Shown: positions 1 to 64,000, numbered from the stretch's first letter. The stretch is 64,000 bases of DNA from an uncultured delta proteobacterium (GCA_963785235.1 CAWAUM010000001.1:352001-416000), one strand, 5' to 3'. The notes: a model not told the origin generated them from the letters alone. Made by a program: numbers and translations.

Positions 1-227
1 AACCCATCAAGCAAGGGGCCCTGGGCGGATATGTTGCGGATGACGAGACCCTGGGCAAAATGCTCGCACAGTCCGTCATGGATGTTCTGTTAAAAGGCAA
101 GGCCATAAAAGATGTCCCCATTAAATTTGATCCCCAGCCCATATTTTATCTGAACGGGAACACATACAAGAAGCTCGGCCTTCAGATACCGCCCAATGTC
201 CTGGCTGCAGCAAAGATCATGCAGTAA
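1..227 (+). CDS. C-terminal part of an ABC transporter substrate-binding protein (ABC_sub_bind-like), truncated by window edge
   Basis: Own translation of frame 3: PIKQGALGGYVADDETLGKMLAQSVMDVLLKGKAIKDVPIKFDPQPIFYLNGNTYKKLGLQIPPNVLAAAKIMQ*, stop at 225-227; resembles the C-terminus of this family. Confidence 0.65.
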   Translation, partial: PIKQGALGGYVADDETLGKMLAQSVMDVLLKGKAIKDVPIKFDPQPIFYLNGNTYKKLGLQIPPNVLAAAKIMQ

Positions 228-235
228 AAAACATT

Positions 236-270
236 ACCCTCTCTCCTCTTTCCCGGGAGAGAGGGTCTTT
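236..270 (+). terminator. Putative intrinsic terminator hairpin
   Basis: ACCCTCTCTCC...GGAGAGAGGGT 11 bp stem followed by CTTT, 9 nt after the stop codon. Confidence 0.5.
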
Positions 271-317
271 CATATTCCCCATTGATTCATCCATAAAGCT
301 GTGGTGAGATCACCCGT

Positions 318-803
318 ATGAATCTAGACGATATCGACAAGGCCCTCCTTGCCCTGGCCGAGGGGGATCTGGATGTGTGCGAGAGGCCCTTTGATGCTTG
401 GGCCGTCAAGATCGGCATCCCTGTGGAGGAGGTCGTCTTCAGGCTCCAGGCGCTCAAGGAAAGAGGCGTGATCAGGGAGATCAAGGCAGTCCTCAGGCAT
501 ACACAGGCAGGCTTTACTGCCAATGCCATGGTGGCGTGGTCTGTACCGGATGCCCTGGTTGACGAGGTCGGAGAGAGAATCGCATCTTATCCTGCGGTGA
601 GTCATTGCTATGAGCGGGGCGGCTTCGGCCGCTTCAATCTTTTCTCCATGATCCATGCGCGAACGGAAGGTGAGGTCATGGATAGGGTTAATGACATATC
701 TCAAGCAACCGGCATCAGTGATTATCAGATATTCAGGAGCATCAAAGAGCTGAAAAAGACTTCCATGAGGTATTTCAGCCAGGAGGGTTCTTGTGACGAA
801 TGA
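318..803 (+). CDS. ahbB: Siroheme decarboxylase subunit (AhbB/NirH, Lrp/AsnC-like fold)
   Basis: GFTANAMVAW and VSHCYER motifs; overlaps hemL. Confidence 0.8.
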   Translation: MNLDDIDKALLALAEGDLDVCERPFDAWAVKIGIPVEEVVFRLQALKERGVIREIKAVLRHTQAGFTANAMVAWSVPDALVDEVGERIASYPAVSHCYERGGFGRFNLFSMIHARTEGEVMDRVNDISQATGISDYQIFRSIKELKKTSMRYFSQEGSCDE

Positions 804-2067
804 GGATCTGTTCGCAGCTGCGCAAAAGGTGATCCCGGGTGGCGTAAATTCACCGGTGAGGGCATTCAAGAAGGTGGGGGGCATTCCCCTGTTCATGCAA
901 AGTGGTGACGGTGCCTTCCTTACTGATGCCCAGGGAAAACGATATATCGATTTCGTGCTCTCCTGGGGGCCGCTTATCCTGGGTCACTGCCACCCCCGTG
1001 TTGTGGACGCCATCAGGCGCCAGGCAGGCCTCGGCATGAGCTATGGGGCGCCTACAATGCTGGAGACGAAGATGGCTGAGCTGGTATGCTCTGCCTTTCC
1101 CAGTATCGAGAAGGTCCGTTTTGTCAGCTCCGGCACCGAGGCTGCCATGAGCGCCATACGGGTCGCCCGGGCGGCTACGCTCAGGCAGCTCGTGGTCAAG
1201 TTCGAGGGGTGCTACCATGGCCATGCTGACAGCCTTCTGGTGAAAGCGGGATCTGGTTTGTTGACCCTTGGAGTCCCCGATTCCGCGGGTGTGCCCGAGG
1301 CGGTCGCTTCAACCACGGCAGTGTTGCCTTATAATGACACACCAGCCCTTGAGGAGTTTATGAAAATGCGCGGGGCAGAGGTGGCTGCGGTCATCGTGGA
1401 GCCCGTGGCGGGGAATATGGGCATGGTGCTGCCTAAGAAGGGTTTCCTGGAATCAATGAGAAGGTTAACCAGTTCCTGCGGGGCCCTCCTTGTCTTTGAC
1501 GAGGTGATCACAGGCTTCAGGTTCTGTTTTGGCGGCTATCAGAAACTTGCAGGCATAACGCCTGACCTTACCTGCCTTGGCAAGATCATCGGCGGCGGCA
1601 TGCCGGCCGCTGCCTTTGGAGGCAGGGCCGACGTCATGGACCTGCTGGCCCCCATGGGCCCGGTTTACCAGGCAGGGACGCTCTCGGGAAACCCACTGGC
1701 AATGGCGGCAGGCCTTGCGACACTTGCGACACTCCAAGAGCTCGACCCCTATGAGAAACTCGGACGGACCATGGCTGTTTTCACCTCAGGGCTTGAGGCT
1801 CAGGCAGGCAACGCCGGCATCCCGCTGGCCATCAACCGGTTCGGCTCCATGGCCGGGATGTTTTTCCATGAAGGGCCTGTGGAGACCCTTGAAGACGTCA
1901 TGGCATCCGATGCAGCAAGGTATGCGAAGTTCTTCCATGCCATGCTCGATGGGGGTGTTTATCTGGCGCCGTCTGCCTATGAGTCGCTTTTTGTCAGCAT
2001 CAGCCACACCGCTGAGGTTATAGAACAGGCCTTGACGGCTTCAGAAAAGGCGTTTGCCGGTCTCTAG
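793..2067 (+). CDS. hemL: Glutamate-1-semialdehyde 2,1-aminomutase
   Basis: PGGVNSPVRAF, FEGCYHGH, FDEVITGFR, GKIIGGG(PLP Lys), YQAGTLSGNP. Confidence 0.97.
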   Translation: MTNEDLFAAAQKVIPGGVNSPVRAFKKVGGIPLFMQSGDGAFLTDAQGKRYIDFVLSWGPLILGHCHPRVVDAIRRQAGLGMSYGAPTMLETKMAELVCSAFPSIEKVRFVSSGTEAAMSAIRVARAATLRQLVVKFEGCYHGHADSLLVKAGSGLLTLGVPDSAGVPEAVASTTAVLPYNDTPALEEFMKMRGAEVAAVIVEPVAGNMGMVLPKKGFLESMRRLTSSCGALLVFDEVITGFRFCFGGYQKLAGITPDLTCLGKIIGGGMPAAAFGGRADVMDLLAPMGPVYQAGTLSGNPLAMAAGLATLATLQELDPYEKLGRTMAVFTSGLEAQAGNAGIPLAINRFGSMAGMFFHEGPVETLEDVMASDAARYAKFFHAMLDGGVYLAPSAYESLFVSISHTAEVIEQALTASEKAFAGL

Positions 2068-2136
2068 TCTGATGTTCAGGTTAATGTTAGGATAGTAGAC
2101 CAGATTACGTTATTGAATGTAACCATAAACATTAGT

Positions 2137-2294
2137 GGCTTAAGCACAAGAATCATGGTGATCTAAAAATGTTTTAAACAGGTCCGTTCAAATCAGTCAT
2201 CTTGCAGCCTTAGGGGAATGCTAATTTTCCCGGCCCTTAAAGGCTGCAAGATGACTGATTTGAACGGATCAGGTTTTTACGTTTCTTAAACGCA
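2137..2294 (+). repeat. ~160-175 bp palindromic repeat element, copy 1 (29 bp perfect stem 2183-2211/2240-2268, 28 nt loop)
   Basis: Inverted repeat TCCGTTCAAATCAGTCATCTTGCAGCCTT; homologous copies at 26893-27067 and 58817-58986. Confidence 0.9.
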
Positions 2295-2305
2295 AGCCCT
2301 GATAT

Positions 2306-4745
2306 TCAGATGCCGGCAGGCCTCGGTCTATCTACGGCGTCTTCTTGGGCCGCCGGGTGGGAGAAGGCGGCAAAGATGCCCTCAGGGCCTTCGGGGAAGG
2401 CTATTGCGATAACTTCCTCTATGGTTTCAACAAAATGGATGGTGAGGTCATTGGTCACATAGGGCTCCATGTCGCTGAGGTCCTTTTCGTTCATTCTGGG
2501 CATGATGATGGTGGTGAACCCGGCCCTGCGTGCAGCAAGCACCTTCTCTTTTATGCCGCCCACCGGCAGGACTACACCGCGCAGAGTAATCTCGCCGGTC
2601 ATGGCAAGGTCTTCACGCACTACCTTGTTGGTAAGGAGCGAGATGATGGAGGTGACCAGGGTTACCCCGGCGGACGGCCCGTCCTTTGGGATGGCCCCTG
2701 CCGGCACGTGGATATGGATGCAATGGTCCTTTTCAATGGTGCACCCCATGCCCTTGATGATGCTCAAACCAAGCCTGGCGGATTCCTTCATGACATCGCC
2801 CATCTGACCGGTTAGGATCATCTCTTCCTTTCCTTCCACCAGGGCCGATTCCACGAACAGTATCTCGCCTCCGAAAGGCGTCCAGGCAAGCCCCGTAGCG
2901 ATGCCGGGGATGCGTATGCGCTGCTTGGCTTCGGGTAAAAAGCGCACCGGACCCAGGGCCTTTTCAATGAAGGCGCAGTCTATGATAAAATCTTCGCAGG
3001 AGCCTTTTGCCACCTGGAATGCGATCATCCGCAAGGCGCGATGCTATCTCGCGCTGGAGGTTCCTCACGCCCGATTCCCTTGTGTAGTGGCGGATAATAT
3101 GTCCCAGCGCCTCGTCATGGAAATCGATACGCCTGCCGGTAAGTCCGTTGGCCTCTATCTCCCGGGGGAGGAGGTAATTCTTTGCAATGGCGATCTTGTC
3201 CTCATGGGTGTATCCCTCTATCTCCACGATCTCCATGCGGTCCTTCAGGGCAGCTGGTATGGTGTCGATCACGTTGGCCGTGGTGATGAAGAACACCTTG
3301 GAGAGGTCGTAGGGGACGTTCAGGTAGTGGTCTACAAAGTGGTTGTTCTGCTCGGGGTCCAGGGCCTCAAGGAGTGCGGATGCCGGGTCGCCGTGGATGT
3401 CGCGGGTGAGCTTGTCGATCTCGTCAAGCATGAACACCGGGTTTACGGTGCCTGCAGTCTTGATGCCGTTGATGATGCGGCCGGGTAAAGCGCCGATATA
3501 GGTCCTCCGGTGGCCCCTGATCTCGGCCTCGTCACGTACGCCCCCCAATGAGATGCGTACGAACTTTCTGCCCATGGCCCTGGCGATGGACTTGCCAAGC
3601 GAGGTCTTGCCCACACCCGGAGGCCCCACGAAGCACAGGATCGGGCCCTTGAGGTCGTTCTTCAGTTTCTTGACCGAAAGGTACTCCACGATCCTCTTCT
3701 TGGGCTTCTTCAGATCGAAATGGTCTTCGTCCAGTATCTGCTCCACATTGCCGATTTCCAGGTTGTCTTGTGACCCTTCATGCCAGGGCAGGTCCAGTAT
3801 CCAGTCAAGGTATGTGCGGATAGTGACGTATTCCGAAGATGAGGGCTGCATCCGGGAGATGCGCTTGAGGTCTTTGTCCACCTCGGTCTTGACCTCTTCG
3901 GGCAGGGCCTTGGCCTCGATCTCACCCCGAAGCTCCTCCATTTCATCCTCGACGTCGGTACCTGCTTCTCCCAGCTCCTTCTTGATGGCCTTGAGCTGCT
4001 GCCGGAGATAGTATTCCCTCTGGGCATTGTTGATCTCGCCCTTGGCCTTTTCCGTGATCTTTGAGGAGATCTCCAGGATGTTAAGCTCTTCCCTCAGGCT
4101 CTCATAAAGAAGCGCAAATTTTTTCTCGAAACCATCTTCTTCAAGGATCTTCTGCTTGTTGGCAATAGGGATGGGCAGGTTTGTGGCCGTAGTGGAGAGC
4201 AGCATGAGCGGGTCTTTGATCTTGGCGAGGTTGGTGAGCACAGAGTCCATATTCTGGTAGGACATGCGTGCGAGCTGGGTCAGGATCTCTCTGGTGGACA
4301 GGGCCATGGCATAGACCTGCGTGCCCGGCGTGTCGTCTTCTGTGAGGTGGGTGACGCGGACCTTCATGTAGGGGTTGTCCGCAATTTTTTCCTCAAGGAA
4401 TACCTTCTGGATGCCCCTGATCATGATGGAGAGCTCGCCTGCCTTGACCGAGGTAACCTTGGTTATCTTTGCCACGCAACCGATCCGGTAGAGGTTTTCC
4501 CACACCGCCGGAATGGGCTCGTGGGGCTTGCGCATGCCCACGGCCACGATGGAGCTGTTCGTGCTGTGAAATTCCTTGATGAGTGCTGCCGAGGAAGGAT
4601 TCGTTACAATGAGCGGGAGCACGGCGCCCGGAAGCAGGATTGCATCCTTGAGCGGGAGCACGGGCATGATCTCATGGATTTCCTCCACCTGCAAGTCATC
4701 GGACTCATCGATGTTGTTCCTGAAGATATTCTTGAGCCAGTCCAT
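2306..4745 (-). CDS. lon: ATP-dependent protease Lon (single frameshift near 3040)
   Basis: Lon N domain, GPPGVGKT Walker A, LDEIDK, ESGVRNL in ORF 2964-4745; GLAWT, HIHVPAGAIPKDGPSAG and GGIKEK in ORF 2306-3034. Confidence 0.93.
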
Positions 4746-4801
4746 GTCCTTTATGTAGGCGCGCCCTGAAAGAAAGTCAATTGGATGCTTGCGAAGCCTG
4801 A

Positions 4802-5797
4802 TCAGCGGATCTGTGAGTATGGGGAAATGATGCTGCCGGCTTTAATCTTTTTACCCTCAATCATGCTGCCCATGCCTATGGTTGTTCTCTCTGCGATGGT
4901 GCTGTCCTTTATCCAGGTGCCCGGCATGATCTTCACGCCTTCGCCGATCCTGCATTTCCCCATGATATGGCAATTAGGCCAGATCTCCACATCATGCGCC
5001 ATCTTTACCGCCGGGCTGATCCATATGGTTGACGGGTCCTGGAGGGTCACCCCTGATTCCATGAGTGCGGTGTTGATGCGCTGCTGCATGCGTTCCTGGG
5101 CAAAGGTCAGCTGGCCCCTGGAGTTGATCCCATGTGCCTCGTCCGGGTCAGTTGCCGTGAAGGACACCGCCTTAGGGGCCATGGCCACTACGTCTGTCAG
5201 ATAAAACTCGCCCTTGGTGTTGTCCGGGCAGATCTTTTTCACCGACGAGAGCAGGAATTCCTTGTTGATGACGTATACTCCGGTGTTGATTTCATCGATC
5301 TTGAGCTGTTTTTCCGTTGCATCGTTATGCTCCACAATGCGTTTGAGAGTTCCTCTCCTGTCGCGGACGATCCTGCCGTAGCCAGTCGGGTCTGCGATTC
5401 TCGCCGTGAGGACGCCCATGTCTGCACCGGCGCTGTGGTAGGCATCAACGAGACCTTTCAGGGATTCGTTGCGGATGAGCGGCATGTCGCCCGGCAGGAT
5501 GAGGATATGAGTGGCATGCGCCTGTTGCAGGGCATCTTTTGCCATGAGGATGGCGTGGCCGGTTCCCAGCTGGGGTTCCTGGACGACGGTTTTGACATGG
5601 AAGGACTCAAGGTAGCGTATGACCATGTCCCTTCCATGGCCCACCACCGCGATCACACTCGTGGAGATGCCTTCTGCCAGGCTAAGGGAATAGTAGATCA
5701 GGGGATATCCGAGGACCTCGTGCAGGACCTTGGGATATTCGGATTTCAATCTCGTACCTTTCCCGGCTGCAAGGATTATGCTACAAGTGGTTTCCAT
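4802..5797 (-). CDS. glmU: GlmU-like UDP-GlcNAc pyrophosphorylase, short form (331 aa) with only a few hexapeptide repeats
   Basis: ILAAGKGTRLKS..PKVLH, QLGTGHA, GYGRIVR, EINTGVY, EFYLTD, GINSR motifs. Confidence 0.85.
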   Translation of the reverse strand: METTCSIILAAGKGTRLKSEYPKVLHEVLGYPLIYYSLSLAEGISTSVIAVVGHGRDMVIRYLESFHVKTVVQEPQLGTGHAILMAKDALQQAHATHILILPGDMPLIRNESLKGLVDAYHSAGADMGVLTARIADPTGYGRIVRDRRGTLKRIVEHNDATEKQLKIDEINTGVYVINKEFLLSSVKKICPDNTKGEFYLTDVVAMAPKAVSFTATDPDEAHGINSRGQLTFAQERMQQRINTALMESGVTLQDPSTIWISPAVKMAHDVEIWPNCHIMGKCRIGEGVKIMPGTWIKDSTIAERTTIGMGSMIEGKKIKAGSIISPYSQIR

Positions 5798-5900
5798 TGA
5801 GGTGCTTTGCTACCACAAAGATGGGGTTTTCGCAACCGTAGCGGTCCTCATGAGGGGAAGTTTCAGCGGTTCGGGGGAAGGTGAAGATATTTTTTATTGG

Positions 5901-5948
5901 CCCGTAGAATCTGATGAGTTCCCATTGGAACTCATCAGATTCTACGGG
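5901..5948. repeat. Perfect 22 bp inverted repeat with 4 nt loop in the divergent glmU/mreB intergenic region
   Basis: CCCGTAGAATCTGATGAGTTCC-CATT-GGAACTCATCAGATTCTACGGG. Confidence 0.9.
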
Positions 5949-6066
5949 TAAAGGTTGTCTCATCCTACCATATCCCTGCGAAGAGTGATTTTTTCCCCGC
6001 CAGAAGCCCTTGTAAAAGGCAGTCGCTTTTGTTAAGAGGGCGTGTGCAACCGATCCTCATGTGTGA

Positions 6067-7118
<1,052 letters not shown>

Positions 7119-7119
<1 letters not shown>

Positions 7120-7940
7120 TGGGACAGGGCAACACGAGCAAAATAATACTCACCTCCATTGCAGCAGTGGTGGTGATCGTGTTGCTTTCTCTGGGCCAGT
7201 ACCGATCCATCTCGTCGGGCTTGAGTCCCATACGCGAGGCATTCTTTATCTTCGAGAAGGTTGTCACTGCGCCGTTTCACTTCGCACAAAACCTCTGGAG
7301 TGACTATATATTCCTGGTGGGTATCCGCGCTGAGAACAAAGAGATAAAGAAGGCCCTTGATCAGGCCCGGGTGCAGTGCATGACCGTTCAGGAACTCAAG
7401 AGCGAGAATGAGCGTCTACGGGCCATGCTTGATTTCAAAGGCGAGCATTCCGATTTCCAGTTGTTCCCGGCACGGCTCCTCTCCCAGGACATTACAAACG
7501 TGTTCAAGACCGTAGTGATCGACCGGGGCAGAACCAGGGGCTTTTTTATGGACATGCCGGTGGTGTCACCCCAGGGTCTCATGGGCAGGGTGATCTCGGT
7601 CTCCCCCCACACAAGCCAGGTGCTGCTTATCACCGACCCCATCAGCGCTGTGCCTGTCATTATCGAGGAGAGCCGCGTAAAGGGCATTGTAAAGGGTATG
7701 GGCGCCAATATGCTCAGCCTGGAATATGTGCGAAATACCGAGCTTGTGCAGGTAGGAAACATGGTGGTCACCTCCGGAATGGAAGGCATTTTCCCCAAGG
7801 GCTTAAAAGTCGGCCGTATTGCCGGGATCAGGCGCGAACCCAACAAGATCTTTATCAGGATCATGGTCAAACCTTCCGTGGAGATGTCCAAGATCGAAGG
7901 CCTGTTCGGAGTAGGATTCCATGCTGCGAACGCACATTAG
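7119..7940 (+). CDS. mreC: Rod shape-determining protein MreC
   Basis: N-terminal TM, coiled coil (ENERLRAML), IDRG, VVTSG..GIFPKG; synteny. Confidence 0.95.
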
Positions 7941-8394
7941 TCTGGCCGGCATAATCTTTCTGGCCGTTTTTTTCGAGACCGTCTTTGTCCCGGGAATATG
8001 GAACTCTCTGCGCGTGGATCTCTTCATAGGCATGATAATCGGTGTCATGATCCATCTGGGCTTTTCCCAGGGGCTGACCTTTGTCCTGGTAACATCGCTG
8101 TTTCTCCAGGCCTTTTCAGGGGCCAGGCCGGGTTTGATTCCCATGATATATCTGGGCATCTTCTTGGTGGTCTGCCTGCTCAAAGGTATTATCTACATGG
8201 AGAATATCCTTACCCAGCTTATCCTTGCCGGTGTCCTGTCTATCCTGGTAGCCACTGGGCTGGCTATCTCTTTCGATCTGAGCCTGAGCCAGGCCGAGCT
8301 TGTCTCGATGGCGGTAGGCGGGGTGCTTACAGGCATGGTAAGTCCATTTATGGTTGCCCTTGTAGGTAGTTTGAAGAAGGCATATGAAGCCTAA
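7921..8394 (+). CDS. mreD: Rod shape-determining protein MreD
   Basis: 157 aa polytopic membrane protein between mreC and mrdA. Confidence 0.8.
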   Translation: MLRTHISLAGIIFLAVFFETVFVPGIWNSLRVDLFIGMIIGVMIHLGFSQGLTFVLVTSLFLQAFSGARPGLIPMIYLGIFLVVCLLKGIIYMENILTQLILAGVLSILVATGLAISFDLSLSQAELVSMAVGGVLTGMVSPFMVALVGSLKKAYEA

Positions 8395-10210
8395 CATCAC
8401 GAGCCCTCATCTGGAAGAGGATCTCAAGAAGAGCTCTTTGTACCTGTTGATCTTCGTGTTCACCCTGCTCGGCATCCTGATCATACGGCTGTTTGTCATG
8501 CAGATCATTAATGGAACGTATTATAAGGGTCTCTCGGAGAATAACCGTGTCCGCATCATTGCGGTATCAGCCCCGAGGGGAAAGATCATGGACAGGGCAG
8601 GGGCCGTACTTGCCGACAACAGGCCTGCATTTAATGTTATGGTGCTGCCCGAGGACATCGCCAATCCACAGGATATTTCCGTGCGTCTTGCCCCGTTCCT
8701 GAACAAGGCGCCCCTTGAGATCCAGCAGCTTATCCGGCAAGGCAAGAAGGGGAAACCCTATGACCCTTTAATAGTGGCCAGGGACATCACCTTCGAACAG
8801 GTAGCCAAGATAGAGACGCAGATAATAAGCCTGCCGGGTGTATCCATTGAGGCCATCCCGGAGCGGGAATATCTCTATGGGGCGCTTGGATGTCATGTGC
8901 TGGGGTTTATCGGAGAGGTCTCCAAGCGAAAGCTTGAGGAACAAGGAGAGGAAGGGGACTACTCATCCGGAGACCTCATCGGCAAGAGCGGGGTTGAGCT
9001 TGTCTATGAGAATACCCTTAAGGGAGTCAAGGGCAAGAAGGTGTTCGAGGTGGATGCAACGGGCCACAGGGTAAAGGTGCTCGGCGAGCACGAGCCGGTT
9101 CCGGGTAAGGATGTGAAGCTTGCCGTTGATCAGGGCCTTCAGGCCATAGCGGCACAGGCCCTGGGTGAGAAGGCAGGCGCGGTAGTGGCCATGGTGCCTT
9201 CTACCGGCGAGGTCCTTGTCATGGAGAGCACCCCCGGATATGATCCTGCCATCTTTGCCTCATCCATGACAGCCCTGCAGTGGAAGCAGATCATCAATAA
9301 CCCCATGCACCCCCTGGAGAACAGATCCATGCGGGGGGCTTATCCTCCCGGGTCCATCATGAAGATCGTGGTTGCCCTGGCAGGCTTCCAGGCCGGTGTT
9401 CTCGACCCCACTGCCCGGGTGTACTGTCCCGGAAGTTTCAAGATCGGCAATGTAGTTTTCAGGTGCTGGCAGGCAAGAGGGCATGGCAGCCTTGACCTGG
9501 TGGGCGCCATCACCCAGTCCTGCGATGTATACTTCTATACGCTGGGAAGGGCAATGGGTATTGATAATATCGCAGCAACGGGATCTCTGCTGGGCCTGGG
9601 TAATAAGACCGGTATCGCGTTGCCTGATGAGCTGCCCGGGCTTATGCCTACGAAGAAATGGAAACGGAAAAGATTCGGCCAGCCCTGGCACCCGGGTGAA
9701 GACGTCATTGCCGCCATCGGCCAGGGTTTTACCATGGTCACTCCGCTTCAGGTCGCCAAGGTCATGAGTGCGATTCTCAACGGAGGAAAGGTTTATACGC
9801 CCAAGATCCTTGCATCAGGTGATCCTGTGCTGGAAAAGGACATTGCCATCCCAAGGTCTCAGCTCGAATACCTTAAGGCCGGAATGAAGGGGGCGGTTGA
9901 GAATGCGCGTGGAACAGCCCATGGGATATATGAACAGGGATTATCCATCGGAGGAAAGACCGGTACGGCACAGGTGGCCAGGGGATATGTGTCCAAAAGG
10001 CCCGATGAATCGGATATCCCGTATCATTTGCGTGACCATGCCTGGTTTTTCGGATTCTCTCCTGTTGAGAATCCCGAGATCATTGTCGTGGCGCTGCTGG
10101 AGCACGGCGGGCATGGAGGTTCCGTATGCGCACCCATTGTTAAAGCCGTTATCGAAGGGTATTACCTGAAGAAAGAGGCCTCGCGTGAGCAGATACGCAA
10201 AACTGACTGA
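8384..10210 (+). CDS. mrdA: Penicillin-binding protein 2
   Basis: APRGKIMDR, YPPGSIMK (SxxK), SCD (SxN variant), GKTGTAQ, DHAWF. Confidence 0.95.
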   Translation: MKPNITSPHLEEDLKKSSLYLLIFVFTLLGILIIRLFVMQIINGTYYKGLSENNRVRIIAVSAPRGKIMDRAGAVLADNRPAFNVMVLPEDIANPQDISVRLAPFLNKAPLEIQQLIRQGKKGKPYDPLIVARDITFEQVAKIETQIISLPGVSIEAIPEREYLYGALGCHVLGFIGEVSKRKLEEQGEEGDYSSGDLIGKSGVELVYENTLKGVKGKKVFEVDATGHRVKVLGEHEPVPGKDVKLAVDQGLQAIAAQALGEKAGAVVAMVPSTGEVLVMESTPGYDPAIFASSMTALQWKQIINNPMHPLENRSMRGAYPPGSIMKIVVALAGFQAGVLDPTARVYCPGSFKIGNVVFRCWQARGHGSLDLVGAITQSCDVYFYTLGRAMGIDNIAATGSLLGLGNKTGIALPDELPGLMPTKKWKRKRFGQPWHPGEDVIAAIGQGFTMVTPLQVAKVMSAILNGGKVYTPKILASGDPVLEKDIAIPRSQLEYLKAGMKGAVENARGTAHGIYEQGLSIGGKTGTAQVARGYVSKRPDESDIPYHLRDHAWFFGFSPVENPEIIVVALLEHGGHGGSVCAPIVKAVIEGYYLKKEASREQIRKTD

Positions 10211-11276
10211 GATTCTTGACTGGGGCATCCTTCTGACAGTAGTCTGCCTCATGGCCATTGGGCTGCTGTGCGTCTACAGCTCTACAACGGCCGTGGGCAG
10301 CGCTATCCTTGCCAGGCAGATGCTGTGGATCTGTATCGGAATGGTCTTTCTGGCAATCGCCTTTCTGGTGGATTACCGGACACTCATGTATTCGGCCTGG
10401 CCCTTTTACGCCTTGGTGGTGACAACGCTGTTGCTTGTATTCGTGATAGGCAGGGAGATTTCCGGCGCCAGGCGCTGGATTGTCATGGGGCCGCTGCGCA
10501 TGCAGCCGTCCGAGATCGCCAAGATCTTTGTGATAATCTGGATGGCATACTGGGCTGAGAAGAATAAGCATATCCTGCTTCACGGCATCCGGGAACTTTT
10601 TTTTCCGGCAATTGTCATCTGCATACCGGTCGTGCTGATCCTCCTGGAGCCTGACCTGGGAACGGCAGCGATTGTCGCATTCATCGCCATAGCCATGTTC
10701 CTCATGCTGGGGATCAGGCGTTCCACAATACTCACCCTGGGCGGGCTCTTTTGTGCTGCATTGCCTTTTCTGTGGTTTTCTCTGAAAGACTACCAGAGGC
10801 AGCGGATATTCACATTCCTTGACCCCTCGCGCGACCCTTTGGGCAGCGGCTACCATGCCATCCAGTCGAAGATCGCCGTGGGGTCGGGAGGGCTTCTCGG
10901 CAAGGGGTTCCTCCATGGCACCCAGACCCAGCTGAAGTTCCTGCCCGAGCATCACACCGACTTCATCTTCTCCGTGGTCGCCGAGGAGTGGGGGTTTCTG
11001 GGTTCCGGGGTGCTCATAGTCCTTTACATGTTGCTCATCACAAAGATCATAAACGTGGGGTTCAAGGCCAAGGACCGTTTCGGGGCGCTGTTGTGCTTCG
11101 GCATCGCCACCTATTTCACCTTGCATGTGTTCATCAACATTTCCATGGCCATCGGCATCTTCCCCGTAGTTGGTGTGCCGCTCCCCTTCATCAGCTATGG
11201 CGGGTCTTTCATGATAATCAACATGATCTGCATCGGGATCGTGCTGAATGTTGCGTGGAGGCGATTTATATTTTAG
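10185..11276 (+). CDS. rodA: SEDS peptidoglycan glycosyltransferase RodA
   Basis: GARRW, QPSEIAK, EPDLGTA, FLPEHHTDFIF, PFISYGGS. Confidence 0.96.
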   Translation: MSRYAKLTEILDWGILLTVVCLMAIGLLCVYSSTTAVGSAILARQMLWICIGMVFLAIAFLVDYRTLMYSAWPFYALVVTTLLLVFVIGREISGARRWIVMGPLRMQPSEIAKIFVIIWMAYWAEKNKHILLHGIRELFFPAIVICIPVVLILLEPDLGTAAIVAFIAIAMFLMLGIRRSTILTLGGLFCAALPFLWFSLKDYQRQRIFTFLDPSRDPLGSGYHAIQSKIAVGSGGLLGKGFLHGTQTQLKFLPEHHTDFIFSVVAEEWGFLGSGVLIVLYMLLITKIINVGFKAKDRFGALLCFGIATYFTLHVFINISMAIGIFPVVGVPLPFISYGGSFMIINMICIGIVLNVAWRRFIF

Positions 11277-11446
11277 GGTACTTCTCGCAACGGATATTCT
11301 TGAAAGAGAATGACGGATTCCACCCCCTGATGTCATTCCCGCGGAAGCGGGAATCCATTCTTTTCAAAGCCTTCTGGCCCGCCGCTTTAGCGGGGGGTGA
11401 CACTCATACTAATATGCTCGATTACTTGAAATAATAGAGGTGCCCT
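11275..11446. mobile_element. MITE-like element with imperfect terminal inverted repeats enclosing a GTCATTCCCGC-type REP doublet (11331-11402)
   Basis: AGGGTACTTCT at 11275 vs AGAGGTGCCCT at 11436-11446; internal TGTCATTCCCGCGGAAGCGGGAATCCA...TGGCCCGCCGCTTTAGCGGGGGGTGACA. Confidence 0.55.
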
Positions 11447-11464
11447 TCAGTGACTGGTTACTGA

Positions 11465-12406
11465 TCATTTGTCACTGAGACGATAGCATTCACCTTCTTG
11501 GACCACCAACTCTTTCTCCATAAGCCCTTCCAGGTGCTTGAGGATCATCTGCCCTTCCCCGAACCACAGGAGCTCGTCCGAGACCGAGGCATGGTCGGCA
11601 TCGTAGAAGGGTGAGAGCCTTGTGAGATCTTCTATGCCCATGAGGGGCGATTCTGAAAGGAGGCCCAGGATCTGGCGGTCGCGCTCCTCGAAGAATGCTT
11701 GAAAGGCGTGGAGCCGCTTCTTGATGTACGGGTTCTTGAGCGGCCGTGCATGGGATGAGAGGTAGATCTCTGCGGGTATCTCCATGGTCTGGGCAATGGA
11801 ATTCTTGAACAATGCTATGTCGCACTCCGGGTTGCCGTACCACGGCCCGAAGGGACTCAGGTCAATGTCGAATCCCATGAGGATCTTTTCATCCGGCGAC
11901 CAGAAACAATAGTGGTCATTCAGATGCCCCGGGGTGTACAGGGCTATGAAGCTCATGGACCCGCTTGAGAATTCATATTCATGGCTGAAGGTCGACGTGA
12001 CGGTGAAGTCCTGAAAGCCGGTTAGTGCAGGGTAGGTCTCCATCCAGGTGGTGAAGAGCTGTTCGTCCACAAACCGCATGGCCAGGAGCTCTGCTGTTGC
12101 AATGGTATCGCTGTCCTCCCCGGGCACCATGATCTCGGACCCGGAGGTCTTTTGCAGAAGCCAGCATCCCGAGGTATGGTCCAGGTGGGAGTGCGACACG
12201 AAAACCCGGTCTATCCTGACCTCGGAGCAGATCTTCTCGATGATGTCCAAGCCGCACCCCGTATCGAAAAGCACGTTCACTGTGTCCAGGACTAGGAAGG
12301 CGTTGCAGAAAGGCGACCGGCCCCGGTTGTTTCCATGGATCACATGGAGAGAGTCCGTAACGCTGGTGATACGTATGCCTTGTGCAGTGAGTTTGTCTAA
12401 AATCAT
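11465..12406 (-). CDS. Metallo-beta-lactamase-fold hydrolase with C-terminal winged helix
   Basis: SHSHLDH (HxHxDH), TPGH, FDID, SSH motifs; start probably ATG 12406 (ORF track extends to 12439). Confidence 0.85.
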   Translation of the reverse strand: MILDKLTAQGIRITSVTDSLHVIHGNNRGRSPFCNAFLVLDTVNVLFDTGCGLDIIEKICSEVRIDRVFVSHSHLDHTSGCWLLQKTSGSEIMVPGEDSDTIATAELLAMRFVDEQLFTTWMETYPALTGFQDFTVTSTFSHEYEFSSGSMSFIALYTPGHLNDHYCFWSPDEKILMGFDIDLSPFGPWYGNPECDIALFKNSIAQTMEIPAEIYLSSHARPLKNPYIKKRLHAFQAFFEERDRQILGLLSESPLMGIEDLTRLSPFYDADHASVSDELLWFGEGQMILKHLEGLMEKELVVQEGECYRLSDK

Positions 12407-12591
12407 AGGATAGTGCAGGACTCTATACCCGATCTGCACGGACGGTCAAGGGGGTCTAAGGTAATAGTAAGGTGAATAGTGAAAATGGCCTGTAAAGCCC
12501 CATGTCGCCCTGAAGCCGGACATCGTCTCTCATCATTACAACCTCTATATTTGGACCCCCAGTTCTTTTGTGAATATCCGGATTGACAGTC

Positions 12592-15352
12592 TCATGGTGT
12601 TTTTCCTTTCTTTCGCCGGGACCGGGTTGCTCCGGTAACCGGTTTATCTTGTCCGTGTTTTTGCGTCTGGAACCGCTTTTCCGACCGCTCCAGTTCTTCC
12701 TTCTGTTCTCCGATCCGATTTTCCATGGCGGACTGGGTTGTGCGCAACTCGGCCTCCAGTTTTTTGGAAACGGTGACATCCGTAAAGGTGATCACCACGC
12801 CGTCAATCCGGTTGTCCAGGGTGCGGTAGGGGATGATGCGCACCATGAACCAGCGGCCGTCGCTGGCAGCGACCGGCTTCTGGATGGAGATCAGGGTCCG
12901 CAGGACTTCCTGCGCATCATCGGCCAGTCCGGGATAGACCATATTCGAGGCGATGTCGGTGATGGGCCTGCCCATATCGCCGGGGATCAGCTTGATGATC
13001 TGGGACGTCTTGGTGGTGAAACGCCGCACATTGAGCGACGCATCCAGAAACAAAATGGCAATGTCCGTGCTGTCGAGGAGGTTTTTCATGTCGTTTGCGG
13101 TCCGGGAAAGCTCGTCCACCTTGGACTGCAACTCATTATTGACCGTCTGCAGCTCCTCGTTCATGGACTGCATCTCTTCCTTGGAGGTGGTCAGCTCCTC
13201 ATTGGTGCTCTGCAATTCCTCATTGGTGGACTGCATTTCCTCGTTGCTGGATTTGAGTTCTTCCTGGGAGGTCTGCATCTCTTCACGGGTGATATGCAGC
13301 TCATTGCGTGCCCGTTCAAGTTCCCGCTCCAGAGTCGCCGACCGGGCGCTGTGGCCGGTATCCTTTTTGCCCGGACCCGCCTTTTCGGCGGGCTTGGCCG
13401 CTTCTTTAAAGACAATCATGACCATGCCCCGCAGGGTCTCCGGTTCAGCAATGGATTGGAGCGAGACGTCCACTTCCTGAACCCCTGCCTCGTTTTTCAC
13501 CTGCAGGCCCTTGAGAATGACAGGGTCCTTCTGTCGGTACGCCTTGTAGAAGGCAACCAACAGCTCGGAGTGCAGTCCTTCGCGGGCCATGGCAAAGATG
13601 TTCAAGTTGGCCTTGCCGGCCGCCGGTTCCAGGTACTTGCCGGTTCGCCCGTTGATGTAGATGATGTCGCCCTTGTCGTTCGTCAGTACGGCCGCCGGTG
13701 CATAGTGCGTGAGGAGCAGTTGATCCGCCAGCGTCTGGAGGTTGAGGACAGGCTTGTGCTCAACGGGAAAGACGGGTGTCTCCTGCAAGGCGGGGAAAAA
13801 GGAGACGGGAAACTCAACAGGCCCGGCACTCAGTGGGTTGAATGATCTTCCTGTAGAGCCTTGTCTTGGCGTCCAGCGGGGCGAAAAGATCGGTAAAGGT
13901 GCCGATGGTCTCCGCGCTCCCCAGAAACAGTACACCGCCTTTATTCAGAGAGTAGTGAAACATGGGGAAGAGCTTTTTCTGGATTTCCGGCTCCAGATAG
14001 ATGAGGAGGTTCCGGCAGATCAGGATGTCGAGCTTGGTAAAGGGTGGGTCCATGATGACGTTCTGCGTGGCGAAGATCACCATTTCCCGGATCTCCTTTT
14101 TCACCCGGTAGCCCCGCTCTTCCTGGCGGGTGAAGAAACGTTGCAGGCGCTCCTTGGAGACGTCGGCGGTAATGTTGACCGGATAGGCTCCCGAGCGGGC
14201 CTTGTCGATGGCTTCCTTGTCCAGGTCGGTGGCAAAAACATGCAGCGAAAAGCTGCCGGAGGGCTTTATCTTTTCCAGTGCCTCATTGAAGACAATGGCC
14301 AGGGAATAAGCCTCCTCCCCGGTGGAGCAACCGGGCGTCCAGGCACGGATTACCCCACCGGCCGGCCTGGCCTTGAGAAGCGCCGGGATGATTTCGTCCC
14401 GTAATTGCGCCCAAGCCGCTTCATCGCGGAAGAAACTGGTGACGCCGATCAGGAGCTCCTTAAAGAGCAGTTCAACTTCCTGGGGGTTCTCCTGAAGATA
14501 TCTGACATAGTTCGCGATGCGGTCAATCTGGTGGATACTCATGCGCCGCTCGATCCGGCGGTAGACACTGCTTTTCTTGTACAGGGAAAAGTCATGGCCG
14601 GTCTTTGTTCGAAGCAAGATAAAGACCTTTGCCAGGGAACTCTGTGCCTTGTCCTCAAGGGAACGCTCAGGACGGATGATAAGGGGGGCGTGCTTGAGAT
14701 AGGTCATGATACTGCCGGGCAGATCCTCCACCTTTGCGACGATGTCGGCCAGTCCCGCGTCAATGGCGCTCCGGGGCATGCCGTCGAACTTGGCCGAGGT
14801 GGGCGCCTGGACAAAGGCCACTCCGGCCTTTTCTTTCATGGCCCTCAAGCCCAGCGTGCCGTCGGAGCCCATGCCCGAAAGAATGACACCGATGCTTTTA
14901 TCCTGCAGGTCATCCGCCAAGGAACGGAAAAAGGAATCAATGGGCAGGCGAAGCCCCCGGGGCACCATTGGATCGAGCAGGTGCAGGACCCTGTGCAGGA
15001 TGGACAGATCGCGGTTGGGAGGGATTACATAGACACAATCCGGCTCCACTTTCATCCGGTCCCTGATCTGGACTACCGGCATGGGGGTGGAGCGTTGGAG
15101 CAACTCCACCATGATTCCCTTGTGGGTCGGGTCCAGGTGCTGGACCACTACAAAGGCCATGCCGCTCTTTTCCGGCACGTTTTTCAGGAAAAGATCCAGG
15201 GCCTCCAGCCCGCCGGCAGATGCTCCGATGCCCACGATGGGGAAGGCTTGATCGGCAGTTCGCAGCTCAATTTTTTCCGGGGCCGCTGTATCCTTCGGGA
15301 CAGCTGTGCCGGACTTGATTTTTCTGCCTGTGGGCTTCACGTGTTTTTTCAT
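12592..15352 (-). CDS. CheB-CheR fusion (methylesterase + methyltransferase + PAS + coiled coil + PAS), no kinase domain; one frameshift near 13830
   Basis: CheB GASAGG, VQHL, GMGSDG; CheR GCSTGEEAYS, ATDLD, CRNLLIY; EELQSTNEEL heptad repeats; C-terminal PAS_10-like domain. Confidence 0.9.
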
Positions 15353-15446
15353 CGTTTCATGCCATCCTTCGTTATATAACTTTATATAACCTTCTCTTGG
15401 TACAGTGATCTCGATAATATATTAATAGCGTTAATGAAATATATGC

Positions 15447-15476
15447 AAGAGACATCTTGGGAAGAGACATCTTGGG
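15447..15476. repeat. 15 bp tandem duplication upstream of cheBR
   Basis: AAGAGACATCTTGGG x2. Confidence 0.8.
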
Positions 15477-15530
15477 AAATATATCTGCCTGAGATTACAT
15501 CCACCTCATCTGATTATCGTAATGATAACG

Positions 15531-17303
15531 CTAACCCTGCTTATCAGGAAAGCTCAGTACCCGCTCCAGTTCTTTTCTCAATTGCTGGTACCTGTAGGGC
15601 TTCTGGATGAAACCGGCCAGACCCTTGCCGGTAAAACGCTCAGCGACCTCCTTCTTGCTGTAACCGCTTGAGAGAATAATCTTTACATCAGGGCGTATCT
15701 GTTTCAGGGCCTTGAATGTTGCAATTCCATCCATCCGGGGCATGGTCAGGTCAAGGATTACGCAGTCAATCTCATCGGCATGCTTCTGGAAGGCTTCAAC
15801 GGCTTCCTTTCCATCTAGAGCCGTCCGTACTGTGTAACCCGAACGGGTCACCATCTCCTTGCTGAAGTTTATCATTTCGTCCTGGTCATCCACAATGAGT
15901 ATTGTCCCTCTGACGGATAAAGGCCCCGGGGGGGCCGGCAGCATTATCCCCGTCGATTCCGGTTTCACTGATTCGGGTAGTGCCGCTTCGGATACAGGAA
16001 AGATTGTACGAACCGTTGTTCCCTTGTTCACCCTGCTGTCAACAAAGATGGCCCCTTTATGGCCCCGGATGATACCATAAACCGCTGACATGCCCAATCC
16101 CCGACCGGCAAATTTTGTGGTGAAAAAGGGTTCGAAGATTCGATTCAGTGCTTCCTCTTCCATCCCGCAGCCCGTATCGGCGACGTCGAGATAAACGAAC
16201 CTGCCCGGAGAGGGCTTTTCATCGATGCGGCTTTTCAGGAGATCGGTCTCTGTATAGAACTCAGTACCTGTTGAGATGGTTATAGTCCCGGGTGTTTCAC
16301 CCAGTGCTTCGGCAGCGTTGGTAATGAGGTTTATAACGACCTGCTGCAGCTGGCTTGCATCTGCCAGAATAAGAGGCACGTCAAGTTTCACAGGAAGGTT
16401 CAGGTTTGTTGTCTGAGGAATGGCCGCAATGAGGAGGTCGATGTTCTCCTGTAAGAGGATGCCGAGATTCACAATTTCCGGGGTGAACCCACCCTGCCCG
16501 GTGTAGGCAAGCATCTGCCTGACCAGATGGGCCGCACGCTCGGATGCCTGGACCGCTTTTTCAATGCGCGCCCTTGTGGATGAGTCTGGAGAGGGTTTGT
16601 CAAGTGCCAGCTCCAGGTTCCCCAGGATAACGGCCAGAAGGTTATTGAAATCGTGGGCGATGCCTCCTGAAAGGGTGATCATGCTCTCCAGTTTCTGCAG
16701 ATGGAGAAGACGGCGTTCCAATTCCAACCTTACCTGCTCCACCATCTTTTCCTCGGAGATATCGCTCATCACGACCTTGTACGCGATGGATTCGCTCTCT
16801 CCTGTCTGAACAGTGGTAGCCTCCACCCGCACCCAGAACATGGAGCCCTCCCGGCGAATCATCCTCAGTTCGAATGTCTGCGGCGTGCCCATTCCCATGA
16901 GCTGTTTGCGATTCATGTAATAGATGTCCTGGTCCTCTCTGAAGATAAAGCGGGTGATGGGCTTGTTAACCAGAGCGCTCCGATCTGCCCCGAGCAACTT
17001 TGAGGCAGTCAGGTTCGCCTCCAGGATCATCCCTTTCTCATTCAGGGTAAGATACCCCACCGGGGCGAGGTCAAAGAGGTCGAAATACTTGGCACGGGAG
17101 ATCTCCAGCTCCACCTGCATCCGTCGCAGTTCTTCGTTCTGCATCTCCAGCTCGATCTGGTGCACCTGTAATTCGTGGAGCAGGCCCTGGGAATGTTCCG
17201 GAGAGATGCCATCCTGGCCGGCAGAGGGATTCTTCAGTCGTTTTTCTGCTCGCTGGCGCAGATCCTCAGCGTGCCTTTTGATTCTATCATCTCCGGCCAT
17301 CAC
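15531..17303 (-). CDS. Hybrid histidine kinase (coiled coil-PAS-HisKA-HATPase-REC)
   Basis: GGIAHDFNNLL H-box, NLITNA, DTGCG, FEPFFTTK, GRGLGM, REC with DLTMP and KP. Confidence 0.93.
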   Translation of the reverse strand: MMAGDDRIKRHAEDLRQRAEKRLKNPSAGQDGISPEHSQGLLHELQVHQIELEMQNEELRRMQVELEISRAKYFDLFDLAPVGYLTLNEKGMILEANLTASKLLGADRSALVNKPITRFIFREDQDIYYMNRKQLMGMGTPQTFELRMIRREGSMFWVRVEATTVQTGESESIAYKVVMSDISEEKMVEQVRLELERRLLHLQKLESMITLSGGIAHDFNNLLAVILGNLELALDKPSPDSSTRARIEKAVQASERAAHLVRQMLAYTGQGGFTPEIVNLGILLQENIDLLIAAIPQTTNLNLPVKLDVPLILADASQLQQVVINLITNAAEALGETPGTITISTGTEFYTETDLLKSRIDEKPSPGRFVYLDVADTGCGMEEEALNRIFEPFFTTKFAGRGLGMSAVYGIIRGHKGAIFVDSRVNKGTTVRTIFPVSEAALPESVKPESTGIMLPAPPGPLSVRGTILIVDDQDEMINFSKEMVTRSGYTVRTALDGKEAVEAFQKHADEIDCVILDLTMPRMDGIATFKALKQIRPDVKIILSSGYSKKEVAERFTGKGLAGFIQKPYRYQQLRKELERVLSFPDKQG

Positions 17304-17330
17304 TCACCTCCCGGGTAGTGCAAAGGTAAG

Positions 17331-17346
17331 AGCAAATGGCCTGCCA
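17331..17346 (-). promoter_or_regulatory. Sigma54 (-24/-12) promoter for the hybrid kinase gene
   Basis: Minus strand TGGCAG-GCCAT-TTGCT, exact GG-N10-GC spacing, ~28 nt upstream of the start codon. Confidence 0.75.
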
Positions 17347-17445
17347 TTCATCGATGGAAGATCATGCGGTTGGAATCGCCATTTAATAAAATGGGGTTAG
17401 ATGAACAGGGGTGAACAACGGGAAAGTATGAAATGATCCGATTAG

Positions 17446-17479
17446 CCTCAATATTTGGTGGTGCCTCAATATGCTGAGG
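17446..17479. promoter_or_regulatory. Candidate EBP upstream activating sequence
   Basis: Direct repeat CCTCAATAT x2 (18 nt period), second copy palindromic CCTCA-ATATGC-TGAGG, 100-135 bp upstream of the sigma54 promoter. Confidence 0.5.
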
Positions 17480-17504
17480 GATACGTTGAAGGGAGGTGGA
17501 CAGT

Positions 17505-19166
17505 CTAATTTGAGTATTTTCTCTTCGGTCGGACTATCCCGAGCTTATGCATCCTCGCCCGTAAGGTACTCGGGTGCATGCCCAGGATCGCCGCGGCCTT
17601 GTCCTTTCCCTCGATTCGCCACCTCGTTTCAGAAAGGATTTTAAGAATATGGTTTCGCTCCACCTCTTCTAAGGTCCTCAACGTGGATGAACGTGTGGTG
17701 GATGAAATATCCAGCTTGTCCGTCAGTTGCAGAACCGGCCCGGGGCACAAGATCACGGCCCGTTCAATGATGCTTTCCAGCTCCCGGACGTTCCCTGGCC
17801 ATGGGTATTCCTGCAATGCCTTCATCGTTTCCTTCTGGATGGACGTGATCTGTTTGCCCAATTTCCTGGCATACCTCTCTACGAAGGCTTGGACCATGGG
17901 CGGGATATCTTCTTTGCGGTGCCTAAGTGGCGGGATCGAGATGGAAAAGACGTTGAGCCGGTAGTAAAGGTCCTGCCGGAACCGACCCTTGCGGATCTCT
18001 TCCTCAAGGTCTCGATTGGTCGTTGCAATGATCCGCACATCGACCTTGATGGTATGGGACGAGCCCAGGCGCTCAAACTCGTTATGCTGAATCACCCGGA
18101 GCAGCTTTGACTGCAACTCAAGGGGCAGCTCCCCGATCTCGTCCAGGCAAATGGTGGAGCCATTGGCCACCTCGAACCGGCCTACCCGCCGGGCATCGGC
18201 CCCGGTAAATGCCCCCTTCTCCCGGCCGAACAATTCGCTCTCTATTAAATTGGCCGGCAGGGCGGCACAGTTGACCGTTATCAATGGCCGTTCCTTGCGG
18301 GGACTCATGTTATGGATGGCGGCAGCGATCAGCTCTTTTCCCGTACCGGTTTCACCAAGGATGAGGATCGTTGTGTTGGCAGGGGCAACTTGTTCCGCCC
18401 GGTAGAGAACATACTTGAGCCCGTCGCTTTTCCCGATAATATTCTCAAATTGATGCTTCTTTTTATTCTCGTTGCGGAAGTAAATGTTCTCGGCCTCGAG
18501 CTGTTCTTTCAATGTGTTGATTTCAGAAAGGGCTGTCCTGAGTTCAATTGTCCGCTCCTCTACACGTTGTTCCAGTTCGTTGTGAGCTTCTTGTAAAGCC
18601 TCTCCTAAACGTTTCTGTATGGAGATATCGCTCATGACAACCTTGTACATGAACAAACCGCTGTCACTTGAGAGTTTGGCGCTCGTCTCCATGAGTATCC
18701 AGAGGGTGGAACCGTCTTGGCGCATCATCCTCAATTCGAACGTCTGCGGCATGCCCGTTTCGAGAAGTAGCTTGTTCTGCAGGCAGTAACCGGCCTGGTC
18801 CTCACTGATGATAAATCGTATAAGGGGCTGTTTGACCAGAGAACTTCGTTCTATCCCGAGTAACCGTGAGGCTGTCAGGTTCGCCTCCAGGATGAGCCCT
18901 TTCTCATCCAGGGTAAGATACCCCACCGGGGCGAGGTCAAAGAGGTCAAAATACTTGGTCCGGGAGATTTCCAGCTCCTCCTGCGACCGGTGCAGTTCTT
19001 TGTTCTGCATTTCCAGCTCGATCTGGTGCACCTCTAGTTCGTGGAGCAGGCGCTGGGTTTTTTCCAGTGAGATGTCGCCCTGGCCGGCAGGGCGATCCTT
19101 CAATTCTGCCTCTGCGCGACTGCGCAGGTTTGTTGAGCTAGTCTTTATTGCATCTTTTTTAGTCAT
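17505..19166 (-). CDS. Sigma54-dependent enhancer-binding protein (coiled coil-PAS-AAA+-Fis HTH)
   Basis: [46 protein letters not shown]-terminal HTH. Confidence 0.95.
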
Positions 19167-19542
19167 TACTAATCTCTAAGATGGTAGTGTTTACAAATAC
19201 CTATTATAGAATATCGCTGGATTACATGCAATGGCAGCTCTTGTGATCATAACTTTCAGATACCAGAATTAGTATATAAAAGAACTGAATAATCTTCGAT
19301 ACATATTTTCTATTTAGTAACCAGGACTGCATGAATGGATTGTAGGTTACGTCGTGAAGATTTTTTAGGACAATACCTGCGAAAGGCCGGCCTAGACGTA
19401 TCTGGGCCGGCCCTCAATAAGGGGTAGGAAAGTCTGACTATAGTAGGACTGAGTCTGGTCAAGTCAAGGCCCTGTCTTTTGTCCCGACTCTTTGATATTG
19501 TCCCCACGCGAGTAAGTTGATGGCCTCATGGACGGGTAGTCC

Positions 19543-20952
19543 TTATAGCCCTTCCATAAGCCTTTGAAAATCCCCCGAATCTTCGAGTATCTCGGGTCCT
19601 ATTGTGCGCAAATCGTCAACCTCTTTCTTTTTCAGGCTGAAGGCCGTTGGCATGTTCAGGAAGTATTCCCGCTTTTTGTGATCCTTGATCTGATCAAAAC
19701 CGATATAAATCCCATAGGTATCCACAGGCTCCGGCGGTTTGGCCGGCATACTGGTCCCAGGGCAGTTTTTATCAAGAACATCCCTGCAGTCATCGTAGTT
19801 CTGAGAGTCTCTGCGCCATTCATCGAAGGTGTTAAAGAGCTCCTGCACGGTTTCGAACGAGTAGTTGCTCATGGGCACGGATGCGATAGTATCTACTATC
19901 GCGAACAGCCCAGGGCTGCGCGGTGTCTTGTCAATCTGTGTCTTGGGCTCTGTGCGCGCATCAACGACAATGACCACGATCTTTTTGATTTTTCCCTGGT
20001 TCATTTTATTCGGCAGGTTCCACGCCAGGTCGTTCGATCCCAGGGCCACAAATACGCTGCGAAGTCCGATGTTGTCTGCCACCCCGCCGTCGAGCAGGTG
20101 GATGTATGTGCGCTCATCCTTATTCAGATAGGAGCGTGCAATGCGCGCGCGGTTGAAGCGCGGCGGGTTGTCGAGCAGATCCTTTGACGCCTCCTCCATC
20201 CAGGACGGTTCCTGATAACCGCACGTACCGGCATAATTGTTTACTATCATGGGGGTGAACGCGATGGGGAAGTTCGATGACGCCGCAACGGCACGTGCCA
20301 CGTGAACGCCGTTCAAGTCCGAGCACAGCAGGTCGAACTGATCCTGGGTGAAGGTGAACGGCGAGCCGAAAGTCATATCCGTGGCATTGATCATGATGAA
20401 GGGCCGGCGGGACCGGCTGGTCAGGTCGCCGAAGTCCTTCTGCCGGAAGATCTCCTGGTCATAGATCTCCTCGGCAAGGTCGATCCGGCCGAAGTAGGGA
20501 GAGGCAAGCCGGAACCAGTTTATGGGGTTGAACATGGAGACTATGAGGTCCGACTGGATGTTCCGGTACAAGAACACCTTCTGATATTTTTCCGGATCAA
20601 ACAGCTCGTCACCGAACAGGCCGTAGTAGGCTGCAGTGAAGCTTCCCCCGGAGATGCTGGAGATGACATCCACCTCATCGAGAAGACGTCTCTCCTTGCC
20701 TTCCCACCGGATCTTCGTATCACGCAGTTTCTCCAGCACGCCGTAAGAAAGCGCTGCGGCCCTTGTCCCTCCCCCGGAGAAGGTCAGGATGACGAAGAGG
20801 CTGTCGGAAATTTCCCGTGTGGCGAGGTTCTCAAAGCGGTATCCGGCCTGCGGGTCGTATTGGGCAAGGGGAGGGTTGACCGGATACGTGGCGCAGCCTG
20901 TCAGGATAAGGATGATGACTGCGGCCAGGGCCGTTTGGAGACGGGTTTTCAT
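19543..20952 (-). CDS. Patatin-like phospholipase lipoprotein
   Basis: Lipobox LTGC, SGGGTRAAA, SSISGGS nucleophile elbow, DGG motif. Confidence 0.88.
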   Translation of the reverse strand: MKTRLQTALAAVIILILTGCATYPVNPPLAQYDPQAGYRFENLATREISDSLFVILTFSGGGTRAAALSYGVLEKLRDTKIRWEGKERRLLDEVDVISSISGGSFTAAYYGLFGDELFDPEKYQKVFLYRNIQSDLIVSMFNPINWFRLASPYFGRIDLAEEIYDQEIFRQKDFGDLTSRSRRPFIMINATDMTFGSPFTFTQDQFDLLCSDLNGVHVARAVAASSNFPIAFTPMIVNNYAGTCGYQEPSWMEEASKDLLDNPPRFNRARIARSYLNKDERTYIHLLDGGVADNIGLRSVFVALGSNDLAWNLPNKMNQGKIKKIVVIVVDARTEPKTQIDKTPRSPGLFAIVDTIASVPMSNYSFETVQELFNTFDEWRRDSQNYDDCRDVLDKNCPGTSMPAKPPEPVDTYGIYIGFDQIKDHKKREYFLNMPTAFSLKKKEVDDLRTIGPEILEDSGDFQRLMEGL

Positions 20953-21182
20953 CGATCACCTCCCAAGGGCCGGAAATCTTCGATGCGCATAGGTTTGATG
21001 GAAGTCGTATTCCGGATACTTTTCTCGATGGATGCGGGCTGATAATCCTGCGGGTCTCCCAGGTCGAACGTATGGTGTCCCCGTTCCACCCTGAGCGTAT
21101 CGTTGGTCTTTCCCGCAATCTGCCCATCGATACGAACATCCCGGGCCGTGGGATAGGAAACCACTACATATTCCATTCTCAT
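20949..21182 (-). CDS. Small PEGA-like beta-domain protein, translationally coupled to the patatin
   Basis: VSYPTARDVRIDG...GKTN..LRVERG.H pattern; RBS GGAGGAG; 4 nt overlap with the patatin start. Confidence 0.6.
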   Translation of the reverse strand: MRMEYVVVSYPTARDVRIDGQIAGKTNDTLRVERGHHTFDLGDPQDYQPASIEKSIRNTTSIKPMRIEDFRPLGGDR

Positions 21183-21517
21183 GATTCTCCTCCTCCATTA
21201 CAAGGGTGCTGCCAATAAACCTCGATGTCAACTAATTACAGTCTACATTATAGGGCGAAGTCAATCAAGGTCTTAAAAAAAGGTCAACCCTCAGTAGCTC
21301 CTAGTTTTGTTAATGCCAGCATAAATCCTTCGACATCCGGGGCCGGTGCTTAATATGAACCCGTCCCCAGTTTCTCCAGTTTCCGCAAATCAGCGTATCG
21401 CCCCATTTATTGCCAATAAAATGACACATCGCAAATAAACCTGTTGATAATACGACGGTTATCCGGGTACCAAGCTATAACATAATGATTTTATGAATTA
21501 ATAAACACTGCCAATTC

Positions 21518-21533
21518 TGGCACCATTCGTGCA
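21518..21533 (+). promoter_or_regulatory. Putative sigma54 promoter of the receiver gene
   Basis: TGGCAC-CATTC-GTGCA with GG-N10-GC spacing, ~105 nt upstream of ATG 21640. Confidence 0.55.
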
Positions 21534-21639
21534 ATTCCGATGGCATGGGAAATAAGTTACTTGGGGGCCTGCTCACAAGTGATGCATGCAATGAAGGCCG
21601 AGATCAGGGATAGATCAATGACATAAGGGAGTTAAGGGC

Positions 21640-22038
21640 ATGAAGAGAATACTGCTTGTGGAAGATGATGAGCATATCCAATTCCTCATCAGGGAAGAAC
21701 TAATGGAAAACGGCTATGAGGTCGCCATAGCATCCGACGGGGTTGAGGCCATGAAGATGCTCCAGGCCGAAGGGGCGTTAAGCCCAGACCTTATCATTCT
21801 GGACATTCGCATGCCCAAGATGGACGGGTTCGAGACCATGGGACACATCCTGAAGTCCAAGATCGACTCTCCCATTATCATCCACTCGGCATACTCGGGC
21901 TACAAGAACCACCCGCTCACCATGGCCGCAGATGCCTATGTGGTCAAGTCGCATAATTTTACCCAGCTCAATGAGACCATAAGCGGTCTGCTGGGGATGA
22001 AAGATCCCATTGCCGTTGTGGCAGGAACTGCTGCATAG
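21640..22038 (+). CDS. Single-domain response regulator (receiver)
   Basis: ILLVEDD, LDIRMPKMDG, SAY, AADAYVVKS. Confidence 0.9.
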   Translation: MKRILLVEDDEHIQFLIREELMENGYEVAIASDGVEAMKMLQAEGALSPDLIILDIRMPKMDGFETMGHILKSKIDSPIIIHSAYSGYKNHPLTMAADAYVVKSHNFTQLNETISGLLGMKDPIAVVAGTAA

Positions 22039-22124
22039 TAACCGGGTTCTTTTTTTAAGACCTTTTCCTTCTTGAACATCGCGTGCAAGAGGTGCATGCT
22101 TAAGGTCCAAGGAGGTGGGTCAGT

Positions 22125-23597
22125 ATGAAGCGCCAATCTCTTCTGCGTTCCCTCATCTTCCTGGTCGTCTGCATCCTGGCAGCATCGGATTACACCCAGG
22201 CATACGCTTATTCGGTCCGCAAGGCAGCCTATGCAGGCAGGTTCTACCCGGCATCGAGCGAAGAGCTCACAAAGACCATTGCACAGTTCACCCGGGCTGC
22301 CCAGTCGTCCCCGGTCAGGTTTCCCAAAGACAAACAGCTCAGGGCCCTCATACTCCCCCACGCAGGGTATGTCTATTCGGGGCAGACAGCCGCTTATTCG
22401 GCACCGGTCCTTTCAGGCAGGCATTTTTCCAAGGTGATTGTCATGGGTCCGGACCACAGGGTCGGCTTCCCCGGCGCATCCGTGAGCACTGCCGACGCGT
22501 ATGAGACCCCGCTCGGCACCATCAGGCTCTCCGAAGATGCCTCACGGCTCAGAAAGACCGGCTGGCCGTTCACCTGCAATGCCGCATCCGATGAGGCCGA
22601 GCATTCCGTGGAGGTGGTCCTGCCGTTTCTCCAGACCTATATCAAGGAATTCTCACTAATCCCCGTGGTCATGGGCCCGGGTGATATCAATGTATATGTA
22701 AAGGCCTTTCTGCCCCTCGTGGATGACAACACCCTGCTGGTGGCAAGCTCCGACCTTTCGCACTACCTGCCCCAGGATGCTGCAAAGGTGAGGGACACTT
22801 CTACCATCGACATGATACGGCAGCTCAAGGGCGAGGGACTCACATCTGAGAGCAACAGGGCATGCGGTGCCATACCCATACGGGTGATCCTGGAGTTTGC
22901 CCGCAAAAACAAGTGGGAACCTGTTCTGCTTCATTATGCAACGAGCGGCGATGCGGTCGGTGAGTATGGCAGGGTGGTGGGGTATGCAGCAATCGCCTTT
23001 TTTGGAGGACAAGCCATGGACAAGCACTTTACCAAGGAACAGGGCATGGCCCTGGTGGCACTTGCACGCAGGACCATACAGGAGAACCTGGGTGAGCAGG
23101 CCCCGGCAAACCCGAAGCTTGCCGAGGCCCTTGCTGATGAGGCGCTCAAGGTCAAGGCCGGGACCTTTGTGACGCTGACCATGAAAGGCCAGCTCAGGGG
23201 GTGCATCGGCAGCCTTGAGGCCAGGGAACCCCTGGTGGAAGGCGTCAAGCACAATGCCCTCAATGCTGCCTTCAGGGACCCGCGGTTTTCAGCCCTGACA
23301 AAAAAGGAGCTGGCGAACGTCCATGTGGAGGTGAGCATCCTCACCGAGGCGAAACCCCTGGCCTATACCGATTCCAAAGACCTGCTGAAAAAGCTCAGGC
23401 CGGGCGTCGACGGGCTTATCATCAGACAGGGTTTAGCCGGGGCCACCTTCCTGCCCCAGGTGTGGGAGCAGCTCCCGGACAAGGAGGAGTTCCTGGCCCA
23501 TTTGTGCATGAAGGCGGGCTTGAGCCCTGATGAATGGAAGAAAGGCAAACTCGAGGTCCAGACCTACCAGGTTCAGTATTTTGAAGAGGGGAAATAA
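22125..23597 (+). CDS. amrB: AmmeMemoRadiSam protein B (MEMO1-like) fused to protein A (AMMECR1), with N-terminal signal peptide
   Basis: AGRFYP, PHAGYVYSG, GPDH, EHSVEV, SSDLSHY, ACG, VVGY; then GTFVTL...LRGCIG, AAFRDPRF, EVSILT, ATFLPQVW, LCMKAG. Confidence 0.92.
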   Translation: MKRQSLLRSLIFLVVCILAASDYTQAYAYSVRKAAYAGRFYPASSEELTKTIAQFTRAAQSSPVRFPKDKQLRALILPHAGYVYSGQTAAYSAPVLSGRHFSKVIVMGPDHRVGFPGASVSTADAYETPLGTIRLSEDASRLRKTGWPFTCNAASDEAEHSVEVVLPFLQTYIKEFSLIPVVMGPGDINVYVKAFLPLVDDNTLLVASSDLSHYLPQDAAKVRDTSTIDMIRQLKGEGLTSESNRACGAIPIRVILEFARKNKWEPVLLHYATSGDAVGEYGRVVGYAAIAFFGGQAMDKHFTKEQGMALVALARRTIQENLGEQAPANPKLAEALADEALKVKAGTFVTLTMKGQLRGCIGSLEAREPLVEGVKHNALNAAFRDPRFSALTKKELANVHVEVSILTEAKPLAYTDSKDLLKKLRPGVDGLIIRQGLAGATFLPQVWEQLPDKEEFLAHLCMKAGLSPDEWKKGKLEVQTYQVQYFEEGK

Positions 23598-25713
23598 TCG
23601 CCCAGTCCTGTTCAGCGTCTTAGCAGCCGGCATTTCCTCGGTTGTGGCGCAACTCATATTCATCCGGGAATTCCTGGCCGGTTTCGAAGGAAACGAGTTC
23701 GTCATCGCCCTGATCCTCCTCACCTGGCTGATGTCGACCGGCATGGGCTCGCTCATGGCGCTGTATCTCCAAAGGAGCGCCGGCGGGGCGTCTGTAAAGG
23801 CCCTGGGCCTGATGGCAATAGTACTCGCCGTGCTTCCCACCGTGCTGATCCTCATGGAGAGATTTATACGGAACACCCTTTGGGTTCAGGGTGCTTCCGT
23901 GGGGTTTTACCCGACCCTGGCCTTTGTCTTCGGAACCATCGCGCCTTATGCCCTCCTCATAGGAATCTTCTTTCCCTACAGTCTCTTCGTCCTCAGGTCG
24001 GTCTTACAGACATACCCGGCATCAATGGTTTATGCCATGGACTCTCTCGGGGCTGCAGCCGGTGGGGCGGCCTTCTCCCTTGCACTGGTCCATCTCCTCA
24101 CGCCCTTTGGGACGCTTCTGGCAGTGAACATCATCCTCATTGCAGCCTCGTGCCTCCTCCTGGTCTTTGCCGGGATGAACAGGGAGCTCATTGCAGCCCT
24201 GGTGGTTGCGGCAGCAGCCGTTCATGGGGCGGGTATGGCTCTGGAGAAGGACTCGCTGGGGCCAATGTCAGGCAAGCTCATCTCATACCGGGAATCCTTT
24301 TTCGGGAGGATAACCATCACCAGGGATCAGGAACTCTATACGGTTTTTGTGGACGGGGTCCCGGCCCTTTCAGGTCAGAACGTGAATATTGCAGAGGAAG
24401 CCAGCCACTATGCCCTCAGCCAGCTCAAAAGCGTCAGAAAAGTGCTGCTTGTCTCTTCGGTACCCGGGATCGCTGGATGAGATTAGGAAGTACCGGCCTG
24501 AAGAAATCGACTATGCCCAGCTCGATCCCTATCTGAGCGAGGTCGAAATGAGGTTGGGACTTGTCAAACCCGTACAAGGACTCCGGGTTATCGCCGAAGA
24601 CGGCCGGGCATACCTGAAGCGTACGGACAAGAAGTATGACGCCATCCTCGTGAACTACCCCGAGCCCAAGACCTTCCAGACAAACAGATATTTCACCGAA
24701 GAATTCATGCGGCTGGCCAAGGCCCACCTGAACCAGGGAGGCGTGCTGAGTTTCTCGGTGGAAGGCTACGAGAGTTATCTGTCCGCCACGGCGCGCTCTC
24801 AGGCGTCTTCGCTGTACAATACTGCTTCGGCAGTGTTTTCCCACGTGCTTATCCTTCCGGGACAGAGGATATATTTTATCACAAGCGATAGCCCATTAAG
24901 CAAGGATATCCCCGGACTCCTTGCAGGCAAGGGAATCAAGACAGATTACATCGGGTATTACTTCTCGGGCGACGTCAGCCAGGACAGGATGAGCAGCCTC
25001 ATGAAACTCCTGGATCCCCATGCACCCAGGAATACTGATCTGAAGCCCTATATCATGAGGGTTGCCCATGAGGGATGGTTTGCAAAGTACTCATCGTATC
25101 CTCTTGTTTTCTTTATAGCCCTGGCCTGCTTCTTTACCATGTACCTTACCCGTTTGCGGCAAGAGGAATTCGTCTTGTTCACCACGGGATTCGTAAACAT
25201 GGGCAGCGAGATTATCACCATCTTCAGCTTCCAGATCCTCTTGGGTTTCCTCTATATGAAGATCAGCCTTATCATAACGGTCTTCCTGGCCGGTCTCATC
25301 CCGGGAATACTCTTTGGCCGGCGCTATAAAGGGAGCATCAGGCAAAGTCTTATCATTTCCGATGGCCTTTTGGTGCTGCTCCTGATCATGTTCTTAGGCC
25401 TTCTCATTACATTCTCCCAGGGATTGAACGGGTTGTTCTTCTATTCCTTTGCCTTTCTCATTTCCGGTCTGTGCGGGTTCCAGTTTCCCCTGGTGGCAGG
25501 GGCTCACGGCGGACGGCAACACCGTTGCTGCCCGGGCATTTTCCGTGGACCTTGTGGGGGCGGCCCTGGGCATTATCCTGCTGAGCGCCCTGATCATCCC
25601 TGTCTTCGGAATTATTGTTGCCTGCACGGTCTTGATCGCAATCAAGCTTGCGAGTATTATTATCCAAATAAGCCATGGCAAAGATCACTCGGAGGAGCAT
25701 TCCTTCGTTCTAG
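23581..25713 (+). CDS. Membrane spermidine-synthase-like protein (TM bundle - SAM-MTase-like domain - TM bundle); frameshifts near 24470, 25500 and 25696
   Basis: AQLIFIREFL..FEGNE N-terminal pattern, DGRAYL, YDAILVNYPEP, NRYFTEEF; assembled from ORFs 23530-24480, 24389-25930 and 25449-25745; TTG start overlaps the amrBA stop. Confidence 0.75.
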
Positions 25714-26854
25714 TATGGCGCTTTGCATCGCCGGCACCACGCTGAATTGCTGGCCGGGATTTGTCCGGTGTGCCTTTGCGAACCCTTTGGCCGACATCAA
25801 GGGCAGTATCTTTAAAGGCGATGCCCCAAGCGGCTCTGGAGATATTCGAAAGAGGGGATGTTCTACCAGAAAAGTTATGGAAACAAGGTGGCCTGCCTGG
25901 TCTGCCCCAACCACTGCGAGCTCTCGGTAGGCGACAGGAGCGTATGCCGCTCCAAGGTGAACCTCGGAGGGAAACTTTACAGCATTGCCTATGGGAACCC
26001 CTGTTCCGCCACAATTGATCCTATCGAGAAAAAGCCGCTGTTCCACTTCAAACCACGAACAAGGGCCTTCTCCATTGCCACAGCCGGTTGCAATCTGAGG
26101 TGCCTTAACTGCCAGAACTGGGAGATCTCCCAATCCAGGCCCGAGGATATGAGCACGTCTGAGCTTTTCCCCCTGAAGTGATAAAGGCTGCCCGCGCATC
26201 CGGATCGGCCAGTATTGCCTACACCTATTCCGAGCCCATCTCTTTTTATGAATACATGTTCGACACTGCGCCTGGAAGCACGAAAAAACGGCATTGCAAA
26301 CCTCATGATCACCAACGGCTACATCAACACCGAGCCTCTGAACAAGCTCTGCACGGTTCTCGACGGGGCCAATGTCAACCTCAAGTCATTTTCCGACGAT
26401 ATCTACCGAAGGCTCAACGGCGGCAGGCTCGACCCGGTCCTGACAACCGTGAAGACGCTCCACGAGCGCGCCGTCCACATGGAGATCACGAACCTCCTGG
26501 TGCCCGGCTATACCGACAACGAGGACATGGTGAAACACATGTGCTCCTGGATCCTGAAGAACGTGGGGCCCGATCATCCGCTCCACTTCCTGCGGTTTTT
26601 CCCCAAATACAAGCTCGACCGGCTGGCGCCAACGCCCATCTCCACGCTGACCCGTTTCCGGGATGTCGCCATGAAGGAAGGCATCAGGTACGTATATGTG
26701 GGAAATGTCGCTGGGCACGAAGGGAACAACACCTACTGCCATTCCTGCGGCAAACTCCTCCTGGAGCGCAAGGGGTATTTCATCTCGACCTACAATCTTG
26801 ATGGGAGCAGGTGCAGATTCTGCAAGGACCGTAGTACCGGGGGTGTGGGGGTGA
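25675..26854 (+). CDS. amrS: AmmeMemoRadiSam radical SAM enzyme with N-terminal Tat signal; about five frameshifts
   Basis: CLVCPNHC, DPIEKKPLFHF, GCNLRCLNCQNWEISQ (CxxxCxxC), IAYTYSEP, ITNGY, EITNL, YVYVGNV, CHSC/CRFC, terminal PGVWG*. Confidence 0.88.
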
Positions 26855-26892
26855 TGGTCGTTCATGAAACGACTGAATAGGCTGTTCTTTAT

Positions 26893-27067
26893 CCCGGATT
26901 ATGCGTTTAAGATGAGTAAAAAAACTTGATCCGTTAAAAACACTCAATCTTGCAGCCTTTGCGGGATGCTGATTTTCTCGGTCCTTCAAGGCTGCAAGAT
27001 TGAGGTTTTTAACGGACCTATTTTAAAAACAATTCCATGGTCACTATGAGTGTTCATGCTTAAGGCC
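26893..27067 (-). repeat. Palindromic repeat element, copy 2 (stem 26930-26959/26988-27016, one bulge)
   Basis: Reverse complement aligns with copies 1 and 3 across flanks, stem and loop. Confidence 0.9.
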
Positions 27068-27118
27068 ACCTGAAGTGCATAGAGTATGTATGGGTACATT
27101 CAATCGCAAAATCAGGAT

Positions 27119-30100
27119 TTATGCATGCACATGTCCGGCGAGGTATCCGCGTATCACCCTTTGAAGCTTGTCGAGATAGATGTAGGTCACAGGGGTGATG
27201 TAGAGCGTCACGATCTGGGAAAAGACAAGCCCGCCCACCACGGCAAGCCCCAGCGGGCGTCTGGATTCTCCGCCTGCACCCAGGCCGATGGCTATGGGGA
27301 GCGTGGCCATGAGGGCGGACATGGTGGTCATCATGATGGGCCGAAACGGATGAGTGCGCCCTGAAAGATCGCCTCCTCCGGGCTCTTCCCCTCCTTCCTC
27401 TCTGCATCCAGGGCAAAATCGATCATCATGATGGCATTTTTCTTCACGATCCCGATGAGCATGATGATCCCCACCAGGGCATACAGATTGAGATCAATCC
27501 GGAAGATGAGCAGGGTCACGAGCGCGCCGATGCCTGCCGAGGGCAGTCCTGAAAGGATGGTCAGCGGATGGATGAAGCTCTCGTAGAGGATGCCGAGAAC
27601 CACATAGATAACCAGTATGGCCACCAGGATCAGCACGCCCAGGCCCACCATGGATGATTCAAAGGCCTGTGCCGTACCCTGGAGGCTGCCGGTAACGGTG
27701 TCGGGCAGGATAGTGTTCGCGGCCTTTTCCACCTCATTCAGTGCGTCACCCAGTGCCTTGCCCGGGGCCAGGTTGAAGGACAGGGTTACGGCGGGGAGCT
27801 GTCCCAGGTGGTTGACGGACATGGGTCCCACGGTGCGATCCAGGTTCACTACCGTACTGAGAGGGACCAGGGTGCCGGTAGCGGACCGGATATAGAGCAG
27901 CGAGAGTGCCGATGGGTCTGCCTGATACTGCTGCTGCGAGCTCCATGATGACCTGGTAGTCGTTATTGGGGGCATAGATGGTGGATACCTGGCGGGAGGA
28001 GTACGCGCTCGCCGAGGGCCTGTTCTATCTGGAGCACGCTGAAGCCCAGGGCTGAGGCCTTGTCCCGGTTGATGCTGACGGTTATTTGCGGGTTCTTGAG
28101 CTGGAGATCGCTCGTCACATCCTGGAAGCCCGGCAGGTCCTTCAGCCTGGCCTCCAGCAGGGGCGCATACCGATACAGTTCGCTGATATCCGGGCCCTGG
28201 AGGGCGTACTGGTACTGGCTCTTGGTTTGATACCCGCCGATGCGTATGGGCGGCGGGTTCTGCAGATAGGTCTGGATGCCGGGTATGGTGGCGAGCTTGG
28301 GCCTGAGGCCCTGGATGATCTCGTCAGCGCTCTTGCTGCGCTCGCTGCGCGGTTTCAGCCGGAGCATCAAGCCGCCCGTGTTGGACGAACTGCTGCCGCC
28401 GCCCCCGCCCACGCGTGACATGACGATATCCACATTTTCGGTCCTGCTGCACAATGCGGGAAACCTTGTTCTGGTAGACCTTCATGGCCTCGAACGATGT
28501 GCCCTGGGCCGCTTCTGTTGATCCGGTGATCTGGCCTGTATCGGCGCTCGGGAGGAACCCCTTGGGCATGACCACATAGAGGTAGACGACCCCTGCCAGG
28601 AAAAGAAAGGATACCATAAGGGTTGAGCGCCGGTGATGCAGTACCCATTGAAGGCTTTTTTCATACATGCTGAGCATACCGCTGAAAAAACGCTCGGATA
28701 CCTGGTAGGCCTTGCCATGCTGCTCTAAGCCTGCAGGGTCGAAGCATGATGCTGCAGAGCATCGGCGTAAGGCTCAGGGACACGAACCCGGAGATCAGGA
28801 CGGCAACTACAATGGTTACGGCAAATTCATTGAGCAATCTGCCTATGATGCCGCCCATGAAGAGCACCGGGATAAAAACGGCCACCAGGGAGAGCGTCAT
28901 GGATATGATGGTGAAGCTGATCTCCTTTGACCCGTTTAAGGCTGCATCACGCGGGCTCTCGCCATGCTCCATGTGCCGTACGATATTTTCCAGCATGACA
29001 ATGGCATCGTCCACGACAAAACCTACGCACAACGTGAGCGCCATGAGGGAAAGGTTATCAAGGTTGTATCCTGCCAGGTACATGACCGAGAAGGTCCCCA
29101 CGATGCGACATGGGCAGCGCCAGGCTGGGGATAATGGTTGCAGAGAGGTTCCGCAGGAAGAGAAAGATGACCAGGACCACCAGAACCAGCGCGACGAGCA
29201 GCGTGATCTGGACATCGTGGATGGATTCCTTGATGGATGGCGGACCGGTCGTACATGATGTTCAGGCTCATGGATGCAGGGATCAGGGCCTTATAGCTCG
29301 GGAGGATATCTTTGATGGACTGTACTACCGCTACCGTGTTGGTGCCCGGCTGGCGCTGGATGGCAAGGACTATTGCCCGTTCGTTGTTGAGCCATGAGGC
29401 AGCCTTGTCATTTTCGACACTGTCGATTATCCGGCCCAGGTCGCCAAGCCGTACCGGCGATCCATTCCGGTAGGCGACGATCAGCGGCCGGTAGGCATCG
29501 GCGTTTTTGAGCTGTCCTTCACGTCTGGACCGTGAATGCCTTGTATTTGCCCCACAGCGTGCCTGTGGGAAGGTTGGCATTGCCGGATTCAATGGCGTCG
29601 GACACTTCATTGATCCCGACTGACCTGGTGGCAAGGGCCTTGGGGTCGAGCTGGACCCGGACGGCATATTTCTGTGACCCATATACCCCCACTTCCGCCA
29701 CGCCGTTGATCATGGAGATCCGTTTCGCAAGGAGATTTTCCGCATATTCGTCTACCGTGGTCAACGGCAGGGTCGAAGATGTCAGCGCAATAAAGAGGAT
29801 AGGTGACTCTGCCGGGTTCACCTTCCTGAAGCTCGGGGGCGACGGCATGTCCTCGGGCAGGTGACGCGTGGCCGACGAAATGGCTGTCTGGACGTCCTGG
29901 GCCGCTGCGTCTATGTTCCGGTTGAGATTGAACTGCAGGGTGATCTGGGTGCTCCCCTGTGAGCTCGATGAGGTCATGGAATCGATGCCGGCGATATTGG
30001 AAAACTCCTTTTCCAGCGGTGTTGCAACGGAGGAGGCCATGGTCTCCGGGCTTGCTCCCGGAAGGCTTGCAGATACACGGATGGTGGGGAAATCCACATT

Positions 30101-30214
30101 GGGGAGCTCGCTGACGGGCAGCGCCCTGTAGGCAACAATGCCGAAGATGAGAAACGACATCATGACAAGGGTGGTCATGATGGGGCGCTCTATGAAGATA
30201 CGTGAGATGTTCAT
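27119..30214 (-). CDS. RND efflux permease (MdtB/MdtC-like), about eight frameshifts
   Basis: [69 protein letters not shown] distributed over several ORFs. Confidence 0.88.
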
Positions 30215-30234
30215 TCTCTTTCCCGGCTGCCTTG

Positions 30235-31347
30235 CTATTTCGAGGTTTTCATGATTACCTTGGCACCCGGGTTCAGCCGCATCTGACCGTCCGTAACGAT
30301 GCGCTCCCCTGGTTTAAGACCTTTTACGATCACGGTCTCGCCTTTGACTTCGCCTCCGATGGTAACCGGCCTCATTTCGGCCGCCAAATCAGGCCCGATG
30401 ACATAGACATATTGCCCTGTCTGCCCCTGCTCCACTGCCTGGGAGGGCACGAGTACCGCATCGCTCTGGACAGTGAGCGTCAATACGACATCGACAAACT
30501 GGCCCGGTACGAGGCGCTTCTCCTTGTTGGCAAAGGTCCCTTTGATGGTAATGGTCCCGGTGGTCCTGTCGATGGCATTGTCCACAAAGGTGAGTTCGCC
30601 GTTCTCGGGGCGTTCTTCTCCGGGGATGAAGGCTTCCACCGTGAGCGTTTTTTCCATGGAGTATTTCTTGACCCTTGGCAGGTCCTTTTCCACAACGGCA
30701 AAGGTGACGTATATCGGTTGGATCTGGTTGATGGTGAGGATTTCGGTGTCATCGGCCTTGACGATGTTCCCCTGATTCACCTTGAGCATGCCGGTCCGGC
30801 CGTCTATGGGGGAATAGATGGAACAGTACTGCATCAAGACGCGGTTGCTCTCTACAATGGCCTCGTCGGCCTTCAGCGTTGCCTTAAGGGCGTCGGCGTT
30901 TGCCTGGATCTGGTCGAATTGCTCTTTGGCCACATAGTCCTTCTTGATCAGGTCGGCATACCGGCGCACCTGTTCCTCGGCGTATCTCGCCTGGGCCTTG
31001 TCCCTTACAAGATTTGCCTGGGCCTGGGCGAGTGCGGCCTCATTCGTGCGGCAGTCCAGGGTGAGGAGAAGGTCCCCTTTTTTCACGTCCTGGCCTTCCT
31101 TGAAAAGGACCTTCGCGATCTGGGCCGTGATCTGGGTTCGCACCGAGATGGTCTGAAAGGCCTCCACCGAGCCAAAAGCATTCATCTGAATAGGTATGGT
31201 CTTCTGGACAGCAACGGCCACCACGACCGGCACGGATTTGTTTACGGGAGGTTTCTTCTTTGGCGAACAGGCATTCATAAAAACTGCTGTGATGCACAGC
31301 AAAAGCACACAGCAGACCATAATCCTTCTCATTATCTTATTCATCAT
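30235..31347 (-). CDS. RND efflux periplasmic adaptor (MdtA-like), lipoprotein
   Basis: FKEGQDVKKGDLL, SPIDGRTG, DNAIDRTTGTI, LVPGQFV; upstream of the RND permease. Confidence 0.92.
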   Translation of the reverse strand: MMNKIMRRIMVCCVLLLCITAVFMNACSPKKKPPVNKSVPVVVAVAVQKTIPIQMNAFGSVEAFQTISVRTQITAQIAKVLFKEGQDVKKGDLLLTLDCRTNEAALAQAQANLVRDKAQARYAEEQVRRYADLIKKDYVAKEQFDQIQANADALKATLKADEAIVESNRVLMQYCSIYSPIDGRTGMLKVNQGNIVKADDTEILTINQIQPIYVTFAVVEKDLPRVKKYSMEKTLTVEAFIPGEERPENGELTFVDNAIDRTTGTITIKGTFANKEKRLVPGQFVDVVLTLTVQSDAVLVPSQAVEQGQTGQYVYVIGPDLAAEMRPVTIGGEVKGETVIVKGLKPGERIVTDGQMRLNPGAKVIMKTSK

Positions 31348-31465
31348 AGTTAAATAATCTCACAAATGTTTTTTTAAAGAGCATGAATACATATTTTATT
31401 TTCCTAGTTAAACATGTTTCTTTACAGACGTATGAGGAAAATAATTTGTTTACCGTGTGTTCATG

Positions 31466-33088
31466 TCACTTTTTTTCACTGATCAAAGGGATCGAACAGG
31501 AAGTTATCTTCTCCTTGAGTTTTTCTGCGTCAAAGGGCTTGTGCATGAAATGATCCACACCTGCCTTACGGGCCAGATCTTCCTGAGAACGCTCGGATTC
31601 GGTGGTTATCATGATGATGGGAATGCCTGAAAAGACCGGGACGCTACGGACCTCTCTTGTAAATTCCACCCCATCCATAACCGGCATGTTCATATCGGTA
31701 ATAATCAGGTTGAAACGTTTGCCCGTTGCAATGATATCAAGGGCCTCCCGTCCGTTCAGTGCCGTGGTTATCTTCATGCCCAGGGATGCTGCCACGCTTT
31801 TATAGAAGTTAAGCATGGCCTTTGAATCATCCACGGCAAGGATAGTGATGCCTTCTCCTTCCACGCAGAGCCCCTGGAGGATATGCAGGTCGGCTTGCGC
31901 CCGGCCGGAATCCATTCCTGCTAATAGTTTTTTGTATTGTGCAAGATGCTCTCCATCTCCTGAGCCCTTGATCTCCTCGATCAGCATGGATGCAATGGCT
32001 TCATCGGCACCATAGAGCCCCTCAAAGATATTCAGGGTGCCGGAGGCGATAATTGCCTGTATAAGCATCTTGCCGTGGTCAGTGCCTTTCTTGATAAGCT
32101 CTATAATTTTATTCAGGATCCATTGGTTCATATGTAAACCGAGCGATGATATTACGGCCAGGAGGACCATCCGATCCGTTTCCATAAGTCCGTCAGCCAG
32201 GCAGACCAGGCCCGACATGCCGGGCGTACTGCCCAGGGCCTCATAGATTGCAAAACGGATATTGGGATGCGCGGCGCGGTTTGTGTCTAATGCCTTGATG
32301 AGGGCATCAGCTGCCTCTTTTGTCCCAATAAGGCCAAGGATGTTGGCTGCAAATATCTTGGAATCGACGCTGTCTGTCTGGAAAACCTTGTTGAGTGCTT
32401 CTATGGCCTCCAACCCCTTGTTGGAGAGCTCACTGTGAATCACCCTGCGTACACCGGGATTTGTGTGGTGGAGCATGGATATTAAATAGTCAATGGCATC
32501 CTTGCCCTGAAACGTGCTCAAGGTCTTGATGGCGCTGGCAGTCGGCAGATTGCACAGGCCATGAGAGGAATCCGCCTCTGCTTCGGTTATCATGCGGCGC
32601 ATACGTTCGAATGTCGGGGCGTCGTTCAATGCGCCAAGAATTTCAATGCACACAGATGATATCAGGGGGTCCTCATGGTCCACGTAATTTCTGAAGAGTT
32701 CAACAGACTTTTCCGGCTCTATCCGGGACAGTGCAGTGATAACCTCGAAGAGGGTTCTATAGTCTTTTCCGTCAGAGGCCTGCCTTGCAATAGTTTCCAA
32801 TACGGCTGCTGTGGAAGCGAATCTGTTCCGGCCTGCAACATCGATGCATATCTTCCGGACATCGCGGTTATCCGAGGTCAGGTAGCGGGCCGTGTACGCT
32901 TCACTGCTTGAAAACAGTTTCTTTAAGGTATCGCTCATTACCAGCACGATTGCTTCGTGCTTGGGTATCTTATCAAGGAGTGATATGATATCGGGGATGG
33001 AATCGTAGTCCTTTTTGGGGTCAAGTGATCCAAGAATAGACACCTGCTCCACAAAGTCCTTTGAATCGAAATCATGCAATCGGTTCAT
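31466..33088 (-). CDS. HEAT-repeat protein with C-terminal receiver domain
   Basis: Repeated HEAT-like helices (NIRFAIYEALG); C-terminal ILAVDD, TDMNMPVMDG, TTES, KPF. Confidence 0.85.
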   Translation of the reverse strand: MNRLHDFDSKDFVEQVSILGSLDPKKDYDSIPDIISLLDKIPKHEAIVLVMSDTLKKLFSSSEAYTARYLTSDNRDVRKICIDVAGRNRFASTAAVLETIARQASDGKDYRTLFEVITALSRIEPEKSVELFRNYVDHEDPLISSVCIEILGALNDAPTFERMRRMITEAEADSSHGLCNLPTASAIKTLSTFQGKDAIDYLISMLHHTNPGVRRVIHSELSNKGLEAIEALNKVFQTDSVDSKIFAANILGLIGTKEAADALIKALDTNRAAHPNIRFAIYEALGSTPGMSGLVCLADGLMETDRMVLLAVISSLGLHMNQWILNKIIELIKKGTDHGKMLIQAIIASGTLNIFEGLYGADEAIASMLIEEIKGSGDGEHLAQYKKLLAGMDSGRAQADLHILQGLCVEGEGITILAVDDSKAMLNFYKSVAASLGMKITTALNGREALDIIATGKRFNLIITDMNMPVMDGVEFTREVRSVPVFSGIPIIMITTESERSQEDLARKAGVDHFMHKPFDAEKLKEKITSCSIPLISEKK

Positions 33089-33163
33089 GTTTCCTCCGAT
33101 TTTTCCTTATTTTAACGCGAAATCCGGGATTAACCCTCATTCCTAACTCCTGATCCAAGTTTC

Positions 33164-34435
33164 TCACGGCATGGGAAAAACGGGTTTGAAATCCTTCCTG
33201 GCCAGATAACTCGGCCACACGGTTACCCGCTCCATGGAACCATTGATGTCACGGAACTGCACTACAACAAAACGGGCGTTCTTGTTCTGGCCGGTCTTGT
33301 CGAACTCCACACAGTTATAGCTTGCGACATCGATCCCCTGATTCCCTTTACCCCTGCACAGGTTTGTGTCTGCCAGGGCATCCCTGATCTCTTTCGGGTC
33401 AGTGGATTGTGCGCGTTCCAGGGCATCGGCGATTACATAGACCGAGACAAAGGCATCCACGGTCTCGGCTGTAAGATCAAAGGTGTATCTCTTTTTAAAC
33501 TCTGCATTCAGCGTAGCGATGCCCGGCCTGTTCATGTCCGGCTCCCATGACGATATATCGAAGATATTCCCGCAGTTCTTTCCGGTGCCCTTGATGAACG
33601 CTTGAGACGCATGGCCGCCGCCGGAAGCCATGATGGCCTTTGCGCCCACCTTCATCTGCGCCATGGCGTTTGTAAGAAGGATTGCATCCGGGGTAAAGGA
33701 TGCCATCAGGATTACATCAGGCTTGGCATTCTTGATCTTCATGGCCGTCAAGGTAAGATCGCTTGAGGTGCTTGCATAGGGTTCAGCAAGGACAACCTTG
33801 TACCCGTATTTCTCTGCAGGTTTCACCCACAGGTCTTTCATGGCCTTTCCCCAGCCTCCGTCCTCGTAGACAAAGGCAAGGGTCTTAACCTCAATGTCTG
33901 TGGCATGGCTCATTTCATCAAGAAATTTAAACTGGTCGCGGACCCTCCAGCTGTCTTTTGCTGCAATGCGGAAGGTGAATTTAAGGCCGCGTTCCGTTAT
34001 CGTGTCTCTTACGGAAACCGGGACCACATACGGTATGCCGGCCTTTTCGGCTTTTAAGGTAGTGGGGTAGGTAACCGCAGAGTTCCAGGCCCCTGATATG
34101 ATGTTTACCTTGTCGGTATTGATGAGTACTTCTGCCGCAGTAACCCCAAAAGAGGCTTCACCCCTGCTGTCTGCCCACACATTGACAAGCCTGGCCTTGC
34201 CCAATGATTTAATGCCGCCTGCTGCATTAATGTATTCCGTGGCAAGCTCGCAGGCCTTCTGGTTCTGTATGCCTGCCTGGGCAGTGGGGCCGGTCAGCGG
34301 AAGTATGTACCCGATCTTGACCTCTGAAATCTTCTTGGCCTGGGCCGGAGACCATAATAAGAAAAACAGCGGGAGAATGAGCAGAACAGCCATGATAGGA
34401 AAGATATGGATTTGAAAGAACACCTTCTTGATCAT
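33164..34435 (-). CDS. Branched-chain amino acid-type ABC substrate-binding protein (orphan)
   Basis: Signal peptide, KIGYILPLTG, INAAGGI, ITERGLKFTFR, ADALERA. Confidence 0.88.
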   Translation of the reverse strand: MIKKVFFQIHIFPIMAVLLILPLFFLLWSPAQAKKISEVKIGYILPLTGPTAQAGIQNQKACELATEYINAAGGIKSLGKARLVNVWADSRGEASFGVTAAEVLINTDKVNIISGAWNSAVTYPTTLKAEKAGIPYVVPVSVRDTITERGLKFTFRIAAKDSWRVRDQFKFLDEMSHATDIEVKTLAFVYEDGGWGKAMKDLWVKPAEKYGYKVVLAEPYASTSSDLTLTAMKIKNAKPDVILMASFTPDAILLTNAMAQMKVGAKAIMASGGGHASQAFIKGTGKNCGNIFDISSWEPDMNRPGIATLNAEFKKRYTFDLTAETVDAFVSVYVIADALERAQSTDPKEIRDALADTNLCRGKGNQGIDVASYNCVEFDKTGQNKNARFVVVQFRDINGSMERVTVWPSYLARKDFKPVFPMP

Positions 34436-34548
34436 TCAATTACCTCTGTATGCACTATGTGTTGCAGGAAAGGGTTCAACAACTTAAACCATACATTTGT
34501 TATCAGAAATGCGCAATCGAAGCATGAAAAGTCTCTATTTTTTTTATC

Positions 34549-35454
34549 TTACATCATTCCTGGGGAATGAAAGAGGTAGCGATCCCAGGTCCCAAAGGGC
34601 CCAGAGGAAAGGAGCAGGTACGGCATGATGATGGTGAATCCCAATGAGAATGCAACTTCAAGCGCAGTCTTGTTGGATCCCGGAACCATCATGGAGAGCC
34701 CGGGGCTTGCCTTTCGTGCCAGGGCGATAAAGGCCTTGAGGATATCTTTATATGGCGCATCCGGCAGGACCGCCACCGGCCCGATGCGGCCATCGGCCCA
34801 GATGTAGGCATAGGCTACTGCCCGGCCTTTATAGCGCAGCAGATAACCTGAAGCCTGCCGGTTCTCCTGGAAAAACCGGTGGTGTAATGGTCTGGATATG
34901 CCCAGTACCTCCTCATCAATGAGGCTTAGCTCATTGCACTGACTGGAAGACGTGCCCAGCCCCTCGCTGGATGTACCCGGAGTGGATTCAGGTATGTGCC
35001 CGGCCTTATCCGGATCGAGACGTAAGAGATAAATGTCCTCCAGAGGGTACATGCCATTTTTCATATACAGGGCAATGGATGCAGGGTTGAAGGCCATGGT
35101 GATAACACTGCGAAGGCCGGCATTGAGGCTGGCGCAGTATTCAAGAGCCCTGCCCATCAGGGCCTTTCCGATGCCCTGACCCTGGTAATGGGGCAGGATG
35201 AAAAGGTGTGAGAGAAACCACAGGTGCCCGCGCACCCAGCTGATGGTGGCCCCAACGACCTTGCCTTCATCCTCGGCCACGAAGAAACCGCCCGGCTCTT
35301 CTTGAAGGGCAAAGGCATAGTAGGGATTCAACGGATAAACCTGCCTCTTGTATCCAAATCCATGCGCGTCATAGACATGAAGGACGGATTGCCAATAGAC
35401 ATGGGAAACTCTCTGGATGTCATCAATCCGTGCAGGTCTATAGAGTATGGCCAT
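34549..35454 (-). CDS. GNAT family N-acetyltransferase (two-domain)
   Basis: LFILPHYQGQGIGKAL acetyl-CoA binding motif; RIGP in second domain. Confidence 0.85.
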   Translation of the reverse strand: MAILYRPARIDDIQRVSHVYWQSVLHVYDAHGFGYKRQVYPLNPYYAFALQEEPGGFFVAEDEGKVVGATISWVRGHLWFLSHLFILPHYQGQGIGKALMGRALEYCASLNAGLRSVITMAFNPASIALYMKNGMYPLEDIYLLRLDPDKAGHIPESTPGTSSEGLGTSSSQCNELSLIDEEVLGISRPLHHRFFQENRQASGYLLRYKGRAVAYAYIWADGRIGPVAVLPDAPYKDILKAFIALARKASPGLSMMVPGSNKTALEVAFSLGFTIIMPYLLLSSGPFGTWDRYLFHSPGMM

Positions 35455-35502
35455 GAACCGGTCCTCGTTCGAGGAATTATGAAACGCAAAATAAGGGGTT
35501 AA

Positions 35503-35706
35503 TCATTCCAGCCGTTCATGTGCCTTGCGGCCATACACCTTCTCATATGCCATGCAGAATGGACAGAAGCCCCCTTCAATGTTTTTCACAAAGGAGTAGG
35601 CCAGCCCCTTCTGTTTCCTCCGGGCTGTCCTGCACACCGGGCATGTTGTACACACAGAGGCCAAGGCCCTCATGAACATACCTGCCTGTTTATTCTTCAT
35701 GACCAC
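35503..35706 (-). CDS. Small Cys-rich hypothetical protein
   Basis: CTTCPVC...CPFC pattern, G-rich RBS, co-oriented with neighbours. Confidence 0.7.
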   Translation of the reverse strand: MVMKNKQAGMFMRALASVCTTCPVCRTARRKQKGLAYSFVKNIEGGFCPFCMAYEKVYGRKAHERLE

Positions 35707-35781
35707 CCCCCCATGTAATGGAATTGTTGTTTGCTATTATATTCATCCTGGTGGATGCGGCAAGCTCATTCAGGTTTATTC

Positions 35782-37446
35782 CTATGAATGCCCCTCTTTC
35801 AGGGCCAAAAGATTCCGATCCAGGAGCCATGCATAGGCGGCAAGGGCGGCCTTGGCCCCGGCTCCGGCAGCAATGACAATCTGCTTTTCCGTCTCATCCG
35901 TGACGTCACCGGCTGCATAAAAACCCGGTATGGAGGTGGACTGATCGCGATTGACCACGATCTCGCCTTTGTCATTGAGCTTCACCAGGTCCTTGACCGG
36001 CGACGAGTTGGGCAGAAGCCCGATCTCAAGGAAGACGCCGTCCACGTTCAGGTCAAGCCGATCCGTCCCTTCCACCGCCTCCAGGCGGACACCCGTAAGC
36101 CTCTCCTTGCCGAGAAACTCCACGACCCGCATGCCGCCATGCAGGGTGACATGCCGGGCCTTGTTCACCGTTTCAAAGAGCACTGCGTCCGCCTGGAAAT
36201 TTTTCAAGACATTGACGACATGGATCTCCTTGGCATAACCGAGCAGGTCCCTGGCTGCCGTGAAAGCGGAGTTTCCCCCGCCGATGACAGCCACGCTCCT
36301 GTCGCGGAACAGAGGTGCATCGCAGGTTGCGCAGAACGCAATGCCGCGGCCCAGAAAACGTGCCTCGCCGGGCACCCCCAGGGTGCGGTATTCCTTGCCG
36401 GCGCAGTAGATGACCACCCTTGACCGGTAAGTTTGGCCTGAAGCCGTATTCACCTGGAACAATGAATCATTCCAGGTAATGGAGGTCACCTTTTCGCCCA
36501 TCTGCTCGGCAACGGCATAGCGTTCCGCGTGGGCACGGAATATGGCCGTGAGGTCCATGCCGCTCATGCTCGGGATGCCGAGCCAGTTCTCGATGCCGGC
36601 GGTGTTGGTGATCTGCCCCCCGAAGGCCTCGCCTACCAGAGCAACTTCCAGGTTCTTTCTGATGGCATAGATGGCCGCCGACAGGGCCGCCGGACCTGCG
36701 CCCACGATGATGACATCATAGGTGCGTTCGGTCGATGCAGCCACAGCCAGACGCTCGCCTGCGGCCTCACGCATCTGGGCGTCGATCTGCTCGTATTCCT
36801 TGGGCTTGACCACCTTCAGGATCTGAAGTATCGCCTGGAGGGGTGGCAGCGCCCCCTCGAAGGATGCGCCCTCGTTGATGACCGTCCTGGGCACCCCGCT
36901 CACCTCATAGCGCTGCACAAGCTGGGGGAACTGGGAGGATTCGACCATGTCGGCGCGGATGTTTTCGTTTGCAACGGCCATCTGGTGGGCCACGTGCACC
37001 ATTTTGGGGCAGTAGGGGCAGGTGAGCGTCACCATGACCTCCAGGTGCACCGGGACATCGATGACATGAAGGAGGTGCTCCATCTCATGAGGCAGTCCTG
37101 ACTGACCGGCTGATACCATAAGCACGGCCTCGACGAGCGAACCGAACTCATAGCCCATGGTCATGCCGAAGAAGCGTATGCCATAGTCCTTCTCACCCAT
37201 AAGGACCGTTGCCGGGACCTTGTCGACCCCATAGGTGCGGGCAAGCTCGGCATCAGCCATAAGGTCTTTGATTTCCAGCGTGATCTTGTCCGAGAGTGCG
37301 GCAAATTCCGTCAGCAGGTTCTCCTGCTCACGGCACGCCACGCAGGGGTGCTCCTGGGTGAAGAAAACAAGCTTCACAGGCGCATTGAGGTGTTTCAAGA
37401 CAGGCAGGAGTTCTTTCTTTGTCTTGGCGTCGATGAGATCGGGCAT
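35782..37446 (-). CDS. Protein-disulfide oxidoreductase/thioredoxin reductase fusion (AhpF-like)
   Basis: N-terminal CVAC and CPYC thioredoxin folds; GAGPAA, CATCD, GGGNSA, AAGDVT. Confidence 0.9.
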   Translation of the reverse strand: MPDLIDAKTKKELLPVLKHLNAPVKLVFFTQEHPCVACREQENLLTEFAALSDKITLEIKDLMADAELARTYGVDKVPATVLMGEKDYGIRFFGMTMGYEFGSLVEAVLMVSAGQSGLPHEMEHLLHVIDVPVHLEVMVTLTCPYCPKMVHVAHQMAVANENIRADMVESSQFPQLVQRYEVSGVPRTVINEGASFEGALPPLQAILQILKVVKPKEYEQIDAQMREAAGERLAVAASTERTYDVIIVGAGPAALSAAIYAIRKNLEVALVGEAFGGQITNTAGIENWLGIPSMSGMDLTAIFRAHAERYAVAEQMGEKVTSITWNDSLFQVNTASGQTYRSRVVIYCAGKEYRTLGVPGEARFLGRGIAFCATCDAPLFRDRSVAVIGGGNSAFTAARDLLGYAKEIHVVNVLKNFQADAVLFETVNKARHVTLHGGMRVVEFLGKERLTGVRLEAVEGTDRLDLNVDGVFLEIGLLPNSSPVKDLVKLNDKGEIVVNRDQSTSIPGFYAAGDVTDETEKQIVIAAGAGAKAALAAYAWLLDRNLLALKEGHS

Positions 37447-37700
37447 AACATCCTCCTAAGAGCTGGGCGCATGGAGAAACGGCATCATCTTCAGTATTCT
37501 AATACGTGGCGTGTATGATTTCAACCGGTCGAGGGAAATGTATGCAGTTTCATTCAAACGGGACGTCGTTTCATCTATAACATTCGTTTTATGGACGTGC
37601 CCATTGATGTTCAGCACCTTGATCCTTTGAAGATCATCGATATTGTATTATACAAGATAGAAGCAATGATGGCCTGATGAATAATGGAGTCTTATAAAAA

Positions 37701-38024
37701 ATGGATCAAATAAACCAAATGAAAATTTCAGAATGGCTGGATAAGAAGGCGGCAGAAGGCATTGATGTATCTCAAATTGTATTGCCGGATGAACTATCTT
37801 ATGACGAGGCCCCCGGCGAAACCATTTATTTCAGGGAGAAGCGGCCTTGCGGTATCCTCTGCATAGGCAATCATCCATTTTCTACTGTGGAGCGATTTGG
37901 ACATTGGTATTATTGCAAAGGTCAGGACAAGCAAGCCGGTATACACTCATCTGAAATGAAATGGTGGCTGTTTACAAGGGATAAAGATCTCGCTGTCAGA
38001 ACAGCTAAATCACACATAGAATAA
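37701..38024 (+). CDS. Hypothetical protein
   Basis: 107 aa ORF with GGAG RBS; no recognised motif. Confidence 0.6.
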   Translation: MDQINQMKISEWLDKKAAEGIDVSQIVLPDELSYDEAPGETIYFREKRPCGILCIGNHPFSTVERFGHWYYCKGQDKQAGIHSSEMKWWLFTRDKDLAVRTAKSHIE

Positions 38025-38199
38025 TATGATCTGACCAAATGTGATGATCTCTTCTGCAGAGTATCGGTTTTCGGGCATTTCAAAACCGATGAGTTTCGCA
38101 TGTTATCTATGGTTTTCCATGCCCCGCTTTTTCGATGATTATCAGAATAAATCTAGGCTCTGGAATAACCATTGGTCTGAACGAACCCTATCATTGCTA

Positions 38200-38469
38200 T
38201 CAGGCAAACAAGTCTGCATGTGTCCCTGTCCGCTCAAAGAAAATCCGGTCTCCTTCTATTTTGTAAATGAGTAACCAATCAGGCTCGATGTGACATTCCC
38301 ACCTGTATTGGTAGTTCCCTCTGAGCTTATGATTCCTATAACGGGGATTCAGATTTTCTTGATTGATCAGGGCTCTTAGCACTTCTTTGATCTTGCCGAG
38401 ATCGTTCCCTCTTTTCTTTGCCCTGGTAAGGTCCTTCTCAAATTTTTTCGTGTAAACAGGTGTGAGCAT
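38200..38469 (-). CDS. yafQ: Type II toxin, YafQ family mRNA interferase
   Basis: HKLRG...ECHIEPDWLLIY...RTGTHADLF. Confidence 0.93.
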   Translation of the reverse strand: MLTPVYTKKFEKDLTRAKKRGNDLGKIKEVLRALINQENLNPRYRNHKLRGNYQYRWECHIEPDWLLIYKIEGDRIFFERTGTHADLFA

Positions 38470-38727
38470 TTAAAGGCCTAGTTTTTTGAACATATCATCT
38501 GCATCTCTGCATTCAACAAGATTTTTGCCTTCATCAGTTTCTTGAAAGACCTTCTGAGTCTCCTCATTGGGAATCATCACATCAAAGGGGAGTCCCCTCC
38601 TTAAAGATATCTGGTGGAAGAACAAGCTGATAGCCTGGGTGGTGTTGAGGCCTAAATGGTTCAATATATCCTCTACGTCCTTCTTGAGCCTACTATCTAT
38701 CCTTGCTCGCACTGATGAATCCTTCAT
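38470..38727 (-). CDS. dinJ: RelB/DinJ family antitoxin
   Basis: VRARID..LK, GL..TQAI.LF..QI....GLPFDV..PNEET; directly upstream of yafQ. Confidence 0.92.
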   Translation of the reverse strand: MKDSSVRARIDSRLKKDVEDILNHLGLNTTQAISLFFHQISLRRGLPFDVMIPNEETQKVFQETDEGKNLVECRDADDMFKKLGL

Positions 38728-38745
38728 AAAATACCTCTAAACATA

Positions 38746-38774
38746 TTTGTAGTCCTGATGTGCTACATTGTCAA
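38746..38774 (-). promoter_or_regulatory. Sigma70 promoter with overlapping palindromic operator of dinJ-yafQ
   Basis: Minus strand TTGACA-17nt-TACAAA overlapped by inverted repeat TGTAG-N10-CTACA. Confidence 0.6.
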
Positions 38775-38840
38775 GGGCCTTAATCCCTCAGAAATGAGAA
38801 ACCTGCATATAATGATTTACCTGCTCTTCATCACATCAAT

Positions 38841-39328
38841 AGCGTGTTGACCGTTATGTAGCGCTTTCAGTGGGCCATCCTACGGCCTTCAAAAAGGCAG
38901 GTATCGAGCAGAAGCTGCGTTCCTGGTATGCATATGCATTTGTGCCTCCTGTCATTCCTGAAATCGTTATGAGGTCCTTCAACTGGCTGCTCATGCGTAT
39001 ACTTACGAAGAACCATCCAGAGATGGATCGATGGATCGAGGAAGAGTCGCGACCCGGAAGACTCACAGCCGGCATGAATTGGTACCGTGCAAACTTTCTT
39101 CGCATGTTATTCGGCAGCACCAAGCACGCCAAGGTACCTGCGTTGGGCATATGGAGCAGCGGTGATATTTTTCTGTCTGAGCGGCAGATGAAACTCAGCA
39201 AACTCTACGTTGATGGTCCCTGGCGATATGAGCGCATCGAGAACTCCGGTCACTGGATCCAGTTGGATGCACCGGAGCCCTTGAACAAGCTGCTGATCGA
39301 GTATCTCTATCAGTCCATGGGGCGATAG
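38841..39328 (+). pseudogene. 5'-truncated alpha/beta hydrolase (epoxide hydrolase-like)
   Basis: Reads RVDRYVALSVGHP...MNWYRAN...GHWIQLDAPE; the N-terminal half with the nucleophile is absent. Confidence 0.75.
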
Positions 39329-39499
39329 CACCTATGAAGGCAACATACGAATAGGTGCCATTCATATTTTTTATATGTAAGATCAAGTCCTAGCTAACAC
39401 AGTTTAAATTATAAATTTTAGTATTTCACGGACACACCCAAGTTCCCCTATTGCTGCTTATTTATGGGCGTCCGTGTTGGTCCACAAATGGTAAGCCGC

Positions 39500-40588
39500 C
39501 TACTTATCCACCATATAGTGATAAACCTTCCCGTATTTCTGATCAATCGCCAGATCTACGCTCTTATGAGTATTGTTGTATACGGCACTCCAAGAGGTAT
39601 TACATACCATACCGGTTTTCGGATGTGTTACGTTATGCATCCGGGCTTTCTCCAACAAGCTCATGCCGTCCCGGGTTGTCATTACTCCGTTCTTTTCTTT
39701 CAAGCTGTTCATTAGTATCTGGTACCGGTCCTGTCCGTTTCCGAAATTAAACTTCTTTCCTGGAGTCAGATAAAAGTTGGTGGCGGCCTGGTATTTTCCG
39801 TCCGGTTTCAAGACATGCATTTCATTATCTACGTACTCAACAATGACGCTGTTGCCAGCCGCATCGGCTATCTGATAGTGGTAGCAGCTATTGGCCGAAC
39901 TATGCATATCATATTTTTTCAGCATGGTGACCGCTTCATCTACGGTTGCTGCCTTATCCAGCAGCATGCGAATGGCTGTGGTACTGGTAATCTTCACCTT
40001 ACCAGTTTCCTGCCAGGTGGGCTTGTCAAAAATCTGAAGTATGCCGACCGCCAGTCCTTTTTCATTTATACCGTCCAAAGGTAGATAGGGGGCGGACATG
40101 ACCAAGACCTTATTCCATAACGCATCCAGTGTATTACCACCATCCTTGTAGCCATCGATAAAAGCCAGGTTGACCATTGAGATGCTCCTGTAACCGTTCT
40201 CCGGTTTTGTATATACCAGCATATCTATCGCTTTATAATCGAAGTTTCTTCCAAAAATATAGTCTCCATCAGGTGTTGCGGCATTAAAAGTACTACAGCT
40301 CAAATCCGGCGGTTTAACCTTAATAGAAAGCCCCTTCAGGATCTGCTTGGACACAAATTCAACCAGCTTAGCGTCATTACTGGCTCCGACCTTGAGAAAA
40401 TCGTCAAAGCCGTAGTCACCATAATATTTCACTGTATAGAAGTGGTTATCGACCTTATTAATGCTACTGGCCGTCTTAATCTCATTGCGAAATACAAATC
40501 CTATTGCGGCTGCCAAGATAACCAGCACAACCAAGATGCATATCAACGTTTTCTTAACAAATCCCTTTTGTTTTCCCAATGTACTCAT
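39500..40588 (-). CDS. Ntn-hydrolase (choloylglycine hydrolase / acid ceramidase / C45-like), membrane anchored
   Basis: N-terminal TM, CSTF nucleophile site, GRNFD, DGINEKGL, ATNF. Confidence 0.85.
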   Translation of the reverse strand: MSTLGKQKGFVKKTLICILVVLVILAAAIGFVFRNEIKTASSINKVDNHFYTVKYYGDYGFDDFLKVGASNDAKLVEFVSKQILKGLSIKVKPPDLSCSTFNAATPDGDYIFGRNFDYKAIDMLVYTKPENGYRSISMVNLAFIDGYKDGGNTLDALWNKVLVMSAPYLPLDGINEKGLAVGILQIFDKPTWQETGKVKITSTTAIRMLLDKAATVDEAVTMLKKYDMHSSANSCYHYQIADAAGNSVIVEYVDNEMHVLKPDGKYQAATNFYLTPGKKFNFGNGQDRYQILMNSLKEKNGVMTTRDGMSLLEKARMHNVTHPKTGMVCNTSWSAVYNNTHKSVDLAIDQKYGKVYHYMVDK

Positions 40589-41013
40589 ATATTGTACCCC
40601 CTCGTTATCTCTAGTTTACGTCCTCATTCTATGATTGATAATTTGATAAGAATTTACGCATTTTCTCATCAACCTTATGATTTCTCCTGAAAACTTCATT
40701 TTATCTTAATGCTATCTTTGGGTTACAGACAACGATTTTTTAGCTTCTTCCATGAATAACCGGGGCATCGTCTGGGTCAGGGTTGCAATATAGTTTGTTA
40801 CTGAGAGCAATTATCTCCATGAGATAGTTTTACTTTCTGACAGAAATCTTACATTACTGATCTTGGCAGAAACCTACACTTTCCCTTGCCTAGCTTTGTC
40901 GATGATTATGAAAAGTAACCTGTGCTCTGGAGCAAGCTTTGGCCATATAACAAGATCTATGATCACAGGTAATTGGACTTAGTAATAGATTAGGACATCA
41001 TTTCGTAAAAATC

Positions 41014-41060
41014 TTGACAAGTTAGCTGATGTAATTATTATAAAGGATAATAACGGTCCT
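41014..41060 (+). promoter_or_regulatory. Sigma70 promoter and candidate Rrf2 operator of rrf2-cydAB
   Basis: TTGACA-16nt-TATTAT followed by imperfect palindrome AGGAT-AATAACG-GTCCT. Confidence 0.5.
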
Positions 41061-41075
41061 ATTAAGGGGCATTGC

Positions 41076-41483
41076 ATGATGGAGCTTACAAGAAAGGCCG
41101 AGTATGCTGTGCGGGGTATGCTCTATCTAGGAAAGCACCAAGAAGGCCAATTAGCAATGCTCGGTGATATTGCAGATGCCATGGATGCCCCCCGGACATT
41201 CCTGGCCAAAATATTTCAGGATCTTGCGAAAAAAGGACTAGTTAAGTCCAGTAAGGGGATCAGGGGCGGATTCGTCCTGGCAAGACCGCCTGAGAAGATT
41301 ACGCTTTGCGAGATCGTTGAGGCTATAGAAGGCCCTATCATGCCGAACAAATGTCTCATTGGTGAAGGTATGTGCTCCTTTCAAAAAACATGCACGGTCC
41401 ATCCCGTGTGGAGGAGACTCCAGACAGTTACCAGGGGCATCTTGGAAGAAGTCACTTTAAAGACATTAAGTGTTGGAAGGTAG
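41076..41483 (+). CDS. Rrf2 family transcriptional regulator (three Cys, likely Fe-S)
   Basis: EYAVR, FLAKIFQDL, GIRGGF.LAR, AIEG, C-x6-C-x5-C-x2-H. Confidence 0.92.
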   Translation: MMELTRKAEYAVRGMLYLGKHQEGQLAMLGDIADAMDAPRTFLAKIFQDLAKKGLVKSSKGIRGGFVLARPPEKITLCEIVEAIEGPIMPNKCLIGEGMCSFQKTCTVHPVWRRLQTVTRGILEEVTLKTLSVGR

Positions 41484-41566
41484 TTTTTTAAAGAACAGGG
41501 ATTATTCTGAACTGAAGAAGACCCAGTAACGGACGCTGTCCGAAATATACCTGGTGGGAGGTCTGC

Positions 41567-42940
41567 ATGGATGTATTGATGCTGAGCAGGCTACAGTTTG
41601 CCATTACGAGTATGTTTCACTTCATCTTTGTACCACTGACCCTGGGGCTTTCCGTACTCGTGGCATGGATGGAATGGCGCTTTGTTAAGACTCAGGACGA
41701 GACATGGCTGAGGATGGCACGGTTCTGGGGGAAACTCTTTCTCATCAATTTTGCCCTGGGTATCGTCACGGGCATCACTCTTGAGTTCCAGTTCGGTATG
41801 AACTGGGCCGAATACTCCAAGTATGTGGGCGACATATTTGGTGCCCCATTGGCCGTGGAGGCTACGCTGGCCTTCTTCCTTGAGTCAGTGTTTATCGGGG
41901 TGTGGATCTTCGGCTGGGACAAGGTATCCCAAAGGACCCATGCCTGGGCCATTACCATAGTGGCTTTTGCCACCAATCTCTCGGCCCTGTGGATCCTGCT
42001 GGCCAACGGCTGGATGCAGAACCCGGTAGGTTCAAAGATAGTAGAAATATCAGGGAACCCCCTCATATCAAGGCGTGCGGAAATGGCAGACTTCATGGCC
42101 GTTGTGGCAAATCCCTACGGCTGGATTAAGTTTTTCCACACCGTCCTATCCGGGTACACTCTGGCTGCCTTTTTTGTCACCGGTGTTGCGGCATGGCACC
42201 TGCTCAGGAAAAATGAGGTGGACCTCTTCAAACGGTCTTTTAAGGCAGCCGCGATCTTCGGGCTTGTTTCTGGGATACTCGTGATGTTTACCGGAGACTT
42301 CCATGCTGTTGAGATAGCCAAGGTGCAGCCTTCAAAGCTCGCTGCCCTTGAGGCCGTCTGGGAAACACAGAAAGGTGCGGGGTTGAGTCTGATCGTGGTG
42401 CCGGACAGCGATAACGAGAGAAACGCCGTTGAGATCCTCACTATCCCCAAGCTGACGAGCCTGCTCGCATACCATAATCCTGATGCCGAGGTCAAAGGTC
42501 TCAAGGACATACCCAAAGACCTGAGGCCCCCGGTAGGGCTTACCTTCTACAGCTTCCGCATCATGGTGGCCCTGGGCATGTTGATGTTCCTGCTCTCCAT
42601 CATGGCCGTCTATCTCTCGGTTAAGGACAAACTGGAATCCTTTCCGCTGTTTCTCAAGGTCATGCTCTTGGCGATAGCCCTGCCGTATATCGGCGTACAG
42701 TTGGGGTGGATCGTTGCAGAGGTGGGCAGGCAGCCCTGGATAGTCTATGGGTTGCTCAAGACCTCGGATGCGGTGTCCAGATCCATCACAGTTTCTCAAG
42801 TAGCCATATCTCTTATAGCCTTTACCGCTGTGTACACACTTCTTGGTATCGTTGATGTGTATCTCCTCACAAAATATGCAAAGCAGGGTCCGGAAAAGGG
42901 TAATCAAGGGATTATGACGGCCAGGATAAAGGAGGTATAA
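41567..42940 (+). CDS. cydA: Cytochrome bd ubiquinol oxidase subunit I
   Basis: RLQFA...FHFIFVP, EFQFG, QPSKLAALE, EVGRQPW. Confidence 0.97.
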   Translation: MDVLMLSRLQFAITSMFHFIFVPLTLGLSVLVAWMEWRFVKTQDETWLRMARFWGKLFLINFALGIVTGITLEFQFGMNWAEYSKYVGDIFGAPLAVEATLAFFLESVFIGVWIFGWDKVSQRTHAWAITIVAFATNLSALWILLANGWMQNPVGSKIVEISGNPLISRRAEMADFMAVVANPYGWIKFFHTVLSGYTLAAFFVTGVAAWHLLRKNEVDLFKRSFKAAAIFGLVSGILVMFTGDFHAVEIAKVQPSKLAALEAVWETQKGAGLSLIVVPDSDNERNAVEILTIPKLTSLLAYHNPDAEVKGLKDIPKDLRPPVGLTFYSFRIMVALGMLMFLLSIMAVYLSVKDKLESFPLFLKVMLLAIALPYIGVQLGWIVAEVGRQPWIVYGLLKTSDAVSRSITVSQVAISLIAFTAVYTLLGIVDVYLLTKYAKQGPEKGNQGIMTARIKEV

Positions 42941-42941
42941 C

Positions 42942-43979
42942 ATGGAAGTGCTACAGACATTGCAGATTACCTGGTTTGTGTTGTGGGGCCTCCTCTGGGC
43001 GGTCTACTTTATGCTTGACGGCTTCGTGCTCGGCACTGGCATGCTCCACAATTTCCTTGCAAAGAATGAAAAAGAGAAGCAGGCCATGGTCGCTATTGTT
43101 GGTCCGGTATGGAACGGTAACGAGGTATGGCTCATCACGGCAGGCGGCGCAACCTTTGCAGCATTTCCTACCACGTATGCCCTCATGTTCAGCTACCTAT
43201 ACACAGCCCTGCTCCTGCTGCTGTTTGCCCTGATCATCCGGGGGGTGTCACTGGAATTCAGGGGAAAGGTGGCCAATTCAGGCTGGAAGAGGCTCTGTGA
43301 TGCAGGAATACTCCTGGGCAGTTTTCTGCCGGCACTGCTTCTCGGCGTGGCCTTTGGCAACATCTTCAAGGGTCTGCCCATGGATGTGTCAGGCTATCAT
43401 GGGAACCTGTTCACCTTACTAAACCCGTACGGGCTTCTCACCGGGGTCCTTTTTGTCATGTTGTTCGTGGTGCATGGGGCAATTTATACCTCTGTCAAGA
43501 CCAGTGGTGATCTCAGCGAACGTGCATTAGCATTTGCAGGACGTGCATGGGCAGGGCTCCTCATCGTTGCCGTGCTGTTCCTTGCATATACAGCCTTTGC
43601 CACAGGTCTTTACCTGAATTATCTGAGCAGTCCTTTCCTCTTCATTGTCCCTCTCATAGCAGTGGCTGCCCTTATCCTTATCAAGGTCTTTTTGATTAAT
43701 GTGAACGGCCTGAATGCCTTTGCTGCATCATGCGTAACTATCCTCACCGTATGCTTTACCGGTATCATCGGATTGTTCCCTAACCTGATCCCATCCAATC
43801 TTGATCCGGCCTATAGCATGACGATCTATAACTCCTCCTCCAGCCAGACCACCCTGGCCATTATGACGGGCGTTGCCCTTATCTTCGTACCCATTGTCAT
43901 AGCATACAAGATCTGGGTGTACCGGGTGTTCCGGGATAAGATATCGCCGGATAACATGCATGAGGAGAAGGCATACTGA
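42942..43979 (+). CDS. cydB: Cytochrome bd ubiquinol oxidase subunit II
   Basis: LDGFVLG, GPVWNGNEVWL, FAAFP; follows cydA. Confidence 0.96.
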   Translation: MEVLQTLQITWFVLWGLLWAVYFMLDGFVLGTGMLHNFLAKNEKEKQAMVAIVGPVWNGNEVWLITAGGATFAAFPTTYALMFSYLYTALLLLLFALIIRGVSLEFRGKVANSGWKRLCDAGILLGSFLPALLLGVAFGNIFKGLPMDVSGYHGNLFTLLNPYGLLTGVLFVMLFVVHGAIYTSVKTSGDLSERALAFAGRAWAGLLIVAVLFLAYTAFATGLYLNYLSSPFLFIVPLIAVAALILIKVFLINVNGLNAFAASCVTILTVCFTGIIGLFPNLIPSNLDPAYSMTIYNSSSSQTTLAIMTGVALIFVPIVIAYKIWVYRVFRDKISPDNMHEEKAY

Positions 43980-44194
43980 TACCAGGGAAAGATCTTGGAC
44001 ACGAGCTGTTCCCCAAGCCCTTTACACCATGACCAGGGAAGAAAGGGTGAGGGGAATGGTTCCTATTTTGAGTATTCTGGCCGTTAAGCCACATGTCTAT
44101 AGTCCGTTAGTAATGAATTAAGATGTGGGTCTCATTATAAAAGTTTAAAGGAAGAAAGCCACAACGCCAGGCTAGAGAGGGCTTTTGATACCAC

Positions 44195-44605
44195 TTACCC
44201 TTGTAATTTATAAATATGAAGGCTCTTCTCATTATCCTTATCATGAGCATTGATCAATTGATGCACTTTATCTTTTAGTTCCGTCAGATCTGAAGACTTC
44301 ATGACATAGGCATCAGCCGCCATCGCCAGATAATTCTTTTTATAACTGAGATATGCCGTATAAATTATGACAGGCGCATCGATCTTGAGTTTCAACATAT
44401 TGCCGATGGTGTCCAAGCCATCCATCTTGGGCATGCGGAGGTCCATAATCATGAGGTCGGGATGTTCTGATCTTAAAACTGAGGAAATTGCCTCGTGCCC
44501 ATTCGATGCAGTCACAACTTGATATCCTTCGTCTTCCAGTTCCTCAGTGAGGAGCTGTCGTATATGTTTATCATCATCAACTAACAGTATTTTTTTCATA
44601 TGCAT
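44195..44605 (-). CDS. Single-domain response regulator (paralog of 21640-22038)
   Basis: ILLVDDD, DLRMPKMDG, AADAYVMKS. Confidence 0.9.
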   Translation of the reverse strand: MHMKKILLVDDDKHIRQLLTEELEDEGYQVVTASNGHEAISSVLRSEHPDLMIMDLRMPKMDGLDTIGNMLKLKIDAPVIIYTAYLSYKKNYLAMAADAYVMKSSDLTELKDKVHQLINAHDKDNEKSLHIYKLQG

Positions 44606-44823
44606 TCTTTACCTTGATATAATAAGTAGTTATTAACGCTGTTACAGTACTGTGGATTCTCATATTAGTTCTATTATTGAAAGAGATGACATTATCTTCC
44701 TGATACTTTATAGAATTAATTATGACATGATCACTATGAGGGCCGTTCTTTATAATTCTTTATCCTTAATTGCAAGGGGAAAAACATAGTGATGATAAAT
44801 AAAACAAATACGAGGAGGATTTT

Positions 44824-45099
44824 ATGACAAAATCGGATTTAGTTAATGTTATTGCAGCTAAAGCAAAGATATCAAAAGCAGCAGCATTACTAGCTTTAGA
44901 TGCCCTTACAGGGTCAATTGTCGGCGCTCTTAAGAAGGGTGATAAGGTCACTCTGGTTGGTTTCGGGACCTTTGAAGTCGCTAAAAGGGCTGCCCGTACA
45001 GGTGTGAATCCACGCACAAGAGAGAAGATAAAGATCAAGGCATGCAAGGCTCCTCGTTTCAAGGCTGGTAAAGCATTCAAGAATGCTGTAAAAAAATAG
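44824..45099 (+). CDS. hup: DNA-binding protein HU
   Basis: [31 protein letters not shown]. Confidence 0.96.
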
Positions 45100-45121
45100 T
45101 CATATTTAAGTTCTGCCCTCC

Positions 45122-45170
45122 TTGCCACATCCGGCATTCCTCCCAGGTCTGTCAGGTGTGGCAATTTTTA
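45122..45170 (+). terminator. Terminator hairpin after hup with TCCTCCC in the loop
   Basis: TTGCCACATC...GGTGTGGCAA stem followed by TTTTT. Confidence 0.6.
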
Positions 45171-45256
45171 TTCACTCTGGTTCATTCTATAGATCATCTT
45201 CAAATAACGCATCGGTGTTCGTTTTTATCGGTAACCAATAGGAAGCATTTGGAATT

Positions 45257-46114
45257 TCAAGCTGGAGTATATCTTTTTCCGCTAAGCTCCTGGATATTGA
45301 ACTCGATCCTTAAAACATTCCCTTTCTCATCACAAATAGGAGCCAGTATGTTATAAAATATTCTCCCGTCATACTCTTCTAAGAAACCGTCTGACTGGCC
45401 TGATGACATGACTCTATCAAAGTTGATCTTTCTTTTTTCAGCCAATTTATCTGGTGTATGATGAAATATTGAAGATCCCACCAATTCATTTATGCTCTTC
45501 CCCAAAATCTCTGCAGCTCCCTCATTCAGGTCTAATACAATACCAGAAGTATTCAGAAGGATCTGTGGACCTAGTCTGTCACTTAAGTGGTTTGTCTTAT
45601 CCCTCATAGTATTATCCTGAGACTTCTCAATCGATGCACGATCTGTAATTTCTCTGGCCACAGAAATAACAGCAATAACCTTACCATTACGAGTAAGGGG
45701 AACCCCGCTAACCTCACCCAACTTTTTTGATCCGTCTTTAGTTATAAATCTGTAGATGGAATAGAGGACTGTATTCCCAGAAAGTACGTGAAGTGCGTTG
45801 TCGAGTGCTTCTTCATGATCTAATGGGTCTAGAATATTCAGAAGATCATAGAAATTACTGCCGATCAGTTCTTCGGGTTTATATCCAAGAAGTCTTTCAA
45901 CATTTGGCGAGATATACTTCAATGTAAATTGGTGATCATAAGAAAACATAACATCATTGGACACCGAGAAGTGGATACGAAAGTAATCTTCATACTCTTG
46001 CAAAGAATTTTCAACGAGCTCTACTGTTTTAGCTACGCTTTCCAACTCTGCTATTTTCCTGTAAGCAATTTCCAGTTCAGCTAAAAGCAGGTCTCTTGTC
46101 TTATAATTTTCCAT
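45257..46114 (-). CDS. Coiled coil + two PAS domains, no output domain
   Basis: YISPNVERLLGYKPEELIG and LNEGAAEILGKSINELVG PAS signatures. Confidence 0.8.
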   Translation of the reverse strand: MENYKTRDLLLAELEIAYRKIAELESVAKTVELVENSLQEYEDYFRIHFSVSNDVMFSYDHQFTLKYISPNVERLLGYKPEELIGSNFYDLLNILDPLDHEEALDNALHVLSGNTVLYSIYRFITKDGSKKLGEVSGVPLTRNGKVIAVISVAREITDRASIEKSQDNTMRDKTNHLSDRLGPQILLNTSGIVLDLNEGAAEILGKSINELVGSSIFHHTPDKLAEKRKINFDRVMSSGQSDGFLEEYDGRIFYNILAPICDEKGNVLRIEFNIQELSGKRYTPA

Positions 46115-46554
46115 GCACAGCCACTCATCATAACATCAAAATATAAATTGAAATAAAATTCAGATGCCTTAATTATAATGTGATAATTAGTAATGTCAAT
46201 TACTGCCCTCAAAATTCCTTATGACAAAAATTCTTATGCCCCTTGACTTTCATAGAGTTGATATTACCTATACTATAATAGTTACATTTAAATTTTAATG
46301 AATTTCAATTAGCAAACTATACAGCATTATATCTCCTTGTATTTATGCCATTTCAAAATTGAATTGTCCGGCAATTGAAGTGTGTCCATTTGCCGTCTTA
46401 TTTCTCTGGTTGGAAAGTAACAGAGAATATCCAGTTGGGAAGGGAACACCAGCAGATAAAATGATACAAGCTTGCTCATTCGACCTACCTGGAAACATCA
46501 CGAGATAAACACCAATCTGAAGTGCATGGATATTTGTATACACAGGGGGAAATC

Positions 46555-47775
46555 ATGCGAAAAAATATCACTATATCTTTTTTTGATAACCTCATCAGCG
46601 AACCGGTAAACAGCCTGATCCAGAAGGCCGTTGATGAAGGTCGTGTACCCATAGGTTATTCATGCAGCCTCATCCCAGAACCACTACTATCTTTAGGGAA
46701 GCTCTTTCCTGTACGTCTCTATGCACAAGGTGTCAACGGGACACAGATAGCTGATAACTATCTCTCCAGTGTACTATGTTCCTATTCACGGAGCATTCTC
46801 GAACGGGCTATCATGAACGGGTTTGACTTCTTGGGTGGTGTGATCTTTGCCGCGAGCTGTGACCACATCCGCAGAGCAGGGCAGCACTTTGAATTGCTAG
46901 GGATAAATAAGATCAATCCAAACTTTTTCTCCTACCTTGTCGATGCTCCCCGCAAGGTTTCACCCATTCATGTGGAATGGCTTGCCAAAGATTATCGAAA
47001 ACTGGCGGGAAAACTAGCGGATAACTACGGGGTCGACACGAGCGATTCGGCTCTGTTCAGTGCAATCAAAGAGCACAATAATTTTACTTCCTTACTGAAG
47101 TCGATTGGAGACCTCCGGAAAAATGATCAGCCCCCCATCAGCGGCACCGAGTTCCATAAGCTCATGGTTGCATCAAAGCTCACCCCGAAAGATCTGCTCT
47201 TGGAACCCCTTAAAAACTACATGGATACTCTCAAGGAACAGGTTGTTCTCAGAAAACATCGTGCACGTATTATGGTCATAGGTTCTGAATGTGACAATCC
47301 TGCCTACACCGAACTTATCGAATCCCAGGGGGCTTTGGTCGTGGCGGACCGATATTGCTGGGGGTCACTGCCCGGGTTGGAGCCCATACCTGAAGAAAGA
47401 GACCCCTACATCTCCCTCGCATCCCATTACCTAAACATGTGTGCATGCCCGCGCATGATGGAAAAGTATCAGGAAAGGGTTGATCAAACCATCACCTACT
47501 ACAATGAATATAAAGCTGATGGGATTATCCTCGAGACCATGAAGTTCTGCGATTTGTGGGGATATGAAATTCTGACCATGGTGGAAGCCTTGCATAAGGC
47601 TGATATACCGGTAGTGCGCGTTGAACGTGAATACCCCCTCACCGGACAGGGGCAGCTCCGCACACGGATCCAGGCATTTATCGAGAGCATCGAAGGCCGT
47701 CGGGACCTGCAGAAGGTCAGTATGAGTATTCTGAAAAGGAGGGGTACCGGATATGATGGAAATGCTACGGCGTGA
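46555..47775 (+). CDS. 2-hydroxyacyl-CoA dehydratase family subunit (HgdB/FldC-like)
   Basis: GYSCS..PE, LCSY, SCDH.RR, CPRM, KFCDLW, GQLRTRIQAFIE; ATG 46555 after GGGGGA. Confidence 0.88.
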   Translation: MRKNITISFFDNLISEPVNSLIQKAVDEGRVPIGYSCSLIPEPLLSLGKLFPVRLYAQGVNGTQIADNYLSSVLCSYSRSILERAIMNGFDFLGGVIFAASCDHIRRAGQHFELLGINKINPNFFSYLVDAPRKVSPIHVEWLAKDYRKLAGKLADNYGVDTSDSALFSAIKEHNNFTSLLKSIGDLRKNDQPPISGTEFHKLMVASKLTPKDLLLEPLKNYMDTLKEQVVLRKHRARIMVIGSECDNPAYTELIESQGALVVADRYCWGSLPGLEPIPEERDPYISLASHYLNMCACPRMMEKYQERVDQTITYYNEYKADGIILETMKFCDLWGYEILTMVEALHKADIPVVRVEREYPLTGQGQLRTRIQAFIESIEGRRDLQKVSMSILKRRGTGYDGNATA

Positions 47776-49201
47776 AAAGATAAGAGATGCTTGGGTTCCC
47801 TACAAGTACTGGGCAATCAATTGGATGAATATCAACCAATTTTTTCTAAGCATGCCTGTTACGGTGCTCAAAGGCATGTTCCGCTATCCTTGGATGTACG
47901 ATCTCCTCAAGACCAACGCTCTTGCACTTCGTCACGCTGAGGGTCGTACGGGTCGGCATAAGGAAGCCATACTGCTATACTATGCCATGGCTGTTAAGGA
48001 TGTGAATGACATGCTGACAGATACTCTTGTGAGTACAGATCGTCTTGTCCTGTCTGAAGACATGCTCCCACCAGAGATCATCTGTTCTATGGGCTTGAGA
48101 CCATTTACAATGGAAGTTCCTGGCATTCTCATGTGTATGATGGATCAGCATTCGGCACACAGATATATGGACAGGGCCCAGAATGAAGGATTGCCTGGCG
48201 ATACCTGCAGCCTTCCAAGGGTAACTATGGGAACAATTCTAGAAGGGCATATACCCAAGGCAGTCGCCATACTTACTACAAATCTGCCTTGTGACGGTGG
48301 AATGGCCTCATATGCAAAGCTGCAGGAGATCACAGGACTGCCCACCTACAGGCTCGATGTCCCCTACAATTTCAAGGATGCCGATGCCATCGACCTCTTT
48401 ACAGAAGACCTGAAAAACATGATCTCGTTCCTTGAGAAAAACACTCCAGGCCGGATGGATTGGGAGAAACTGCGACAGAACTGTGAGAACTACAACAGGC
48501 TCAACGATATCGAGATGGAGCGCTTCGATATGCTCACCTCCGATCCACCGCCCCTCGTTGGCGACAGTGTTACCCTTCCTCATTTCTATTGTTTCAATAA
48601 CAGGCCAGTTACCAAGGATTTCATCGAAACATATCATCGCATCTATAAACTCATGAAGGCAAACTACGATGAGGGAAAACCTGCCATCCCGAATCAACGA
48701 TATCGTGCCTTGCTGTGGAATCCCATGCCAACGGTCTATTCACATGTGGAGAACTGGATGGAGAGGACTTGGGGCATTGGGATCGTTATGGATATGCTGA
48801 GCTACGGATATACCGAGCCCCTCGATACCTCATCTAACGATGCAATGCTGCGGTCTCTTGCTAAACGGTACATGTGGGGAACCATGGCGCGTCATACAAG
48901 AGGGCCAGTATCCAACTTCTTTGAGGATATCTGGCAGGCATATGCTAAATTTAAGTGCGACATGGTCATCATGGCCGCCCATGTGGGATGTAAAAGTACC
49001 ATGGGCATGCTTGGCGTTCTTAGGGAAAATTGTCGTAAACGAAAGATCCCACTCCTTGTATTTGAATATGAGTTAATGGATACGCGTGTGTGCTCCAGGC
49101 AAGGTATCCGTGACCAGATCAATAATTTTATGAAGAATATTATGAAAGCTGATCCTTCAGATCCCAACCTGCTTGTCATCGATGACACCATGGTGTGGTG
49201 A
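47753..49201 (+). CDS. 2-hydroxyacyl-CoA dehydratase family subunit (HgdA/FldB-like)
   Basis: GLPGDTCS, PCDG, HVGCK motifs. Confidence 0.85.
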   Translation: MMEMLRREKIRDAWVPYKYWAINWMNINQFFLSMPVTVLKGMFRYPWMYDLLKTNALALRHAEGRTGRHKEAILLYYAMAVKDVNDMLTDTLVSTDRLVLSEDMLPPEIICSMGLRPFTMEVPGILMCMMDQHSAHRYMDRAQNEGLPGDTCSLPRVTMGTILEGHIPKAVAILTTNLPCDGGMASYAKLQEITGLPTYRLDVPYNFKDADAIDLFTEDLKNMISFLEKNTPGRMDWEKLRQNCENYNRLNDIEMERFDMLTSDPPPLVGDSVTLPHFYCFNNRPVTKDFIETYHRIYKLMKANYDEGKPAIPNQRYRALLWNPMPTVYSHVENWMERTWGIGIVMDMLSYGYTEPLDTSSNDAMLRSLAKRYMWGTMARHTRGPVSNFFEDIWQAYAKFKCDMVIMAAHVGCKSTMGMLGVLRENCRKRKIPLLVFEYELMDTRVCSRQGIRDQINNFMKNIMKADPSDPNLLVIDDTMVW

Positions 49202-49210
49202 GGTGATAAA

Positions 49211-50068
49211 GTGAACAACAATACAAAGTACTACTGCGGGTGCGATGTGGGGTCCACTTATGGAAAAGCGATGATAATCGATGATTCGGGAAAAGTCCTT
49301 GGATCATCTATAGTCAGAAGCAAGGTCGATCCAGAAGAAACGGCCCGTATATCCATAGCCGAAGCTATAAAAGACATTCCAGGGCTCGACGATATATCTC
49401 AATTCTCCTATCTTGTAGGTACAGGGTATGGCCGCAACGAGGTGCCCTTTGCCAATGAGAATATCTCTGAAATAAGCTGTCATTCGCTGGGTGTATTCAC
49501 CTGCGAACCAGAGGTGAGAACCATTGTGGATATCGGAGGCCAGGATGTGAAGGGTATCGGTGTCGCGGATGACGGGACGGTCAGAGATTTCTGTATGAAC
49601 GACAAGTGCGCTGCCGGAACTGGTCTCTTCTTTGAGGGAATGAGTCGGGCATTTGAGATCAATATTGCCGAGTTTTCCAACCTTTCACTTACAGCGAAAA
49701 AGGTCATCCCCATCACTTCCCAGTGCAGTGTCTTTGCCGAGACCGAAGTGATTAGCCTGTTGGCAATGAAGAACTCACCGGCAGATATCGCCGCAGGTAT
49801 CCAGCAAGCTGTAGCAAAACGGTGCCTCACAATGCTTATGAGGGTTGGGATTCAGGAAAAGGTTACAGTCACGGGTGGCTGTGCAAAGAATTATGGGTTG
49901 ATACAGGCACTCGAGAACATCCTGCGTACCGAACTGGCGCATCTGCCTATCGACCCGCAACTTATGGGCGCGTTAGGAGCAGCGATTTTTGCACATAGAA
50001 AGGCATTTGTTAAGGGAGACAGCACCTCTGTCATAAATAATAAAAGTGTACCATACAGTCTTCATTGA
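49211..50068 (+). CDS. ASKHA-type CoA-substrate enzyme activase (HgdC/FldI-like)
   Basis: DVGSTYGK, GTGYGR, EISCH, DIGGQD, MNDKCAAGTG, CSVFAETE, GALGAA. Confidence 0.93.
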   Translation: MNNNTKYYCGCDVGSTYGKAMIIDDSGKVLGSSIVRSKVDPEETARISIAEAIKDIPGLDDISQFSYLVGTGYGRNEVPFANENISEISCHSLGVFTCEPEVRTIVDIGGQDVKGIGVADDGTVRDFCMNDKCAAGTGLFFEGMSRAFEINIAEFSNLSLTAKKVIPITSQCSVFAETEVISLLAMKNSPADIAAGIQQAVAKRCLTMLMRVGIQEKVTVTGGCAKNYGLIQALENILRTELAHLPIDPQLMGALGAAIFAHRKAFVKGDSTSVINNKSVPYSLH

Positions 50069-50386
50069 TTCGGTACAAGGTGTTGTAGAGGGAGGATTAG
50101 GGAATGTCGATGATAATAAAAATTCTATTTATTGCAGGATCATTTATTGTTTTATCCTTTGTCATATATAAAAAGAAGCTCGATGATAAGCTCCTTGCGG
50201 TTATGGAACCTTTCTTCCGAAAAATGACCAAACAGGCCTGATGAAAGGATAATCAGTCCCCCCTAAAAGCATGGATGATTAGAAATAGGTATGAGCATCC
50301 GTGCCACAATCAACAGTTTGCAATTATTAAAGAATAATTAATATCATCTTGGTTTTAAAATCTCTGGGATACTGATGATCTTGTGT

Positions 50387-50533
50387 GAGGTTGTCGAAAA
50401 ACCCAGCAGAGATAACGTGATGAAAAAATAACCTCGCAGAATGCCCGACACTTGAAATATTATAATTGGAGCTTCTGTTTTGTTGATCCAAATTTGATAG
50501 TTTTGAACTTTGCTGGAGTTTTTCGACAACCTC
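50387..50533. mobile_element. 147 bp MITE-like element with 22-23 bp terminal inverted repeats
   Basis: GAGGTTGTCGAAAAACCCAGCA ... TGCTGGAGTTTTTCGACAACCTC (one indel), AT-rich non-coding core. Confidence 0.7.
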
Positions 50534-50858
50534 TGTTTTGATAATCTAAGCAGGCATATGAGCTATGGACTACTACAAATCCTGAATGGATAATACCTTG
50601 TCTTCATATTTATTAAAGACGGTTTGATATGTAGAGACGGTTTGTTTCCTTTGTAACGCGATTATGAAGTCCTTGGAAAGCAACTTGAATCAAATAAGCA
50701 TACTTGGATTTATCATACCTCCCAGGATGCACGGAGATACTCCCGTCAAGGGAGAGAGGGTGCTTAATTATTCTTTACTCTCTCCAAGCCTCCCCCATCT
50801 AGGATGAGGGGCTTCCATCTTGATTTGTCAGCCTCATGCCAACAGCATTGAAGCATGT

Positions 50859-51647
50859 TTATTTCTTCGGCGGCAGGAGCATGTCCTGGATGCGGAACAT
50901 GAACGAGCCCATGACCCCTGCGTATTCGGGCGAGCCTTCGAGCCTGATGTCGCCGTCCGCTGTGGCGCTCACGGTATCCTTGCTCTCTGCAAGGACCTTA
51001 TAGGCGCCTTCCATTCCGTTGAAACGCATGTGTACGAAGGGGGCCTTGCGGGTATAATGGCCATGGCCTGCCTTGGTTCTGCCTCCCTTGACCCTGAGGT
51101 AGGCCGCAGGTCCCGCAGGGTCGATGGACATCTGGTAGATGCGGTCGGGCTGCTTGGCCGTCCAGGCCTCCATATCCTCGTCGCCGCCCTTGTTGAGCTG
51201 GCTCAGGGCATTGGTGACCATGTACATGATGAGCTTCAGTTTCAGCTCGCGCTTGGCCGGATCCTTGGGGTTGACGTTGGGCATGAGGAGCAGCAGGCCC
51301 AACAGGAGCACCACGAGCCTGATGAGCAGCGGGAGTTTCCAGATGCCCTTGGGAAGGCCGCCGAAGACCGGGATGCCCCCGGTGAACATGGCATTCATGC
51401 CCGCGGCATGCTTGAAGGGCAGCGCTATATCGGGATCCGGATGAATACCCTGGATGACATCGAGCTTCCCGTCTTTGAACTCCAGGTAGGCGCCGGTATC
51501 AGTGCCCTTGATGAATAACTGGATCACCCCGTCGAAGCGTGCGAGGAGCTTCTTGAGGGGAGTATTGTCCGCCTCGTAAAGCACCTTGAAGAGCGGCATG
51601 ATCGATCGCAGGACAATCCTGTTTGTGAGCATCACCTTGTCTGCCAT
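50859..51647 (-). CDS. Hypothetical protein with probable tandem SCP2 (sterol/lipid carrier)-like domains
   Basis: AYLEFKDGKLDVIQG..PDIAL.F and AYLRVKGG..A.G.......MRF...DGDIRLEG patterns; last gene of the operon. Confidence 0.6.
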   Translation of the reverse strand: MADKVMLTNRIVLRSIMPLFKVLYEADNTPLKKLLARFDGVIQLFIKGTDTGAYLEFKDGKLDVIQGIHPDPDIALPFKHAAGMNAMFTGGIPVFGGLPKGIWKLPLLIRLVVLLLGLLLLMPNVNPKDPAKRELKLKLIMYMVTNALSQLNKGGDEDMEAWTAKQPDRIYQMSIDPAGPAAYLRVKGGRTKAGHGHYTRKAPFVHMRFNGMEGAYKVLAESKDTVSATADGDIRLEGSPEYAGVMGSFMFRIQDMLLPPKK

Positions 51648-51659
51648 GGCCGTCCTCCT

Positions 51660-52667
51660 TTATGCCTCGTCTTCCCAGTCTTCGTCTTCTTCTATCTCCA
51701 GACGCATGAGCTCGCTCACGGTCTCCACGATGCCGTCCGCATCGAACTTGTAGAAGTGGTAGAGGTCTTCGGGGTAGCCGACGATGGCATAGCAGTCCGG
51801 GACGCCGAGCTTTCTGAAGGCGCAGGCCTTGCCGCTCTCCACGATGACTTCGGCCACGGCCGAGCCGAGGCCGCCCATGATGTTGTGATCCTCCACCGTG
51901 ATGATGCGCCTCGTATCCTTGACCGCCTGGATGATTGCGTCACGGTCGATGGGCTTGATGGTGTGCATGTTGATGACGCGTGCTGAGAGGCCCTGCCGGT
52001 CGAGCAGCTCTGCCGCGCGTACCGCCTGCAGGACACCTACGCCGCAGGCGATGATGGTGACATCCTTGCCCTCGTGCATGGTAATGGCCTTGCCGATCTC
52101 ATAGCCATAGTCCGGTGTCTTGTTTACCGGGGGCTCGAATCCCCTGCCGATGCGGATGTATACGGGCCCGGGCCATTCCATGGCCGCAGCAACGGCATTG
52201 CCTGTCTCCATCCCGTCGGAAGGGACGATGACGGTCATGTTCGCAAACGAGCGCATGACCGCAATGTCCTCGGTGCAGTGATGGGTGGAACCCGCCTGTC
52301 CGAAGGAGATCCCTGCATGGGTGGCGATGATCTTTACCCCCAGGTTCTGGTAGCAGATGTCGGTGCGCACCTGCTCGGCGCACCTCAGCGATGCGAAGGC
52401 CGCAAAGGTCGAGACTACGGGCTTAAAACCCGCCAGGGCGAGACCGGCGGCCATGCCGAACATGGTGTTTTCGGCGATGCCGACATTGATGAACCGCTCC
52501 GGATACTTCTTTCCGAAACGCCCGATTTTTGTGGAGCTGGCCAGATCCGCGGTGAGAGCCACGATATCGGGATACCTGTCCCCGAGCTGGGAGAGCACCT
52601 CGCCGTATACTTCCGCCTGGGTGAGCTTGTCACCATCCGTTACCGACCATGTCATACCTTCAGCCAT
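51660..52667 (-). CDS. Transketolase, C-terminal (pyrimidine-binding + C) subunit
   Basis: ADLASST, NVGIAE, EQVRTD, GSTHH..EDIA, GPVYIR, TIKPID, EDH...GGLG; RBS AAGGAGG before ATG 52667. Confidence 0.93.
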   Translation of the reverse strand: MAEGMTWSVTDGDKLTQAEVYGEVLSQLGDRYPDIVALTADLASSTKIGRFGKKYPERFINVGIAENTMFGMAAGLALAGFKPVVSTFAAFASLRCAEQVRTDICYQNLGVKIIATHAGISFGQAGSTHHCTEDIAVMRSFANMTVIVPSDGMETGNAVAAAMEWPGPVYIRIGRGFEPPVNKTPDYGYEIGKAITMHEGKDVTIIACGVGVLQAVRAAELLDRQGLSARVINMHTIKPIDRDAIIQAVKDTRRIITVEDHNIMGGLGSAVAEVIVESGKACAFRKLGVPDCYAIVGYPEDLYHFYKFDADGIVETVSELMRLEIEEDEDWEDEA

Positions 52668-52677
52668 ATGCGCCTCC

Positions 52678-53526
52678 TTAACCGAGCAATCCGGAGTAAT
52701 GTTTATCAATGCATGCCAGTGCCTGATCCCTCAAGTCGGAATTCAACCCGCCATAATGCCACTGCGCCTGGCCTTCCATGAGGTCCACACATTTGCCTTT
52801 TACTGTTTTGCAGATGATGACCGTGGGCTTTCCCTTGATGGCCTGGGCCTTTTCTATTGCCTCGCCGATAGCGGCAAAGTCGTGTCCTTCGATGACAAGG
52901 GTTTCCCAGCCGAATGCCTTGAATTTCCCATCAATGGGTTCCAGGGTGGTGATCTTTTCGGTAAGGCCGTCGATCATGAGATTGTTCCGGTCGATGAAGG
53001 CAGTGAGGTTGTCGAGCTTGTGGTGACCGGCCAGGATTGCCGCCTCCCACACCGTGCCTTCGCAGAGCTCGCCGTCGCCCATCATACAAAAGGTGCGGAA
53101 ATCCTTCTTTTTCAAGCGGGCTCCCAGCGCCAGCCCCACGGCAATGGCGAGGCCGTGGCCCAGAGAGCCGGTGGAGGCATCGCACCCCTTGACCTTGAGG
53201 CTGTCCAGGTGCATGCCGAATGGGCTGCCGGTCTTGTTGAAGTTCTTCAAGAGGGCCTTGTCAAAGTACCCCTTGTCACCCAGCACGGTCGCCCATCCTA
53301 TGCCTCCATGTCCCTTGCTCAGGATGAACCGGTCGCGGTCTTCCCATTCGGGTCTGGTTGGATCAATGTTGAGGTATTTGTAGTAGAGCGCTACAAGCAC
53401 GTCGGTCTGGGAAAGCGATCCGCCGATGTGCGACCCCCCGCAGGTAAAGGTGGTTTCAACGATGGCCTTTCTGATCTCCCATGCCTTTTTCGTAAGTCCT
53501 TTTATCTCTTCTTGCGTAAGCGGCAT
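52678..53526 (-). CDS. Transketolase, N-terminal (ThDP-binding) subunit
   Basis: SHIGGSLS, DRFILSKGH, STGSLGHG, GDGELCEG..WEA, TVKGK, WH. Confidence 0.93.
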   Translation of the reverse strand: MPLTQEEIKGLTKKAWEIRKAIVETTFTCGGSHIGGSLSQTDVLVALYYKYLNIDPTRPEWEDRDRFILSKGHGGIGWATVLGDKGYFDKALLKNFNKTGSPFGMHLDSLKVKGCDASTGSLGHGLAIAVGLALGARLKKKDFRTFCMMGDGELCEGTVWEAAILAGHHKLDNLTAFIDRNNLMIDGLTEKITTLEPIDGKFKAFGWETLVIEGHDFAAIGEAIEKAQAIKGKPTVIICKTVKGKCVDLMEGQAQWHYGGLNSDLRDQALACIDKHYSGLLG

Positions 53527-53551
53527 CCCAACCTCCTTCACGTGATTATCT

Positions 53552-54841
53552 TTAAAAGGCCCAGTGCCGGACCTTGTTCACGACCTTCTCGATGGTGTTC
53601 AGCACCACGAGCGGGACGTCCCTGGGGTCGAACAGGGGAGAAGGCATGCCGAAGACAAAGGGCAGTACGGCGGTGAGCTGTACGGCCCCGATGGGGCAGC
53701 CCTTCACCCGTTTGATGCGCCCGGCGTTGATCGTCCCTTTCACCTCGGTGCAGTCGCCGATGAGCAGGCAGACCCCGCCATTGGCATCAACATCCCCTTC
53801 ATAGATGCCGGTGACGATGGCGCCGGGTTTTGCCTTTTTCAAGGAGCCGGGACGGCGCGCATCGATGGTGCCCAGGCTGCCTTTTACCGCGGCCATGCAC
53901 CCGCCGTAACAGATCTGATTCGTGTTCGGGCCGATGCCCTCATAGAAGTTAATCGGCGTGTCCAGCTTCTGCATGTCCTGAAACTCGCTCACGATCCCGG
54001 AGGTTCTCCCCGCAAGCTCGGCGATGCCGATATCCCCCAGGATCTTTACGGATGCGGGATCGATGGACCCATAGCCCCGCTCGGATGCAATCCGCAAATG
54101 GTGGACATCCTCAGGTCTATACCCGAGGATCTGGGCCGCAACGACGTCGGAGGCTATTGGGTCATTGCTGATCATGATCAGCCCCAGGTGGAAAGGCTTG
54201 GCGCAGGATTCAAAGCCGTGGCCGATGGTCACGGCATCGGTGACGATGAGGTCCGGATAGCCCATCTCCAGGATGTCCACGATCTTCTCGTTCAGACGGT
54301 CGTCGTGATAGAGCATGCGCTCCTTGTGGAGCAGGCTGCCGATATTGAGCTTGAGCGCATTGGTGATCTCGCAGCAGATATGGTACTTGAGCTTGGGCAT
54401 CCAGATCTTGAAATCCGACTCATGGATAAGCCGCGGGCAGAGGAGCGTCTTGTGGAACTTGGCCCTCTTCATCTGCACCTTCACGTACTTGTCTTCATTG
54501 AAGTCGATGATGGGGACCTGGTGCTTCTGTCCCATGGCATAGTAACCGGACTCCTTGAAGTTCAGGCGCGTGGGGATGGCAAAACCGCCTGATTCACCGA
54601 CCGTAAGATCCGTGACCATGGGAAACGCCCGCACCTGATCCACCACCGTGCCCACAAGGTCGGGGTGGGTGAAGGCATACTGCGAGTAGTTCTTATTGGC
54701 AAAGACCACATTGGGTTTGATGAGCACCTTGCCTTTTGGTTTTTGGCCGAGCAGCTCGAAACCCTCCTGAACAACCTTGTGCATTGCTGAGGGATTGTAC
54801 GCATCAACCCTGCGCAGTAAAACCCATCGTTCCTTTGGCAT
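53552..54841 (-). CDS. DUF362 domain protein with Cys-rich C-terminal region
   Basis: VLIKPN, FTHP, VGES, PKLKYH, ALKLNIG, DPIASD; C-terminal CYGGC, IGDC, KGCP. Confidence 0.8.
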   Translation of the reverse strand: MPKERWVLLRRVDAYNPSAMHKVVQEGFELLGQKPKGKVLIKPNVVFANKNYSQYAFTHPDLVGTVVDQVRAFPMVTDLTVGESGGFAIPTRLNFKESGYYAMGQKHQVPIIDFNEDKYVKVQMKRAKFHKTLLCPRLIHESDFKIWMPKLKYHICCEITNALKLNIGSLLHKERMLYHDDRLNEKIVDILEMGYPDLIVTDAVTIGHGFESCAKPFHLGLIMISNDPIASDVVAAQILGYRPEDVHHLRIASERGYGSIDPASVKILGDIGIAELAGRTSGIVSEFQDMQKLDTPINFYEGIGPNTNQICYGGCMAAVKGSLGTIDARRPGSLKKAKPGAIVTGIYEGDVDANGGVCLLIGDCTEVKGTINAGRIKRVKGCPIGAVQLTAVLPFVFGMPSPLFDPRDVPLVVLNTIEKVVNKVRHWAF

Positions 54842-54906
54842 GTCCCCTCCCTTTTCTCTCCCTAAGTCAGGGGTGATGGATGACCGGGGAATTCTTAGTT
54901 AATACC

Positions 54907-55737
54907 TCAGGCCCCCATTTTCTTGCGCGTTATCCAGATAACAATATCAGATGTCATCCGGGTAAGCCACCCGTTGCTCAACCGGTGCAGGAGATACAGG
55001 AAGCGGGTGGAGGCCCCGGGTATAAACAGATACTTTTCCTTGGCCACGGCCTTCACGATAACCTCTGCCGCATATTCCGGAGTCAGGAATCCGCCCAGGC
55101 CCTTTACGGCCCGGCCTTCGGCCGGCAGCGTCTTGGCCTCGTCCAGGTTCATGGGGGTGTCGACCTCGGGCGGGCAGATGACCGTGATTTTCATTCCCAG
55201 AGGCTTCAACTCATAGCGCAGGCTGTCTGATAAACCCAGCAGTGCGGCCTTTGAAGTGCCATAGGCCGTGTAGCCGAACATCCCGAAGAGGCCCGCGGCC
55301 GAGGAGAGGATCACTATGTGGCCCCTCTTGGATTTCATGGCGTCAAGCAGGGTATGGATCATATTACGGGGTCCGTAGAGATTGATCTTCATCACCTCGT
55401 CGAACATGTCATGGGTGATGTTCTCGAAGTGGTCGGCATACTTGTTGATGCCCGCGCTGCATACGAGGATATCGGGTGCGCCGTATGTTGTAAGGGCGAT
55501 CTTCATCTTTTTTTCAACATCGGCGATGTCCGCCACATCCACGGACAGCGTCCCGATTATCTGCGCCGTACTACGCCGGGATTTATCCATGACCTGGCGT
55601 GCTTCCTGGAGCTTCTGCTCATTCCTTGCGATCAGAAGCAGGTTCGCACCCTTTTGGGCGAATATCTTTCCCATCTCCAGCCCGATCCCGCTGGAACCGC
55701 CGGTGATGTATATCAATTTGCCCTCGAAGTTTTTCAT
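54907..55737 (-). CDS. SDR oxidoreductase, 3-ketodihydrosphingosine reductase (KDSR)-like
   Basis: ITGGSSGIG, LIARN, SSAAGLFGMFGYTAYGTSK, CPPEVDTP; start probably ATG 55737. Confidence 0.85.
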   Translation of the reverse strand: MKNFEGKLIYITGGSSGIGLEMGKIFAQKGANLLLIARNEQKLQEARQVMDKSRRSTAQIIGTLSVDVADIADVEKKMKIALTTYGAPDILVCSAGINKYADHFENITHDMFDEVMKINLYGPRNMIHTLLDAMKSKRGHIVILSSAAGLFGMFGYTAYGTSKAALLGLSDSLRYELKPLGMKITVICPPEVDTPMNLDEAKTLPAEGRAVKGLGGFLTPEYAAEVIVKAVAKEKYLFIPGASTRFLYLLHRLSNGWLTRMTSDIVIWITRKKMGA

Positions 55738-55944
55738 GGCTGTTACTCCATCCCCATCTGTGACACCCGGACCATCCAGGTTTGCCATCATTTGCGCCAA
55801 GGGTTCAGCATGTGATGCCCCTGTATACCTTACATGCGGAAGGAAGACCCATTGAAAGGGTAACACCGTTGACCTTAAAAAACAAGCAAGATTTCCTCCA
55901 AAAGTACCGCATCAGTAACGGGTATATGAAAAACACTGTCCTCC

Positions 55945-56574
55945 TCAGGTAAACGGCCGCAGCACCTCTTCGAGGATTCGCTCCATGGCGCCTTCAAGAT
56001 CCCATACCTCGAGCGTGACCCTGCTGATGTAAAGCGAGACCATGCCGTGCAGAGTGCTCCAGACATGCAGCAGGCGGTATGGTACCTCATCAGTGCTTAT
56101 GCGCCCGTTATACAAAGCGACCTCGGTGATGATTGCGGTGCCTATCTCGGCTACCTGCAAGGCAATTCTATTCTGCTGGTCGGCAACCCCTTCCATCTTT
56201 GTGCCCACATAGTCGGCATACTTCGGGGTATCCATGCTGAACATGATATTGTAGTAGTGCTTGTTCTCGATCCCCCAGCGCACATAGGCATGGACGGCTG
56301 AACGCATCTTTTCAACGGGATTTTCCGAAGAGAGGTACGCGGTGCGGAACTGTTCCGAGAGCTCCTGGAAGCCCTTGGTCAACGCCATCAGATAGAGCTC
56401 ATCCTTGTTGGAATAGTAGTTGTATATCGTCTTTGCCGTGAACCCAAGCCGCAAGGCGAGCTTGCGCATACTGAGGTTGGCATAGCCGTCTTTATTGATG
56501 ATGAACAGGGCCTCCTTGAGGATGCGTTCGCGGATAGCCTCCACAACCTCGGGCCGGGCCGGTGCCTTGGGCAT
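55945..56574 (-). CDS. TetR/AcrR family regulator (WHG-type C-terminus)
   Basis: LSMRKLA.RLG.TAKTIYNYY.NKDEL; WSTLHG. Confidence 0.92.
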   Translation of the reverse strand: MPKAPARPEVVEAIRERILKEALFIINKDGYANLSMRKLALRLGFTAKTIYNYYSNKDELYLMALTKGFQELSEQFRTAYLSSENPVEKMRSAVHAYVRWGIENKHYYNIMFSMDTPKYADYVGTKMEGVADQQNRIALQVAEIGTAIITEVALYNGRISTDEVPYRLLHVWSTLHGMVSLYISRVTLEVWDLEGAMERILEEVLRPFT

Positions 56575-56636
56575 GCTGTCTCCTTGATGCTCTTCTTTTA
56601 TATATAGCGGTGCTGAATTTCAAACAATGGTTTAAC

Positions 56637-57125
56637 TCAATCCTTCTTGACAGCATTCACCTTTGTCACCCTGAAGGCCTTTTCTAAATCTTGCGGTTTA
56701 AGCTCTACCATGAAACCCCTCTTGCCGCCATTGATGAAGATGCGGTCCAGTTCGAATATCGTGGATTCTCCATATACCGGCAGACTGGTGCGGGTGCCGA
56801 AGGGGCTGATGCCGCCTACCATGTAGCCTGAATATCGGTTGGCATCTTTTTCATCACAAGGCTCGACCCGTTTCACCTTGAGCTGCCGGGCAAGCTGCTT
56901 GGTGGATACCTCACAGTCGCCATGCATGAGCATTATGAAAGGCTTCTTATCATCTGATTCCATGATGAGGGTCTTGATCACCTGGTGTTCAGGAATGAGA
57001 AAATATTCGGATACATGGTGGGTGCCGCCATGTTCCACAAAGGGGTAGAGGTGTGGGATGAATTCAATCTTCTTGTTACGTAACAAACGGATAGCCTGAG
57101 TGATTGGGTAGTCCGGCCTCGTCAT
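56637..57125 (-). CDS. ybaK: Cys-tRNA(Pro) deacylase YbaK
   Basis: VIKTL, GYMVGGISPFG, INGGKRG. Confidence 0.9.
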   Translation of the reverse strand: MTRPDYPITQAIRLLRNKKIEFIPHLYPFVEHGGTHHVSEYFLIPEHQVIKTLIMESDDKKPFIMLMHGDCEVSTKQLARQLKVKRVEPCDEKDANRYSGYMVGGISPFGTRTSLPVYGESTIFELDRIFINGGKRGFMVELKPQDLEKAFRVTKVNAVKKD

Positions 57126-57228
57126 TATCGAAGTTGCCCCCTGTCAGATACTATCTGTACAGGCACCAAAGACATTATTCGACAGCAGTGTTTAAAGGCT
57201 TGGAAGTGCATGGGTTTGAAGAAATGCC

Positions 57229-58659
57229 TCAGCGTGTCTTCACCTGTACATACGTACTCTGAGCGCTCCTATGATCCAGAGCCAGAAACACCGCTTCTTG
57301 GCCGGGTTGGAGCACGCTGACAATCCCCGCAAAGTCCTCCACGCCATGAATCGACTGGCCGTCGATTTCCAGGATGATATCTCCCAGTTCAAAACCCACT
57401 TCTGCCATGGGGCCTTTCGAGTCGAGCCATTTCACAGCCACACCCATATCGATCCCGTAGTTGTCCGCTTCCTGAGACCTGACAGGTCTTATCTCAATAC
57501 CGAGGCGTTCTTTAACTACAGTAGAGAGGTATTTCAGAGAGTCATCCATGTCTCCAACCACGATTTTGACATCAAATTCTTTGTTGCCTCTCAGAACAGC
57601 CGACTGGAGGGTTGTGCCGATGTGTGTTGTGGCCACCTGGTTTCGCAGCGATCCCGAATCTTTTACCTCTTTGCCCATTATATTCACGATGATGTCGCCC
57701 TTCTTCAAGCCGGCCTTGTCGGCAGGCCCGTCTTTGACTACATCGACAACAAAGGCGCCTGTGGTCAATCCCATCTTAAGGGATTTCGCCTTTTCCTGGT
57801 CCAGGTCCTGGATGGTGACGCCTATCCATCCCCTTTTGACCTTGCCATAAGCAATAAGTGCCTTTGAGATGGAAATGGCGAAATTGCTGGGGATGGCAAA
57901 ACCGATCCCTTCATACCCTCCGGACTCAGAGGCGATTATTGAGTTGATGCCGATGACCTCCCCCTTGAGGTTGATGAGCGGTCCTCCGCTGTTGCCGGGG
58001 TTAATGGCGGCATCGGTCTGGAGGAAGTCCTGGTATGAACTGGGGTCTGTGATACCCTGGCGGTGTTTGGCGCTGATAATGCCCTGGGTTACGGTCTGGT
58101 CGAGTCCTCGAGGGTGGCCTATGGCCACAACCCACTCTCCGACCTCAACCTTGTCGGAGTCGCCGAGCATGACAAAGGGGAGTTTCGATTCAGGGTTAAT
58201 TCTGATTACGGCAAGGTCGGTCTTAGGGTCTTTCCCTACCATTTTTGCTGCATAGTGTTTCCCGTTTGAGAGGATCACCTTTATATCAGTAGCCTCATCC
58301 ACGACATGGTTGTTTGTGAGGATATTCCCTACCTCATCAATGATAATACCGGTACCAAGCCCCTTGAGTTCTCTCTTGAATTTTTTTTGTGCCTGAGGCT
58401 GTTCGAAGAATGGGGATTGCTGTGGCTCGGTTAATGGAGAATATGGTACGACCTGCTGCTGGGTCACCTCAATGTGCACTACTGAGGGGATAGTGGCCTT
58501 GGCGATCTGCGTGATGATCACCCTGAGATCGTTCGCGAATAAGGGTTTGGGCGATGTGTCCTGGTCAGGTTCGGCTGCGTTCGTTAAGCCGGGCATAAAG
58601 GTGAGGAAGAAGACAAGGGTGATAATTGCCGTGAAACAGGTGCTACAATATTTCCCCAT
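57229..58659 (-). CDS. degP: DegP/HtrA (Do) serine protease with two PDZ domains
   Basis: Signal peptide, LTNNHV, TDLAVI, QTDAAINPGNSGGPL, GIGFAIP. Confidence 0.93.
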   Translation of the reverse strand: MGKYCSTCFTAIITLVFFLTFMPGLTNAAEPDQDTSPKPLFANDLRVIITQIAKATIPSVVHIEVTQQQVVPYSPLTEPQQSPFFEQPQAQKKFKRELKGLGTGIIIDEVGNILTNNHVVDEATDIKVILSNGKHYAAKMVGKDPKTDLAVIRINPESKLPFVMLGDSDKVEVGEWVVAIGHPRGLDQTVTQGIISAKHRQGITDPSSYQDFLQTDAAINPGNSGGPLINLKGEVIGINSIIASESGGYEGIGFAIPSNFAISISKALIAYGKVKRGWIGVTIQDLDQEKAKSLKMGLTTGAFVVDVVKDGPADKAGLKKGDIIVNIMGKEVKDSGSLRNQVATTHIGTTLQSAVLRGNKEFDVKIVVGDMDDSLKYLSTVVKERLGIEIRPVRSQEADNYGIDMGVAVKWLDSKGPMAEVGFELGDIILEIDGQSIHGVEDFAGIVSVLQPGQEAVFLALDHRSAQSTYVQVKTR

Positions 58660-58816
58660 GGATAAAACCTCCGATCATATCTGGGCATGCACTGGAATGC
58701 ATGGTGTTGCCTTGCTATAGAAAACATCATAGCACTAGGGCGTGCAAAAGCAAGGGGTATATAAGGCAGGTTTTTGCGTTTGAATGAATGTATAAAAACT
58801 CGTATGCGTTTCAGGA

Positions 58817-58986
58817 GGTCTTAAGCATAAAACTCATAGTGAGCAAGGGATTATTTTTAATAGGTCCGTTCAAATCCTTTATCTTGCAGCCTTGAAGGAA
58901 CGAGATACTCAGCATTACACAAAGGCTGCAAGATAAAGGATTTGAACGGATCAGGTTTTTACGCATCTTGAACTCAAAATCCGGGG
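58817..58986 (+). repeat. Palindromic repeat element, copy 3 (29 bp perfect stem 58865-58893/58922-58950, 28 nt loop)
   Basis: TCCGTTCAAATCCTTTATCTTGCAGCCTT inverted repeat with flanks shared with copies 1 and 2. Confidence 0.9.
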
Positions 58987-59007
58987 TTATATACAATTCC
59001 ATGCCCG

Positions 59008-60137
59008 CTATGAGTTCTTCAGTTGTTGTAATGCGAGCTCAATCTCTTCTTTGAGTTCTCCCTGGCTCTGCCCGAGGAATTTTTTCAGTGCCTCCCGTGC
59101 ATCAGTACCCTTGATGCGGCCCAAGGCCCATGCGATCATGGCACGTACCCTGAAGTCATCATTTTCCTCATAGGCACGCACGAGGTCGGGAACATAACCG
59201 GTATCCAGGCTGTTGCCCATGGCCCGGGCAACATTCATCTTCCAGCGCCACAGGTCTTCGGGCGCCTGATAGAACATGTGGGGCCAGATCTTTGCCATGA
59301 AATAGGCCTTGTCCATGTGCAGCAGTTTTCTCAATTCAAAGTCATCTGCCATTGCCAGCGCCTTCTTGTTCATGGGCAGGTCTTTCCCAAGCCACGGGGT
59401 GTTCCGCGGGCATACATTCTGGCAACGGTCGCACCCATAGACCCACATGCCCATGGGCTCCCTGAGTTCAATGGGGGTCAGCCCGTCTCCAAAATAACTC
59501 AGGTAGGATATGCACCGGCGAGGGATCTATCTTGCGCGGGCCTTTCAGGGCGCCTGTGGGGCAGGCGGAGATGCAGGCGTTTCTGCACCAGTCAGGACAA
59601 GCGACTTCATAGTTCGGTTCATCAGGCTCAAACGTGCGGTCAATAACCAGGGCAACGGGCAGTACCCAGGAGCCTTTGTGGGCAACCTTCCTGGAGTAGA
59701 ACAGGGTGTTCTTGCCGAAGGTCCCAAGGCCGGCCCTGGCCGCAGCTACACGGTGGGGGAGGTGGAAGGGGACCTTTGAGTTGATCCCGTCTTGTGTGAG
59801 AAAAGACCGGAAGGCCTTGATCCGAACGGCCAGGCCGTCTTTGGTGACCCGGTCGTCATCCAGGTAACATCGCCCGAAATGGCGCTCCAGTTGCGAAGGG
59901 AAGGCCTCCCTGAAGTAGGCCTCGATGAGCACTATGATGGATTGGGCGTCCGGGAAGGATGATTTTGGGGTCGGTGCCGGCTACCAGGTCGAGGCCCATC
60001 TTGCCGATCCATCCATACTCCTCCTGCCGCTGGCACAGCAGCTCTTTCTGGGTGTCGAAAGGTTCTGCCGTGGTGAAGCCGATATCTGCAAATCCCAACT
60101 CCAAGGCCTTGTTTATAATATCATCCCTGGTGAGCAT
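59008..60137 (-). CDS. Epoxyqueuosine reductase (QueG)-like cobalamin/Fe-S protein with C-terminal HEAT repeats; two frameshifts (~59950, ~59515)
   Basis: ALELGFADIGFT, AARAGLGTFGKN, CPDWCRNACISACPTGAL, RCISY, WVYGCDRCQNVCP, VRAMIAWALG. Confidence 0.8.
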
Positions 60138-60597
60138 AGAGTTCTCCTTGGCGCTAAAGAAGAAACGATATTCATATCACTCAATGATAGAGGGGAAAGA
60201 CAGTGAGTGTGCAAGTAAAAAACGAGCGCTCGCTCTATTAAACCCATAAACGAGATCAGCTGTCTTAGGATATCTTTTTAGGCAATGCCTTCAATGCCTT
60301 TATATACCTTGGCCTATTGAAGGCCAGAGTGATTCAATAGCCCAGAACCCGTTCAAGGGAAAAGAAGCAAAAGCATAACATTTCATATTGCTAGCATGCC
60401 GGGCGTAAACAGTAATTACCAATGAAAAAGTATCACTATTGAATACCAATTTAATCATTATCATTAATCTTATTCTTATTGTCCGATACCGCTCTTGTGT
60501 TTAATTGGCGATAAATGAATCTGCTGAGCTACTTGAGGTCATGGCTCCACCATGATTAAATTTATAAAGGATCCGTATGGATCCAGGAGGGACAAAG

Positions 60598-62515
60598 ATG
60601 AAGGGATTCAATATAGGTCTGCTACAGAAGTTGATGCTTGGTGGCATGTGTATCCTAATAATACCTCTCATGCTCGTGTCCTACTTTTCCTGTACAAAGG
60701 CCGCTCTATTCCTGGGGACCTTTTCAAAGGAGCATTGAAGGGCCATGGCAGAGCAGTTGGCCGGTTATACGGGAAAGCTCCTTGAGCAGGAACTGAAACT
60801 TGCAAACCAGATAGCCTTCAGACATACCTTATTCAGTCTGCCCTGATACCGGGAAGACAAAGGCGATCAATCGCATTGTTTCATTCGTGAGGAAGGCCTT
60901 AACGAATCAAACCTCTATGTCACGGATATCTCGGGGAATGTCATTGCTGCAGGCACGGCGATTGCAACGACTACCAGAAAGGTCTTTTGCTAAAACTGTG
61001 ACCTTCAAAGCAGTCCAGCAGCTAAGGGCCTGCATTGGTGAAGTGACGAAATCCGCAAATGAAAAAAATACGGTGGTACCTGTTCTTTCTCCCATCGTTT
61101 CTCAGGATGGGCAATTCCAGGGCAGTGTGGTCCTTCTTCTTAAGCTCGATGGACTCATAGATGAGTTTTAAAAACAAGATCTCTAACTGGGATTGCCTTC
61201 ATTATCGATATGACTCTGGATTGTCATTTCGACACCCCAAGGCACAACATATCCTGAAGCTCAACCTGACTACCGTGCCTGATTTAAAAAATATTGTATT
61301 AAAAATGATCGATGGCTCTACCGGGGTTGATGAATAACCGGTTCGAAGGGATAGACAAGATCGCGGGCTTTGCCCCAGTGCACCTCACTGGCTGGGAGCG
61401 TAGCACTACCCAGCCCAACAGTGAATTCCTTTCTCTCACATACATCGTTTTCATTGTCATTATTGCCCTTCCCATGGGTCTCACCATGATCATGGTGTTC
61501 GTCTTTGCCTGGAATATCACCACTCCTTTATCTCTGGGTGTGGCATGTGCAAAAAAGATGGCGCAAGGAGACTTTACCCCGAAGTTCGATATAAAACGAA
61601 CTGATGAAATGGTACCTGGCAGTTGCCTGAAAGAGATAGTAATCGACTGCGTAATCCACGAGTGAAGGTTGCACCGGCCGGTATCAGACCAAGGTGGCGG
61701 CAGGGCCGGGGACATCCCAAAGCCAGACCGGCCAGCATGCTCGCAATAAGCATGGCTATGCCCGTTGCAAGGCTGCAACATCCATCAAACAGAACGCGGC
61801 AAATACCGAGGAAGGTCTTCTCAAGGCAAAGAATACCCTGTCAGCATTGGAGAAGAACATGGAGCTCGGGGGTGACATGAGTTCTTCCATGTGCAGGATT
61901 ATCGGCGGCACGAGTGTATCGAACAGATTATATCCACGGTAAACGAGGTAGCTTTCCAAACCAATCTCCTCGCCCTGAAGATGCCGCAAGAGGCAGCCTT
62001 CCCGGATGAGCCGGCGAGGTATCTGCCACGAGTGGCTGCAGAAGTAAGATCCCTGGGTCAGAAGACAACTATTGCAGCTCAGGAGATCAAAGTTCTTATC
62101 CAGGATACCGGGGAAAGAATCAGTTCGGGAGATACCCTGGTTAAGCAGTCAGGAACATCTTTGAAAGAATGCATGTTCCTCATGAAGGAGCTTACACAAG
62201 CCATTGACGATATCGCTACATCCACCAAGGAACAGGCGAGCGGAGTAGACGAACTGACCAAGGCCATATCCGAGATCGACTCCACCACCCAGAGAAACTC
62301 TGCTATCGTTGAGGAGCCCCCAGAGCGCTGCATAACCCGAAATGGCGACAAAGGATCTATCAGTTATGGTGAAGATATTCAAGGTGAACGCTGAGGAAGC
62401 CTTCGAAATGTCGAACAGGCAGGATTATGATGCCGACACCGACCATATCATGGAACAAAAGAGGAAGAAACATGCCTTCGGATATCATGGAACCAGCATT
62501 GGAGAAATCCAGTGA
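60598..62515 (+). pseudogene. Methyl-accepting chemotaxis protein, heavily disrupted (Cache-HAMP-MA)
   Basis: Fragments: GGAGG RBS + TM, AGFAPV..TGW, HAMP (PL...MAQGDFT...RTDE), VAFQTNLLAL, EVRSLGQ, STKEQASGVDE, TTQRN; many frameshifts; 3' end approximate. Confidence 0.8.
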
Positions 62516-62609
62516 TAAAATAGGGATACAATGACAGGGATAAGCAGAAATACCGCCAAAAACATTCCTCCATCAGACATATCCAACACCTAGTTCTCAT
62601 TATATGCTG

Positions 62610-62650
62610 GGCAAGACCATGGACTCATCCTCCCAGGTCTTGCCTTTTTT
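62610..62650 (+). terminator. Terminator hairpin with TCCTCCC in the loop
   Basis: GGCAAGACC...GGTCTTGCC followed by TTTTTT. Confidence 0.65.
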
Positions 62651-62712
62651 AGGATGTAAAGGGACTGACTAAGGATGGACAGGAGCTTTTCAGGGATGAA
62701 AGAGGACGTGTT

Positions 62713-62805
62713 ATGACCTTGGGAAAAAAGGTCTCCCTCATCTCCATCCTTATCATGGCTGCCACAATTCTGACATACTACGACATTGTCAGGTTTATTG
62801 GCTGA
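62713..62805 (+). CDS. Putative 30 aa single-pass membrane peptide
   Basis: GAGGA RBS, MTLGKKVSLISILIMAATILTYYDIVRFIG*. Confidence 0.45.
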   Translation: MTLGKKVSLISILIMAATILTYYDIVRFIG

Positions 62806-63005
62806 ACAGGGTGACTGTCTTAATTTGCTTAAGGAACCCTAAGCGAGCTACATCATGACAGAAGATACAGTTAGATATAAAATGACTAGTGTTTAAACCT
62901 CACTATTATCTAACTGGTAATCAATTGTTGTCTTCCTCGTCAGATTGAGCAAAATAGATATAATATAATGGAATATCTTTAAGTGAACGGGGCTATTTAT
63001 CTGTA

Positions 63006-63151
63006 CTCAAGCTGGGATTGCCCATGATTGTATATTCGGCATATGGTAGTTGTGTAAACGATTTTCTTGTCCTGGCAGCAGATGCCTATGTAGTGAAGTC
63101 TCCGGACTTGTCGGAGCTGAAACCCGGATCCATGAATTGGCAAAGGGTTAA
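63006..63151 (+). pseudogene. C-terminal remnant of a single-domain receiver paralog
   Basis: Own translation LKLGLPMIVYSAYGSCVNDFLVLAADAYVVKSPDLSELK matches the C-halves of 21640-22038 and 44195-44605; N-half absent. Confidence 0.7.
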
Positions 63152-63355
63152 TCTTGACAAAACAAGAAACCATATTATTATTTAAATAGAGTATCAGAAG
63201 AACTCTCATCAAAGATATGGATGAGGTCCATCACCGAGAGCTTTGTCCCCAATGAAATTTTCTGGCACTCAGGTTATCTTGATTGATATTTTTTATGTAG
63301 TTAGTTCCATGGGCCTGGAAATGTCTTAATGTAAGATTATGATGAGGAGGGAACC

Positions 63356-64000
63356 ATGGATGAAGACGGCAAGGTGTACCAAGGGTCTTTTCCTGCAGCA
63401 GGTGAGGAGCAGGGGAAATTGCAGGAAAGCGAGCGGAAGGCCAGGGCCATTCTCAACCATACCTTCCAGTTTATCGGATTAATGGACACCTATGCATCTG
63501 AGGCAAACGAAGCACGAGGCAGCGGGAGCAAGGAACCCCATGCGGAACCCAGTTTCTGGGAGACTCCAGGGTAGACTCACAGCTGAATTGTAGAACAACA
63601 TTCATCAACACAATAAAGAAGTCTGCGAATGAGGTGAAGCCTGTACGTTCGAAGCTACCCTGCGCGCAGCAGACGGGAGTATGTAAGAGGCCTCGCTGAA
63701 GCGGTACAGATGAAAGGGTGAAGATGTCTATCTTATCCCTGAAGGCCGGGATATCACTGATAGGAAAACGATTGAAGAAGAACTCAAGAAACACCGTGAC
63801 CATCTGGAAACGCTGGTCAAGGAACGTACAGCCGAACTCACCAGGGCAAACGACATTGAACCAGGAACGAGCGGAAAGGAAGAGGGTGAAGATGGCCCTG
63901 CTCGAAAGGGAAGAGAGCGATAACACCCATTATGAGCGCCCCAGCAATTTTTATATAGCAGCAAGTTAAGTCATCAGTGTTTCTCCGAACGTTGAGAATG
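63356..64000 (+). pseudogene. PAS-domain sensor protein, frameshifted and cut by the window edge
   Basis: GAGGAGG RBS; ESERKARAILNHTFQFIGLMD, PFWETP-like motif, EELKKHRDHLETLVKERTAEL coiled coil in shifting frames. Confidence 0.65.

Follow-up and report, generated by a model that had tools for sequence, protein, structure and literature searches.

A probable extracytoplasmic AmmeMemoRadiSam system centred on a SpeE-like membrane protein in an uncultured delta proteobacterium

AmmeMemoRadiSam (TIGR04335/TIGR04336/TIGR04337) is a widespread three-protein enzyme set for which, to our knowledge, no function has been established. The locus described here, from a bacterium of the sulfate-reducer type, resembles the canonical system in its radical SAM core and in the LRGCIG motif of AMMECR1, but differs from it in that every soluble component bears a predicted export leader, the gene for a 14-helix SpeE-like membrane protein sits between the others, AmrS has a conserved N-terminal addition after its leader (DIKGxIFKGDAPxxLWKWS), and a leaderless canonical set is encoded elsewhere in the genome (AmrB at C2:204357, AmrA at C1:326660 and AmrS at C1:531328). 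The closest solved relative of this AmrS is PFL-AE (PDB 3c8f/3cb8; profile match, E 1.2e-17), with which it has the CX3CX2C motif and a GGE-equivalent glutamate in common; PFL-AE is a cytoplasmic, leaderless protein of 245 aa, whereas AmrS is extended at both its N- and its C-terminus by Cys-rich parts and carries a predicted Tat leader. Tat-exported Fe-S proteins, such as hydrogenase small subunits and NrfC/HybA-type ferredoxin subunits, likewise combine a loaded Fe-S cofactor with a twin-arginine leader, but they are electron carriers and AmrS is a radical SAM enzyme. Proteins annotated as 'spermidine synthase', 'fused MFS/spermidine synthase' or 'PABS domain-containing protein' (PRK03612, NF037959) share, at a weak match, an N-terminal helix bundle and a SpeE fold with the membrane protein of this locus, which differs from them by a second 7-helix bundle after the domain, by scores far below the equivalog cut-offs, by replaced GGGDGG and DSSDP motifs, by a predicted periplasmic position of the domain and by a gene tied to AmrS and AMMECR1 genes. 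We know of no SAM pool or SAM exporter in the periplasm and of no radical SAM enzyme shown to be a Tat substrate, and our literature search found neither an exported AmmeMemoRadiSam variant nor a Tat-exported radical SAM enzyme described.

Positions 22125-26854 (+) of the 64,000-nucleotide stretch analysed here (the window) form one operon-like run of a Memo-AMMECR1 fusion gene, a membrane protein gene and amrS (Table 1). In profile searches, the first ORF matched AmmeMemoSam_B (TIGR04336) with 233.1 bits (cut-off 26) and AmmeMemoSam_A (TIGR04335) with 215.5 bits (cut-off 99). The AmmeMemoSam_rS profile (TIGR04337) gave 103.4 bits for the piece at 25858-26181 and 198.6 bits for the piece at 26215-26880, and 306.1 bits against a cut-off of 220 when amrS was read through its breaks in six frames; AmrA, AmrB and AmrS thus all exceeded their family cut-offs, AmrS only in the read-through form. 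The three genes overlap, as the sequence-only reading had claimed, the membrane gene and amrS by 39 nt (25675-25713), and the fusion gene and membrane gene by 68 nt from the ATG or 17 nt from the alternative TTG.

Table 1. Features of the locus, with positions counted from the first letter of the window
Feature	Position	Strand	Basis
Memo (AmrB)-AMMECR1 (AmrA) fusion, 490 aa, intact	22125..23597	+	TIGR04336, TIGR04335, PF01875, PF01871
Predicted Sec-type leader MKRQSLLRSLIFLVVCILAASDYTQAYA of the Memo-AMMECR1 fusion	22125-22208	+	
Membrane protein gene, 726 aa in orthologues	23530..25713	+	ORF pieces, PF01564, orthologues 702-726 aa
Alternative start of the membrane gene, TTG	23581		start codons
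SpeE-like domain of the membrane protein	about 24256-25097	+	
AmrS radical SAM enzyme with predicted Tat leader, 392 aa in orthologues (range 390-401)	25675..26854	+	TIGR04337
Predicted Tat-type signal peptide of AmrS	25675..25780	+	translation with X at the break, orthologues, hydrophobicity
Extra base, judged an assembly error, within the twin-arginine codons and the membrane gene/amrS overlap	25694..25694	.	L010/L036, public contigs
CX3CX2C radical SAM cluster motif CNLRCLNC	26089..26112	+	translation of ORF 25858-26181

The three families, encoded together with the one additional gene between them, occurred in the same order in 19 of 23 orthologous loci. The families common to these loci were the membrane gene (23/23), the AMMECR1 or fusion gene (23/23) and AmrS (19/23), and no others; two of the loci lacking an adjacent AmrS were cut by a contig end and two were without it, so that it was absent from 2 of the 21 loci with enough flank. 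Co-occurrence with the SpeE-like gene, which the sequence-only reading had put forward for checking, was therefore found for an adjacent AMMECR1-type gene throughout and for AmrS in all but these cases. Across the 23 loci no redox partner was conserved beside the module, and neither a SAM source nor a dedicated reductant was found encoded.

We think it fairly probable that the locus encodes a second, extracytoplasmic version of AmmeMemoRadiSam, built around the membrane protein. Its radical SAM enzyme is, as the sequence shows, PFL-activase-like and equipped with a twin-arginine leader. The radical SAM core of AmrS is, by its conservation, under selection: C139, C143, C146 and E187 were invariant in 20 AmrS orthologues, PF04055 was matched at 34.1 (cut-off 29.5), and the CX3CX2C motif and E187 aligned to the PFL-AE cluster and GGE motifs, respectively. 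In a tree of 163 AmrS sequences (FastTree only, support 82-83 at the key split, the top 150 representatives being biased towards the clade of the query), all 66 Tat or membrane-type N-termini fell on one side (78 rows) and none among the other 85. AmrS relatives fused to FMN_bind, Fer4_5 and DsbD_2 domains, which resemble those of the NosR/NapH-type and DsbD/CcdA-type modules that supply the periplasm with electrons, were located in the same half of the tree; such fusions fit a need for reducing power at or outside the membrane, but none of these modules was present in the operon of the window or in the 23 orthologous loci.

The membrane protein, whose pieces at 23530-24480 and 24389-25930 both contain transmembrane stretches, matched Pfam Spermine_synth (PF01564) with 35.0 bits (cut-off 22.9), and its AF2 model consisted of seven helices, an alpha/beta domain and seven further helices (pLDDT 84.8, pTM 0.86). 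The domain has the SpeE fold, one that accommodates adenosyl ligands (Foldseek match to SpeE 1uir, E 1.7e-10, TM (target) 0.67-0.69), while a match to the transmembrane part was absent among the Foldseek matches listed, and an hhalign comparison of the N- with the C-terminal bundle returned E 0.012 with a probability of 3.6 %. Identity as spermidine synthase was rejected: the scores fell below the equivalog cut-offs (TIGR00417, 27.3 vs 249.55; PRK03612, 37.6 vs 472, with E values of 2.5e-06 and 8.7e-10 for the weak PRK03612 match), and the GGGDGG loop and DSSDP catalytic motif, which characterise SpeE, were replaced in all orthologues (consensus SGGxGxT and DLPEP, window SSVPGIAG and NYPEP, in an alignment to AtSPDS2). 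As for an MFS transporter, for which two homologous 6-helix halves are expected, NF037959 reached 24.6 bits against a cut-off of 40, over the SpeE part only. The glycine-rich loop is lost in the genus of the window, which weakens a SAM-binding role of the SpeE-like domain in this very organism. The median K+R count was 19 in the loops on the side of the N-tail and 2 on the side of the domain, with the same direction in 23/23 orthologues, and from these counts the SpeE-like domain is predicted to be periplasmic in every one of them. This predicted position, together with the leaderless canonical set in the genome, strengthens the exported reading.

Co-folding of mature AmrS with the SpeE-like domain, proposed earlier as a check, gave a predicted docking with a score of 0.86 compared to 0.28 for the best of three controls, the score being a model confidence and not a measurement; of 80 solved complexes 58 attained the corresponding mark, as did 2 of 110 mismatched pairs (an approximate calibration, with our own alignments used). 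The runs agreed in at least 96 % of contacts, and partner pLDDT was at least 88.

In the version that we favour, folded, Fe-S-loaded AmrS would be exported by Tat and the Memo-AMMECR1 protein by Sec, and AmrS would then be seated on the SpeE-like domain in the periplasm, with a nearly invariant tyrosine loop (Y416) of that domain close to the cluster motif, at the mouth of the AmrS barrel. The membrane protein's two transmembrane bundles may deliver something that the periplasm lacks (SAM, another adenosyl compound or a membrane-embedded substrate), and the Memo and AMMECR1 domains may then act on an envelope or lipid target to complete the chemistry. These anaerobes could draw reducing power from a periplasmic redox pool of low potential; in other lineages it could come from the FMN_bind, NapH-like or DsbD-like modules fused to AmrS. 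Of these steps, the localisation and the pairing of AmrS with the membrane protein are well supported in silico, while SAM supply, reductant and substrate are guesses. The role that the sequence-only reading suggested for the membrane protein, in supplying or recycling SAM or in presenting the substrate, is made more plausible by the co-fold but is still speculation; the broader proposal of that reading, a module working outside the cytoplasm, gained in silico support from leaders, topology, synteny, tatC, the co-fold and the leaderless second set. A wider picture, in which a whole clade of AmrS-type enzymes works outside the cytoplasm, the membrane protein of this module exports or holds an adenosyl cosubstrate on its periplasmic SpeE-like domain, that domain inserts its conserved tyrosine loop into the AmrS active site, and FMN_bind, NapH-like or DsbD-like conduits bring electrons to the enzyme in other lineages, is possible but doubtful as a whole. 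If true, it would be the first case of radical SAM chemistry outside the cytoplasm, and it would offer a tractable, envelope-located substrate for the enigmatic Memo/AMMECR1 pair.

The absence of an encoded SAM source or dedicated reductant from the 23 loci would also suit an AmrS that is exported yet performs no radical SAM chemistry outside, serving as an Fe-S electron carrier or as a scaffold for Memo-AMMECR1 chemistry while the SpeE-like domain binds some other ligand. The replaced GGGDGG and DSSDP motifs and the loss of the glycine-rich loop in the genus of the window point the same way, but the SAM-contacting motifs of AmrS (CX3CX2C and the GGE-aligned glutamate) are invariant in 20 orthologues, which is unexpected if AmrS no longer bound SAM, and we regard this explanation as unlikely.

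The predicted interface itself raises another reading, namely that AmrS serves solely to mature the membrane protein, acting on its Y416 loop, and that the membrane protein is the real catalyst. One SAM per event, possibly carried through Tat on the cluster, would suffice to install a protein radical or modified residue, which would make a steady periplasmic SAM pool needless. In the co-fold, Y416 contacts AmrS residues 110, 111, 135, 148, 150, 151, 159, 160 and 185, a site adjoining C139/C143/C146 and the GGE-aligned TYSEP motif; 22/23 orthologues have Y at position 416, and PFL-AE, the closest solved relative, works on a protein loop. On the other hand, only a single model shows the contact, the remaining orthologue carries F in place of Y416, neither a glycine nor another known radical-site motif is conserved in the loop across the 23 orthologues, and canonical AmrS systems function without this membrane protein. 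We judge a maturase role rather improbable.

Intact AmrS orthologues begin MAKITRRAFLRSS..., and in the window the translation of 25675-25827, with the four-letter step AGGA written as X, is MAKITRXAFLRSSMALCIAGTTLNCWPGFVRCAFANPLADIKGSIFKGDA, which is the leader string that the sequence-only reading had obtained from the ATG by removing one base, with X at the break. The motif accordingly reads T-R-X-A-F-L-R in the window vs T-R-R-A-F-L-R in orthologues, and is followed by an h-region of low hydrophobicity, a c-region with a basic residue (VRC) and A-F-A as the cleavage-type site. A start of the form [ST]-R-[RK]-x-F-[LI] was found in 21/21 orthologous AmrS (12 RR, 9 RK), with a full n-h-c layout and small residues at -3/-1 in most of them, and conservation of the leader extends over several families within the phylum and includes records labelled Desulfomonilia, Desulfobacteraceae and Desulfococcus. 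The genome encodes tatC (223 bits, cut-off 132.7), and the proposed Tat leader on AmrS is supported. The 21/21 scored AMMECR1 or Memo-AMMECR1 partners (of the 23 loci) carry a more hydrophobic, Sec-type leader, consistent with the Sec signal suggested earlier for the fusion: median hydrophobicity was 2.80 (n = 21) for partner leaders, with a best 12-residue value of 3.07 for the window fusion, compared to 1.71 (n = 20) for AmrS leaders, the sequences within these sets being related, so that a p-value for the difference overstates it. Weak hydrophobicity is a known mark of Tat leaders and strong hydrophobicity of Sec leaders. Five genomes have operons with AMMECR1 only, and 4/5 of these encode a stand-alone Memo with a hydrophobic leader in addition to a leaderless Memo.

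Alternatively, the leaders could be vestigial or act as membrane anchors, for which the remnant Tat motif of NarG is a precedent, so that the whole module would lie at the cytoplasmic face of the membrane with SAM and reductants at hand, which would solve both supply problems. The R-K pair in 9/21 AmrS leaders would suit this, although in E. coli studies R-K in place of R-R is reported to slow export and not to block it. In a relative, P0025, Memo, AMMECR1 and AmrS form a triple fusion preceded by a Sec-looking leader, and it is hard to square with known cluster assembly that Sec would export an Fe-S enzyme; such leaders on Fe-S-containing triple fusions are difficult to take as true export signals, and a hydrophobic N-terminus need not always indicate export in this family. 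Against vestigial leaders stand the complete n-h-c layout with small -3/-1 residues in most orthologues, the classic Sec leaders on the partner proteins, the K+R counts that place the soluble domain of the membrane protein on the trans side in 23/23 orthologues, and the predicted binding of AmrS to that trans-side domain. Overall, we consider this arrangement quite improbable.

The frameshifts in the membrane gene and amrS of the window are, judged by comparison with relatives, assembly errors and not biology. Compared with the orthologous contig L036 (94.8 % nt identical to the window), which served as the indel reference, the window carries a single surplus base at 25694, in the run GGAGGAG, and a second orthologous contig (L010) likewise lacks it. 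This is the extra base that had been claimed at about 25696, and its removal ends the membrane protein at TAG 25711-25713, as had also been claimed; the orthologue's membrane protein ends ...HGKDHPESIPSF, matching. Beyond this single base, amrS carries four and the membrane gene two further indels: against L036, the single-base indels in amrS (n = 5) lie at 25694 (+1), 25823 (-1), 26168 (-1), 26271 (+1) and 26824 (+1), and those in the membrane gene (n = 3) are extra bases at 24475, 25514 and 25694, while the Memo-AMMECR1 fusion gene has none. Public-run contigs, which derive from relatives (90-99 % alike) of a different strain from that of the window, showed the corrected state wherever they spanned an indel place; the base at 25694 was left out by 2/2 covering contigs (X2 and X4, with no cover there in X1 and X3), and a C at 25823 was inserted in 3/3. 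Indels of the same kind break the neighbouring RND pump gene (27346, 27937), which therefore also argues for assembly errors. A decaying operon, in which the membrane gene and amrS would be pseudogenes in this genome and their seven distinct single-base indels real frameshifts, is extremely improbable, since the RND pump gene carries like indels, an in-frame stop (with no indel shown there) also interrupts the six-frame match to a distant second amrS copy, the net effect of the indels restores the orthologues' length exactly with codons otherwise conserved, and the contigs from relatives are in the corrected state.

The three genes of the module, encoding a Memo (AmrB)-AMMECR1 (AmrA) fusion, a membrane protein and the radical SAM enzyme AmrS, are listed in the table with neighbouring genes and indels. 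The intact fusion ORF has an N-terminus reading MKRQSLLRSLIFLVVCILAASDYTQAYA, and the other two genes are broken into ORF pieces. A six-frame genome search joined both amrS pieces into a single TIGR04337 match (306.1 bits, cut-off 220) with two internal stops, and translation from the ATG at 25675, with an X at the four-letter step AGGA, reads MAKITRXAFLRSSMALCIAGTTLNCWPGFVRCAFANPLADIKGSIFKGDA. The sequence-only reading had removed one base from the amrS leader, and this correction proved right: the extra base at 25694 is absent from L036 (an orthologous contig from within the genus, with 94.8% nucleotide identity to the window) and from both contigs of public sequencing runs that cover it (2/2). 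It is one among several single-base indels relative to L036, and with these undone the membrane gene has 726 codons and amrS 392, exactly the orthologue lengths. Contigs from four public runs of two studies, which at 90-99% likeness are relatives and not the same strain, carried the corrected state wherever an indel place was covered, with a C inserted at 25823 in 3/3 and at 26168 in 2/2 covering contigs, and with bases 26273 and 26824 absent from the sole contig covering each (X4); run X3 had depth at 26824, but its one-base deletion was placed at 26828. Given the restored lengths and the corrected state of the public-run contigs, the frameshifts in the membrane gene and amrS are, as judged from these alignments, assembly errors, and the rival reading, in which the frameshifts are real and the operon consists of pseudogenes, is weak. 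Indels seem to affect the assembly as a whole: like indels relative to L036 (27346, 27937 and 28011) break the downstream RND efflux pump gene into five or more ORFs, and a second amrS copy elsewhere in the genome has an in-frame stop within its six-frame match.

Genes of the module, neighbouring genes and single-base indels, by position in the window
Feature	Position	Strand	Evidence or remark
Memo-AMMECR1 fusion ORF, 490 aa, intact	22125-23597	+	AmmeMemoSam_B 233.1 bits, AmmeMemoSam_A 215.5 bits
Membrane protein gene, overlapping ORF pieces	23530-24480, 24389-25930, 25449-25745	+	numerous hydrophobic segments; weak Spermine_synth domain
amrS, two ORF pieces	25858-26181, 26215-26880	+	TIGR04337
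Extra base in window	24475, 25514, 25694		relative to L036
Base missing from C run in window	25823, 26168		relative to L036
Extra base in window	26271, 26824		relative to L036
Single-domain response regulator	21640-22038	+	immediately upstream of the operon
ORF, 469 aa	19543-20952	-	lipoprotein-like start ILILTGCATY; GGGxR...GxSxG pattern
RND efflux pump gene	27119-29215	-	downstream of amrS

The same arrangement was found well beyond the window. Eight genomes from within the genus or family contain an open frame of 393-405 aa for this AmrS, and orthologue N-termini read MAKITRRAFLRSS..., MAKLTRRTFLRSS..., MAQFTRRTFLRSS..., MITRRSFLRAG... or MASLSRREFLRLC.... The order leader-Memo-AMMECR1, membrane protein, Tat-AmrS recurs in five other genomes (G008, G004, G003, G012 and G019) and in records whose titles name Desulfomonilia, Desulfobacteraceae and Desulfococcus sp. 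Of 401 genomes sampled evenly across the phylum, 154 encode membrane-protein relatives at E <= 1e-20 and 19 a close orthologue (E <= 1e-130). Across an orthologue set of 23 loci (17 newly fetched and six earlier), the membrane gene and an AMMECR1-type gene were each present in 23/23, and AmrS lay directly downstream of the membrane gene in 19, with two loci cut by a contig edge and two without AmrS; no other real gene family common to the lineages, and no conserved redox or SAM-related neighbour gene, was found among these 23 loci. The gene upstream of the membrane gene encodes AMMECR1 alone in 12 of the 17 new loci, as a protein of 222-266 aa whose leader is hydrophobic, and four of five such genomes encode elsewhere a stand-alone Memo with a hydrophobic leader, besides a leaderless Memo. 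Inspected by eye, the leader-bearing stand-alone Memo adjoins a thioredoxin-like lipoprotein with WCxxC in two of three loci (L071:571-1089 and L073:2598-3125) and an amidohydrolase-like gene starting M..D.HTH.FP in all three (L071:0-524, L072:2820-3668 and L073:3122-3829). Three distant membrane-protein paralogues differ in context: L068 lacks both AmrS and AMMECR1 as neighbours, the neighbourhood of L069 includes a leaderless-looking AmrS on the opposite strand at a distance of 1.4 kb, and L070 (G394:C15; 1020 aa, 29% identity) precedes a Tat-type AmrS (SISRRLFVRR) and a Memo-like gene. Within the orthologue group (E <= 1e-130) the link to AmrS thus holds, and outside it only in part, while the gene order of L070 extends the tie to exported AmrS past that group. 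The response regulator upstream of the operon lies outside the conserved module, since like genes were found only in three loci of the same genus (L029, L030 and L032). Farther upstream, the 469-aa ORF resembles, by eye, a patatin-type lipase, with a counterpart at the same place in G008 (L029:798-2213).

The leaders of these proteins point out of the cytoplasm. The motif [ST]-R-[RK]-x-F-[LI]-[KR] is present in all 21 orthologous AmrS, with a Gly/Ala/Ser/Thr/Cys-rich h-region behind it, and most of these proteins have small residues at -3/-1; the arginine pair is R-R in 12 and R-K in 9. The R-K leaders (L054, L056-L058, L060 and L064-L067) read T-R-K-E-F-[LI]-K, a natural twin-arginine variant kept across several families. 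The best 12-residue hydrophobicity had a median of 1.71 in AmrS leaders (range 1.39-2.26, n = 20) compared with 2.80 in those of its AMMECR1 or fusion partners (range 1.88-3.27, n = 21; Mann-Whitney P = 1e-7, a value overstated by the relatedness of the rows). Lower hydrophobicity in Tat than in Sec leaders is the textbook difference between the two, and TatC is encoded in the window's genome. Behind the leader, all AmrS orthologues share the stretch D-I-K-G-x-I-F-K-G-D-A-P-x-x-L-W-K-W-S, which canonical AmrS lacks. The window's genome also encodes a leaderless AmrS (C1:531328-532357), AmrB (C2:204357) and AmrA (C1:326660), and the module is thus an extra, specialised set.

The membrane protein was modelled with AF2 from the G008 orthologue and an alignment of 23 sequences (pLDDT 84.8, pTM 0.86), giving a structure in which an alpha/beta domain (249 to about 520) separates two sets of seven helices (23-242 and 525-714). 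The alpha/beta domain is SpeE-like: Foldseek matched it to the Thermus aminopropyltransferase 1uir (E 1.7e-10) and then to many spermidine synthases, and phmmer to AtSPDS2 (E 1.7e-7). Compared with SpeE, however, the loop GGGDGG is replaced by SGGxGxT in the orthologue consensus and by SSVPGIAG in the window, the glycine-rich loop being lost in the window's genus, and DLPEP or NYPEP takes the place of DSSDP; the acidic residues that follow strands 2 and 3 are invariant. Counting K+R in the short loops between AF2 helices, we obtained a median of 19 (range 14-27) on the side of the N-tail and 2 (range 0-4) on the side of the domain, with the former larger in 23/23 orthologues, so that by the positive-inside rule the SpeE-like domain is predicted to face the periplasm. 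This predicted orientation is a third, independent pointer to the compartment indicated by the Tat and Sec leaders. Public names of these proteins include 'spermidine synthase', 'fused MFS/spermidine synthase', 'PABS domain-containing protein' and 'hypothetical protein', and the MFS likeness comes only from such a name; Foldseek of the whole model returned SpeE-type matches only, with none listed for the transmembrane part. An internal repeat of the two helix bundles was considered and set aside (hhalign E 0.012, probability 3.6%).

Co-folding of mature AmrS (residues 36-392) with the predicted periplasmic domain (residues 243-522) supports binding of the two in the models. The score was 0.86 (three runs: 0.88, 0.85 and 0.86) against 0.28 for the best control, with at least 96% of contacts in agreement and partner pLDDT of at least 88; in a benchmark whose counts are approximate for our own alignments, 58 of 80 solved complexes and 2 of 110 mismatched pairs attained this mark. 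In the model, Y416 of the membrane protein (Y in 22/23 orthologues) contacts AmrS residues 110, 111, 135, 148, 150, 151, 159, 160 and 185, which adjoin CX3CX2C (C139/C143/C146) and the stretch TYSEP, whose glutamate falls on the GGE motif in an alignment with pyruvate formate-lyase activating enzyme (PFL-AE), the nearest solved relative. The corresponding place in PFL-AE reportedly accommodates the substrate's glycine loop. As to mechanism, our first guess is that the membrane protein delivers SAM or substrate to AmrS; ranked behind it, and equally guesses, are a one-shot maturase acting on Y416 and, third, an Fe-S role of AmrS without SAM.

An extracytoplasmic location and the pairing of AmrS with the membrane protein are, taken jointly, moderately probable. 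Radical SAM enzymes depend on SAM, a low-potential reductant and Fe-S assembly and are for that reason regarded as confined to the cytoplasm; export signals on the enzyme and both partners, with predicted docking on the periplasmic domain of a transporter-like protein, would challenge that view, and there is a real chance that the module is a new place for radical SAM chemistry. It would imply an unknown route across the membrane for SAM or a pre-loaded cofactor, and would give a fresh way into the AmmeMemoRadiSam triad, a set of obscure function from bacteria to humans (MEMO1, AMMECR1), by placing it in a defined compartment with a defined physical partner and a predicted candidate contact residue, all accessible to ordinary methods. 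The main comparative study of Memo-AMMECR1-radical SAM contexts (Burroughs et al. 2019, J Biol Chem 294:10211) reportedly links Memo to nucleotide-base and isoprenoid modification. Our literature searches returned no paper describing export of an AmmeMemoRadiSam system or a radical SAM enzyme of the periplasm; membrane-linked or secreted contexts may nevertheless already be mentioned in that study or in its supplements. AMMECR1, Memo and radical SAM came up together only as a passing mention, and neither the matching passage of PMC10924467 nor papers on fused MFS/transmembrane spermidine synthases proved relevant.

In the wider family, phmmer with the G008 AmrS against 1.84 billion representatives gave 7586 matches at E <= 0.001. 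A phmmer-anchored classifier assigned the best 150, a set biased towards the query's clade whose shares are no census, to Tat-type (30) or hydrophobic (5) N-termini, long N-terminal fusions starting with a membrane segment (10), fusions without one (2), extensions without a recognised signal (15), no extension (81) and fragments (7). Ten scanned fusions carried FMN_bind (5/10), NapH-like Fer4_5 (3), DsbD_2 (3), CBM_11 (1) or Reg_prop (1). FMN_bind, NapH-like Fer4_5 and DsbD_2 membrane modules were seen fused to AmrS relatives P0008, P0018, P0020, P0026, P0028, P0004 and P0021, among which P0008 and P0018 consist of an N-terminal membrane segment, FMN_bind and AmrS, and nothing else; these fusions suggest, from domain content, a dedicated electron supply at or across the membrane. 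A FastTree phylogeny of 163 core sequences (8 short rows excluded) was split into a group of 78 rows (support 82), which holds all 66 with a Tat or membrane-type N-terminus, and 85 rows without any such N-terminus. AmmeMemoRadiSam system radical SAM enzyme is the public name of two relatives, which come from Desulfatibacillaceae and Planctomycetota MAGs, and others are named PFL activating enzyme. In P0025 the AmrS domain lies behind a Sec-looking leader, which does not sit easily with known Fe-S assembly if export is by Sec. Triple fusions occur in both orders among P0025, P0010, P0053 and P0064, either as leader-Memo-AMMECR1-AmrS (835 aa, with a Sec-looking leader) or as a leaderless AmrS-AMMECR1-x-Memo of about 1050-1150 aa.
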